Below are positions 1-64,000 of a stretch of DNA of 64,000 bases, in pieces. Under the pieces are notes generated by a model. That model did not search any database. It saw only the letters and a program-made list of their open reading frames with translations, and was not told the origin of the DNA. Within the stretch, counting starts at the first letter, position 1, and each line of letters starts with the position of its first letter. Position numbers and translations under genes: made by a program. The DNA is taken from contig JAQFVV010000003.1 of assembly GCA_028023455.1 (NCBI GenBank), positions 18,228,001 through 18,292,000 of the forward strand, given 5' to 3'. Source of the stretch: Epiperipatus broadwayi (Eukaryota > Animalia > Onychophora).

Positions 1-3000
1 CTAATGGCTAATGATTTGATCTTTTAGATATTACCGCAGTCTCATCATTTCATATGTGGATTTTAACAGACACATACCTGCATAAATGTGTGCAAACATA
101 AACCATGAAATAATAATTGTCAAATCTAAGGTTACAATGGCAGAATTGGAGAACTTAATAAAGTCATTAGTGATTAATATTGGTATTTGTTACTTAGCCG
201 GGCTTGGTCGCTTGATGGCGTTGTTGCCAGTCCAAAACAATACAATGCAACATTACCAGGCCATGATTTTTAAAAATACAACGATTTTTGTTTTGGTTAT
301 ACGGCGATTTCACAACTTTATTTTTGGCTATACGGTTAATTTTTTTTATCTTAATTGCGACTTTTTTTGGCCTATACGGTGATTTTTTTATTTGGCTATA
401 TGGCAACTTTTTATTTGCCTTTATTTGTATTATGCGATTTCTATTTAGCGATTTTTTAAAAACAACTTTTACTATTAAACCAACTAAGTAATAAGTACCT
501 TAATATCTCCTAATGAAATAAAGTATTTTATGATTTAACTTAAGTACATTTCTATCACTTACATGCTATTAACAAATTTGCAATCAATTCTCAGTTGTTT
601 GTTATTTTGTGAATTACTTTTACAAGTAATCCTATTTTATTTAGACAATTCATTTCAAATATAAAATAGTTTTATATAGAAGAATGAATGTTACATAAAA
701 ATGTATTTGAAGCCAAAAATGATTTTAATTTAGACCATTTTACTAACCATGCAATTAATCATGGTCATAGATGCTTCTGGGAACAAGTTCTTGAATTATG
801 ATTCATTCTAATTAATTACCAATTGTATTTGATATGCATTTTTTCTGGATGTGATGTGTATGATATCAACAATGATCCTACTCATTAGTATAGATCCAAG
901 ATTGATACAGAAAGATTGATTCTTAATCTACCGCACTTATCCTTTTTTGGTGAAGAGGAAAATCAGAATTAGTCTTTTTGTTATTCATCTATTGCTGATA
1001 GGATACATTTCTTTTCTGGCTTCATTTAAGGCAGTAATATCATGGACTGCAAATGATCATAATATTTCTGCAGGGTCTTCATTCTGGAAACAAATTAATG
1101 TATAAATAAAAATTACAATTAAATATATAAATTTTGAAAATAATGGTTTGAATTACCAAGTTTTATTCAAATAAATACATTTTAATAGAAAAATGTGTGC
1201 TGAATTGAAGCACATATAATTGCTATAGTCATGTAAATGTGGTAAATTTTGTTATAGTTCACTTTTTGTCACATATTAACCTTTAAAACAATTTTAGTGA
1301 AATATTAGTGATTTAAGAGTAAATGAAATCTTATTTTTCTTTTCTAATATGAGGTTGAGTTTCAAAGGATGACTTATAAAGAAGCTTGGAATGAGTTAAA
1401 TCAAATTTGATACTTGGAGATTTATGATCCAAAAAAAACATCAAATAAGAATAAAATAATAAAAATTTTGCATTGTAAATTTTTACAATTGGTTATATTT
1501 AAAAGTTATATAATGCTTATGTGTGTACTTATGTATATGAAATTGAATTAAAATATTAAACCACACTCCCACAAGCCTTGAATAAATAATTCTCATGTCA
1601 GCAAACGATAAAAAATATAATGTATATAAATAAACATATTCCACACCATTTATTATTAGTGATTATAAATCATTATTAGCCAAACCTTTAAATTCCAATA
1701 ACCTTTTTAAAAAAAAAATCATAGACTTCTTATATGTGTGTGTTTTATGTACATACATGTGAGATAATCAGTTACTGGGTTTAATAAATAATTCTAAAAG
1801 TAAAATAGCCTTTAAATAATTTCTCTTAATAGAAGGCAGTATTCATCAAGTTTTCCAGTTGTTGGATGTTGAGGATTTGAACAATTTGCCATTCTTGTTT
1901 TACCATCTAGCTATGAACCAACTATCTAAAAGCAAAACCCAAACCTGCTGAAAAAATTTTCACATTTACTAGGCTCATATCTGAACCTAGGCCATTGGAA
2001 GTTTTATCACAGAGCCTATCTGAGTTTAATCTGGAATGGAAATTAAATATATTGGTGGTGAATGTATTTTCATGTGCATATAGATATCACCAAAATTATA
2101 CTAAAGTTATTTTTAATAAATGAGGATTATTATTTGATGTTTTGTAGAATCTCTTGCAAATAGCTTCAAATAAATTAACAGAACCCAATTTGGGCAATGT
2201 TTTTAAAGATAATTATTCAAAAATGGTACTTTTATAGAAGCTGTACTATGAATGTTTGTCTTAGTTATCAGGGCCTCAGCTATTTGTTTATACTTATTTT
2301 CTCAAGAATATTTTTCCAAACATGTGTTACTTATTAACATTAAATAATATTAAGAAAATGAATTATAAATTATTGTTACCTTTAAAAAATATTACTAAAT
2401 GCTTATAAATTTCATTTCACAACATATAATTATTAATTTTTTTTTTATGTATATGATAGCTTAAAAATGTAAACACATTGTGAATATTGTTGTCATTACT
2501 GTATTTGGCGGCATTTTATTTCATTTAATGTAATTTTTTTTTTTAGTTTTTACTTTACTTGTTTTTTGTTTTGTTTTTTATGGAAATGATTAAAATTTGT
2601 TCTTCCAATGACGGAAGAAACAAAAAGTACAGTGGAACTGTGAGACAAGACATCAATTTTTATTTAGCAGAATTTATGTTGCACTGATTGCATAAAGATG
2701 ATACATTTGTGGATTAATGCAGTATTAAGGATTTCTGCTCACTGGCATGAAGAACCCATGTTTGTAACACAACTGCTATACTTTCTTTGATCAGCTTTTT
2801 CATTTGCTATTTTTATTAAATTTCCTATAATTGCAATCATTTTTAGTTCTGTGTGTTTTTTTTGTTTGTTTTTAGAATCACATTAAAAAAATAATATTAA
2901 ATACGATAGCTTGTAGGTAGCCATATTGTTTGCTAGATTTTTTTGATGCCTAAATAGATATATGTTTGGGATACCCAATAAATAGTATATATATAATGTA

Positions 3001-3900
3001 AAGGGTTTCATAACAGTATATGGTGAAATTCAATTGAAATGCAAAAATAAATTATGCTAAGAGAGGTGACAAACTCAGCAGGATTGATGTTATCCGATCT
3101 TCACATCCTTTTGCCTAGAATTCTCATTTTAGCATCCATTGTTAAATACAAAGAACTCTGAACACTATATACAGCTTTAAAGATGCATAGTATTAACTGT
3201 ACTGTATAAATACTTTAAAAACTTGCTTATAAAAAAAGAATATATCAGTGCATATAATTCTCACTTTTAATCAGTAAGTATTACCTGACTTTCTCACCAT
3301 CTTATTTTAATAGATAAGAGTAATATCTGTCTTTCAATTTTAGAAACAATGATATAGTGTTTATTTTTACTAACTGCTTATATTATAACTTTTGACATTA
3401 GAACAGAAGTATCATTATATGCGAACATTTAAGATTATAGTAAATTATTGATTTTTTATGTTGTAAATTCAATGATCATTTGAAAATACTTATAAATGAA
3501 TATGCTTTTTAAATTCCAGAAGAAAAAGATAGAAAGAGAAATAATAAAAAGTTATAATAAACTGGAGTCAGAATTGTATATGCAATTGAAAGATTGAAAA
3601 TGTGGAAAAACACATAACCCCATTGTCACAGCGAGTGCAGAGAATTGACTGATGACATCAAAGGCTCTCAATTAAGTGATCCTGCATTAACCTAAGTGAT
3701 TGGAAAAAATAAGATGAAAGAATGAAATGATGGTAAATGATAGTAATAATTATTATTAAATTAAGTTTATAACTTTTATTCATTTTTGATTCCTCTTGGA
3801 GGCCTTAAAGGAACCGAGCAGGGCAAATTCCTAATGTCCACTCCATACGTTTTTGTCATTGCAGCTGTTATTACTATGTAATTATTCATATAGTATACGA

Positions 3901-6900
3901 ACATGGATGGGCTGCTCACCAACACGCATTAGCCAGCGTGGTGAGTTTATTGGCTTTTTATCTCTTGAGTTTAAGATTAAGAAACACCATAGTCTTTCTT
4001 CTCAGTTGCCTGATAAGGCAGAATGAATGTTTATGTAAATGATAAATATTTTTCCAATACATATATACAATTATGACAGACAAAAATAAATCATGGCCCA
4101 AGTCACCAACCAAGGCAGCGGTTGGTGGCCGAAGGCAGAGGATGCTAAGAATCCCCTGATTGCAGATCCAGGTTGCCATTTTATGACGATTCTTTATTTA
4201 GATATTTACAACTGCAGATCATTTTCAAGTGAAGGAAGATTGCAAGAATTAGAATAAGAACTGTATTATATTAAGTGGGATATTATTGGACTTTGTGAAA
4301 TTCGAAGAAAAGGTGAAGAGATAATTGATTTAAAAAGTGGACATGTACTCTATTATAAAGGCACAAATATTGGAAATACAAATGGAGTAGGATTCATTAT
4401 AAATAAAAAGTGGAAGAACAACAGTGTGGAGATTGATGGTGTATCAGACAGTGGCAAGATTAGTTATACAACTTAATAGCAGATACCAAATGCAGATAAT
4501 TCAGGTTTATGCCCCAACAAGTTCTCATAGTGATGAAGTAGTAGAAGATTTTTATATGGATGTACAATAGGCTTTCAATCAGAGTAAACAACATTTTAAA
4601 ATTGTTATGGGAGATTTTAATGCTAGAATTGGTAAACAAATGAAAGATGAAAGTGCTGTAGGTAATTTTGGTTATGGTAATAGAAATGAGAGAGGACATA
4701 GATAGACTAGTGGAGTTTGCTGAAAAAGAAAAACTTTATATTATGAATTATTTTTTTGAGAAAAATGTTAAAAGGAAATGGACATGGAAGCATCCCAATG
4801 AAGGAACAGCAGAATTGGATTATATTTTGACTAACAGAAAATATATATTTCAAGATTGTAATGTTCTTAATAAATTTAACACAGGAAGTGATCGTCGATT
4901 AGTAAGATACGAGTTAATACAAAACTAGAGAGACAAAAATTATTAAGAAAAACAATTTTTACAGTTGGTATTCCTAATCCTCAAAAACTTTCTAATGAAT
5001 TTAAATTAGAACTTACAAATCGAATTCAAGTATTAGAGAATTTGAACGTGATTCAGATTTGAATGAAATTGATATGAAAGTGATTGATACACTTTTCAAC
5101 AAAGATAGCTGGTAGAAAAAAGCAGCAATTGGCCAATAAAATTTCTACTGAGTCTGGAGAATTTATGAAGAAAAGAAGGAATATGAAGATATACAAAAAT
5201 GATGCATTAAAAAGGATTGAATATCTCGAATTTTGTAAAATGGTACGGAAAAGAGTTGAAAATGATATAAGAAAGTATAACTGTGAACTAGCAAGGAAAG
5301 CTGTAGAAGAAAATAAAAGTCTCAAGAATGTAAAACAACATTTTGGTATTGGTAGGAAATTTATATCTGCAATAAGAAAAAAAAAAGGAATTATTACTAA
5401 AAAGAGAGATGACATCATGAAATGGGTAGAAGAATTTTTATCAAGAATTATATAGTAATAAAGATCAAGTACCTCCTATATCTATTACATCTTCTGAATT
5501 GTCCAGAATTTTAAATGAAGAAGTGAGACATGCAATTAAATGTATGAAGAAAGGAAAGGCTCCAGGTAATGATGGAATTATAATTGATATATTAAAAGAA
5601 GCAGGTGAAGAAATATAATTTTTTTTAGCAAAGTTATATACCAAATGTCTAAATGATAAAGATGTATCAGATGATTGGAAGAATGCAGTAATAATATTAA
5701 TATTTAAAAAAGGTGATAAAGAAGATATTAGAAATTACAGACCTATCAGCCTTTTATCAGTTTTATACAAAATTTTTACCAAGATAATTACAACTTGTCT
5801 ACAGAGAACATTGGATTTCCACCAACCAAGAGAACAAGCTGGATTTAAAAGTGGTTTTAGTACAGTAGATCATATCCAGGTATTGAGAGAAGTTATAGAA
5901 AGGACAAATGAATATGAGTTGCCATTATGTTTTGGATTTGTAGATTATGAAAAGGCATTTGATTCTATAAACATTTCTTCAGTGATTAAAGCATTGGATC
6001 ATCAAGGTATAGATCCAGGATATTGTCATATTTTAAAGAATATTTATAAAAATGCAACAGCAACAATTAGATTACATAATGATACTGGGAAAGTCAACAT
6101 TGAGAAAGGTGTAAGACAAGGTGACTCCATATCTCCAAAACTTTTTACAGCAGTGTTGCAAGAAGTATTTTGTGGATTAAAATGGGAAACTAAAGGAGTG
6201 AAAGTAAATGGAGATTATTTAAGTCATTTAGATTTTGCAGATGATATAGTTGTTTTTGCATATAATGCTTCAGAGCTGCAGGAAATGTTGCAGGAGTTAT
6301 CAGATGAAAGTAGGACTAAAGATAAATGTTAAAAAGACTAAAGTAATGTTTAATCAATTTGAGGAAAATATGAAAATAAAGATTGATTATGATGAATTAG
6401 AAGAAGTTAACAGTTACAAATATCTTGGTCAGATTATTAATACAGATGGAAACATAATGGATGAAATTAATCATAGAATTAAACTTGGTTGGAGTGCTTT
6501 TGGTAGAAATAACTTGATACTAAAAGGAAATATGCCTATGTGTTTGAAAAGGAAGGTTTTTAACAAATGTGTTTTACCAGTTCTTACTTATGGATCTGAG
6601 ACTTGGACACTTAATAGAAGAGCAATACAGAGACTCCAGACCACTCAAAGAAGTATGGAGAGATGCATGTTGGGAGTAACAAGAAGAGATCGAAAACGCA
6701 ATGTATGGGTAAGAGAACAAACAGGTGTTACTGACCTCATTGAAAAAAATTAAAAGATTGAAGTGGAGTTGGGCTGGACATATTGCTAGAAGAGATGATA
6801 ATAGATGGACAATTAAAATCTTAAACTGGATTCCAAGAGATTGTAAAAGACCCAGAAAAAGACCACATGTGAGATGGATGGGTGAAATAAGAAAGTGTAC

Positions 6901-6995
6901 AGGGATAATGTGGAGAAGCTAAAGATCAGAGATGGATTAAACTTGGAGAGACTTTCATCTGCAAGTGGATTGATAATGGTTGATGACGATGATGA
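3901..6995 (+). mobile_element. RTE-clade non-LTR retrotransposon, near full length, with frameshifts and stops
   Basis: APE motifs (YNCRS, KWDIIGLCEIRR, ELDYILTN) and RT motifs (NYRPISLL, QAGF, FVDYEKAFDS, GVRQGDSISPKLF, FADD). C-terminal KWSWAGHIARR and a (GAT)n-type 3' tail. The 5' boundary is approximate. Confidence 0.92.
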
Positions 6996-7780
6996 ATACA
7001 TTTAAAATGTTCACACTCAATTACATATATTTTACATTAAATTTTATATGTGACCAATTTAAAAAGTACCTGTAATTTCTGTTACACATGAATGTGTCAT
7101 TGTAACATTAAATTTTTTTTATCTATAAATCATTTATGCTGTGAATTCTAAATGTCCTGTATATAACATATATTAAATCATATGAGTGCCAACAACTAAC
7201 TGGTTATCACAAGCAAAGCCCTTGTGTTTAAATAAACCAATAAAATATCAGCAATCTGTTATCAAGATGATACTATAATTTGACAATAAAATAAACCACT
7301 AGAATATTGGTAATCTGTTATCACAGTAGATTATAAATAAACAGTAAACTGCCTAATTACAATGTCTTCTTCACAATGGATTACCATAATTCTATTAGTT
7401 TATTTAAGAATGAAGATTGTGCTGGTGTAATTTATATATTTATAAAATGTTAATTTTTTGTTTATAATAAATTTAATTTTTTTGTTAGTTTTAGTTAATT
7501 AAATGAAATAGTAGCTGCATTTTTTAAGAATCATTTTAAAACCCATGGGATTTCATTGAGCCAATCTATGATTATGACTCAATAATGATTTGATGAGCCG
7601 AGTTGCCTCTAGGATTTGTTATTAAACTCTTCATTCTCTTTCACATTTTCTTTAAAGTTTGCATTATTAATTGCTGACAGAAAAGCATTTCTTTAAAACA
7701 AATTTACAAGAATTCTGATTTTCTGATGTGAAAATCAGATATACACATAAAAATATTTTTTACATTCTCATTGTCTAAAT

Positions 7781-7965
7781 CAGCAGTTCTTAACCTGTGG
7801 GTCGCAAACTCTTTGAGGATTGAACAACCCTTTCACAGGGGTCACCTAAGACCATTGGAAAATACATTTTTGATTCATAACAGTAGTAAAATTAAAGGTT
7901 GGAAGTCACCATAACATAAGGAACTATATTAAAGAGTCAGGCATTAGGAAGGTTGAGAGTCACTG
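7781..7965 (+). mobile_element. hAT MITE, SPIN/URR1-like
   Basis: TIRs CAGCAGTTCTTAACCT / AGGTTGAGAGTCACTG and a perfect 8-bp TSD GTCTAAAT (7773-7780, 7966-7973). The internal sequence resembles the SPIN/URR1 MITE consensus as I recall it. Confidence 0.85.
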
Positions 7966-10900
7966 GTCTAAATGCTATTAACACACACCATTATATACAG
8001 CATAGGAAATGCATATAAATTCAATAATATAATTTTTTGATATATAAGTTTTTATAATTATAATAATTTTTATCAAATAATCATCTTGTGTTAGACTTAG
8101 GACATCATGTAACGGTCAGAATCGTCTATCTCGCTAACACACTGCAGAATTCAAACCCCAGACACGAAACTGAACATTCTAGGAGGGGTTGCCTTCTAGA
8201 TATACTAAGTTCGAATCTAAAGCCCAAATTTCACAGCGCCATCTACATGACGACGCATCTGATGCCACTACTAGTATGACCTTTGACCGGTGCCTGGTGG
8301 TCAGGGAGAAACAAAAGACTCTATACTAAACGAAGTTTGGGTGGCTAATTAACGTCTATGGATTTACAAAAGAAATGCAGAAAATATATATATATAGACC
8401 GAGACAGTGATAGGAATCAAATAAAATAAGAGATCAAATTTAGTTTTAAATAATTTCACACAATTTATTTATATAAATATATATATAACGCCACTGTCTG
8501 CTTATATGAGACAGGGGCGCGTATTAAATAATTGTTGGCATTTATATTTCAGTAAATGACAAAAGGTTATAAAGCAAAGTGATATATTCTATTCCTCGGG
8601 CTAATAGCATTACGATAATGTGCTTGATGAGATAGGAACATATGCGAGGTGCTGTGAGAATTTATACAAGTTTAAGAACATATTTGAAAATTAAGTGTTC
8701 TAAAATATTTATTGATTTCAAGAATAGCACGGACTAAAGCTTATTAAGCAACAAAGTGGGAATGGGATCAAAGCATTTATTTGAGAATAATAATAATAGA
8801 GTTGCATTGGGAGGTCAGTATTGCTGATAATGAATTTATTAAAGTTGGAGGGTGTGACACGTTTAAGTCACGGATGCTTTGTAAAATAAATATAAAATAA
8901 AACAATATCGAATATCCGGAATGATTACGGAGGGCATCTCGCCGCTAACCCATAGGAAAGTATTTTGACGAACAGCCGAAACTTAGCGACTGTGTGACGA
9001 TTGCGTTTAATTCCCAGGGGTGTCATTTGGGACACCCTCTGCCTGGAAACTTGCAATAAGCGAAAGAACGGACTTTGCCGTGTAAAGAATCCTTGGAAAA
9101 ATAAAACAAAGCGGTCTCAACAACCAATTCATTTACCAGCAATACGAGACGAGTGTATATAAAACATACTGAATGGGTTTTACTTGGATTAAGAGAAATG
9201 CCCAATCAAATTCCCCGAAATTCATTTAAAAGGGTCCGCACATTCTCGACGTCAATGATGAACTTTGTAATTAAAGTAGAACATGGTAATTAAAATAGGA
9301 AAATGCATGTTTGCGGGTTTGAAAAGTAAGTATAGATTTATATACGCAATCATGCATTAAGGGACACATTTAAATCACTGACCTCGCACATACTCTTATA
9401 TTAGATTAAAATCAATAACATGTAGATTTTAAACTATGTGATTATATTATATTAAAGAAAAGAATTGCCCTCGAACGAGTGATTTGCAAGATAATAAAAT
9501 TAGGAAATTATAAATTTAAAATATGACTTAATAGCGGCATCTTACTTTCAATAGAGGGAATAGTTCACTCGGTCAAAGATGATTCTGACACATTATCATA
9601 ATAAAATAAAAGAAAGCTTTATAAATAGAAAATATTAACCCAAGGATAGAGCAAAATGTTGAGTATATTTAAACACATTAAAGAAATACATAATGAAGTT
9701 ATGTGAAATATAAGGAAAACAATTTTAAATAGCTATAACATGTTAGTTAGGAATCACAAGAGCTCTTGGGTTAATTTAGGTTACCTCTGGAGACGCATTT
9801 GCAGGTAGATGTTCGGCAGATTTTATAATTCAGCAGCAAAATCTGGAATGTTCATATTTTTGCAGCAGCAGCAGTTCCGGGGCCCGTGTAATAACTTCCG
9901 ATGGTATGGAGCAGCGGCTGGCTATTCCGAGGGGACATAGCCATCTTAACGCCTCTACTCGGACATGTCAAGGTTAGCAAATTATTAGAATAGAACACAG
10001 AATGATTTCTCTTAGACACATTAGAATAAAAAAACAACTAACTGGAGAACAAAAGAAAAACCTCCTTTTTATAGTGGAATTTAACAATAGAACTGCCCTG
10101 GAGCATTACAAAAATATCGGACTTATCAGCTGTAATTAAATCATCGGAATGTCTAAAGGAATTCAACATTAATTAATTTCTTTTGTTAATTTCCCTGTCG
10201 ACATTTGAATTACAAACTAGATTTAGTTAAAATTACTTTTATTAATTAAAGAAAACCTTAAGTGGACATCTGCTGTTTTTAGATAAACTTATACAACATT
10301 TACTAATTAAACTATTGTCCCTCATTTATTTTAACAGAAATATTTGGAATAACTTTTATTAAATTAAAGAAAATGATTTTACTTTTTAAATTGCAATATT
10401 TGAATCTATTTATCTATTTACTAAATGAATTTTATTTTAAATCAAAATATATTATGACGGTAATATATTTGTAAATAGCTTCAAACAAAATAACTTTAAC
10501 AAGTTATAATTTTGATATGTTTTAAAATGGATATCAGAGTGTGTGCGCAATTACGACCTATATAACTTTTTAATAAATGTAAATTATGTGAACAAATACA
10601 TAATTCATAATATTTTATTTTATTTGGGAATAAGTTATATATATAATACGAGCATTGTGCTTGTGGTTTAAAATTAGGCGGGATTTTCAGTATATAAGTG
10701 TATTGCAGACACACTACGATAGATTGGGGTTCTAACTAAGGTATGAGGGTAGGAAGTAGGTGAGAAAAGGTGAAACAAAGATCTGCAAAGCAGACCTTAC
10801 TGTTTCAGTATATACACATAGTCATAATATGGCAAAAAGCAGGCAAATGCTGTAAATGTCATTTGATTGCTGTTACATTATTATGATGCAAATTTCTTTC

Positions 10901-13900
10901 AACCATTTTAAAATTATTTTTATCAGTGGCAATGTAAGAATTGCCCATTTGTTGTGTTTGGGAGTCAATCACTATTGACTGCTTATTGATGGGAAAAGAG
11001 GATACCAAATGTTTGGTTTGCCTATTGTACCAAAAAGGCTCACAATGACTATATATCAATGGTAAATTCTTCAATCTTAGTAAGTTTTACTCCACTTTAA
11101 ATAAAATAATGTATCTATTATAGTTATTTAATTAAAATGTGAAACTTGTTTAAAACTTGCCAAGAATAAATACGAAATATTTATCAACAATTGGTTATAA
11201 ATATTACCTATAAATATTCTTTTAATTTTTTCCAATATTGTAAACAAACAAAGGCTATTATTATGTCTAAATGTTCTATTTTGGACTGCTTTGTCATTTT
11301 TAACATGTACATTCTGTTGCATAAATAACACATTGAAGTTGATAACATCGTGTTCATAGCAGAGGTGGCTCTATCTATTGAGCAATTTATGCATTTGAAC
11401 AAGATGGCAGACTTGAAACTAGGCTTCAGGGTATATCATTAGTTAAATTTTTACATTATAAAAATTATAATCACTTAAAATAATATAGAATTATGTTGCA
11501 TTTAATATTCTGTCAGTTTTAATATAAGATGATGAGACAATAGCACAGTATCTTATCTTGTATTTATTTCCAACTCCATCGTTGACAGTGAGTTTATTTT
11601 AACCTGACATTAAAAGCAGAAATAATTTTCAGTAGTACTTGATACTTTTAATGCAGATGTTATTTTTCCCCAACTGTCTTCTATATAAATTTGTATATCT
11701 TTTATTATTGTTATTTAAAATATTTATTGGTGAATATACAAATGAAAATTTGCTATTTTCTATTATTGATTCAAAGATAAAAGAATGAGATCAAATGGAT
11801 GTAATTGGATAATTGTTTAAAAATAAGTCATGTAATTAAAGAAATACAGCAGTTTCTAAATGCATAAGTACAGTTTGCTGCATCAAGATTATTATTAATA
11901 ATACTTGTTTTTGATGCAGCTATTAGATTTACCTTTTAAAATAATTTGTATATTCAATTTTTAAAAAAATCAGCTACAAAATATAGCAAACAAAAATTGG
12001 AAAAAGAATGTAATATTTCAAAACATAGCAGGATTTTGCATGAATATCTAAAAACTGTTTGCTTACAGTTGAATTAATACATTATTTTCTTTTGTCTCTT
12101 TCTATAAAAAATATTGTTTATGAACAATTTGCATTATTGGTATTATTTAGATTCCTGATCAGTGACAAACTCATTCACTTTATTATAAAAGAATACTTTA
12201 TTTAAAATGAATAATTATACAATAACATGTTATGATAATAAAATGAGGATAAAATAATATAAGTTTATTAACAAAAAAAAAAAAAAAATCTTTTGAGTTT
12301 TTATCCCTTTCCTTTTTTAAAAAAGAGAAGAAAGCAAACAAAATGTAATCAACATTTTAAATCTATTATGTGGATATTTTCACAACATATGATGCTAACA
12401 ATAAGACAATATAATTGGAGAGGATGTATTATTCTTAAATCCAAAGTTTAATCTTTAATGCAGATGATCCAGGAAGAGGACATTTTCATGGAACCTCAGG
12501 TAATTTATTATCAACCAGTAAAATAAACTTGAATGTAATTAGCAAGCAATTGGCCTACCTTTGACTCCCAGTTCGGCACATGTTATTAATATGATTTAAC
12601 TAACTTCAGAGGTTTTAAATACAAACACAATATAAAATTGTCATATAAAATACTATATCTGATGCAGATGCGAGGAATGCTTACTTGGGATAAGATCCAC
12701 AGATAAATGAATGAATAATAATTACGTGCAGTTAAATTAGATACAACTTCAATATAACTATATTAATACACTTAGCAAACCAACACACACCACTATGTCT
12801 ACCTATTTATCCATACTTTACTTTACACATACTTCTATTAGGAACTTTGATGCTTTATTTTATCAATAAGTAAATTCAACACATCAATGCAATCAAAATA
12901 GTTTACCATAATACCCTTATGTAACCTTAAGACCACATCGTTGTTAAGATGACAAGATTCATGACAAGTATTAGGGAACTATATCCCATGTTATTACTTA
13001 TATATAAAAAAATTAACACTTTAATAATCCTTTATTTGTTTTCAAAATCAATGTTTTTTCCTTTCGTAGGTTTTTTTTAAAATATCAGTTCATCTATATA
13101 ACTCGCAGTGGTTATTTCTTCTCAGCAATGTGACTCCAAACTGCTAAGCACACTCGTGGACTTTAAAGTTAAATACTTTATGACTTTTGTATAGTTTTTG
13201 AAATAATAATTCATTAATATGGCTTTTAGCAATTATTTATCTGCTATCCGGTTTCATAAGAATAAATTCGTTTTGATCAAGCGTAAGATAAAGTATAAAA
13301 CTTGTTTTTTTTTTAACATCAAACACTTTGTTATCTATTTATACAATCTGAAATTTTCTGTTTATCATCAGCTAAGTTTAAATTCCTTAATTTGTTGGTT
13401 TCAACTAAGTTACTTAGTCTACAATAATTTTAAATCTTCTTCGATCATGGTATTTAACATGAACAAGAACAATACACTTTTACAGCCAGTAATCAATTTA
13501 TATGGAGATTCCAGTTATTTTTCTTTTGAATTTGAATTAAATAATTTGCAAACTTAGAAAACTTTGTTATTATTCCATAGGCAATATTCAGTGTCAAACC
13601 GTTCAATTATCTTTGCTTTTATAGAGGTAAGATAACTAATGCCAAGTTTGAGGACACATCTGTGGGTAAAGTTCCGAAAGTTTCATAGTTGTGTAAAATT
13701 CTTATTTATTCTCATTTCATAATAGGCCATTCTATTTACTATGTCCTCCAGATAGTGTGGAAGAGAGGCCCTGCCGAGTGGCATATCCTTCCAGTAATTA
13801 TTTTAACTGCCATAGTTAATAAAGCAGCAAACAAAATGGCTACAATAAATGCTGAACCTATTTATGTTCTTTTGGTACTCAGATTAAAAGACAACTCTGA

Positions 13901-14857
13901 AACTTCAACATGTTGTTTCTTATATAAACTACAATCACATATTTAATGTTATCATTTCCCATAATACCAATTCCTTGCACTTCTCACTAATTTATGGATC
14001 CCCTATTGTCATAGCAACAATATCGAAATTTTTAATATTATCTGATTTTCAAGGAAAAAGAAAAAACAATCCCCTCTCACTTGAAACCAAAACATATTGA
14101 ATATAAACTAGCTAGCAGATATTATATACAACTACTTATTATTTATATATATTTAAATATATGTCCCATTCAGCATAAAATGTTAAATATACATTGACAT
14201 GGCTATATAATTATTAATCAAACACGAACATCAAAGTTAAATGTGAAATTGACAATTTGCCCATTATAATTTAATTGCTAAGGTAATAATTTAGAGATTG
14301 CCTAATGACATTTGATTTGATATAATGTATTTTGTGCATAACTTCCTGAATGATCAGTCTCTGTAAAAAAAAGAACTAATTTTTCTTCTTTTTTTAACAT
14401 GGAAGAGAACTGCAAATATACTCATATCATATATGTAGAGGTCTCCAAGACTGACTTAAACAACACCTGAGCATTGTTTTCTCAATGCTCTTCATCAAAT
14501 AGCATACAGACACTCCACCGTCAAACATTACACTTAATTCCTACCATGCTTATGACAAAAATAGACCTGCTAAACTTAAATAAAGAGAAAAAAAATTGTA
14601 TAGCTATATCTCTCCCTATACATTTCTATGGAAAAAAAACATAAGGTTACAATATATATATATTGATTTGAAGATTTTCACGGATATTTGGGGATTGATG
14701 AAACCTGCAAAGTATATCACATATATATAATTTATTAGCAGCAGAATAAACTATTAATTATAAAATTGTTAGTCACAGGGTATTCATTACTTTAAATACT
14801 ATTAAAAAAAGAATGCTTCAGTAAATATGATTGTTTATCATTGAAGATATGCCCTGC

Positions 14858-14968
14858 ATGTTTTGGCATAGTAGATAGAGCATCCGACTTGAGATCAGGA
14901 GATCCCAGGATTGTTTCTGATACTTGTAAGCCAGGTGCTCAAACTTCTTATGAATTCCTGAGCAATAA
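14858..14968 (+). mobile_element. tRNA-derived SINE (family S), decayed
   Basis: A-box-like TGGCATAGTAGATAG and a tail AAACTTCTTATGAATTCCTGAGCAAT shared with copies at ~33270, ~45005 and ~63224. Confidence 0.6.
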
Positions 14969-15059
14969 AGACATTGCTTTTTTTTTTTTTTGAAGGTTTG
15001 AGATATTTTGGCAATTCTCTAAATTTTCAGTATGCCAGATATGTTTTTGAGTAATTATA

Positions 15060-15760
15060 GATTTATATGTCGCCATCTACATGATAGAATGAATGAAGTA
15101 TTATTACTAAAAGTGGAAAATCTGAGGCATTTGAAATAAAAGCTAGTGTTAAACAATGAAACGTATTTTATCTAGCATTGGTTAATAGACAACTTAATGA
15201 AACAAGGATAAGGATATGATACAGATTTGATGGTGAAATTTTTAATATGAATCAGAAGTGAAAACAATTCTGGATTTATAGTATGCTGATAATTATTGCT
15301 GTTTTGATAGTTCAAAAAATTTGAACTTAAGGTTTTGAATGCAACATATACAAACTTTGGTTTAATAAATAATGTTTAAAAGACTAGCTTTTTATCAACC
15401 AGTGAATCTTGATAGTTGTAAAAATAAAAAAGTGAACTTAGGTATTGAGATGTAGCGCAGACTCCAGTATGATGCTGCTGCTTTTTAAACATTAAAAGAT
15501 ATGTTATGGCAAATAACGATTGCAACTAAATTAGTTGTATATAGTTATTTTTTTTAATTTATTGTATTGAAGTGAAGCTTGGAAGCCCATTGATACAATA
15601 TAAATGGCATTAAAAGAGTTTTATTTAAGGATGCACCATAAAATTTTAAAAATATGTTTTTCAATTTGCTAGATATGATATTATAGAATCCATCATTGTA
15701 AAATCAGATCTTCATCGGATTGCATATCTAAATTGAGGGAACAATAAAAAATTTACTGAA
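15060..15760 (+). mobile_element. Highly decayed RTE-like reverse transcriptase fragment
   Basis: SGKSEAFEIKASVKQ* (15112-15159) and ILDL*YADN (~15266-15292) resemble the RT GVKQG and YADD regions. Confidence 0.55.
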
Positions 15761-16639
15761 AGTGTTTTAAGGTGAACTTGGGTATGGTTTTCATGGGAGT
15801 GATAGACCCTATTTATTTTATAAGGATTATCTCAAAGACATTTTAAGAAAGTGAGTAATGGTTGTTTTCATTAGAAGATATAGCAGAGAAACAAATACAT
15901 TGGAAAGTTTTAATTAAACATAGGGATTGAAGTATTTCAGAAAGAAAAGTTTTCTGCAGAAGTTAAAAGAGCATTGCTAAATATCAAATAAGCAGAATAA
16001 GTGAGATCAGCATATTCTGTATGTGGATGTGATTTGTATAGTCATTGCAAAACTCGTCTCTAAAGTAGTGTTTTTAATCCTTTTTTTTATTGGAATTGGA
16101 ATGGTTATATTTATTTTCAAGTGGTTATTGCTGATATGTCAGATATGCACATGTCAAGAACCATTTGTGTAAAACTACTAAATGGAATGTTTAAATCCTT
16201 TAACCATAATTTTTATATGGTACTGACTTCTTTATTGATAGTCTCAAGTAAGCATTAGATAGTAATATAACCGAAAAAGTCTGGATAGATGCAAATCTAC
16301 CAGTAACTTCCATATGGAATTAATATTTTTGTCTTGCTTATTATGTCATCTTGAAAAAGAATGATTAAGAGATGTTACTACAACAAGTAATATACAAGGA
16401 GTAGAATGAAGTGTATCAAGTGAGAATGAAAGAAAATCTATTAGTTTCATATGAATGAAAGCTATTCAACCAGAAACTAATTGTGAGAGTTTGCTAGCAT
16501 GTGTTATCTAATTTCCTTTGATTATCCAATGTTTTCGTAAAAGAGATACACCTGATTATTTAATATCTATTATTCTTTCTAATAAGAATTGAATGTTCAT
16601 ATCTAATTTAATTATAAAAATACAACTTGCTTTTGTTGT

Positions 16640-17106
16640 ATTCCCAGGATTATTTACATTATTATTTGGGTTGCATCAATAAATTTGAAATAAAGAAACA
16701 TTAATGTGAATTAAATGAGTATTCACTCATAATAAAATAATGTATATAAATAAACAAAAATTAAAGCATTTAATCTTTTTAGAAAATTAGATGTATAATT
16801 GTAGACTTATTTTTAATTGATGTGTGTATAAATTCTTTAAATACAGCTTAGCAAATATTGTCCATTTATGTGTTTATTTTGACACAACCCACTTTGCTAG
16901 ATTAACTACAGTTTTACATCAATCCACTTTCTGCATTAATCCGAATATTGTAACATGTGTGATGCATGTGTGATATGTAAATTTTCTAGAGTATAATTAA
17001 TGAGGAGTATATTTCATATGTTGTGTGATTGTAATGTTAAATAAAATATCTTTATTTACAATCATTGTATATACATATCTGCACACATTGCATTATAAAT
17101 ATTACA
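16640..17106 (-). repeat. Putative 3' LTR
   Basis: Shares blocks with 23200-23655 (GGTTGCAT..AATAAATTTG.AATAAAGAAACATTAA; TGTAGACTTAT; TTTTCTAGAGTATAATTA). Begins TGTAATA on the minus strand, downstream of AGAGTGAGGGGAGGA. Confidence 0.6.
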
Positions 17107-17669
17107 GAAGAGTCCAATTCCTCCCCTCACTCTATAAAATGATCTTTTCAGTCACAAATATAATCTTGCAGTCTTTGTGAGATCATTGATAGTCTGTGAG
17201 TTGTCTTCCCCCAGCAAGGATATGAGTGTTGTGTTACTTCATCTCAAATCTTCTCTCCTCTTTTTGTTAAGATTGTTTTAAGAATGGGAGATCCATCACT
17301 GGTATAATTGCTGACTTGTTAGACTGATCATTAATTTCAGCTAAATCAGTTTCATTTGTCTGATTATTGTTTGATGACTTTATATCTTGCAATTCTAGTA
17401 ATGTCTCTGCACACTCATTTTCTTTTATTAGAGTACTCTCACTGTGATTTTCTACTGTTGTTTACTAGTTCTAAGGCTTACTGTGAAGAACTCTCTAATG
17501 ATAAATAAGTCTTGTTATTTGGTTTCCATTAACAACTGAATTAATCTTGTTTTGATATAACCTTTACAATCACTCCATGAAGCCACTTTTTTTTAGAATA
17601 TCTCATATCCATATGGTGTCACTAACATTAAATTTTTCACTGTTGAAATAGTCATTTGATCAAACTGTT

Positions 17670-18218
17670 ACTAGGCACTAACACTGAAATATGTGTTTGA
17701 AATTTTCATTGCATTGGCATTTCAGCTGACATCCTTTTAGTAGACGCACAAGAAATGAAATGCTGACAAAACCACATCTGTCAAAGCTTCACTGATATTT
17801 TTATAGGAGGTTTTATTAAATTAGTCTTTAATTGCTGTACTGCCTTTTTGGTTGGACCATTTGGCTCCGGCTGTTACAGTGATGTTAATATATGACATAT
17901 CTCTTTAGTACCAAAAAGTCTTTAAACTGCTTAGATACAAAACTAGGCACTAATGCTGAAATGTGTTTGAAACTTTCATTGCCTTAGCATTTCAGCCAGC
18001 ATCCTTTTAGTAGACATACAAGAAGTGAAATGCTGGCAAAACATCACGTCTATCAAAGCTTCACTGATATTTTTGTAAGATGTTTTATTTAAAATGGTCT
18101 TTAATTGCTGTACTATCTTTTTGGATGGGCCATTTGATTTGGGAGTGGGCCTGTGGTGTTAATATATGTTATATCTTCTTATTACCAAAAGTCTTTAAAC
18201 TGCATAAATACAAAACTA
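17670..18218. repeat. Tandem duplication, period 272 bp, inside the gypsy pol region
   Basis: ACTAGGCACTAA at 17670 and 17942, with co-linear diverged sequence following each. Confidence 0.85.
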
Positions 18219-19220
18219 GATCCATTATCAGACACAAGAGTTTCAAGCTATCTATGACATGAGAATATTTCATTTAAAGCTTTAATAGTACAGTCCACGC
18301 TGTGCTTTTAACAATCTTATTCTCTGTCCATTCAGAAAATGAATCAATAACTGTAACAAAATTGTAATCATTCAATGGTCCAGCATAAGTGCAGTCTTTG
18401 CCATGGTTATGTTGCTTTAACCAAGATTCTAGTTTTTTCGATGGCATCTTAGCAGTGGATTGACAATCTGTTTATATTTGGCTATCACATAAATGACTAT
18501 ACTAATTCCTTCATTCTCATTATTCCCAGATGTCTTTTATGAAGTAAAGCTAATGCTTGTTTTCTGTCTTCAATTGATATAAGCACATAGTCCATTCATA
18601 GGATACAACTGTTGCACATTGACAGGGTTTTGCATAAGTTCTATATAGGTTTGGATAGCCAACATTATAACTACTATGGTACTATTCACCCATTTTTTCA
18701 ATGGAGTCTATATAATTGACTTCTATAACTTTATACTCCAACTGACATGTATCTGGTAATCTTGATAGTGCATCTGCTGGTCAATTTCTTTACCAGATTT
18801 ATAAATAAGTTCAAAATCATATACTGCTAATGTTACTCCAGCAGATCATTCTTTGGCTATCATATTCAGGAGTTTTCATCATTTTTAGAATATCTGTCAA
18901 TTAACATTGATCTATATGAATTTTAAACATGACCATAAATGTACTGATGGAACTTTTTCATAGGCAAAAATTATCATCAGAGTTTCTTTGACAAGCTGGC
19001 TGCAGTTACTTTTGCAGCATTCAGTGCTCTTGAGGCATAAGCTATAGAACATTCTTCTTCAAAGTAATGTGATATTACGGTAGTTGACAAGCAATTAGTT
19101 AGAAATTAATAGGTCCTTAGCTCAGCTGTAAGCATTTTTATACTCTGCATTCTGTTTTTCATCACTGTTCTTTTCTTAAAAATTGGTATTATGGCCTATT
19201 AACATGTTTTTTTCCTATTA

Positions 19221-19290
19221 TTAAAATAGACAAAACTCTCCATACAGTAGTGCTACTTAGTGTAAGCCAGAGAATGGAGAGTTTTACATT
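19221..19290. mobile_element. Family B (TTAA-ended asymmetric palindrome), short copy
   Basis: TTAAAATAGACAAAACTCTCCATACAGTAGTGCTAC ... ATGGAGAGTTTT has the same termini as the copies at 30636 and 63829. Confidence 0.7.
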
Positions 19291-20639
19291 GGTGAAGGAA
19301 CCATATTGAATATTTAACAAATTATGTTAAGCCACAAATTTTATCATAACTTAAGTTTGTATTATTCAATAATGACTTAATATATATTGTTTGAAACATA
19401 AAATATCAAAGAATGTAATTAAGCTGAAAAAAAAAAGTCATTGATATTCAAAGTAATAAAAAAAAAGAATAAAAGGTAATATTTCTAATTATTATTTTCA
19501 TATTTCATAAATTCAAAATTATCATACATAAATGTCAAAAGTATAATTTTGTTAGTAGGTTTGTTGGATTCATCATTACATTTATAAAAAATGATATATA
19601 ATAACATTTACCTAAGATAATCCATTGCTTGAATACTTCTTAGAATAAAGATATTAGTACCTTTCATTTCTAGAAGTAGTCTTTCAAAATGTATTTCCAT
19701 ATAGAGGTTTGCACTGAATATGTCACCCTAACATCCCTTATAACAAGTAGTTAATATTGATCAATAATTTGTATAATTTGAATATTATAATAATTTATTC
19801 AAAATTACTACTAAAATAGTCACTATACAAAATAAAATAATAAAATAGAATAAAAAGTGAATGAAATACTAAATTCATTATAGAGTTAAGCTTGAAGTAC
19901 TTAAGTTAGTAGTTTGGAGTCAGTGGTATTTATCCTATCTTTATAGGTTTCGAGGGCTCATATTGCTTCATGCTACTATGACCATAAATTTAGTAATAGC
20001 TTCATCATCTGCTACCTCTCTTTGCATTTGATATGCAGCTTTGAAATTTACAGTGCAGGAGTGTATAATTGGCCTAAGTTTATATACTATCAAAATCTTT
20101 ATTTTTAGCATTTGAATATTTTTATTATTATTAAAATGCAGACAATACATTATAGGAAAATCTAAATTGGGTCATAATATTTGCAAAATATCTTTATCTT
20201 TGTCTCATATCACCTAATTCATATACAAGACCCAAGCCCATATCATACCAAAAAATGCAGATAATTCATGATATAAATTTACACAATCACAAGCTATTTT
20301 TTTATCAGTGTATATATTAGTTTTAATAATAATTTTTTCATATATTTTTTATCAAATATAAATTCAAATAATAATTACATTTTCAATTAATAATTTACAA
20401 ATATATAAAAATAAGTACTTACCATCGGTTGCCAATAATGTTCATTCTTCTAATTACATCAGTAAAAGCTTGTATTCTTTACCCATGTAATTTTCAGGGT
20501 GAATATTCTTCCGTTTACAATGAAAAAACTGAAAGACAAAAAAAATTCAATTTACTTGATCACAAAAATTATAAAATTTTTAATTTTTAGCATAGAAAAA
20601 TAAAATCTTTTCTGAAACTAGAAAGAAAGATGGAAACGA

Positions 20640-20757
20640 AGATGTAAAAAGCGCATGCATAGACTATGTAGATTTTCATTAATATCAAGCTGAAAATGGA
20701 TGTTTATAATTTGAAAATTCATGACCGCATTATGCGGGCGTAAGAACAAAGAGTTAA
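20640..20757 (-). mobile_element. Possible piggyBac-like terminus
   Basis: Minus strand TTAA|CTCTTTGTTCTTACGCCCGCATAATGCGG, CpG-rich with a small palindrome. No partner end found. Confidence 0.35.
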
Positions 20758-20806
20758 TAACAGTTATGAACAAGCATAAGAAATGGCGATCATGTGATGC
20801 TTATTT
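20754..20806 (+). repeat. Family B one-sided tail
   Basis: TTAATAACAGTTATGAACAAGCATAAGAAATGGCGATCATGTGATG is homologous to 31029-31075 (+) and to the reverse complement of 63785-63832. Confidence 0.75.
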
Positions 20807-21800
20807 CCTTTTATAAAACTCAAAAAAATTGAGGTCTAAAAATGATTGTAAATCTTTGGTGTTCATGGGTTTTTCAGCATTTTTTACAGCATTCACCTTT
20901 TTTTGAATTGGATACCATCCTTTGTGATTAATTACATGTCCCAAAAACTTAATTCAGTAGTAGTCCAAATGCATTTAGAGACAGTTAATCTCACATCAGT
21001 TTTATACAATTTAATACAAACTTTAAATATGCTTATTGATAATTCATCTTTTGTTTCCACAGTTATTAAAATATTGTCAAAATACAAAACAGCACCTTTC
21101 ATACTCTGAAACAAGTTATCCATTTTTGCTTGTAACAAGTTTGGTGCTATTGTTATTCCATAGAGTCATTCCACTAAATAACCCTAGGTGGATCATTTTT
21201 ATCCATTCTAGTCATGAAAGAAATGTGGACTTTAAATTGATTTTAGCAAAAAATGTTGCTTTCTGTAATGTTGCTATTATATCCTGCACATTGGTTTACT
21301 GGATAAGCTTCAATTATTGATATACTTATTGTTATGCGGTAATCGTCTCATCTGGCTTCAGTATAACCACAACTGGAGTGGTCCAAGATGATTTTTCTTT
21401 CAGAGTTTAAATGCTTCTTTTAATCAGATTGTAAGTTGTTTTTCTGCCTTTTGATCTTAACACAAATGGACCCTATGTATTTTACATGCAATTAGTTATA
21501 TACCTCTTTTACAAGTTCTATGCCAATCAGTTGTACTTTTAGCTTTGCTGGTCCTGACTTAAATAGCTGTTAGTGGTTAACTAGGACTCTACTTTTTAAA
21601 CTATTAATTTGATTTCCCAATTGTTTAAAACCAGTTTCTTCCCAAAGTAGCAATGAAGTTGTGCTTCATGATATAAAGGATAGAAGTCTTTCTGTGGACT
21701 TTATCTTAACAGGTACAGCTACTTTTCCATATATCTCTATCCTGTGACATTTTACTTCAATGGCTACTTCATCAGTTTTCTCAAGTGTAACATTCTTTTT

Positions 21801-21968
21801 ACACTTTCAAACTATTTTTATCCAATCACTCTGTGATATTAATGAGAATCCTCACCACCATCTCCATAGTAATTTTTGCTTATTTACACTTTCAAACTAT
21901 TTTTATCCAATCACTCTGATATTAATGAGAATCCTGTACCACTATCTCCATAGTAATTTTTGCTTATA
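21801..21968. repeat. 85-bp tandem duplication
   Basis: ACACTTTCAAACTATTTTTATCCAATCACTCTG starts at 21801 and 21886. Confidence 0.9.
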
Positions 21969-23199
21969 TATATACATCCATCTAAATATGATTGTTGCTC
22001 CATTTATTTATTTTTTAATATTTTTTTCTTTTATACTTCCTCCTCATGATTTAGAGCCCGAACATAAGCCAGTTTTATTATTTGTCTTTACTGCAACAAA
22101 CATGTGATAAAGGTCCAATTATGTCGCAAACGTCATTCTTGTTTTTAAATCCATAAGCATGAATTTTTTATTTTTAAACTTGCAGCTTTTCTTTACATAA
22201 CCTTTTTCTTCTTAGTTAAATATGCAGATCTTATTTAGACTTCAATATAGTTTGAAGTTTCAGCTTCTAATTTGTGTACCATCACTGGAAATGTTTGACA
22301 TATTTTTAATGTTTTGGAATTCTGGAGTGCTTTCCATAATTGCATGTTTATATGTCCACTTCAACTTGCTCAGAAGAACTTGCCTTACCTTATCATCAGT
22401 CATTCCCCATAACAGTTGATCAAGGAGCATATAATCCAGCTTGGCATTAAAGTTACACTCTTTAGCTAATGTTCTTAATGCTGGTTGTAATCATGATATT
22501 TCTCGTTTGTTCATAACTCTTATTTTTAAATCTTAAAGTGTCTCATCAATTTTGACCATATGGATTTAAAATACATATTCAACTTATCTTATAATTCTGA
22601 TACTTCTGGAGTTTTTGGTTGGCAGAGTCAGTTTGCCACTTGCAGGATTTTTTCCCTCAATAGCCACATAAGCATTGCTATCTTTAACTTGAACATTTAT
22701 TTTATTAATAAAATATAATGGAATCCATATACATCTTAACAGAAATAAAAATTCTCTAAAAATAAATAAAAACTAAAATTTCTTTGACAGTTTGATTTAT
22801 TCACCACTTTGTAATGTTTAAATATGATGCAATAAGGCTGAAGTCATCAAAATATTTGTTTACAAATTACAAAAGGAAATAAAAAATGTATCATAATGAT
22901 TAGAGCCACATTTGGCTTACCAGTTGTAGTTTGCTGATCCTGGGTCTATGCTATTCATCAACATATGTGTCTCAACACGTTTTATATAAAAGTGCCAATC
23001 TGTTGTATTATTTATATCAAATTCGCTTATAGAATTATTCTTTAATGCTATTTTTCACATAGATGTTTATCCACAGTTTTTTTTTTTAAACAACAGTAAT
23101 GAATGCGATTTCTTTTTCACTTTCTAACTTGATGCGTTGGTGTATTTCTTTATATATTCTATGGTCAACTGTCCCAATCTGCTTTTTTACATCTGCTGT

Positions 23200-23655
23200 A
23201 TTCCTGGGAAGGGATATTATTTACAAATATCACCAGGTTGCATAAATAAATTTGGAATAAAGAAACATTAACGCAAATAAAATTTAAACAAGAATTTATT
23301 TACTTGTAACAAAATAATATAATTAGATTAAAATTAAACCATTTAATCTTAAAGATCTCTAACTGTAGACTTATCTTCAATCAGTATGTGTGAATTCTTT
23401 ACATGCACGCTTACCAAAGATTGTCTGTGTGTGTAACATCTCTTTTTTTGCTTGCGCACACATACCTCTATTAGAGTAATTGCAATTTAATATCAGACCA
23501 GTTTTTGTATTAATCTGAACATTATTTTATTAAATCCTATGTCTGCTTATAATATGTAAATTTTCTAGAGTATAATTAGTGAGAGGTAAATTTGTGTGGA
23601 TATCTATTTATAATCAACTAAGTATATATACACACATATTGTTATAACTATTACA
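23200..23655 (-). repeat. Putative 5' LTR
   Basis: Direct-repeat partner of 16640-17106; begins TGTAATA on the minus strand. No primer-binding site recognised. Confidence 0.55.
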
Positions 23656-24265
23656 GACAGTCCATCTTCAATAGTAATGATGTATTACCACATCACAATA
23701 CATTTTAAGATAAGCATTAAGTCTGTCATTGACAAGGTGACAATACAATCAAAGCCCATGCAGATGAACTATGTGTCAGTTAGTTGTAGAAGTTTGAATA
23801 TATTATTATTCTATTCCAATTTCTTTCTACATAAATACGATAGAGAAAACAATGTTTACTAAACTTGACAAATAGTAAGAATTTGGGCAATTTTGATTTC
23901 AAAGTTTTGCAATTAAATTTTCTAGAAATATCCTTTATCATTCGTTTTGAGTTATCCCTAAAATCACGTCATTTCCAAAAAAAAAAAAAACGTAATTATT
24001 TGACATTAAAACTAATTGGTTGAAAAAAGTAAAGATATAGATTTGAACATTGATTTTCTATTATGTATCGTTTTATCTTATTTGTTTCCTTGATTATTTG
24101 TGGTAGATAAGTTTATTTTTATCAAATCACAATTAATTGTTTCAGTTGCCATAATTTCACATGATTTAATAATCTGCAATAATTTTATTTCTTTATTATT
24201 TAAAATGTAGTGGAAGTATAAGAAATATTGTTTCATAAATTATTTTCCTGAATCTTGATTATCAA

Positions 24266-24337
24266 ATGGCATACTTACAAGGGGATGACGATGGCTTTTC
24301 AGTCATCAGAATATGCTACAGTATGTGTCTTCCGCAG
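24266..24337 (+). CDS. TBC1D25: Candidate first coding exon of TBC1D25 (MAYLQGDDDGFSVIRICYSMCLPQ)
   Basis: ATG at 24266, 24 open codons, CAG|GTAATT donor in phase 0, 223 nt upstream of the phase-0 exon 24561. It does not match the VRVKVK-type segment I recall preceding KCE in orthologs, so the true first exon may be elsewhere. Confidence 0.4.
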
Positions 24338-24560
24338 GTAATTTATTAACCATTTCTGCTTTATTCATAATTTTTATATTTATACATTCTTCTGCATGAT
24401 GGGTGTATATCTGTTATTGCATAAAATATATATATATACAACAAAAATAGTTCATCTATTGGTATTCTTCATTAAACTTGATATAGTGATTATAATTTTA
24501 TAAATTTATATATATGTTTACAGACACATTGATTCATTGTGACTTTTTCTCTTTCTTTAG

Positions 24561-24670
24561 AAATGTGAGGGGTTGTTACAACCAGAATATCGCAAGTTTA
24601 GTGTGGATCCTCAAATAACATCATTTGAAGTTTTGCAGAGTTTGCTTGCAAGAGCCTTCGATATCAAAGG
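24561..24670 (+). CDS. TBC1D25: TBC1D25 coding exon (KCEGLLQPEYRKFSVDPQITSFEVLQSLLARAFDIKG)
   Basis: Polypyrimidine acceptor (ttttctctttctttAG) and GTTAGT donor. The peptide matches the conserved TBC1D25 N-terminal KCE...F(S/A)VDPQITS motif. Confidence 0.93.
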
Positions 24671-24931
24671 GTTAGTATAATTTATTGTTAGAATAATTAT
24701 ATCTAATATTAATACATATTTATATCATTGACCATTTTCAGTATAGATTATCAACAACTCAATATAAATTCCTAAAATTTTTATTAAATAAATATAACAT
24801 TTGCATTTTTATATTGGACTATTTCCATTATTCTAATATGAGTATTGAATGTCTTTAGAAAAATTTTAACTTTATTTAAATATTCCAAATACGTTCAACT
24901 GTTACTAATAGCACATCAAACAGGTTAGTAT

Positions 24932-24975
24932 ATGCATGTTTCAAGAGGTATTATTCTCCCCTCTTCTTTAGATAT
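24932..24975 (-). ncRNA. Minimal type-I hammerhead relic (family A; G5>A)
   Basis: Minus strand: CTAAAGA A GAGGGG agaataata CCTCTT GAAAC. Confidence 0.65.
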
Positions 24976-25361
24976 TTTTGGCCTAACCAGTGTCAGGGAT
25001 TCGAATTTGGATCCTTAGAGTCTTGAGTATTGAATTTTAAGTTAATACTCTAACCAACTGAGCCATCCTGCCAAAGGTAACAATCAGTAGAATTCTCATA
25101 TACTCATTTATGAGGTTCCTCCTAATTTTTCCCATAAGCCAACCTAGTGTGACTATACATAATGTATGGAAACCATTAATCAACTTTACTCTTAGGAAAA
25201 AGTGGAGAAATCAGGAGGAACCTCATAGATAAGTATATGATATTTGTTGCCTTTGGCAGGATGACTCAATTGGGTAGAATGTTACCTTAAAATTCAATAC
25301 TCAAGAATCTAAGGATCCAAGTTCGAATCCCATGCTAATAATGTCACTGGTCAGGCCAGTA

Positions 25362-25400
25362 ACATCTGAAGAAATGGAGTGAATAATACTTCTTAAAACA
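25362..25400 (+). ncRNA. Hammerhead relic (family A; G12>A, stem II eroded)
   Basis: ACAT CTGAAGA AATGGAGTGAATAATACTTCTT AAAAC. Confidence 0.55.
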
Positions 25401-26699
25401 TACTAACCTGTGTGTATAGTCCAATATAAATATGCAACTAAAACACTATCATCACAAACCTTCAGAAAAACACCAAATATTACATTTATTTAGATTTATT
25501 AAATTTGATAAACTGTTGTTACATGGTATCAAGAAATTCATCACACATATATGGAGACGGATACTGATCACATCATATTCAGCATTTGATCTTTGAAACT
25601 TCTTATTTCCATTGAATTTAAAGTAAATTCCAATGGACAAAAGTAATTAATAACTCTGGTCATCCATCATTAGCAGTCACGTATAAATAATTAAAGTGAA
25701 ATGTAGTTGTGCAAATATGTTTCATAGTGTCAATTTGTGCAGAGAAATGACAATGGCAGGAGAGTTTCACTATAATAGGATTCTAGATCACCATAAGTAA
25801 TTGAAGACAGTAAAGTAAAAAAAAAGAATATGTTGTGAACACCTCCACACACACATTATTCTATAACTGAGCATTAATGCATTAAACAATTTATGGGGGG
25901 GGGGGGTAGTACAATTTATTCTCTCATCTAACTAATTTTTTAAAAATGAAAAAGAAAAACATTATAGTTATAAAGAATTATTCATTGAATATCATTGTTT
26001 TTTACCTATTTTTTGAATGTTATTTAAAGATTTCACAAATGCTTATTATTTTAATTTGTACAATCCTAAATGCTAATCAAGTACATATATATTTATTTCA
26101 CACTGACTCATTACTTAAGATATAAAAGTTCTTCATTAGGACCTTAACCTTGACAATGATGACCATTATGTTTCGTCAAAACATTGGAAATTAAAACAAA
26201 ATAATATGTGGTACAGCCCACATAAGACTATTTTCATCATATCACTGTGAAAATATTAAATGTATTTTAAAAATTATATAATAATTTAATTTGATACTGA
26301 TAATATTATTTACTCAAATTTTTTGTTTCAATATCTAATATCTTTATAATTAATTTTATAATGCAAACAAATTTTCTTCTTGCATTAATAAAAATGCAAT
26401 ATATCGATAATGCTTATTAAAATAGATTTGATAGTTGTCTTATAGTTGATATGTAATCTTTTAGATTAATGTGTCAGTGAACTATTTTGATAAGATTCAT
26501 ATCTATTGTAATTTTCCTAAATTTTATGAAAAATTATTTATGTTAAATATATATACATTGCAATGGAATTGATAGCTTATATTTATTTATATAAGAAATC
26601 TATTGAGTTGAATAGGATACTGACTAATTTATGCATTAATTTGGACTGCTATATATAACAGAATACTTTATCTTGTTTATATATATATATGCATAAAAG

Positions 26700-27229
26700 C
26701 AGGGCCTTTCAGAGAAAATGCGAGGCATGGGGCAACTAATATTTTAGAGGTCTTTCAAAATATAAAATAAGAACGTGTAGAGAGAGAGAATAAACTAGAT
26801 TTTTTATTTACAGGGCCAAAAACGATTTGCAGAAATAGGCAAGCAAATCAGATCTAGATAACACTTGGATAGGGTAGATTCATTCTAGTACTGTTGGTAT
26901 CATAAAACACTGTTAACACAGAACTGGCTGAGACTATTGTTCTGCCAGTTGTTGAGTTGCTGCAGTCGCTTTCGTCGCAGAGTCATCAAATTGGCACCTC
27001 ATCCCTAACCTGGCTGTTTTTGACTCATAGTATTCCTGCTTGGAAAAGTTCTTATGGAATATTTTTGGGGGGAATTTTAACTGTAAAATTATGGCCGTTC
27101 TACAAGCCGTGATATTGCTTTGCCTCCTCCTATATTTTTTTTTAACATATTAAGTTGCCAAGTTGAGGCCTCTAATACTGCAATACCTGGGGCAGCTGCC
27201 CCTCTTGTTCGGCCTTCTGATTGGTCCTG
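26700..27229. mobile_element. hAT-type MITE
   Basis: TIRs CAGGGCC / GGTCCTG and an 8-bp TSD CATAAAAG (26692-26699) / CATATAAG (27230-27237) with one mismatch. Confidence 0.75.
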
Positions 27230-28288
27230 CATATAAGTGTAGATATTTATATTTATAGTAATAGTGAAGTTATTAAAGAAAAAAGACATACTGCTATTTT
27301 TTTCTTAAAAACATTCTGTTTACCTTTAGTCAAAGCTTAGGAAGATGCAAGAGCTTTAAGCACAGTGACAAAATAAGTAAAAGTATGGGGCAAACAAAAA
27401 GGAAAACCCAAAATTTATTAAAATAACAAATTTAATAAATTATAAATTGGCCATTACTATATAAATATGATATTACATTAAAAAATTAATTATTTTAACT
27501 TTTTAGAATATTTTGCTATCAATTCTTTTTTTTTTCTTTTTTAATTCTTATTATCAGTAAATAATGAAATATCTGGAAAGTTAAATAATTACTTCTGCAT
27601 AAATTAGAGCAATACTTTATGTATATATTTGACAAATTATTGTTAAAGAATTATAGATGAATAGATTAAAGTAATTAAAAAATTAGAAATGACTATTTCT
27701 GAAAGCTTTAAATATTTGAAATAGCTAGATTGTACTTTATTAAAACATAATAAACCATATTATTACTAAAATATGACACAGGTAAGATTTTAATTAGTGT
27801 TTCAGAGTTTCTCCTCTTGACAGTCATTATCTTTCTTACTTTATAAGTTACTTTAATAATGAGTTTTGTTAGTCAAAATATCAAATTATTTACAAGACAA
27901 TTTTAAAATAAGATCTTCACAGCCATCCTTCAATAGGTAGCCATTCATTTATAGTTTGATAGGTTTCCATAAATTTCTTTATGTATCTTCAGTTAAAGGA
28001 TATGGTTTCTTATATTTATGTGTTATCCAATATGGTTTGAGAATTTCAAAGGTATGCAAGCAGTTGACTGAAATGTTTTTTTTTTCTTTATCTATTCATT
28101 TTACAATATCATTGTTCAACAGCTATTCTGCAGCTAGCTTCTGTTCTTCTAATATCTCTTTACCATTGTAAATTTATGACTTTTTGCTACAACTAAATAG
28201 CAACCTGTTTGTCACAATTTATATAGATTTGAGAATTGTATTCACAATATCTTTTTGTATTCTTACAGAGATTTATTCTTAAACAAGG

Positions 28289-30635
28289 ATGTGATGTGAT
28301 GTGATGTATTTGGCTTCTCCTTAAGCGAAGTCAAGAATATCTCAGCAACTATGCCCAGATAAACCTGTTAGCCACTTTATTTTCCATTCCCCACTCTAAG
28401 TCTTCCCATATTCTGCCCCATCCCATTTCCACAACATAACCTTTGTCAACTCTATGGCCTTTAAATCAAAATCCCCCTTATCTTTTCGCAAACCCAGCAT
28501 AAAAACTACCAACTCACTTTCTGTATTGTCACTTTGTTCATACCTATTCTCCCATAACTTCATTATCTGTACCCTTTCTGCTTTCAAGCATTTACATTCA
28601 ATCAACAGATGCCTAATATTTTCTATACCTTCCTTACACAATTTGCACGCTAAATCACCCATAGTTTTCCATTTACATGTATATTCTCTTGTTGCTAAAG
28701 ATCCCGTTCGAGCCTTAAACAATAAACTACTTTCCTTACTATTATCATAAATTAACTCGCTTCTAATATTCCGTTTACTTCTATATATATTTAAACTCTT
28801 CTTACCCTCCATACTACTTCTCCAACTCCCTATTTTTTATTAATACTTCTATTCTTTTATCCCATTCCTTACCACTATAACACTCAACAATCCTCCTAAC
28901 ACAATCATCCCACCTTTTATACAAGTATACTGATAAAAATTCTTTATCCAAATCTTTTGCATACCGCATTACCTTTCTCACCCATCTTGTTACCTGCCCT
29001 TTACTCATAACCCAATTAAACACTATTTTGGCTATTCTTTTACTATCCATGAACTGCAACCTACCAAACATTTTCATTTTACTTTTTGCATCTCTCATAT
29101 AGAAACTTGACCATCCCATTTCTCCTTGAATTGCCTCCTTTGCTGTCCACATCTCTGCATCTAATGCATATCTTCCTACTTCCCTTTGTACTTTCTCTAA
29201 ATAATCTAAAATCCTTTTACTAACACATAATGCATCATTACCATATGTTAACCCTGCTACTGCAACTCCCTTCCATATACTTCTAGCTACATCATATTTA
29301 TTATATAAAAATACTGTTGGTTTTTTTACCAAACCTTTTCTTTTCTTTGCTTCATTTACCAATTTTTTCTCCCATTCAACCAAGCAATTTTCCTGATTAC
29401 ATAAGATGATTCCCAAATACCTATATCTATCCACCACACTTAACTTTATATCCCCCAATAAAAAAACTACATCCTCTCTTTACCCACCTTTGCACATGTC
29501 CTCAACATAATATCCATATCTTCTCTTCTTTCTGCACATAAAAAGATATCATCTGCAAAAAAAAGACCCGACAAAGTATATACTCCTTTGCCACCTATTA
29601 ATGGTATCTCTACCCCTCTTCCTACTCTTTCTATTGCTTTTTCCATTTCACTCAAAAACAACAAAAACAAAATCGGTGACATAGGGCATCCTTGCCTTAA
29701 TCCCACTCCATTTTTAACTTTAACTGATTCTATATCCCCTAATTGGTAAGTATAATAATTATTTTCATATAATTTCTTAATAATATTTACTAAAGCTTCA
29801 TCCATTCCCAAATTGGCTAATCTTACCCATAATCTATTTCTATTTACTCTATCATATGCTTTCTCTATATCTATAAAACTCATATATAGTGATCTACCTG
29901 AATTCCTACTCATCTCCATAAGTGGTGTAACTACAAACAAACTATCTCCTATACGCCTATCTGACCTAAAACCTCCTTGCATTTCCTCCACTACATTATT
30001 CTCTTCCATCCATTTTACAACTCTTCCAGCTACCATATATGCGAAAACTTTATATAAAACTGATGTTACTGCTATCGGTCTATAATTATTTAACTTTCTA
30101 TGATCCTTACCCTTTCCTTTAAATAATAATCTTATTCTTGTATTACTCCAACTACCCGGAAAAACTGTCTTCTGCGCCATCTTATTAAAACATGATAATA
30201 ACTTTGCTTTTGCTCTATGCCCTAAATTCATTACCATCTCTGCTGCCCATCCATCTTAACCTCTCGCTTTTCCACTTTTCAATCTCTTTCCTGCCTCATT
30301 CAATTCATTTTTTGTGAACCTAATATTCCCACTACTAACTGCTTTCATGTTTTCTATCACTAATTCCTTCACATCTAACATCTTTTCTATATCCATTACA
30401 TATCTATTTTAAGATTTTCTCTAGCTCGCCTCTAGAGCTACATTCTATTCCCTCATCATCTATTAATACTATCTCTCTTTCCCCTACATTTCTCCTTTTA
30501 ATGTAATTCCAAAATTTTTTACTCCCATTTCTTCCACTTTTATTAATATCCTCCAACAATTTATTATTTAACTTCATCCTCTCTCTATAATTATCCATTT
30601 TAGCTAGCTTCTTCTTTTCCAAGTACTTTCCCCAT
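28289..30635 (-). mobile_element. 5'-truncated non-LTR retrotransposon (RT plus C-terminal CCHC motif)
   Basis: NYRPIAVTSVLYKVF, QGGFR, FIDIEKAYDRV, GLRQGCPMSPILF, FFADDI and CKLCKEGIENIRHLLIEC, with an (ACATC)n 3' tail at 28289-28308. Clade not assigned. Confidence 0.92.
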
Positions 30636-31080
30636 TTAGCAAGGCAAAACTCTCCATACAGTAGTGCCACCCTGTGCCAATCAGAGTAATCAATGGATGC
30701 CAGAAGGCTTGTGCATAAAATCTCTATCCAGTGCCTACTCATCCAATATCCCCAGACTAGTTTCTGGCTTGTGGCTTTCGTCAGTGAGGAGCCTTGAATC
30801 TGAGAGCACTGCACCTAGATCTTAGAATCTAATGCAACCCTCCAGCAGTCACCTTTTATCTCTACTTAACTACAAAACTATGAGAATGAAATTGAAAACT
30901 CAATAATATTTTCAATCTAAACTCAATAGCTTATATAGTCATATGGGTCTGAACTCAGTTTAGCATGCATCCATTGATTATTCGCGTTGGCACAGGGTGG
31001 CACTAATGTATGTAGAGTTTTGCCTTGTTTAATAACAATTATGTGCTAGTATAAGAGATAGTGATCATGTGATGTTTAGG
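30636..31080. mobile_element. Family B, longest copy, containing a hammerhead
   Basis: Inverted ends AAGGCAAAACTCTCCATACAGTAGTGCCACCCTGTGCCAA / TTGGCACAGGGTGGCACTAATGTATGTAGAGTTTTGCCTT, with a ~50-nt tail only on the right (31029-31080). Confidence 0.8.
30749..30790 (-). ncRNA. Type-I hammerhead ribozyme, catalytic core intact, stem II weakened
   Basis: Minus strand: TCCTCA CTGACGA AAGC CACAA GCCA GAAA CTAGTC TGGGGA. It has a 6-bp stem I, a palindromic stem III (ACTAGT) and a GUC cleavage triplet. Confidence 0.8.
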
Positions 31081-31844
31081 GATTTATTTTTGTTTATATT
31101 TATAATAAATTTCTTAATTAGGTTTAAATCAAAAACAACAAAACATGTTTTTTTTCTTTTTTATATCTATAACTAATAAAAAAGTAGAAAAGACAAAATT
31201 TATTTAATTTTATGCAAGTGAAAGTAAATTAATTTTCTTTTGAATATATAGATTAAATAGATTTGTTATCTATTTAATTAAGGCGAAATGGATGATTCAA
31301 TTAATTAAATAAAGTATTTAAAAGTTTATCAATAATGTAGCTCATCAATATATATGTATCATCATTACAAAATAAGTCTAAAATATCTCAAAATATGTAT
31401 CTTCAAAAGGATAATTTTTTTGTTTAGAATAAAAAAATTAATTAAAACTTTTAATTAAACCATGATGTATTTACTTAGCTAACACTTCACAAAATCTCAA
31501 ATCAAATATAATAATCATTGGTTTAAGATTAAAACACCATGAAAATAATTGACATTTCTATTTATTACATATGTCATAGTGGAAAAAAATTTTTTTTCAT
31601 CAAAACCATATATCTTGAAATTTTTTATGGTTGCTCATAGCTTTATCCATAAATATAATGCTCCTCAAAGGAAAATAATATAATTCATTTATATGATTTC
31701 TATAAATATCTAGATAAGCATGAACAATCAGTATAAACTAAATAATAATGCCAAACAAATCTTTAGTTTCTAGTTATTTGCTTTCTCACTAGAAAGCAGT
31801 TTTGCAATATAGTTCATTGATGGCAGTAGCAGGGTTAACTTATG

Positions 31845-32976
31845 GTAATAATGTATTAGTAAAGAAGGGTTAGATTACTTAGAAAAAGTACAAAGAGAAG
31901 TAGGAAGACATGCATTAGATGAAGGTGTGTGAACAGCAAAGGGGGCAATTCAAGGAGAAATGGGATGGTCAAGTTTTTATATGAGAGATGCAAAGTAAAA
32001 TGAAAATGTTCAGTAGATTGCAATTTATGGATGATAATAATAGCCAAAATAGTATTTAATTGGATTATGAGTAAAAGACAAGCAACAAGATGGATGAGAG
32101 AGAAAGTACAATATATAGATTTGGATAAAAACTTTGTCAGTATACTTATATACAAAATTAACAAAGCGTATGACACACTTGAATGTGAAGCTATCAAGAT
32201 ACACAGAAATTATTACATGCATGTAATAATTTCTGTGTATCTTGATAGCTTCACATTCAAGTGTGTCATACGCTTTGTTAATTTTGTATATTAAATTATC
32301 AAATGAGAAGTTTTAAAATCTTTAATATTTTATCAATATACTTATACAAAAGTGGGATGATTGGGTTAGTAGAATTGTTGAGTGTTATAGTGGCAAGGAA
32401 TGGGATGGAAGAATAATAAAAAATAGGGAGTTGGAGAAATGGATAACTAGTATAGAGAGTAAAAAGAGCATAAATATATACAGAAGTAAACAGAATATTG
32501 AGTGAGAGTTAATTTATAATAATAGCAAAGAAAGTAGTTTACTGTTTAAGGCGCAAAAAGGATCATTAGCAACAAAGGAATATACACATAAATGGAGAAA
32601 TGTGGGTGATTTAGTCTGCAAGTTATGTAAGGAAGGCATGGTAAATATTAGGCATCTGTTAATTGAATATAAATGCTTACTGGCAGAAAGAATACAAATA
32701 ATGAAGTTGTAGGAGAATAAATATAAACAAAGTGATTATACAGAAAGTGGGGTCTTGTTTTTTATGCTGGGTTTGGAAAAAAATAAGGGGGATTTAGATA
32801 TAAAAGGCCATAGAGTGGATAAAGATAATGTTGTAGAAATGGGATGGAACAGGATAGAGAAGAATATGGGAAAAACTTAAGATGCAGAATGGAAAGGGAA
32901 GCAATAGGTTTTTTTGGACATAGTGACCGAGAGGTTCCTGACTCCAAGAAAGGAAAAGCCATAGTACATTACAACG
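31845..32976 (+). mobile_element. Second, more decayed copy of the 28289-30635 LINE family (3' ~1 kb), in the opposite orientation
   Basis: Co-linear with the reverse complement of ~28300-29250 (GAIQGEMGWSSFYMRDAK; CKLCKEGMVNIRHLLIEYKCL; 3' UTR ending AAGCCATAGTACATTAC). Confidence 0.88.
32148..32291. repeat. Perfect 144-bp palindrome with no spacer
   Basis: Checked base by base: 72-nt arms with zero mismatches; centre between 32219 and 32220 (ACATG|CATGT). Confidence 0.97.
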
Positions 32977-33267
32977 CATGGACAGCCATCTTTTACTCCT
33001 ATTATATTATCAATGACTTTTAACGTTTTGAATCCAATCATGATTTTATACTTGTATAGATTTAATAACTATATTTTAGGAATCTCAGTTATAAGCTATT
33101 TGCAGGCATATTTGGCCTTTTTAACAAAGGGATGCAAAATATTAAAATATATAATTCTCATAACCTTATTTAATGTGTTTGATTTTCATGAGTAATGTGA
33201 CATGTATTGAGTTATTGCAGTCAGTACATATTGGAATATAAACCAGAGGGTTGTCTGTTACTTTGAT

Positions 33268-33358
33268 AGATGGCAAAATATTGCTATGGGTGATTTTGTA
33301 AATACTAATCATGTCCAGCTTGATTTAATGCAGGATTCTGGAGCTTACGAGCTGAGGA
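33268..33358 (+). mobile_element. Family S SINE fragment
   Basis: The tail GAACTTGTCATGAATTCCTTAGCA matches family S. Confidence 0.45.
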
Positions 33359-35711
33359 TCTTACCCAATTCTCTCACTTCCAGCACACGAACTTGTCATG
33401 AATTCCTTAGCATTGAAGCCATTTATTTATTTTTTTATTTTAATAGTAATAATGAAATATAATATTTTAAAATTATATAATAATTTGAGAAAACTATGGC
33501 AACTTTTGCCTTTTTTTTCTTTTTCCACTATGCAATAAATATATGGCCTCATAAACAAGAAAAGCACATGGGAAAAAAATGAAATTTGACCAGAAAGTAA
33601 ATTGTCATGAGCTTTGTTTGAAATGCACTTAAAAGTTTAAAATTGAAAATGAGGCTTAATGGAAAAGATTTGGTCCCATTAGATGTTTACAATTTAAAAT
33701 ATTAAACAAGGCAGTGAGAAGACTGAAAAAAGATTCATAAAAGCATAAAGAAATCTGAATCAAAATATGATATTATTGGTGAAATGCTATTTATCAAAAT
33801 TTATTTTGAGAAGATGAGGGAAAAAACAATTAAATTTTTAATCAAAATAGTATTTTTTGAAAAATATGCATCATCAGATTGTAAAAAAATCATGGGATTT
33901 TTTCAGAAAGTTAACCCTTAATCACCACAGCCAGCCATTCAATATCAGTCAGTAAATAAGTGTGTATGCTTTGTTGAAAAAAATTCCAGAATAATATCTG
34001 GGGTGGTCAGATTAGTGTTGATGCACTAATGTGAAAAAAAACATGATTTTAATATGATGCAGCTTTTTATTTAGTGATAGATTATTGGGGTTTCATACAG
34101 CTTCAGACATTGTTAACACGATTAGTGTTGTTCTTATAGCAATTGTATTATTTGCGGTAATGAAAAATGAAATTAAAATATGCTTTCAGGAACAGTATGT
34201 GAAGTCTTTGACAGGGAGAATTTCTCATGGTAGCACAAATTGGATCTGGTTGCTGAAAATCTTAAAAAAAAAAAAAAAACGACAACTCTAAATCATAGAG
34301 AAAAATTCCCCAAAGAAATGGGCAGCCAATGAATGGAATTTCTAGGCTAATGCATGCCTGAAAACTCTTGTGATATCTAAAATGAGAGCAAAAGTCTTGT
34401 CTCTTCATTGGTTGTTCTTTTTTTAACCTTCAATTTTTTTAAATACAAGCCACATTTATACCTCTTATTCACTCTCTTATCTTATTCATTGGCAATAATT
34501 TTATTAAATTAGTTAGCCACTTAATAATCAGAAACAGTTTATAAATTTGTTATTAATTTTGTCAATAGTTAGTCAAAATTGTAATTGGAAAACCATTGAA
34601 TGAAAATACTATAAAATATCTTTACTTCAGCTGTCAAAAACGTGTTTGATCTGAGAAAAGTGAATTAGACATCATCAAAATATTAGCTGGTCAATACTTT
34701 TGAGAACTTTTTTTTTTTTTTCAGAAATAGCTTAAATTCATTTTAAAAACTTACAACAATCTGATCCATTTTGTATTGACCTAATAAATTCTTCCTTTGA
34801 AAACCTCTACATAATGTTCTCCAAAGCTTATTTTAATTTAATATACAGATAAAACACCATTAATCCATAGATTTCAAGAATGAATAGTTATCCTCTCTCC
34901 TCATTTTAATTAGGCTTATTAATTTATAGGTATTTGCTAAGTACTAAATTTTTTTTTCTTTTTTCTTTGTAAATATGTATATAAACTAGCTTATTTATTA
35001 TAAGAGGTTAAAGTCTTTGAAATTTTATTTGAATAATAGAAGTTTTTGAATAATTCTTTTTTGGTATTTTTTTTATATAAACTAGCTTATTTATTTGCCT
35101 TGTTTTTGAAATCTCAAAAAAAGTATTAGTTTTTATATAGTTTTATTTAATTTACTATATATTTTTTTGGCTATCTAAGAAATTTTATAAGCAAGTTTTC
35201 ACACTTTCCAATTTCTGATCTGGCTGAAATTTTGTACATATATGAATTCCCAATGACAATACTTTTTTTTTTTTTTTTAGGATTTGCAAATAAAAAATTT
35301 TGTATAGGATTTAGCACTCTTTATGATATTACCATCTAATGAAATTAAATTGTATCTAAACCTTTTCCGTTCATAATTTCTGCAACTATATGAAACTAAA
35401 AAGTAGAAATAGAAAATAAAAGCATGGAATGATCATGTTTAGAATTGTATTAATGTCAATCTATTTGTTAGAACACTTGCAAGTAATGCCTACTTTCTTA
35501 GTTTCAAGTGATCTAACAAATAGAATGGCATTAATACATTTTCTAAACATAATCGCTCCTTTCTTTTATTTGTGAAACCGGAAGAAAATTTATTTTCTAT
35601 GCTTTATGGCATATATATGAATAAAAGTATTTCTTTTATCAATAGATCTTTTATCTTGATATGTTTATGGGGTTTTTTCCCTTAAAGATTTAATGAAATT
35701 TCCTATTTTGC

Positions 35712-35964
35712 TTGTATTTTTATATTGGACTATTTCCATCATAACAACTGAAGAAGAATGGAGAATAATACCTTTCGAAACATTGTGCATATACTAACCT
35801 GTTTGATGTGCTATTACTAACAATTAAATCTATTTGGGATATTTAAATAAACTTAAATTTTTCTAAAGACATTCAATACACATATTAGATAGTGGAAATA
35901 ATCCAATATAAAAATACAACTAGAATACCATCATCACAAACCTTAAGGAAAACACTAAGTATTT
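35712..35964. mobile_element. Family A, short copy (~30-nt left arm; right arm starts at the HHR)
   Basis: TTGTATTTTTATATTGGACTATTTCC ... GGAAATAATCCAATATAAAAATACAA, plus the same one-sided tail (ATCATCACAAACCTT). Confidence 0.85.
35744..35787 (+). ncRNA. Hammerhead relic (family A); CUGAAGA and GAAA intact, stems I and III mutated
   Basis: CTGAAGA (35748-35754) A GAATGG agaataata CCTTTC GAAA (35777-35780) CATT GTG. Confidence 0.7.
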
Positions 35965-36626
35965 GGTAAGGACCCGATGCTATATCAAACTTTAGACATT
36001 ATGAAAAATTCCTGATATTTTTTTAGAAACAAATTCTATAAAATACTGTTCCAGAGATTGAATTATAAAATTTTTAAGGATTGAAATATTGAAAATGATA
36101 ATCAGTAATTCTAGAAATTTTTAAAATCATTTTAATATTTTGATTAACCAGAATGTTATTGTTATTATGAATAACAAAACTAAACACCATTTTGGATTGA
36201 TTCATTTCATTGTAAACTCTGCATTTTTCACACAAATTTACTCATATATATATATAAATTATTTCAGCATAATCCTCATGCTTAAACAAACTAAAAGAAT
36301 GTGAGCAATCTATTGTCAAAGCAACACTAATTAGGCAGTGAATTATAGTATCTTGAAAACAGACAGCCGATGTGCTTTTAATTTGTTTCAGCATGAGCAT
36401 TGTGCTGATATAATTTACATATGATAACCAGTTAGCTGTAGGCACTTATGTTTCAATATATATAGTTATTAAAATTATTCATAAATTATTTGTAGAATTA
36501 GCATATAAAAATATGCTTTCAGCTACTAAAAAAATATTCTTTGTCCATAATAGTTGAAAATATGCTTTTATAAATTAATTCTACAAAGAGATTTAATTAA
36601 AATATTGCTTTTCCTTTTTTTATTAG

Positions 36627-36775
36627 GGAGTTTACAATCGGTTACTTAGCTAAGGATGAAAATGGACAAGAAGTTTATTTGTCAATGTTATCAGACTGGG
36701 ATTTAGACGCTGCTTTCTTGAGTTCCTCAGATCCCAGTTTAAGATTGAAAGTGGATCTCAAACCATTTGAAGAAG
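36627..36775 (+). CDS. TBC1D25: TBC1D25 coding exon (EFTIGYLAKDENGQEVYLSMLSDWDLDAAFLSSSDPSLRLKVDLKPFEE)
   Basis: Acceptor cctttttttattAG and donor AAG|GTAATT. Phases are compatible with both neighbouring exons. Contains the conserved GQEVYLSxLSDWDL motif. Confidence 0.93.
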
Positions 36776-37597
36776 GTAATTGTAAATAAATAAAAAAATA
36801 ATTCATATTATTGCAATAATCATTTCACAGGAAAATATTAATTGCTAATATTACTAATGAAATATTGATTGATAAAAACAAATTAATGACAATTATTTTA
36901 CGATTGGAAAATTAGTAAGTTGATCTTTCCTATATTATTATAAATATATATTAGTAATTAATGAGGAAGTCTCCTTAGGCAAAAATCCATATTTTCTTAT
37001 CTGAGTTGTTCAAACCATTCTACAAATAACAGCATAATTACTTTTCTTAATATCTCTATTGTTCCTTACAAAATAGCCTATATAGTTTCCAGTTTTATCT
37101 CTGAGCTTCTCGCCAGTGATGCCCATAATGACCGATAAATTCTTGAACTAATTCTGAAGAAAGATTGAACAGGACTAAATCACAGAGAATTTTTTTTATG
37201 ATTATCTGATAATTGTTTATAAATAAGAGAAGCCTTTTTGGAACTGGAATAATATTGACAAACAGTAAAAAGTTACACAGGTAAGTAATTATAAAGATTG
37301 AAAGCTGCACATTGAATATTGAAGTATATTCTGAAGATTTAAATAACAGTAATAATGTATAACCTTACCAGAAGAATTTATGTAATAAATAATAATTTTA
37401 ATATATATAAAGTATCGGTAAATAATATACTGTTTGGTATATATATTTTAAATAAAAACAATTACCAACTTCAAGAAACATATTCTTAGTTTTTTCAAGA
37501 ATTCTCCCTTGTTCATTCATTTTTTTAATATGGTCATCATTCTTAATTTATAGTGATTTAAATTATTTCTCTTTGTTTTAACTTTATATATATATAT

Positions 37598-37793
37598 AAT
37601 TAAAAGTATAGGGAATTTGAACTCAGATTTTCAAGCATCCTCCATCCATCCACACTATTTCACACAACCGATAAACATGACTACACACATGAATTCTACA
37701 TGTGTGTGGTGATGTTTATCAGTTGTGTGAGATAGTGTGGATGGATGGAGGGTGCTTGAAAATCTGAGTTCAAATCCCCTATACTTACAATTA
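37598..37793. repeat. ~196-bp imperfect hairpin with an outward-facing B-box-like motif in each arm
   Basis: Arms GTATAGGGAATTTGAACTCAGATTTTCAAGCATCCTCCATCC... and ...GGATGGAGGGTGCTTGAAAATCTGAGTTCAAATCCCCTATAC, with TA-rich flanks. Confidence 0.9.
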
Positions 37794-38861
37794 AGCTCCA
37801 GGTTTGTGAAGAGTGCCTGGTTTTCAAATATATATAATTGAAACTGTCAGATTCAAACAAACAAAAATATACAAAAAAATATTAAATAATACCTCAAGAT
37901 GCATTTTTATTGAATTAGTGTCAGTTGACCCAAATCATCAAACCTCTCAAATTTTTTATTGTTATTATTTATCTATCATATTTTGCCACAATTTAATCCA
38001 CAAGCATTACAGTTCCCATATGGGTATAATATTTTAGATAAATATATGGATGTTATTAATAATTATTCATCAATCTAAAGATTGTTAAACTGTATTATTA
38101 TTAGTCAAAATGTAGACTTTAAACTTAATTAAATATCAATATATACATGTATGATATTATTATTTTTAGCTTTATTTTAAATATATATTTGAAAACTTCT
38201 TTTAATACTCTCACATCCTAAATAAATTAATAAAGGCATTGGGAAGAAGGTAATGACCCAAAATGTATTTCTGCTGTATAAAAATACTACTACTGTACAT
38301 GTATAGAGTTAGTAAGAAACAGTTATATTGATCTTTAACAGAGTTTATAAATCTATCCAAATACAGACAATATTCTTATTTTATCTAAACAAAATGAAAA
38401 CTTATAATATGAAAAAATCTTTTGCAATAGTAGTCTCGTAGCCTAACTTATTTCCCTCATTCGTCTAAGTTTGGATTAAAATTAATTTGTGATGCAAGTA
38501 TTTCTGGATAATATTTTAAATATTATGAGAAATGTTACTGGCAAACTCAAGTCTTCCTTTATAATGACTTCTCATTCTTTCACTTAGTCTTCTGCCAGAT
38601 ATTAAAAGAGAAGCTTCCTTACAGAAAATGCATAAAAAGCTGTTAAGTAGACCAGACTTGTCACTAATTCAACAAATAGTACAGTATCCAAATGTGTAAG
38701 TTATCCAGAGCAGTTATTTTTACCTTTCATTTTTAGGTATTATTAGAATATATTTTCTTTACAATATATATATATATATTAATTCTAATATTTTCATGGA
38801 TAAAAGATGTCATATTATTATTACTATTTGCGGGATATTCCGTGTAGTGAAAAAGCTAAAT

Positions 38862-38901
38862 GCTGACGTTTCAGTACAATATCAAGTACCTTCCTCAGAG
38901 C
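38862..38901 (-). ncRNA. Minimal type-I hammerhead ribozyme of the PLE terminal repeat, core intact
   Basis: Minus strand: GCT CTGAGGA A GGTAC ttgatatt GTACT GAAA CGTC AGC. Palindromic stem III (ACGT); predicted cleavage after GUC, between 38865 and 38864. Confidence 0.85.
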
Positions 38902-39736
38902 GTCCTCTTTCTCAAATCATAAGAATGCATGTGAGATTTAAAAACGTTTTTATCGTTTTCTTTCTCCTCATATTTAAATTCTATTGGTTGAGAAGTTTTA
39001 AAATTTATTTTCTCTTCCAATAGCTTCTTCCAAATGTTGTTAATCTTCTTTAATTCACACCTTTCATTTATGCTCTTGGGTCTTTTAAAAATCTCTATAG
39101 CTTCTCTTAGCAATCTCTGGTCATAATTGTTCAATTTTTGCTAAAATATTTGTTTTTTCAAAATTGATATCATGATTTGTTAATTTTATATGAGAATAAA
39201 TAGCTGATGAATTGGATTTTTCTCACTGCCAGAATGTGTTCTTCCTTTCTAATATTTATTCTACGATTAGTCTGTCCTATATATGTATGTGGACAGACCC
39301 TACATGGAATTTCATATACACCATGACACTCCAAAGCAATTTTATCTTTAGGAAGTGGAAATATTTCACTAATTTTTTTATAAGTAGTGTAAATTGTGTG
39401 AATATTATTATTTTTTTAAAATGTTACCAATTCTATCAGTTACTCCTTTTATATATGGCAAAATTGTCTTAATTTTTGATGTATCAAAATCTTTTTTCTT
39501 TTGATATGTATAAGCCCTATTAATAATGTTGTAATTAAAACTGTTACGAAGAAGCATTTTATTAGTAGCAAAAAGGTCCCGGTGAAAATGGCTATCATCA
39601 GAAAGTCTCTTTGTTCTATCCAATAATGTCTTTGCTACTGAAAATAGTTGTGCAGGATGGTGATGAGAGGAAAAATGCAGATATCTCCCAGAGTGTGTTG
39701 GTTTTTTATATATACCATGGGATAAAGAAAGAGGAC

Positions 39737-39776
39737 GCTCTGAGAAAGGTACTTGATATTGTACTGAAACGTCAGC
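39737..39776 (+). ncRNA. Hammerhead copy with G8>A (position 39745)
   Basis: Identical to 38862-38901 except that CTGAGGA reads CTGAGAA. Confidence 0.82.
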
Positions 39777-40005
39777 ATTTAGCTTTTTCACTACACGGAA
39801 TATCCCGCAAATAGTAATAATAATATGATATATATATATATTAGATAATAATCAATAAAGCAATATCGTATATAGCATGGCATTGATTTTATGAGCTTGT
39901 GTTTATAAATATGTAATATAGAGAGTGTATCAATAACTCAAACAAACTCTTAATTGAGAAGTGCAGTAAGAGAAAATATTTAAATCTTTATCTGGAACAT
40001 TTCCA

Positions 40006-40050
40006 TCCCCAGACCAATTGGTTTTGAGCTTTTGGCTCTCTCAGTGAAGA
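40006..40050 (-). ncRNA. Hammerhead relic, array copy 1 (1-nt core deletion, G12>A)
   Basis: TCTTCA CTGAGA GAGC CAAAA GCTC AAAA CCAATTGGTC TGGGGA. Confidence 0.75.
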
Positions 40051-40568
40051 GCTAGAATATTCAAACACTATATTTAAAATATCAACTCAAAGCTGGCACT
40101 TATTTAATACGTAACATTTAAGTAGAAACTCTGAAATTTTCGGACATAAAAATGTCTTTAGCTCCAGCTATCTAACTTAAATAGCTATATGGGACTGAAC
40201 CAAATTCAGATCTATCCTATATTAATAGCCTTAGCATTGCCAAGGCCTTAAAGAGCTTGTTTGAGCTATTGGTATGCTCCCTATATTACATATTTGTAAA
40301 TACAAACTCATAAAAGCAATCTCACATTATATATGACTTGCTTTATTGATTATTATAATTTTACCTTTAAGGCCTTGGCAATGCTAAGGCTATTAATATA
40401 TGATAGATTTGAACTTGGTTCAGTCCCACATAGTTGTTTAAATTAGATAGTTGGAGTTAAAGACATTTTCATGTCCGAAAATTTCAGAGTTTCTATTTAA
40501 ATGTTATGTATTAAATAAGTGCTGGGCTTTGAATTGATATTTTAGATCTAGTGTCTGAATATTCTAGC

Positions 40569-40614
40569 TCTTTACTGAGGTGAGCCAAAAGCTCAAAACC
40601 AATTGCTCTGTGGA
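40569..40614 (+). ncRNA. Hammerhead relic, array copy 2
   Basis: TCTTTA CTGAGGT GAGC CAAAA GCTC AAAA CCAATTGCTC TGTGGA. Confidence 0.7.
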
Positions 40615-40987
40615 TGGGAATGTTCCAGATAGAGATTTTAAATATTTTCTCTTATTGCACTTATCAATTAAGAGCTTGTTTGAGCTATTGGTACACTCTC
40701 TATATTACATATTTGTAAATACAAGCTTATAAAAGCAATGTCATGCTATATATGACTTGCTTTATTGATGATTATAATTTTACCTTTAAGGCCTTGGCAA
40801 TGTTAAGGTTATTAATGTATGGTAGATCTGAATTTGGTTCAGTCCCATATAGCTATTTAAGTTAAATAGCTGGAGTTAAAGACATTTTCTTGTCAGAAAA
40901 TTTCAGAGTTTCTACTTGAATATTACATATGAAATAAGTGCTGGGTTTTGAGTTGATATTTTAGATCTAGTGCCTGAATTTTCTAGC

Positions 40988-41033
40988 TCCTCACTGACAT
41001 GAGCCAAAAGCTCAAAACCAATTGATCTGGGGA
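40988..41033 (+). ncRNA. Hammerhead relic, array copy 3
   Basis: TCCTCA CTGACAT GAGC CAAAA GCTC AAAA CCAATTGATC TGGGGA. Confidence 0.7.
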
Positions 41034-41511
41034 TGGGAATGTTCCAGATGAGAGATTTTAAATATTTTCTCTTACCACACTTATCAAATAAGAGCTTGTG
41101 TAGGCTATTGCTACGCTTCCTATATTACATATATATTAGATATATATATTTATTTCTACTGCTATGAAAATACAGTAAAACCTTTAAATGAGTTTTCCAA
41201 TTTGCATCATCACAATCTCTTCTTATTAACAGAAATTTTTTGTCATATTTTAAAGTTAATGTCCATTTTTTGAGTGTGTGTGACCTTGCACATTGTTGCT
41301 GAGCATATGTAAAGCTGTGGGAAAGAATAGAATTTATTATAAACTCTACGGGTATTTTCATGTATTTGTGTCAGTTCATATCAAACAAAGATGGATTTTA
41401 TTATGGATTCCTATATTTTATCATCTTCAATCTATAGAATTAAATAATAATAAAAAACACTATGTTTAAAAAAAAAAAGCAAACATTAATGTTTTTTTTT
41501 TTATATGTCAA

Positions 41512-41583
41512 AGCATTGACCAGGAAGCAAACCCGGGCCAGCTGCTTAGAAGGCAGCTACGCTAACTACTAGGCCACCAACGC
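41512..41583 (-). pseudogene. tRNA-Gly(TCC)-derived pseudogene with the anticodon changed to TCT
   Basis: GCGTTGGTGGCCTAGTAGTTAGCGTAGCTGCCT-TCT-AAGCAGCTGGCCCGGGTTTGCTTCCTGGTCAATGC. Cloverleaf stems still pair, but the T-loop is mutated (TTTGCTT). An A11 run and then a T11 run lie downstream. Confidence 0.85.
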
Positions 41584-42015
41584 TCTATAAAATTGAAGTT
41601 ACTTTCTATACAAATTATTTTAAATCAGCGAACATTTTTGTTGTCAAGATGTATAAACATGTGTGTGTGTAATCAATCAGTAAATAAATAAATCACAGTA
41701 AGCTTTAATTTTTAAAAAATATTAAATAAGAAATAAATTGTAGAAGCACTTTCAATTATTACTGTGTAATTTAAATGTAATGGACAATTAGTATTAACAT
41801 AGGAAATGATTTGCATAATACACAAGATTGTAATGTAAGCATTATGAGAGTCAATTAAATGATCTATTTTATAAGAGAAAGCAATTGATAATGATTACAT
41901 TGCAAGAATTGAAAACACTTCTACATCTTAATTTATTATATATATTGTTTGCAGTTTCTATTATACATATTATTTGTAATGTGAAAAATATTTTTATTAT
42001 TTTTTTTTTTTTTAG

Positions 42016-44330
42016 GTTTAGAAGATTGGGATATAATCCGACCTCTTGACATTCCTCAGCCCCACATTTCTGCAGAACATAGATTTCTTCCTGGAACAAT
42101 ACTTAATCAGATGGAAAGAACATTCAGTTATGTGCAACGAGCATTTAATTTGAGTGATAATGAAGCTTATCAGCAACCTATCAAATTACTCAAACGTGCT
42201 ATGAGTGATTCTGAATTTCATAATTTTCTTGATTCTGATGGACGATTAATAAAGCCACAAGAATTGCGACTGAGCGTGTACCAAGGTGGTGTTGAACCAT
42301 CATTGCGTAAGGTTGTATGGAGGCATGTACTGAATGTGTTTCCTCATGGTATGACAGGAGCTGAACGTATGGACTATATGAAACAAAAATCACAAGAATA
42401 TTGCAGTTTGAGGGACACATGGCAGAAAGAAATTAAAAAAGGTCGCACTACTGATGAAATTATGTATATAACAAATATGGTTCGTAAAGATGTTTTACGG
42501 ACTGATCGTACTCATAAATTTTATGCTGGGTCTGATGATAATAAAAATGTTGTTTCATTATTTAATATTTTGACCACATATGCCTTGTCTCATCCTGATG
42601 TATCTTATTGCCAGGGAATGAGTGATATTGCATCACCATTATTAGTCATTATGAAAGATGAAGCAAATGCATATATATGTTTTTGTGCGCTAATGAAAAG
42701 ACTTAAACCAAACTTTATGATTGATGGAGAAGCTATGACTAAGAAGTTTCAACAGCTTTCAGAACTATTACAGTACTATGATGCTGAATTTTATGAATAT
42801 CTGAAACAAAATCAAGCTGATGATTTGCTTTTTTGCTACCGCTGGCTTTTACTTGAACTGAAGAGAGAATTTGCTTTTGATGATGCTCTTATCATGCTTG
42901 AAGTCATGTGGAGTTCTCTACCTCCAGATCCTCCAGAAAAGGAAATTGCTTTAACTGATAAAGACTTTTCTCAGATTAGTACAACACAGTCACCTAAATT
43001 TTTCACAAAAGAAACTCCTTACACTAAATTGTGTGCAATTCGTAAAGCATCTTCTTTTAGTCAGTCTCATTCATTGAAATCTATTACAATAACAAGCCCT
43101 GCTAAAACAGAGCAGAAATTAGAAGTATTAAATGGTGGTAGTGCCGAAGGAAGTCCTGATAAGTCGCAAAATAAAAAGCTTAATAGAACAGATAGTGCTT
43201 GCATGTCTGATAGTGAATTGTCTATGGATGATTCTAGTGAATATTTACAAATGAGTATTTCCATGACTCGAGAATTACGCATGGAACTAGCCAATCTTAA
43301 TAGTTCATTGCCAGGAAAATATTTACGCTATACACGTTTTGATTCTGAAGAATCTGAAACACCCACATCTACAGAAGGTAGAGATTTTTCAGGTAAAAGT
43401 TTTGATCATTCAGATGATATTCAAGAAGTTAGCGAACAGCAAGTTTCTGATACTGAACGGGATATATCTGAAATGAAAGGATCAGATAGTGACACAGATT
43501 TTCCTGACATTTCATGTGTGCTAGATGAAGTTATTGAAACACCAGTTAAAAAAGCTAAACCTAAAAACCCATTAGATGAAGAACAAAATCAAATACATGA
43601 GGAAGTTATTGTAAATGGTAAAAATGAAGAAAATGATGAGGAAGATGTTACCATTGAGGTTGAAAATCAGAAAGTTGCTGTTAAAACAATAATTAATCGT
43701 AACATAGAAAAGAGAAACTGTATGAATGCTCTGCATATTCTAAATAATTCTAAAAATGAGTGGAATAAGGATGCTGATGATGAAGATGGCATTTCAGAAT
43801 GTGGACCACAATTAAATAGGAATTCACAAGTAAGGACTAAAACTGAGGAATGGGATTTAGAAATGAATTCCTCAGAATCCTATAGTAATAACACAAATAC
43901 TAAAGCAAATGAAGAATCATTACATAGCAGCTCAGATTCTCCCCGACATCCAGCAGGTATAATTGATTCTGGTGTTACTGATCTCAGTACACCATTTCTT
44001 CAATCATGTGAGGACTTTGTGGAGACCACAAATATCATTAGTTACCATAAAAATGTCAAAGATGCTTCTAAACATCTTCCGCCACCACAAGAATTTGGAG
44101 GTGGCAATCCTTTTATGATGTTTTTATGTCTTACCTTACTACTTCAACATCGTGACCATATTATGAAAAACAAAATGGACTACAATGATTTGGCAATGCA
44201 TTTTGACAAAATGGTACGTAAACATAATGTTAATCGGGTTTTACACCAAGCTCGGTCATTATTTACAGAATATTTACAACATTGTAAACAAGAAGAGAAT
44301 AGTGATGAACTTTCCGATCTTAGTGTATAG
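42016..44330 (+). CDS. TBC1D25: TBC1D25 terminal coding exon: LIR (EDWDII), Rab-GAP TBC domain, long acidic insertion, conserved C-terminal block
   Basis: T13-AG acceptor, in frame with ORF 42111-44330. Contains GGVEPSLRKVVW, KDVLRTDR (Arg finger), YCQGMSD (Gln finger), FCYRWLLLELKREF and FGGGNPFMMFLC; stop TAG at 44328-44330. Confidence 0.96.
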
Positions 44331-45002
44331 GGGTCGCTTTGTATTATATTTCAAAATTTGTAAGTTATTGGACTGATTATTTTTGTAAATATTAATTTAA
44401 ATGAATAATATGAAATTAAGAGATTTATGTAAAGGAATAGATTTTTTTTTCTTTCAGATAAATTTTTACAAAAGAAAAAAATTAAAATCGTAAATTCTCT
44501 AAAAAGATTTGTAAAGTTTAAAATGTACAGAATCCTTTTGTTGGATTGTGTTGAATCTCCTATTCCAAAACAAAAAAGTGTATAAATCATATCAAGATGT
44601 GGATCTGATAGCTGCCTAATTTAGTCCTATGGACTTAAGCAGTTTCTTTTTATTTAATCTTTTTTTTTTATTTTGCGCTTAATCAAGAAAATAAATTTAT
44701 TATTTAAAGTATTCATTTTCTCTTTTTTTCGTTTATTATGGTCATTACCATTTGAAGAATTGGATTCATGAGTTGTGGAGAAGTCATGGAATTGTTTGTA
44801 AATGATATATTTTCAAACATAAAGGGAAAAAACCATTAATGTATGATTTGCATTTATTATACATTCATCCACTTAATACAATCTATTACTTAAAAAATCA
44901 ATATTTAAAAATATAAATGCATAGATGGATGCAATTTCTACAGATTCTAAGATTATATTGAAAATTTGTAAATATAATAAAAGAATCATCACATTGTTAT
45001 TT

Positions 45003-45108
45003 TTCAGGAATCCATAAGAAGTTTAAGTACCAGAAATAACATTTAGAGCCGCAATCCATGGACTTTGAGCTCTAAAGAAGGCCATTCTACCACTATACCA
45101 AATCATAC
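45003..45108 (-). mobile_element. Family S tRNA-derived SINE
   Basis: Minus-strand A box TGGTATAGTGGTAGAATGG and tail AAACTTCTTATGGATTCCTGA. Confidence 0.65.
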
Positions 45109-47396
45109 AGGGCAATTGTAAATGAAGATAATGTCATTAAAGTATAGTTACAATCAATAATCGTAGACAAAAAGAATGATTCTGCTATTTTGAAGCAAGG
45201 TAGACAATGTTCATTTTATTTGGAATTTAGATTTTTAGTTAACAAGTATGAAAATAGCAAAAACTAGAAGCTTCAAAGATGTAGATTTGGAGGAGAATGG
45301 AAAAGATATAATTAATAATGCACAAAATATTGAAGATTATTTATCGGAGAAATAATATATACTTAGAAGTAAAGATGTTAGGAAGATGTTGGAATGAAGA
45401 GAAAAAATATAATTGTTAGTTGAAGTCTGAGTTGAGATGAAATCCTTTTTTATATGGCCCCAGCTTAATTAATGCTTTTCTTGATAGGAATAGATAAGGA
45501 TTTAGTAAGCACTACCATCTAGCATTTTTTATTACTCAAGCTTATATGGCAACATTAGAATAAAATAAATAAACTTCAATCCTTTTTACAGATAATTGAG
45601 AATATATATTTAAAATTTCTTGTCAGGTGAGTAATATGGATTGAGGTTAAAATCTTTTTGGCAGATAAATGATAGTTTGGATTGAAATGTAAGACCTTTT
45701 GGCAAATAACTAATAATATATAATTATATTTGGGGAAAAAAACATTTGGGGTCTGAATTGAATTATGAGGCTCTCACTTTAGTTCATGCTACATATATTT
45801 GATACAGAAAAAATATGCTTGTCAAATGGATACGCTGGAGATGTTGGACAGATAACATGATAATGATGACATGTGAGGTAGGCATAGACAACTGCTTATA
45901 TAGTCAAGCGCCATCAAGTTGAGTACTATTGATGCATATTAATTGGCAGCCAGCCTCCCCCGTTTCCTTAATCAGAATTTGAATACTCACCATTTATGAT
46001 TGTCACAGAACCACTAGCTGAAAGTAAGGTCATTGAAAATGATTGATATAGTTTTAATAAGACTGTTATAATGGAAAAGCTTAGAACTATAATTTATTCT
46101 GTCATGACTATTTCTAAACTTTACTGCTGGGTATAACTAAATCATGGATGCCCCAACTTTTTTTATTTGCAACTTCTTTACTTTTAAAGTCTTTATAAAA
46201 TAAAAAACTGAATAAATGAACATGTATTAACTAAATTTCAAGGTAATATATTAAAAGGCATAGACTTTTCCAAGTATTCCTCTGTAGTGAAGAAGACTTT
46301 ACTAAGTAAGTCAACTACTGAGGATTTGTGGTTTGTTTTTTCTTGTAGTATTCTCCAGTTAAGAAGATACCCATTTATTAGCCAATAGTTAAAATGGGCT
46401 ATCTGCTTTAGTTGCTTAAAAAGTTTCCAATTTTTAAATGAATTTGAATTCAGAATTATTGGCATGACAGTAAAAAAAAATTTGCACAATAAAATGTTGA
46501 TATTAAAGCACAGATGTTATAGTCAAAAATAATATGCAAATAAATATTAGATAATAAAATTGTGCACAGTTTCAAATATACCACCCACTCTTGAGTTGCT
46601 ACTATAACAATTCTGTAAGAAGTAGGAATAGAGTAATAATATCGAAGGTTTTTTTTTTTGTTTTACTTATTGAATAATTGAATGGCAATACAGTCAATGC
46701 TTGTAGACTCCAATTACCAGTTTCTCACTACATGACTTTCATTCAGACAGGACAAATTAAGGATTGCATCCATCTAATGATTTCCTTTATTATGCTGTCC
46801 AAGCTAATGACCTGAAAGTTTCAGTGTAATTAAAATTTTAATCCATGATATTAATTTGGTTAGATACATGAAGCTGATATATAAAACTTGATAAATTTAT
46901 TTATAGATTAATTGTAAATAAGTTTACCTTTGAGCAGAAAGTTTTTGTATATATGCCAAATTCAAAAGCACGACTCTTGGCTTACTTTAGACAACTGGGA
47001 TATATATTTTTCTATCCTGATTTGTTTGCCCTGCCATCTAGTAATATGTTCAGCATTAACATAAAGTAGTTAAGTGAAGACGTAATGTCACTACTATAAT
47101 ATTTTACATGGTCATCATTTTTTAATCTTGTATCTAATGCACAATTCACAAAGTATTTCTATGGTGACTGTCATTACAATAGTACAAATATTTTCTAAAG
47201 ATGGCATAAAATATGTATAAATGATCTGTGATGATGTCTGATGGTTGTAATAAATGAAAAAAAAGAATAATTTATTTCTTGGAAGTTCATAAGTTTGTGC
47301 ATTGGAAGTGACAGAAATGGGCATAATCTAGAGATCCTAACCTCCTGCATTTGCCACTCTCCCATTGCATTAAAGTACACAGCACAGTTAAATCAG

Positions 47397-47904
47397 TAGT
47401 ATTTATATGTTGGACTATTTCCATCATGTAATATGAGTAATGAATGTCTTTAGAAAAATTTAATTTTATTAATATTCCAAATACATTCAACTGTTAGTAA
47501 TAGCACACAGGTTTTAGTATATGCACAACATTTTGAGAGGTATTATTCTCCCCTCTTCTTTAGGTGTTGCTAGTCTGACCAGTGACAGTACTAGCATGGG
47601 AATCGAACCTGGACCCTTAGATTCTTTGAGTATTGAATTTTAAGGTAACACTCTTAACCAACTGAGGTTCGATTCCCATGCTAGTACTGGCACTGGTCAG
47701 GCCAGCAACATCTGAAGAAGAGGGGAGAATAAGATCTCTCAAAATGTTATGCATATACTAATCTGTGTGCTATTATTAACAGTTGAATGTATTTGGAATA
47801 ATAATAAAGTTAATTTTTTCTAAAGACATTCAATACTCATATTAGATGATGGAAATAGTCCAACATGTAAATACAACTAAAACACTATCATCACTAACCT
47901 TCAG
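47397..47904. mobile_element. Family A, intermediate copy, with HHR relics in both arms (47523-47567 -, 47708-47751 +)
   Basis: The left arm ends in the A box and is fused directly to the right-arm B box (CCAACTGAG|GTTCGATTCCC, 47666/47667). CTGAAGA at 47712-47718. Same one-sided tail as the other copies. Confidence 0.88.
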
Positions 47905-48373
47905 TTAAATTAGTAATATTTTTAAATTGCCAATTTCTATGGAAAAGGCAATCCTCACTTCCAATGGAAAAATATAACTAGTCAAAGTGTTAAATATTTC
48001 AAGAAGCAAAGTTTGCTGTAGAAAAAATTTAAAAACATAACAAGGTAGCAACTAAACAGACTAAAGAATTAACAGGATATATATGTCTTTTAGTGATTAT
48101 TGTGTATATTCATTGCAATATTAACTTCTAAGATATGATTATTTGAATGTTTTTCTTTTTTGAAAGTTGGAATGACCATACTTATTTAAGCAACTGCTTT
48201 TTATGTTGATGGTTAGAACTGATACAAACATTCACATTAATTTCAAATGTACCAAATAAAAAATTAAGATAAATTGCATTTATATATTAAAATAAGTTAT
48301 AGAAAGAACCAATAAATATGTTATCAATTGGGTCTGTAAATTACAAAAAAAATATTTGACTCGATAAGCATTT

Positions 48374-48620
48374 GTGTTACAATTAAAGATTTGGACAATA
48401 TTACAGATTGAGAATATTTATCTAATTCTAAAAAATATTTATCAAAATGCAATGATTAGATGTTACAGTGATACCAAAAGATTAATATTGGTGAAAGTAT
48501 ATGATAGGGTGATTCTATTTCTCCAAAATTTTTATCATAATTTTATGGGAAAGATTTTAATGATTAATATGGGACATAAAAGAAGTAAAAATAAATGTAG
48601 ATTACTTTAATCATCTAGAT
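48374..48620 (+). mobile_element. Decayed RTE-like RT fragment
   Basis: ENIYLILKNIYQNAMIRC resembles GYCHILKNIYKNATATIRL in the RTE at 5811-6332. Confidence 0.4.
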
Positions 48621-49788
48621 TTTACACATGATGCACAAGAGCTATTAGTTTAAAATGAAGATAAAAATATAATGATTGAAATTAATTGAATTAAACTTGG
48701 ATGGAATGATTTTGGTAGAATAATATTAAAAGAACATACTAGAAGTTGCTTATAGTTTTGACATTTTGATTTTTATGGAGACTTCTGATAGCACAGTAAA
48801 ATATGGAGAGATATGTGAGATTAATGAGCAATGGGTGCCAAAATAAATAAGTATCATTGAAAGAATTAATAGGTTGAAATGGATCTATCCTATATATGTT
48901 ACTAGAAAAGTTAACCTGAATTCTTAAACTGCATTTTGAAAGATTAAAAAGATTTAGAAATTGAGAATAAGGAAGTTTGTCAGAGTGATGTGGAGAAAAG
49001 AATGTACGGAACAAAAAACTAGATTAAACTTGTAGATCTATGTACTGCAGTGAATAGGTAATAGTTAAAAGTGATAAAAAGATAGGCAGAACAGATAGTT
49101 AAATGGTGAAAGAATAGATTGCTTAATAAAAACTTTCACATGAGTAGTATAAGGAAAGAAGCTTGAATAAATTGGACAATATGAGAACAGTAATTAAATG
49201 TATTGATAAAGATAAAGCCAAATTGGATATATCTATTTAGGAGAGCAGGATAAATCAGAACAAGTTTAAAGCAGTCATTATGATAGTACAAACAGTAATT
49301 ATGAGAAAGTAATTGAATTGCCTTAGTTTGAATGACTTACATTCACCGACTTTATCCACTATCCATAAATATAAAATTTCAAGTAGTTTAAGGTGATAAA
49401 TCCCAATTGTCAACTCAGATCTGAAACTAATCCAAAATCTTTTATATTTGGAAATCTGTTACAAATCAACTCCAGCACATCAGACTTTAAGCAGAAAGTT
49501 TAATTGAAAAGGTAATTGTATAAAAAATAAAATATGGAGAATTACACATTTCTTCAAGCTTTAGTGATATGTACTGGGCTCATAAGTTAGAGTTATGAGT
49601 TTGAATCTTAGCAAGAATAGTGTATCATATAATAAAGGATTATTTGATTTTGGTCTTTAAAAATTTTGTAACTGTGATTTATGGAAAGAAAAAATGAAAA
49701 ATCTGGAAATAAGTTGGGATATAGAAAAAATTAAGTGAAGATCCTTATTCTAAAAACAAAATACATAAATTATATATCACAGCCTTAT

Positions 49789-49930
49789 TCTTAAATAAAT
49801 CTGTAGAATATAAGTAATCTGTTGTCAAGGCAACTAACACTAAGATTAAATAGCAAATGGTAGTTTCCATTTTCTATCCAATTTTAGTTGTTCCTTTGAC
49901 AACGTTTATATTCAGTAGGTTTATTTAAGT
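49789..49930. repeat. ~140-bp imperfect hairpin
   Basis: TTAAATAAATCTGTAGAATATAAG..GTTGTCAAGGCAACTAA / TTAGTTGTTCCTTTGACAACGTTTATATTCAGTAGGTTTATTTAA. Confidence 0.75.
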
Positions 49931-52900
49931 ATGCAGTTTATGGTGTAATGATTTATATATATAACTGCTCAGGTTTCAAATGTGGAGGGAATATTAAAAT
50001 TTTCAACAAGGCTCATTTTTTTAAGTAGTTAACCCGGTTAGTCATCAAATTATTGACCAATAAATAATTGACTAACTATTCTTAGAGAGTAAAATAGGGA
50101 AGAGAAACTGCTAAAACTCATTTTAATGTTTAATTAATCTGAATAAGAAGAATACTATAGATACTTCTATTTAGCAATGGTTATTTATGATTCATTTTTT
50201 ATCATATATATGTAATAAATTAGCAAATGTCAAACCTGAATGCTGAGCCAAACTTTATATCAATTTATAAAAAAATTCAATAAAACATTACATGACTCTA
50301 GCTTACATAATGCTTTTCAGTATTAAAAGCTAATAAATCTCTATTCAGCACAACCTTATCCAGAAAAAAGAGAAGATGGCTATTGTAAAAAAACATTAGA
50401 TACAAAAAAAAAATCCAGCTGTACTAGACTCGAAAAGCCATATGATAGAAATTAGTTTCAGGATACGAATTGAGAGAAAGAACAATTAAAAGTTTATATA
50501 AGTAAAAGAGGTTAGTTTAAAAAATAAACAGAATCTCTCGAAATATGTTTTGCTGCAATTAGCCCTATTGAAAAAGTCTAAATACATTAGAATAGTGGCC
50601 AGAACTTCTTATACAAATAAATTTGAGTGATATATTTTAATTATTTATTTTTGGTTATATTTAACTTACATAATCCATGGACACTAAATGAAATCAAATC
50701 AGTGCCCTCTACCAGAAAAGTTAATACTATTTTGTATTACAATTTATATAATTAAAGACAATTGGTATTACTATCTAACTACTATTCAAAAAAAATTATA
50801 AAAGTACACAAATTACTTAAATAAAATAGGCCTTGGTTATGTTAACTTTATTGATATAAAAATATATAAAGACTGTATATAATTATTTTGTTTTTCGTTA
50901 ATCAAAAAAAAAATCATATCTTTTCAATTGATATGATAAATTTATTAATGAAAGTACAAAGAACAAATAGCTAATTTAAGATTTGAATAGTAGAAACAAA
51001 TATTTATCACTATCAAAAATAAGCTAATCTTTTGTACGTACATACAGAGTATGCCTATACATATCTAAATAAATAGCGGTATGTAAATGTATTGCTGTAT
51101 TTAAACTTATTTGATTCCTAAAATGCAGCTGCTAAGTTGGATGTGTTTCTTCTTTTAGTATACATTTTTTAAAAATAGTGATCCAAGTTAGCCTTCTCTT
51201 TCAAAACAGGAGAAAATTGGAACTCTAAAAATATATATACAAGAATAATAAAAAGACGATCAACTAAAAAATTTACTAAAGTTATTATTTTTATTCTTAA
51301 GTAATTAAGTTTCTGGTCAGTCAGATTTAGTAACTAAACAACAGAATTCTATGACAAATCAACAACATTTTTTTTATTTGACTTTGATTCCTATGTCTCA
51401 GCATAATTTGTTTTTAAAGTTACAGGCTTACCTCATCATTGGACATCTTAACTTCTAATTTGCTCTTTCAATCAATTTAAATTATAACTGTTACTAAAAT
51501 TTTATTTATATACTTTTGTCAGAATTCATTTAACCATCTGAACCATTCTTTCGATATACTATGGGTCAATCTTTGACTAGATTTCTTTCTGCATTATTTT
51601 TATGAAATTGTGTGCTCAAAATCATTCATATATCAATATGACACGTTGGTTATACTAAAAACTAGTGTTCCATAGATATTTTCATAATTATTAAACACAT
51701 GCACATTAATCGTACTTTATTTATTTTTACAATAATTGTAAGTAATCCATCTTCTTGCTTTGAATTTTATTTTCATTAAAATTGTATTAGAATAACCACA
51801 ATTTATATGATGTGAATGAATATATTAGCTTCACTCATTATTATCAAAACCTTACTCTATACTTTCAGCTTATTGCAATAAGAAAAAGTATTTCTCTTCA
51901 ATTCTAGCACTATCATAAAATTGAGAATTCAATGGTTTACTAGATAGTAATGCATTTTATGAACTTTTTTTCCGATAGAATCAAGAAGATAAAATAATCT
52001 TGTCCACTGAAATTGAATAACATATTGGTATTAATAATTGTAACCAAAGAAAAAAAGCATTTCCAATTAGATAGAATTGATGTTACAAAGTTATAGTTAC
52101 ATGATGTCAGATTTATATAACTATACAAAGTGATTGGCTTAGGTTTCAAAATCATCCAATATTTTGAATTTTAAATTAGTAAAAAAAAAAAAAAAAAGGA
52201 GTTAATGGTGGCAGTCAAATGCAACTTGGAATCTCAAGTCGTCACATACAGGCAAAAATTGGAAAATAGTCTAATAATGGAGATTAATAAATTGCACTAC
52301 CATAAGATAAACACTCATTACTCAAGCGTACAACAGATGGTCGTAAAATAGAGAAATACTTTTGTTTTAGTTCACCTATTTAAAAAGCTGAAATGAATTG
52401 ATTCCATGTTAATAACATGGTATTAATTTGGTTGTATTCATAATTGTAATTATAAAGTGGTCCTTCCTTGAATTGTAAGCCATGTATATGCTTTATTTAA
52501 AAATACATAACAATATAGTGTTTTTACATTTAAATTTGTGTGTGTATATATATAAATGCAGAACAATTAATTCAAAAAAGAATTTCTATCGATAAATATT
52601 TAACCTTTTGTAGGCCGATGATATCACAATATTCTATTATAGAGAAAAATAGTGAAAAGATCTATCCTTTAGCTAGAATAGTTAATTATCTATTTACATT
52701 AAATAACTGGTTAGAAATTTAATAATATTGTTGCTTGTGTGATACTTAACTAGCACTTAAAATTAAAACTAGGAATATGTGCAAATTAATCAGAACAAAC
52801 AAGCAGAATATAAATTATGATTTAGATAAAAGATTAAATCAAACTAGAATTCCTCATAACTCATAAAAAAAATTATAAATCTTAAAACACAATACTATAA

Positions 52901-54064
52901 ATCTGAAATACACATAGTATTAACTATTTCCATCATCTAAAATTAAAGATTGAATGTCTTTTTAAAATCGCAATGCTTCATCAGTCAAACAATATTAACT
53001 TCATGTGAAAATTACTTTTCTTTAAATAATAAAATACTGTATTAAATTGTATATGTGCGTTAATCAGTGTTAACTGTAAGTAAATATTAAAACTACACTT
53101 AAATAGTTCATTGCAGAATAAAGACTTCTTCAGTAGCCCCTTCAACAATAGCAGTGAAAGGAAAGATTTATTTGCCAGGCTTATTATAGGCCAAATAATA
53201 AGTTTTCCAAATTTGTTTTACATTCTAGCTAAGAATAACTAAATACCCATTTGCCACCCAATATTGGATGTTTAACTGCTTAATTGTGATACAACTAGAA
53301 GCTATTTTAAAAAAATCCTAAGTCTGATTGGAACCTTAAATTTTTTTCCAATTTTATCTGATCCAGATTCATTTAAACATGTATAAACAAAAAAGTAATT
53401 ATGAAATATATATAAAATAAAATAGATTATTACATCTTGAACTAGATATATATAAATTTGAAAAGATGTTAGTTCCAATTATTATATATAATGCATTTTT
53501 TTACTACAGCTGCCATTCTATGTGACAAAATTTCCAAATCGTTCAGCAATATGCATGCATTTCAAGAAGACATTCTTTGTTAGCTGTCTCCAACAGTATC
53601 AATAACCTGTGCAAATATAATAACTACTTGGTTTATTTTAATACTGTGTACTGGGAATCTGTTCTATCCATTCTCTTTATCAAATTCTATTTTACAACTA
53701 TACACGCCTAATTCAAGACCTACACAGGATGTTATAATTTTCTACATAATTATCATAGTTAATTGTTACATTTTTATTTACAACTGTCAAACTCGCTCCA
53801 CTCACAACTTTGACACCATCCACCTCAGATAAATACAATAACGATTATTACTAATCATTTACTAGAGATTATCTCTAGCACATATATAAACTTTAAATCT
53901 TAAGATTAATATATCTGATTTTTTAATTTTAAACATACACACACACATGGAGTTATTCACCTTTCCCATGTGTAATATCTTTATAGATATTTTAAACAAC
54001 CTTTATACTTCCCCATTCTTTTTAAATTCATATAAATAAAGATACAATAAAAGACAAATGACCC

Positions 54065-55095
54065 CATAGTTATTTAACTTAACTACTACAGTTCTCACAT
54101 GTGGAGAACACAAGTCGACTTAATGACACATCCACATATGGTATTATTTCAAGCCCATTTAAAAAAATAGACCCTGAAAATAAAAATATATAAACAAGGG
54201 ACAAACTAATAATCATTAGTTATATTTCTTGATCACTCTTTTGGTATCAATCCCTATAAAAACTTGCAATTAATAAGTATTTTTCTAAAGCCTGAATCAC
54301 ATGGACTCTATACGTCACTTTCTCCTTTCAGGGAAAGAATACTTTAAATGACCCCTTATAGAGATTGATACCAAAAGGGTGATCGTAAAATATATCTAAT
54401 GATTATTAGTTTGATTCCCTTTTTCATAATGTAGATTTTTATTTCAATGTGTCTATTTTTTAAATAGGCTTGAAATAATATATATGGATTGTAAGTTGAC
54501 TTGTGTTTTCCACATGTGAGATCCATAGTACTTTAAATTAAATAATTAAGTTAATTGTAGATTTCATTGTTTAGAAATTTATAGCACCCTGTGTAGATCT
54601 TGAATTAGGTGTGTAGGGTTGTAAAGTAGGTGGGAGAGAGAGTGGATGGGATAGATTCCTGGTAAAATTAATAATGGTGCCAATGGGACAGTATTATTTA
54701 CTGTACCAGGACCCCCCCCACTCTCATTATAACATTCTACCTTGTAAATTTACACCATTAATTCCAGACTTACACAAGGTGATATAAATTTCTAAACAGT
54801 AAAATCCATAATTAACTTAGTTAAATTCACTACTATAGGTCTCGCATGTGGAAAACACAAATCAAATTAATGACACATCCATATATGAAATTATTTCAAG
54901 CCTATTAAAAGAAAGACACATTGAACATAAAAATCTAAATAAAATAGGATCAAATTAATAATCATTAGTTCTATTTCCTGATCACCCTTTTAATATCAAT
55001 CCCTATAAGGATCAAACTTACCATTAATAACATAACTGTATGTGCCACTTCCCCCTTTCAGATAAAGAATATTTTAAAAGGATCTTTATAGAGTT
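54065..55095. repeat. Forward-reverse-hairpin-forward repeat cluster (~200-300 bp unit)
   Basis: Unit CATGTGGA(G/A)AACACAA...TTATTTCAAGCC...AATAATCATTAG...ATCAATCCCTATAA at ~54095 (+), ~54355-54525 (-) and ~54845 (+). A separate ~230-bp hairpin lies at 54570-54800. Confidence 0.8.
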
Positions 55096-56419
55096 AGCTA
55101 CCTACAGTTCTCTACAAAATATTCAAGCTTAGTAAAACGTTCTTAAACTCTTAAGGTGAATGGTATACAGTGTAAAAAATAGACAAAACAAAATTTATAT
55201 TTATTGTGGAGCGAGATGAGCAAATAAATCGAACACCAAATGCTGACTCACCTAATTTATTAATTTTAAATAAACAAATAAAACCCACAATCACTTAAAA
55301 ACCAAATGACATTATAGATATATAACATCTCGATATAACCGGGAAAAAAAATCATCCCCCTTTTTTAGTTACATGGAGACATATTATATAAACATTGACT
55401 TTTAAAATATTATTAAGCAAAATATAATAATTAACATTTCATTTACAGACACATATGTATGTGTAATTAATTATCAATTTCATTTACAAAAAAAATAATT
55501 AAGGTTATAAATTTGATAGGTTTAACATAAAATATCTCACATGCATGCATGCACATGTATACATATTGCTTACTTCATAAACTATATTAATATTTGTAAA
55601 TTAAATAATTAAAAAAATGCTATAAATTAAATAGGTTTAAAATATATTTCAAAAACGTTACTTTCTGGGGGGGGGGGGGGGCGAAGGGGTATTTTCCCCA
55701 TCACAATAAATAAAATAAAATATCTGGAGCTATGTTTTCTTCAATATTTCTAATAAGAAAATGTTTTAATTTGTTAGTGTACTTCTTTCTTTTTTTTTTT
55801 TAAAAAAAAAATTGAGACATTGTTCCAAGCTTCCAGCATACTTACTCTTCATGTGTAAAACTATAAACAGAAGGCACAAGGATTTAAATTTATTTTACAG
55901 GATTGTTTTGTAGACATTTGCCTAAAGAATAATAATGTTCAGGCTTATAGGTAGATAAGGGGAAAAGAACTGGTATACTATAATGAGTTCTATTCATATT
56001 GCTTTCTTTAATAATTCTATGAAACAGCATTTTCATAATACACACAATAACAATTTTTATTCCCTGAAAGTGATTTATGGTACTCCATAATGATATATGG
56101 TTGTGCAGTTTTCACAAGCTTTCCAGAATTTTAAGACCAAGCTTCAATTAACTTTTTCTTCCAAAGTTTTTTTTCTTCAGCAGTACAGCATACTGTAGTC
56201 TCTCTGCTACAAAACAATCAAAGAATCAATATCCTGACTTTAATTTTAAAACCTAATTTATAGCTTGTTTTTTAATAACTATTTTTTCCCAATTAAATTC
56301 CCAGATAAATACTTTAAATAATTAATAAAATATCTCATCAATAAACATATATATATAATGAGAAAATAATAAATTCTTTACAAGCTATATAAATATCAAT
56401 AATAATTTTTTTATACATT

Positions 56420-57400
56420 AAAAGCCTTTTTCAGCACCTTATTTGGTGCCCTTTTCAAATGTTAATTATCTATTTAATGTTAATGAATTATTTCAGACAT
56501 AAAACCATCTAGTGTTCAATAAGGGAATTAAAACAAACAATAACAATATATAAATCATTAAAATAAATCCAAACCCTCATACATAAATCCAGTAATTACA
56601 AAATAATTGACTATATCATAACAATACAATAAATAAATTATATGCATTTTTTTTACAATTATATATATGTCATTTTATATAATTTTCTATTCATTTTTAA
56701 TTAACCAATTATTAACCAAATTTATAAAAGTCTTGTAAATATTCATACAATTATTCATATTTTTTTAATATAGTATGTTTCATATATTTGTCTTCTTTTT
56801 GGATCCTTGTAATTTAAGTGCTTAATACTTTTTATAGCATCTATTCTATGCCTATTTCAAATAATAAATGTATAATGCAGATTTATCATCTCTTCTATTA
56901 ATTGCACTATTATGTTCTTTGGCTCTTACCTCTAATTGTTTGCCAGTATGAGCAAAGTAAAACATTTTACAAATTTCACATGTAATTTTATATACAATTC
57001 CTTTTTTGTACTGTATATCATCTTTTAACCTATAATTACCTATTAATTGATAAAGATTTTTATTTTTTTTAATATTCTTCTCAATATAATTTTTGTTATA
57101 TCTTAATGTATTATATATCCTAGGATAATATGAAAGTCTAATCCATTTCTTATTTGATTTATTATTACCATTATCAATACCATTATTTTCCTCAGAAATT
57201 TTATCACCCACTATAGATTTTATAGAATTAAAAAATATATTTGTAATAGTTTTAAGATTATATCCATAATCTTTATATAATTTAATAAATTTATCTTTAC
57301 ACTTATTATCATTTTAAAAACACTTTAATATTTATTCTATATACATGACTTTTAATATTTTGTTGTACATAATAAAGAAAACTATTTCCATAAAAGCAAT
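56420..57400 (-). mobile_element. Second, older Penelope-like element fragment
   Basis: GIVYKITCEICKMFYFAHTGKQLEVRAKEH (GIY-YIG) in ORF 56852-57211, with thumb-like KLYKDYGYNLKTI upstream. A degenerate HHR-like stretch lies at ~56422-56460. Confidence 0.8.
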
Positions 57401-57819
57401 GCCTGTAAATTCAGATGTGAGGGTTACATTTGCCCTTCTCAATTTAAGAATAATGTAGAGTCAATTTAGCCATAAATATCACTCAATTATATTTTTACAT
57501 AAAAAGACAATTTCTTTCAATTTTTTACAATATTGTTATACTTAGCTGTCCTTCTTTGGAAATGGACTTACAAGCTGGTATGAACATAACAAATAATGCC
57601 CTCTTTACAAATGTAGTACATTGGTATTCATATAAAAAAAACTTTCATTAATTCAATTAAAATTATTTCCATATTGAGATGAAAAAAGAAATCTCCCACT
57701 GAAATATATCATGCAATATGAATGCCAAGAGAGCTATCTTGAGCACAAATAGAATATTAACCAAACCATATAATGAACAATATATTTAAATAAAGTCTTG
57801 CTTTATGATGAGACTTAGA

Positions 57820-57960
57820 GGTGATGTCTGGCTCACTTTTGAGACTTAGAGATTGACAAATATATGATTATGCCTAGTTCACTCTTGAGATTTAGAGGCT
57901 GACAAATATAAAAATATGCCTTGCTCACTTTTGAGGTTTAGAGGCTGATACATATAAATA
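57820..57960. repeat. ~43-bp minisatellite, 3 copies
   Basis: (G/T)CTCACT(T/C)TTGAG(A/G)(C/T)TTAGAG(A/G)(T/C)TGACA...ATAT repeated three times. Confidence 0.8.
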
Positions 57961-58499
57961 TAATATGGTTAAGAATAACACTGAGATAAAAACTCAATAA
58001 AACATGAGAACCTCAAAATAATGAAACTCTCCATTCATCACCAATACAGAAAGCAACATGGTCAACCATTAATAACCTCATAAAATTGATTTTAGTTTTC
58101 AACTATATACTGTTTTCTTTTACATATCTAATCAATAATGCAAAGAATAGAGTGATGTCATTTAAATTCTGAACCCTGATGTTTTTTTTTTGTTTTTAAC
58201 TATTCATTTATTGACATTATTGGAAAGTAGAGTATGAAATTTGTATATAGACTGATTTAAATATGACACAATAATTTTGAAACTTCTATCAAACATTTGA
58301 GTTAATTCTATTTTTTTTATTTAACAATCTTTCAATATTAAATAAAATGTCATTTTTATACCTAGTTCATTTGCCATGATTTTTTTTTCAACTATTGTTT
58401 TAGCATTTGAACAGTACAATTCATTTTTTTAAAACTAGTCAATAGTATCTACTTTTGTAATGGATACTATATAAATTATTTTTCCATTCCTCTACATCA

Positions 58500-60110
58500 G
58501 ATACCTATTTATAAGTCCAGAGACATCAACTAAGAGGCTATCCTTATTCATAGAAGGATTAAACTTTGCCCCTCTCTAAATATTTTCTTTATCACTTTCC
58601 ATTCTATCATTACATCTTGTATCAGTGGTAAAATTTGTTTTTCTAGTAGGAGATTATGGTTCATGAATTAGATTGATTGTAATACTCCCCATTATTAATA
58701 TCAGTTCCACTTCTAGTCTGATGAGGTCTAGTGGCACTACCTGTTGACTTTTTTTGTGTAATTATCCACAAATATTGACCTTTGGATATTCCTCCATACT
58801 ATGATTTTTTTGTACCTAATGATATTTATTTGGGGTTCAGATTCTCTTTTAAATGTAGCTCTGTTTTGGGGTTTAAATCCTTTTTCTCAATCATCCTCAT
58901 TTGCAGGTTTATTGCTATCAAATGCATTGAGTAATTCAGATACCTGTTCTACAGTTTTTTTATCAGTGCCTATTAGGACCTGTTCAATGTGATTAGGGAA
59001 AATGTGTACAATCTGGCTTTTGGATAAAGAATCCGTGGTCAAGACTTAATTTGGTTACTTGCCATCAGAAAAAATGGAGTGAATGCCTTTCCAGGTCTAC
59101 ATTTCTCTTGGGAAATATGGTGTTTGATCCCTTCTTGACAATCCACCCTTCTGTAGGAATTTTATAGAGCCTATTTAAATTAGTCAAAATTTACAGGTTT
59201 GTCAAACAATGATGCTCGCCATGCTTGAGACACCCTTTGAAGATGGTTACAAGCAATCACGATTTTAGTCTCTTCAGTCAATTTTTTTAAAACTAAAATA
59301 TCTTTTTAAACTGCTAATATATTCAATTGGAGCTTCCCCGGCATGTCCTAAAAAATGCCTAATTTTTAAGAATTGATTGACAATACTGGGATTAGAATTA
59401 TATGAGTATCCCTACTAACATCTGGTGATTATTTTCATGTGCAATACTAGTCTACCTCAGATCAGATTTTCTTTTCTTTTATATCTAGCTCTATTTTTAC
59501 TAACCTCTTTGTTATCTCTTCCTGCATTTTAATTTGATTCTTACCTTTTATTTGAATATTTTCAATTGCTCGAGTCAAATAATTGATTTCTACCTTTACT
59601 TGAGTCAACCCTTGCCTGTTCTCTATTTTTATATCTTCAACTATCCCATGCAATTGTTCAAATTTCTTATCCTGATCACTTTTATTCAAGTGAACTTCAA
59701 GACTTACTTCACCAATTTTACTTTCTAATTCTACAAAACGATTTTCAAACCTACCTATTATTTGTTTACTTAATCCCTCTATCTGTTTTTTTTTTGTTGT
59801 CTAACTTTCAATTTGACTTTTAAGTCCTTCATTTTGTTCTTTCATTCATTTACACATACTTTCCATGTTCTCTTTAATTTTTTATTTTGTTTCCATGTTC
59901 TCCTTAATTTCTTTATTTTGTGTTTTAAAATCTATTTGGCTTTTCATTTCTGTGAACATGCTTTTCATGTTGGTCTTTATTTTCTTCTTTTTTCAATTTT
60001 TTTTTATTCAATTGGGTGAATATGCTCATGATCATGTTTTTAAACTCACTGTCATGAGTCTCAGTTATACTTTCCTGAGCTTCCACTTTTGCTTTAGCTT
60101 GGGTAATCAT
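58500..60110 (-). mobile_element. Decayed Ty3/gypsy-type gag remnant
   Basis: Coiled-coil N-terminal ORFs (59925-60110, 59462-59689) are followed by FLGHAGEAPIEYISSLKRYF and, after a frameshift, KIVIACNHLQRVSQAW, typical of retrotransposon gag domains. Confidence 0.6.
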
Positions 60111-61648
60111 ATATACAATTTATATTAAAAATAATTAGCTACTCACTTTTCTATAAAATTAAAAAAAAGAAATATATATATAAAAATCTAATATTTCTTT
60201 TATTTATTTAATAACTAGAAAGTTCACCCCTCTTTCCATGCAACCTTTCTAAAACTGCAAGGTATTTAAATGTAATGTCTTATTTTATTTATTTGCATAT
60301 TACTATTATCTCTAACCATCTATTACTACTACTATTTTTGTCTAAGACATTTATGAGTTTATCTGATTTATTTTTATTTATAACAAAATAAATTATTATA
60401 TTTCTCATCCAAACAAGTATTTATATTCTATATTTCAATGACTAATTTATGTTTTTCCAAAGTGTAATAATAAAAAAAATATATTTTAAAAGTAAACTGG
60501 GTTCAATACCTGTTTGTTTTAATCAAGATAATCACAGGCCTTCAAATGTAATGGTACCTGTCCTTTTAACAATTTGGTAATAATAAAATTAACAATAAAA
60601 TTTAAAAAAATACAATATTTGCAAATTAATTTTAGTCTAGGGGAATTTAAAGACAACTAACGGTTGACTGTGTACATGGTGGAGTGACCACATACAACTT
60701 ATTTTAAATTGACAAGTCTTTAATAGTCATAAGTAATGATCAAATTGAACCCACATAAAAACAAGTTTCCATGCAGATTCAATTATATTATCTGATTGTT
60801 ACCTCCTTCCACCTAATACTTTACGACATTAACAAAATAAATAATCAGCTTGTATTCAGATAAGAAATGATAAACAACAAAATTATTAACAACAATAACT
60901 TCAATTAAAGAATAGAATTATATGATGATAATAATAATGTATTTACATATTTTCAATTAAAAAAATTATTTGGTAATCATGCATGAGAGGGGAAAAAATC
61001 TTTGTAACTTAGAATAACTCTTTAAGAATAGCTATAGAAAGTTCAGCTAATTACCTTAATGTTTTTGTGAGCTCACATATATATATTTTGTATCTGTAAA
61101 TGTGGAAATATGGTCATTAATCATTAAATTTTAATGTGTGCTGGTAATATATTTTAGTTTCTTTTGATTCATTCCATGGCAGTTTTCCTATGACAGTTTC
61201 CATTGCAATTTTCTTCTGAGCATTTAAAATAGGTAAATTCACAGACTGATTTATAAAAGCATATTGCTATGGGATAATCACTTTAGATGATTGTTTTCCC
61301 TTTTTGTAGCAGGTAAATGTCAAATATTTCTTTAGCATTGAATAATGATGAATAGATTTGCAGAATCAAGGTTAATTTTAAGGCATTTCTTTGCATACAG
61401 CTCCATATTCAGTTACAATACTGGAAAGATCAGGGAAAGCATCCTGGAGGATTCTCTACTCCATAAAATGCATGATATTAACTTAAAAACCCATACAAAA
61501 TTTTATTAACTTCTTTTTTATACAGTAAAAGACATGATGATGAAGTTACAATTCTTCCCACCTTTTCTTGAAATGCAGATGATTTTAGGAAGCTTCTGTT
61601 CATTCCCATAGCAATGTTTTTTTGTTTTAAAAGAATATGCTTTATTTA

Positions 61649-61649
<1 letters not shown>

Positions 61650-61680
<31 letters not shown>

Positions 61681-61735
61681 TGATGATGATGATGATGACA
61701 ACAACAATAATAATAATAACAGCAACAATAAGAAC
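61650..61735. repeat. Compound trinucleotide microsatellite (TAA)n(TGA)n(CAA)n
   Basis: Directly visible; it explains the low-complexity ORF 61518-61739. Confidence 0.95.
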
Positions 61736-61740
61736 ACATT

Positions 61741-61860
61741 TTATCTTTACACTTATTGTTATCATTTTAAAAACATTTTAATATTTATTCTATATACATG
61801 ACTTAATATTTTGTTATACATAATAAAAATAATTACAATAAAAACTCAGATGAGAGGTTA
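61741..61860 (-). mobile_element. Short copy of the PLE thumb region found at 57295-57430
   Basis: CACTTATT..TATCATTTTAAAAACA.TTTAATATTTATTCTATATACATGACTT is shared between the two loci. Confidence 0.7.
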
Positions 61861-61909
61861 CAATATATTTATTACATACTGCCTACCACTATACTAGTAA
61901 TGATAAATA

Positions 61910-63215
61910 AAACAGAAAATCATACAAAATTATAATACTAACCAAAAACAATATTTTACTAAAATTCTTCCACGACCATGGTTTCATCTATTAACAAATA
62001 GATCTTTTCAAGTGAAATTTAACAAAATACATACAACATATATATGCAAAATAAAATAGCCTTCCCATCATTCACTTCAAAAAAACAACTTCCTTTAACA
62101 AAGGATGTCTTCATGAAATTGATGGCTTCAGATTAAAAAAAAATTATCATCAGAATTTCTTTTCTTTTTAATTCATGTCTGTCATAAAAAAATAATCTCT
62201 GTATTTTCAAATAATATTTTATGACCTATATTCAGTGTATGAATATATAAAGCTGAGTTATGATATCTATTTTTAACTCTATTTTTATGAACTTTAACTC
62301 TTTAAGATTTAATTTACTTTGACCTATACAAATTTTATGACAATTGCAAGAAATTTTATAAACTGTGCCAGAAATAAATTTGTTATTAATTGAAGGTTTT
62401 GAACAATTCAATAATGAATTTAAATCAAGGCCTCAGCCTTGATTTAAGATTGATAGCAAATTTATTTCTAATGTAAATTTTATGACAACTGCAAGGAATC
62501 TCAGCCTTGATTTATATTCATTATTAAAAAGTTCAAATTAGTTTATAAATAGCAAATCTTCCTGATATAGTTTATGAGGTTACTTGCAGTTGTCGCAAAA
62601 TTTACATTAGAAATAGATTTTCTATCAAATAATTGTTTTAAACTATTTAATAATGAATTCAAATCAAGACCTGCCACCTTGATTTAAATTCACAATTAAA
62701 TAGTTTGAAATAGTCAATTGATAACAAAGCTATTTCTGATGTAGTTTATAAGATTCCTTGCAGTTGTCATAAAATTTATATAAATCAAAGTAAATTAAGT
62801 CTTAATAAAAGAGTTAAAATTCATAACAGTAGAGTTAAAAATAAATATTATAATGCAATTTTGTATATTCATGAAGTGAATACAGTTCATAAAATATTAT
62901 TTGACACTGCAGAGATTATTTTTTTTATGAAAGAAGTGAATTAAAAAGAATAAAAGAAATTCTGATGATACATTTTTTTCTTGAATCTGAAGTCGTCAAT
63001 CTCATGAAAACGTTTTTCGATGTTAAAGAAAGTTGGTTTTTGAAGTGAATGATGAGAAGGTTATTTTGTTCTGCATACATATATAGTATGTATTTTGTAA
63101 AGTTTCACTTGAAAAGAGTCTATTTATTAATAGATGAAACCATAGTCATGGAAAATTTTTAATAAAATATTGTCTTTTGGCTAGTATTGCAATGTTATAT
63201 GATTTTTCTATTTTA
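61910..63215. mobile_element. ~1.3-kb foldback-like element with long inverted arms and nested internal palindromes
   Basis: 61977-62017 is reverse-complementary to 63103-63145, and similarity continues inward for ~450 nt. The module AATTTTATGACAA(C/T)TGCAAG occurs twice on each strand. Confidence 0.85.
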
Positions 63216-63223
63216 AAGATATG

Positions 63224-63332
63224 GGCCATATATAGTTTGGTATAGTGGTAAAATGGCAGAGTTCAAGATTCATGAATTGTGGTCCAGTTCTAATACATCT
63301 AGAGTTAAAACTTCTTATAAACTCCTAAGCAA
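63224..63332 (+). mobile_element. Family S tRNA-derived SINE
   Basis: A box TGGTATAGTGGTA and tail AAACTTCTTATAAACTCCTAAGCAAT. Confidence 0.6.
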
Positions 63333-63784
63333 TTAATCATTTAAATATTTATATCTTTATGAGAAAATGTTTGCAAATAACTTACAAATGAAAGTAAAAA
63401 AGCTGTAATGTTTTTTTCTAAAATGACAGAACATAATTATCGATGAAAATTGCAAAATTTGCACCTTAATGTTTTAATTATTGATGAAAATTAAGATTTT
63501 GACTATATTTCAGTCATGTGATTAGGACAATTTTAACTGTACAAAAATTGCATTTTTATTTTTTAATTATCAATGAAAATTGTAAAATCGTGTTGATAAT
63601 GGGTGTCAGTTATCACTTAGATGTGTCAGCGGGGACCATGAGTGCATACTAAATCAGTACCAAACATTTTAATATGAACACTATTTAGGGAATAATGTAG
63701 ATTGAGTATGTAGTTGATTATTATTATGATCAGCATTACAGCTAGATCATTACCAGGATCTGCTTAATGAATATAAAACCACTG

Positions 63785-63959
63785 ATCATCATATGATCAT
63801 CATTTCTTATGCTTGCTCATAACTGTTATTAAAACAGGCAAAACTCTCCATACAGTAATGCACTAGATATGGATTTTATGCACAAACCTTCTGGCATCCA
63901 TTCATTACCCTGGCTTGCACCGAGTGGCACTACTGTATGGAAAGTTTTTCCTGTCTTAA
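63785..63959. mobile_element. Family B copy, with the tail on the left
   Basis: TTAA-AACAGGCAAAACTCTCCATACAG ... CTGTATGGAAAGTTTTTCCTGTC-TTAA, with tail 63785-63828. Confidence 0.8.
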
Positions 63960-64000
63960 TGAATATATTTGTAGAGCATATCTAAAATTCAGTCATGCAA

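Follow-up and report, generated by a model that had tools for sequence, protein, structure and literature searches.

Loss of hammerhead G8 in one arm of an intronic Penelope-like insertion of Epiperipatus broadwayi is consistent with neutral decay

Results

Host gene and intron

The window (the whole 64,000-nt stretch of Epiperipatus broadwayi DNA analysed here) has a G+C content of 25-32% and belongs to an assembly of 5.6 Gb. The host features were read on its plus strand as follows.

36627..36776, plus strand: upstream coding exon of the putatively TBC1D25-like host gene; open frame, with a polypyrimidine tract and AG on its 5' side and GTAAT on its 3' side
36777..42014, plus strand: host intron, from splice signals and phase; holds the Penelope-like element, a 419-nt tandem array and a tRNA-like sequence
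42015..44327, plus strand: large downstream host exon; PF00566 (E 1e-36) and PF23436 (E 9e-10), acceptor site seen

Pfam placed the RabGAP-TBC match (PF00566, E 1e-36) in a 781-aa open frame at 41985-44327 (+), and the presence of this domain in the host gene is certain. The exon within that frame starts at 42015, with a long polypyrimidine tract and AG directly 5'. The upstream exon is bounded by an acceptor AG at 36625-36626 and a donor GT at 36777, and its phase is compatible with that of the exon at 42015. Zero Pfam matches were found for the upstream exon (36627-36776). The sequence that it encodes seems to resemble the N-terminus of TBC1D25. The Atlas lead for the host protein was the TBC1D25 cluster, with a score of 0.88 and 187 shared features. 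From this lead and the N-terminal motif, we provisionally call the host gene TBC1D25-like. The host exons were examined one at a time, and the intron was drawn from splice signals and phase rather than from a joined spliced model.

The same intron carries an Rfam tRNA match at 41512-41583 (-) (RF00005, 42.4 bits), which may represent either a genuine tRNA gene or a tRNA-derived SINE head. Elsewhere in the window, long RT-like open frames lie at 4258-6919 (+) and 28399-30255 (-), for example with YRPISLLSVLYK and NYRPIAVTSVLYK; their sequences suggest non-LTR retrotransposon copies.

The Penelope-like element and its two arms

A Penelope-like element (PLE) lies within the host intron. Its parts are listed below.

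38764..38781, no strand: left (TA)n microsatellite target, from the sequence; sampled sister insertions are nearly all (TA)n-flanked
38780..38809, minus strand: 30-nt PLE "tail" extension past the 3' end of the long arm; an extension of ~31 nt is present in most sisters
38810..38912, minus strand: end of the long arm, the last 103 nt at the true 3' end of the PLE, with a core-intact minimal hammerhead
38913..39725, minus strand: 5'-truncated PLE body, with the C-terminal RT linker and a GIY-YIG-like endonuclease ORF, broken by indels
39726..39828, plus strand: short arm, an inverted 103-nt copy of the PLE 3' end; G8 to A at 39745, sense to the host pre-mRNA
39829..39842, no strand: right (TA)n target, abutting the short arm directly with no tail extension

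By arm alignment and by direct comparison, the reverse complement of 38810-38912 is identical to 39726-39828 at 102 of 103 positions; repeat finding gives the inverted arm pair as 106 nt at 98%. The sole mismatch is at arm position 20, where the minus strand has G at 38893 and the plus strand has A at 39745. The left-arm box reads CUGAGGA and the right-arm box CUGAGAA; the base in which they differ is G8 of the CUGANGA box. The arm identity and the position of the mismatch had both been claimed in the initial annotation, and both were borne out by these comparisons. The inverted repeat formed by the arms is far beyond chance; the placement of the mismatch is not. Since the PLE sits within the plus-strand intron at 36777-42014, the arm with A at 39745 is the one found in sense RNA. 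The earlier assignment of the mutant arm to the sense strand of the TBC1D25-like pre-mRNA, and of the intact arm to the antisense strand, thus agrees with the exons, the splice signals and the RabGAP-TBC domain.

The remnant of the PLE ORF was found on the minus strand between the arms, with its pieces in three frames: the end of the RT region (YKKPTHSGRYLHFSSHH), a GIY-YIG-like motif (GVYEIPCRVCPHTYIGQT) and the C-terminal end. Sister copies have one continuous ORF across the body region that is spread over three frames in the window copy. The GIY-YIG match (PF01541) was weak, with an E value of about 0.03 and 14.9 bits against a cut-off of 22.6 bits. It spans profile positions 1-67 of 78 in the expected place of the ORF, and GVYEIPC...YIGQT is visible by eye. 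A search of the PDB with a sister endonuclease ORF gave no match. An RVT_1 domain (E 6e-17) was identified further upstream in a sister copy (L020:1971-3815:-); the truncation of the window copy lies downstream of the RT core, which this copy therefore lacks. To our knowledge, endonuclease-bearing PLEs are absent from mammals. The insertion architecture, the ORF remnant and the RVT_1 domain of this sister confirm that the arms belong to a PLE, as had been proposed.

Sister ORFs (e.g., L009:1589-2647:-) end at a TGA that forms U4-G5-A6 of the CUGA box, corresponding to 38896-38898 (-) in the window, and their coding region takes in the 5' strand of helix I (…RKRTL stop). Because the sister ORFs end in the CUGA box, the left arm represents the genuine 3' end of an element that lies on the minus strand and is truncated at its 5' end. 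The right arm repeats the last 103 nt of this element in inverted orientation.

The hammerhead motif and its likely activity

In the 5' to 3' direction, both arms contain GAAAGAG (outer helix I), GCU (inner helix I), the CUGA box and a bulged A, followed by GGUAC, an 8-nt loop and GUACU (helix II), and then by GAAA, CGUC, AGC and CUUUUUC. The GAAA box (G12, A13, A14 and A15.1) is followed by U16.1 and a non-G cleavage site (GAAACGUC) in both arms. The left arm (-) carries CUGANGA with C3, U4, G5, A6, G8 and A9, whereas the right arm departs from it at G8. In the long arm, the hammerhead occupies ~38849-38911 (-), with G8 at 38893 and the predicted cleavage after the C at 38865. The predicted fold contains a helix II of 5 bp (GGUAC/GUACU) with a 5' bulged A and an outer helix I of GAAAGAG/CUUUUUC. 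Inner helix I (GCU/AGC) was assigned by inspection, and both arms have a GUC cleavage triplet. The copies vary too little for covariation in helices I and II to be informative.

The hairpin of helix III is absent and the 4-nt palindrome ACGU stands in its place, which fits the definition of a minimal hammerhead (min-HHR; PMC4209133) and not that of a canonical monomer. The layout of the boxes and helices is accordingly read as that of a type I hammerhead with helix III apparently reduced to the ACGU palindrome. Rfam hammerhead models gave zero matches, either at the gathering score or at E values up to 10. Such an outcome is to be expected where the hairpin of helix III is lacking, and after these negative results the motif was judged by its core boxes and helices.

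Activity would be possible only as a dimer, through the ACGU palindrome. The best predicted fold of the monomer pairs CUGA with UCAG at -16.8 kcal/mol, and the hammerhead-type arrangement has -13.0 kcal/mol. No second copy of the PLE hammerhead was found on the plus strand of the 64-kb window. Folding of the sense RNA predicts a stem between the two arms along the full 103 bp, with one C-A mismatch at the G8 position, and this foldback stem would compete with any ribozyme fold in the pre-mRNA. Cleavage by a single PLE min-HHR is undetectable and dimers cleave weakly (Cervera and De la Pena, PMC4209133). The PLE hammerhead of Anolis required its own protein for cleavage, and insertion in vitro could proceed without that cleavage (PMC11167929). 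In the light of the hairpin-less helix III, the need for a dimer and the 103-bp stem, the threat to the host would be low, and it is unlikely that even the intact version would cut the host RNA. The initial annotation had treated G8 as essential for hammerhead catalysis, in line with a PLE hammerhead in which G8 and C3 mutants each lose cleavage (PMC11167929). The change of G8 to A very probably abolishes any residual catalytic ability of the short arm.

Family size and insertion architecture

Copies in the genome were collected with a 916-nt query and with IUPAC patterns, and the comparison between them was one of counts and positions. The query gave 1,880 candidate places, and the 40 that were scored were 91-98% identical to it. 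The family has at least ~5,800 tails in the 5.6-Gb genome, with 5,826 having at most one mismatch over the 32-nt ribozyme stretch.

In 30 fetched loci and in the genome-wide listing, the usual order of tails was a minus-strand copy and then a plus-strand copy, separated by a gap of ~30 nt to several kb. Most insertions carry the ~31-nt extension at one end only, and the other end runs directly into the flank. The flanks of the sampled sister insertions are (TA)n almost everywhere. An inverted 5'-truncated copy, a one-sided tail of 30-40 bp and a microsatellite target are the hallmarks of PLEs (Craig et al. 2021, PMC8557442). The twin-arm architecture is the norm of this family and is known for PLEs. 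Nicking and extension of both strands of the target has been shown in vitro for a purified PLE protein (PMC11167929); such activity provides a natural mechanism for outward-facing copies that share their 3' nucleotide, and we extend it to the Epiperipatus family by inference.

Many insertions of the family are near-perfect palindromes of ~2 kb with arms of ~1 kb; in five such loci (L003 409-2419, L004 1498-3490, L007 533-2419, L012 1498-3532 and L028 137-2417), the arms are 95.6-98.9% identical. In these palindromic sisters, both priming events seem often to halt at a similar point.

Decay of the window copy

A change was scored as private if it differs from the majority state shared by at least 80% of 39 aligned copies. 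By this measure, 8 changes are private to the long arm over its 916 nt (0.87% per site), including four substitutions and the ORF-breaking indels near 39417, 39225 and 39126. For the short arm the figure is 1 in 103 nt (0.97%), a density matching that of the long arm. Each arm has 12 strictly conserved core positions; given 9 changes over 1,019 nt, the calculated chance of at least one core hit is ~10% for the sense arm and ~19% for either arm. The initial annotation had itself cautioned that a single event cannot exclude chance. It had also described the insertion as young. The window copy is indeed among the less diverged copies of the family, but its youth is relative only and its ORF is broken in three places. 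The identity of paired arms is 93-99%, no higher than that between unrelated copies, as would be expected for a burst. The identity between arms therefore dates the insertion no better than the private changes do.

Genome-wide decay of G8 and neighbouring sites

The base at G8 is G in 40 of the 41 other sampled tails, and the ancestral base of the family at this position is G. Among the 4,184 genomic copies that match exactly at all other positions of the 32 nt, G8 is kept in 4,086 (97.7%) and lost in 98, with G-to-A accounting for 86 of the 98. The corresponding counts at four G sites, each from otherwise exact 32-mers, were as follows.

G8, essential core: 98 non-G copies
N7, unconstrained neighbour of G8: 86 non-G copies
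G5, essential core: 52 non-G copies
G30, loop 2: 52 non-G copies

The mean per position over the 32 nt is 54, from 1,740 single-mismatch copies among the 5,826 with at most one mismatch. G-to-A changes number 86 at G8, 63 at N7 and 34 at the loop G. G8-to-A is the most frequent change at the four counted G sites, and there may thus be a small site-specific excess. G5, which is equally essential, shows no excess, as its count of 52 is the same as that of G30 in the loop. In the inserted copies, core bases are neither shielded nor preferentially lost; it is simply that the two neighbouring Gs of the GG dinucleotide mutate more readily. Most variation of the tails is CpG decay, including that of the CpG central to the ACGU palindrome.

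Two inverted pairs, C221:1525489-1525554 and C7139:146815-146884, have the same N7 variant in both arms. Being common to both arms, this variant came from the template. No inverted pair sharing a G8 variant was found among the 98 G8-variant copies. This hints, with small numbers, that G8-mutant templates fail to propagate.

Other hammerhead-like motifs

A 419-nt unit is repeated 2.1 times at 40251-41132 with 88% identity and adjoins the right (TA)n flank of the PLE; an inverted partial copy of the unit lies upstream of the array at ~39866-40253. On the plus strand, each unit has CUGAGGU or CUGACAU, AAAAC in place of GAAAC, and the palindrome CAAUUG. We considered the array as an intact sense hammerhead in the same intron and rejected it, since its cores are degenerate.

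An exon of Vps54 was found at C10:5258372-5258467 (-), with core-intact hammerhead-like motifs of other families within 50 kb at C10:5220218 (-) and C10:5270963 (+). The motif at C10:5220218 is on the same strand as the exon, 38 kb downstream. The Vps54_N family match falls on a different contig from the exon at C10. The motif at C10:5220218 is at most a candidate for an intact sense-intronic counterexample, since it may lie outside the gene.

Discussion

We interpret the locus as an ordinary dead insertion of an abundant PLE family into an intronic (TA)n tract, with the G8 change as neutral decay, and assign this reading a probability of about 0.8. The insertion consists of two 5'-truncated copies of 916 and 103 nt placed head to head, with their identical 3' ends outward. 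It may have formed when reverse transcription, beginning at a defined 3' site of the element RNA, was primed by both nicked strands of the target. Since insertion, the copy would have decayed neutrally by ~0.9% per site, and the one G-to-A transition of the short arm may have landed on G8 by happenstance. Alternatively, the G8 change could have originated as a copying error during insertion. With ~100 G8-dead tails in the genome, some necessarily lie on the sense strand of introns. In the thousands of twin-arm insertions of this family, the decay of hammerhead cores keeps pace with that of unconstrained neighbouring bases, and inserted ribozymes are neither protected nor purged. The family provides a clean natural data set of ~5,800 dated tails, with one hammerhead per strand per insertion.

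The initial annotation had suggested that the insertion was tolerated because its sense ribozyme had been inactivated. On this account, a sense hammerhead would cut the TBC1D25 pre-mRNA, and only an insertion allele dead at G8 could persist. The lone difference between the arms does strike an essential core base in the sense arm, and G8-to-A is somewhat commoner genome-wide than changes at the three other G sites. In addition, hammerhead-bearing retrozymes are reported to be mildly depleted from Xenopus introns (preprint 10.64898/2026.07.22.740005). However, this is one event whose chance, with 9 private changes among 1,019 nt, is ~10%, and genome-wide G8 decays like the non-essential N7 and core G5 like the loop G. 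Each twin-arm insertion puts a hammerhead on both strands, yet 97.7% keep G8. Moreover, the motif lacks a helix III hairpin, the dimer partner that it would need is missing from the transcript, and the arms would be sequestered in the predicted 103-bp stem. Single PLE min-hammerheads are inactive (PMC4209133), and one needed its own protein (PMC11167929). Against this neutral-rate loss of G8, the proposal finds no support: no evidence points to a host need for G8 inactivation, and we consider it highly improbable that selection favoured the dead allele. Were it true, it would be the first evidence of a strand-specific cost to a host gene from transposon-borne ribozymes. We give hardly any credence to a general form of the idea, in which sense-intronic PLE hammerheads would be mildly deleterious and would lose their cores faster than antisense or intergenic ones, with this locus as one instance.

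It is very unlikely that the arms are actually identical and that the A at 39745 stems from faulty assembly or polishing of highly repeated foldback sequence. The thousands of near-identical copies and the palindromic structure would favour such an error, and the palindromic structure of PLEs does give assembly problems (PMC8557442). The change from GGAA to GAAA is furthermore a shift at the border of two short homopolymers. Shifts at homopolymer boundaries are an error-prone context for the consensus of long reads. On the other hand, the remainder of the short arm is perfect, the similar density of private changes in the long arm predicts one real substitution, and the identical substitution is present in 85 other copies. 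A further explanation, that the difference was present from insertion by way of two template RNAs or of a reverse-transcriptase error in one arm, with the site unchanged since integration, seems to us exceedingly improbable. It would fit with arms made by separate priming events, as we infer from work on a purified PLE protein (PMC11167929), and the N7 variants in both arms at C221 and C7139 show that template variants are inherited. G-to-A is a common signature of reverse transcription or deamination, and the change at 39745 fits it. On present data, a difference of this origin is indistinguishable from a post-insertion mutation. None of the 98 G8 variants is common to both arms of an inverted pair, so G8-mutant templates are not obviously circulating. 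Neutral decay of an ordinary insertion remains our preferred interpretation.

The motif resembles the min-HHRs of metazoan PLEs (PMC4209133) in its CUGANGA and GAAA boxes, its long helix II with a 5' bulged base, the short ACGU palindrome that stands in place of a helix III hairpin and implies action as a dimer, its location in the terminal repeat of a PLE and its thousands of copies per genome. It differs from them in that the CUGA box supplies the stop codon of the ORF, one copy at the locus has G8 changed to A, and Rfam gives zero matches. All three hallmarks of the PLEs described by Craig et al. (PMC8557442) are present at the locus and at sister loci. In contrast to those elements, the inverted copy is very short (103 nt) with no tandem pseudo-LTR, and many sisters are symmetric palindromes of ~2 kb.

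As in LINE-1 twin priming, both target strands prime reverse transcription and an inverted structure results. In LINE-1, the second priming takes place within that same RNA molecule and the inverted segment does not reproduce its 3' end, whereas both arms here end at exactly the same 3' terminal nucleotide. The amniote intronic hammerheads Hammerhead_HH9 and HH10 are full three-helix ribozymes in sense orientation that purifying selection keeps intact. Like them, the locus has a hammerhead motif in sense orientation within an intron of a protein-coding gene, although its motif is the recent passenger of a transposon and is without a helix III hairpin. The retention of HH9 and HH10 is the opposite of the premise that sense intronic hammerheads must be disabled.
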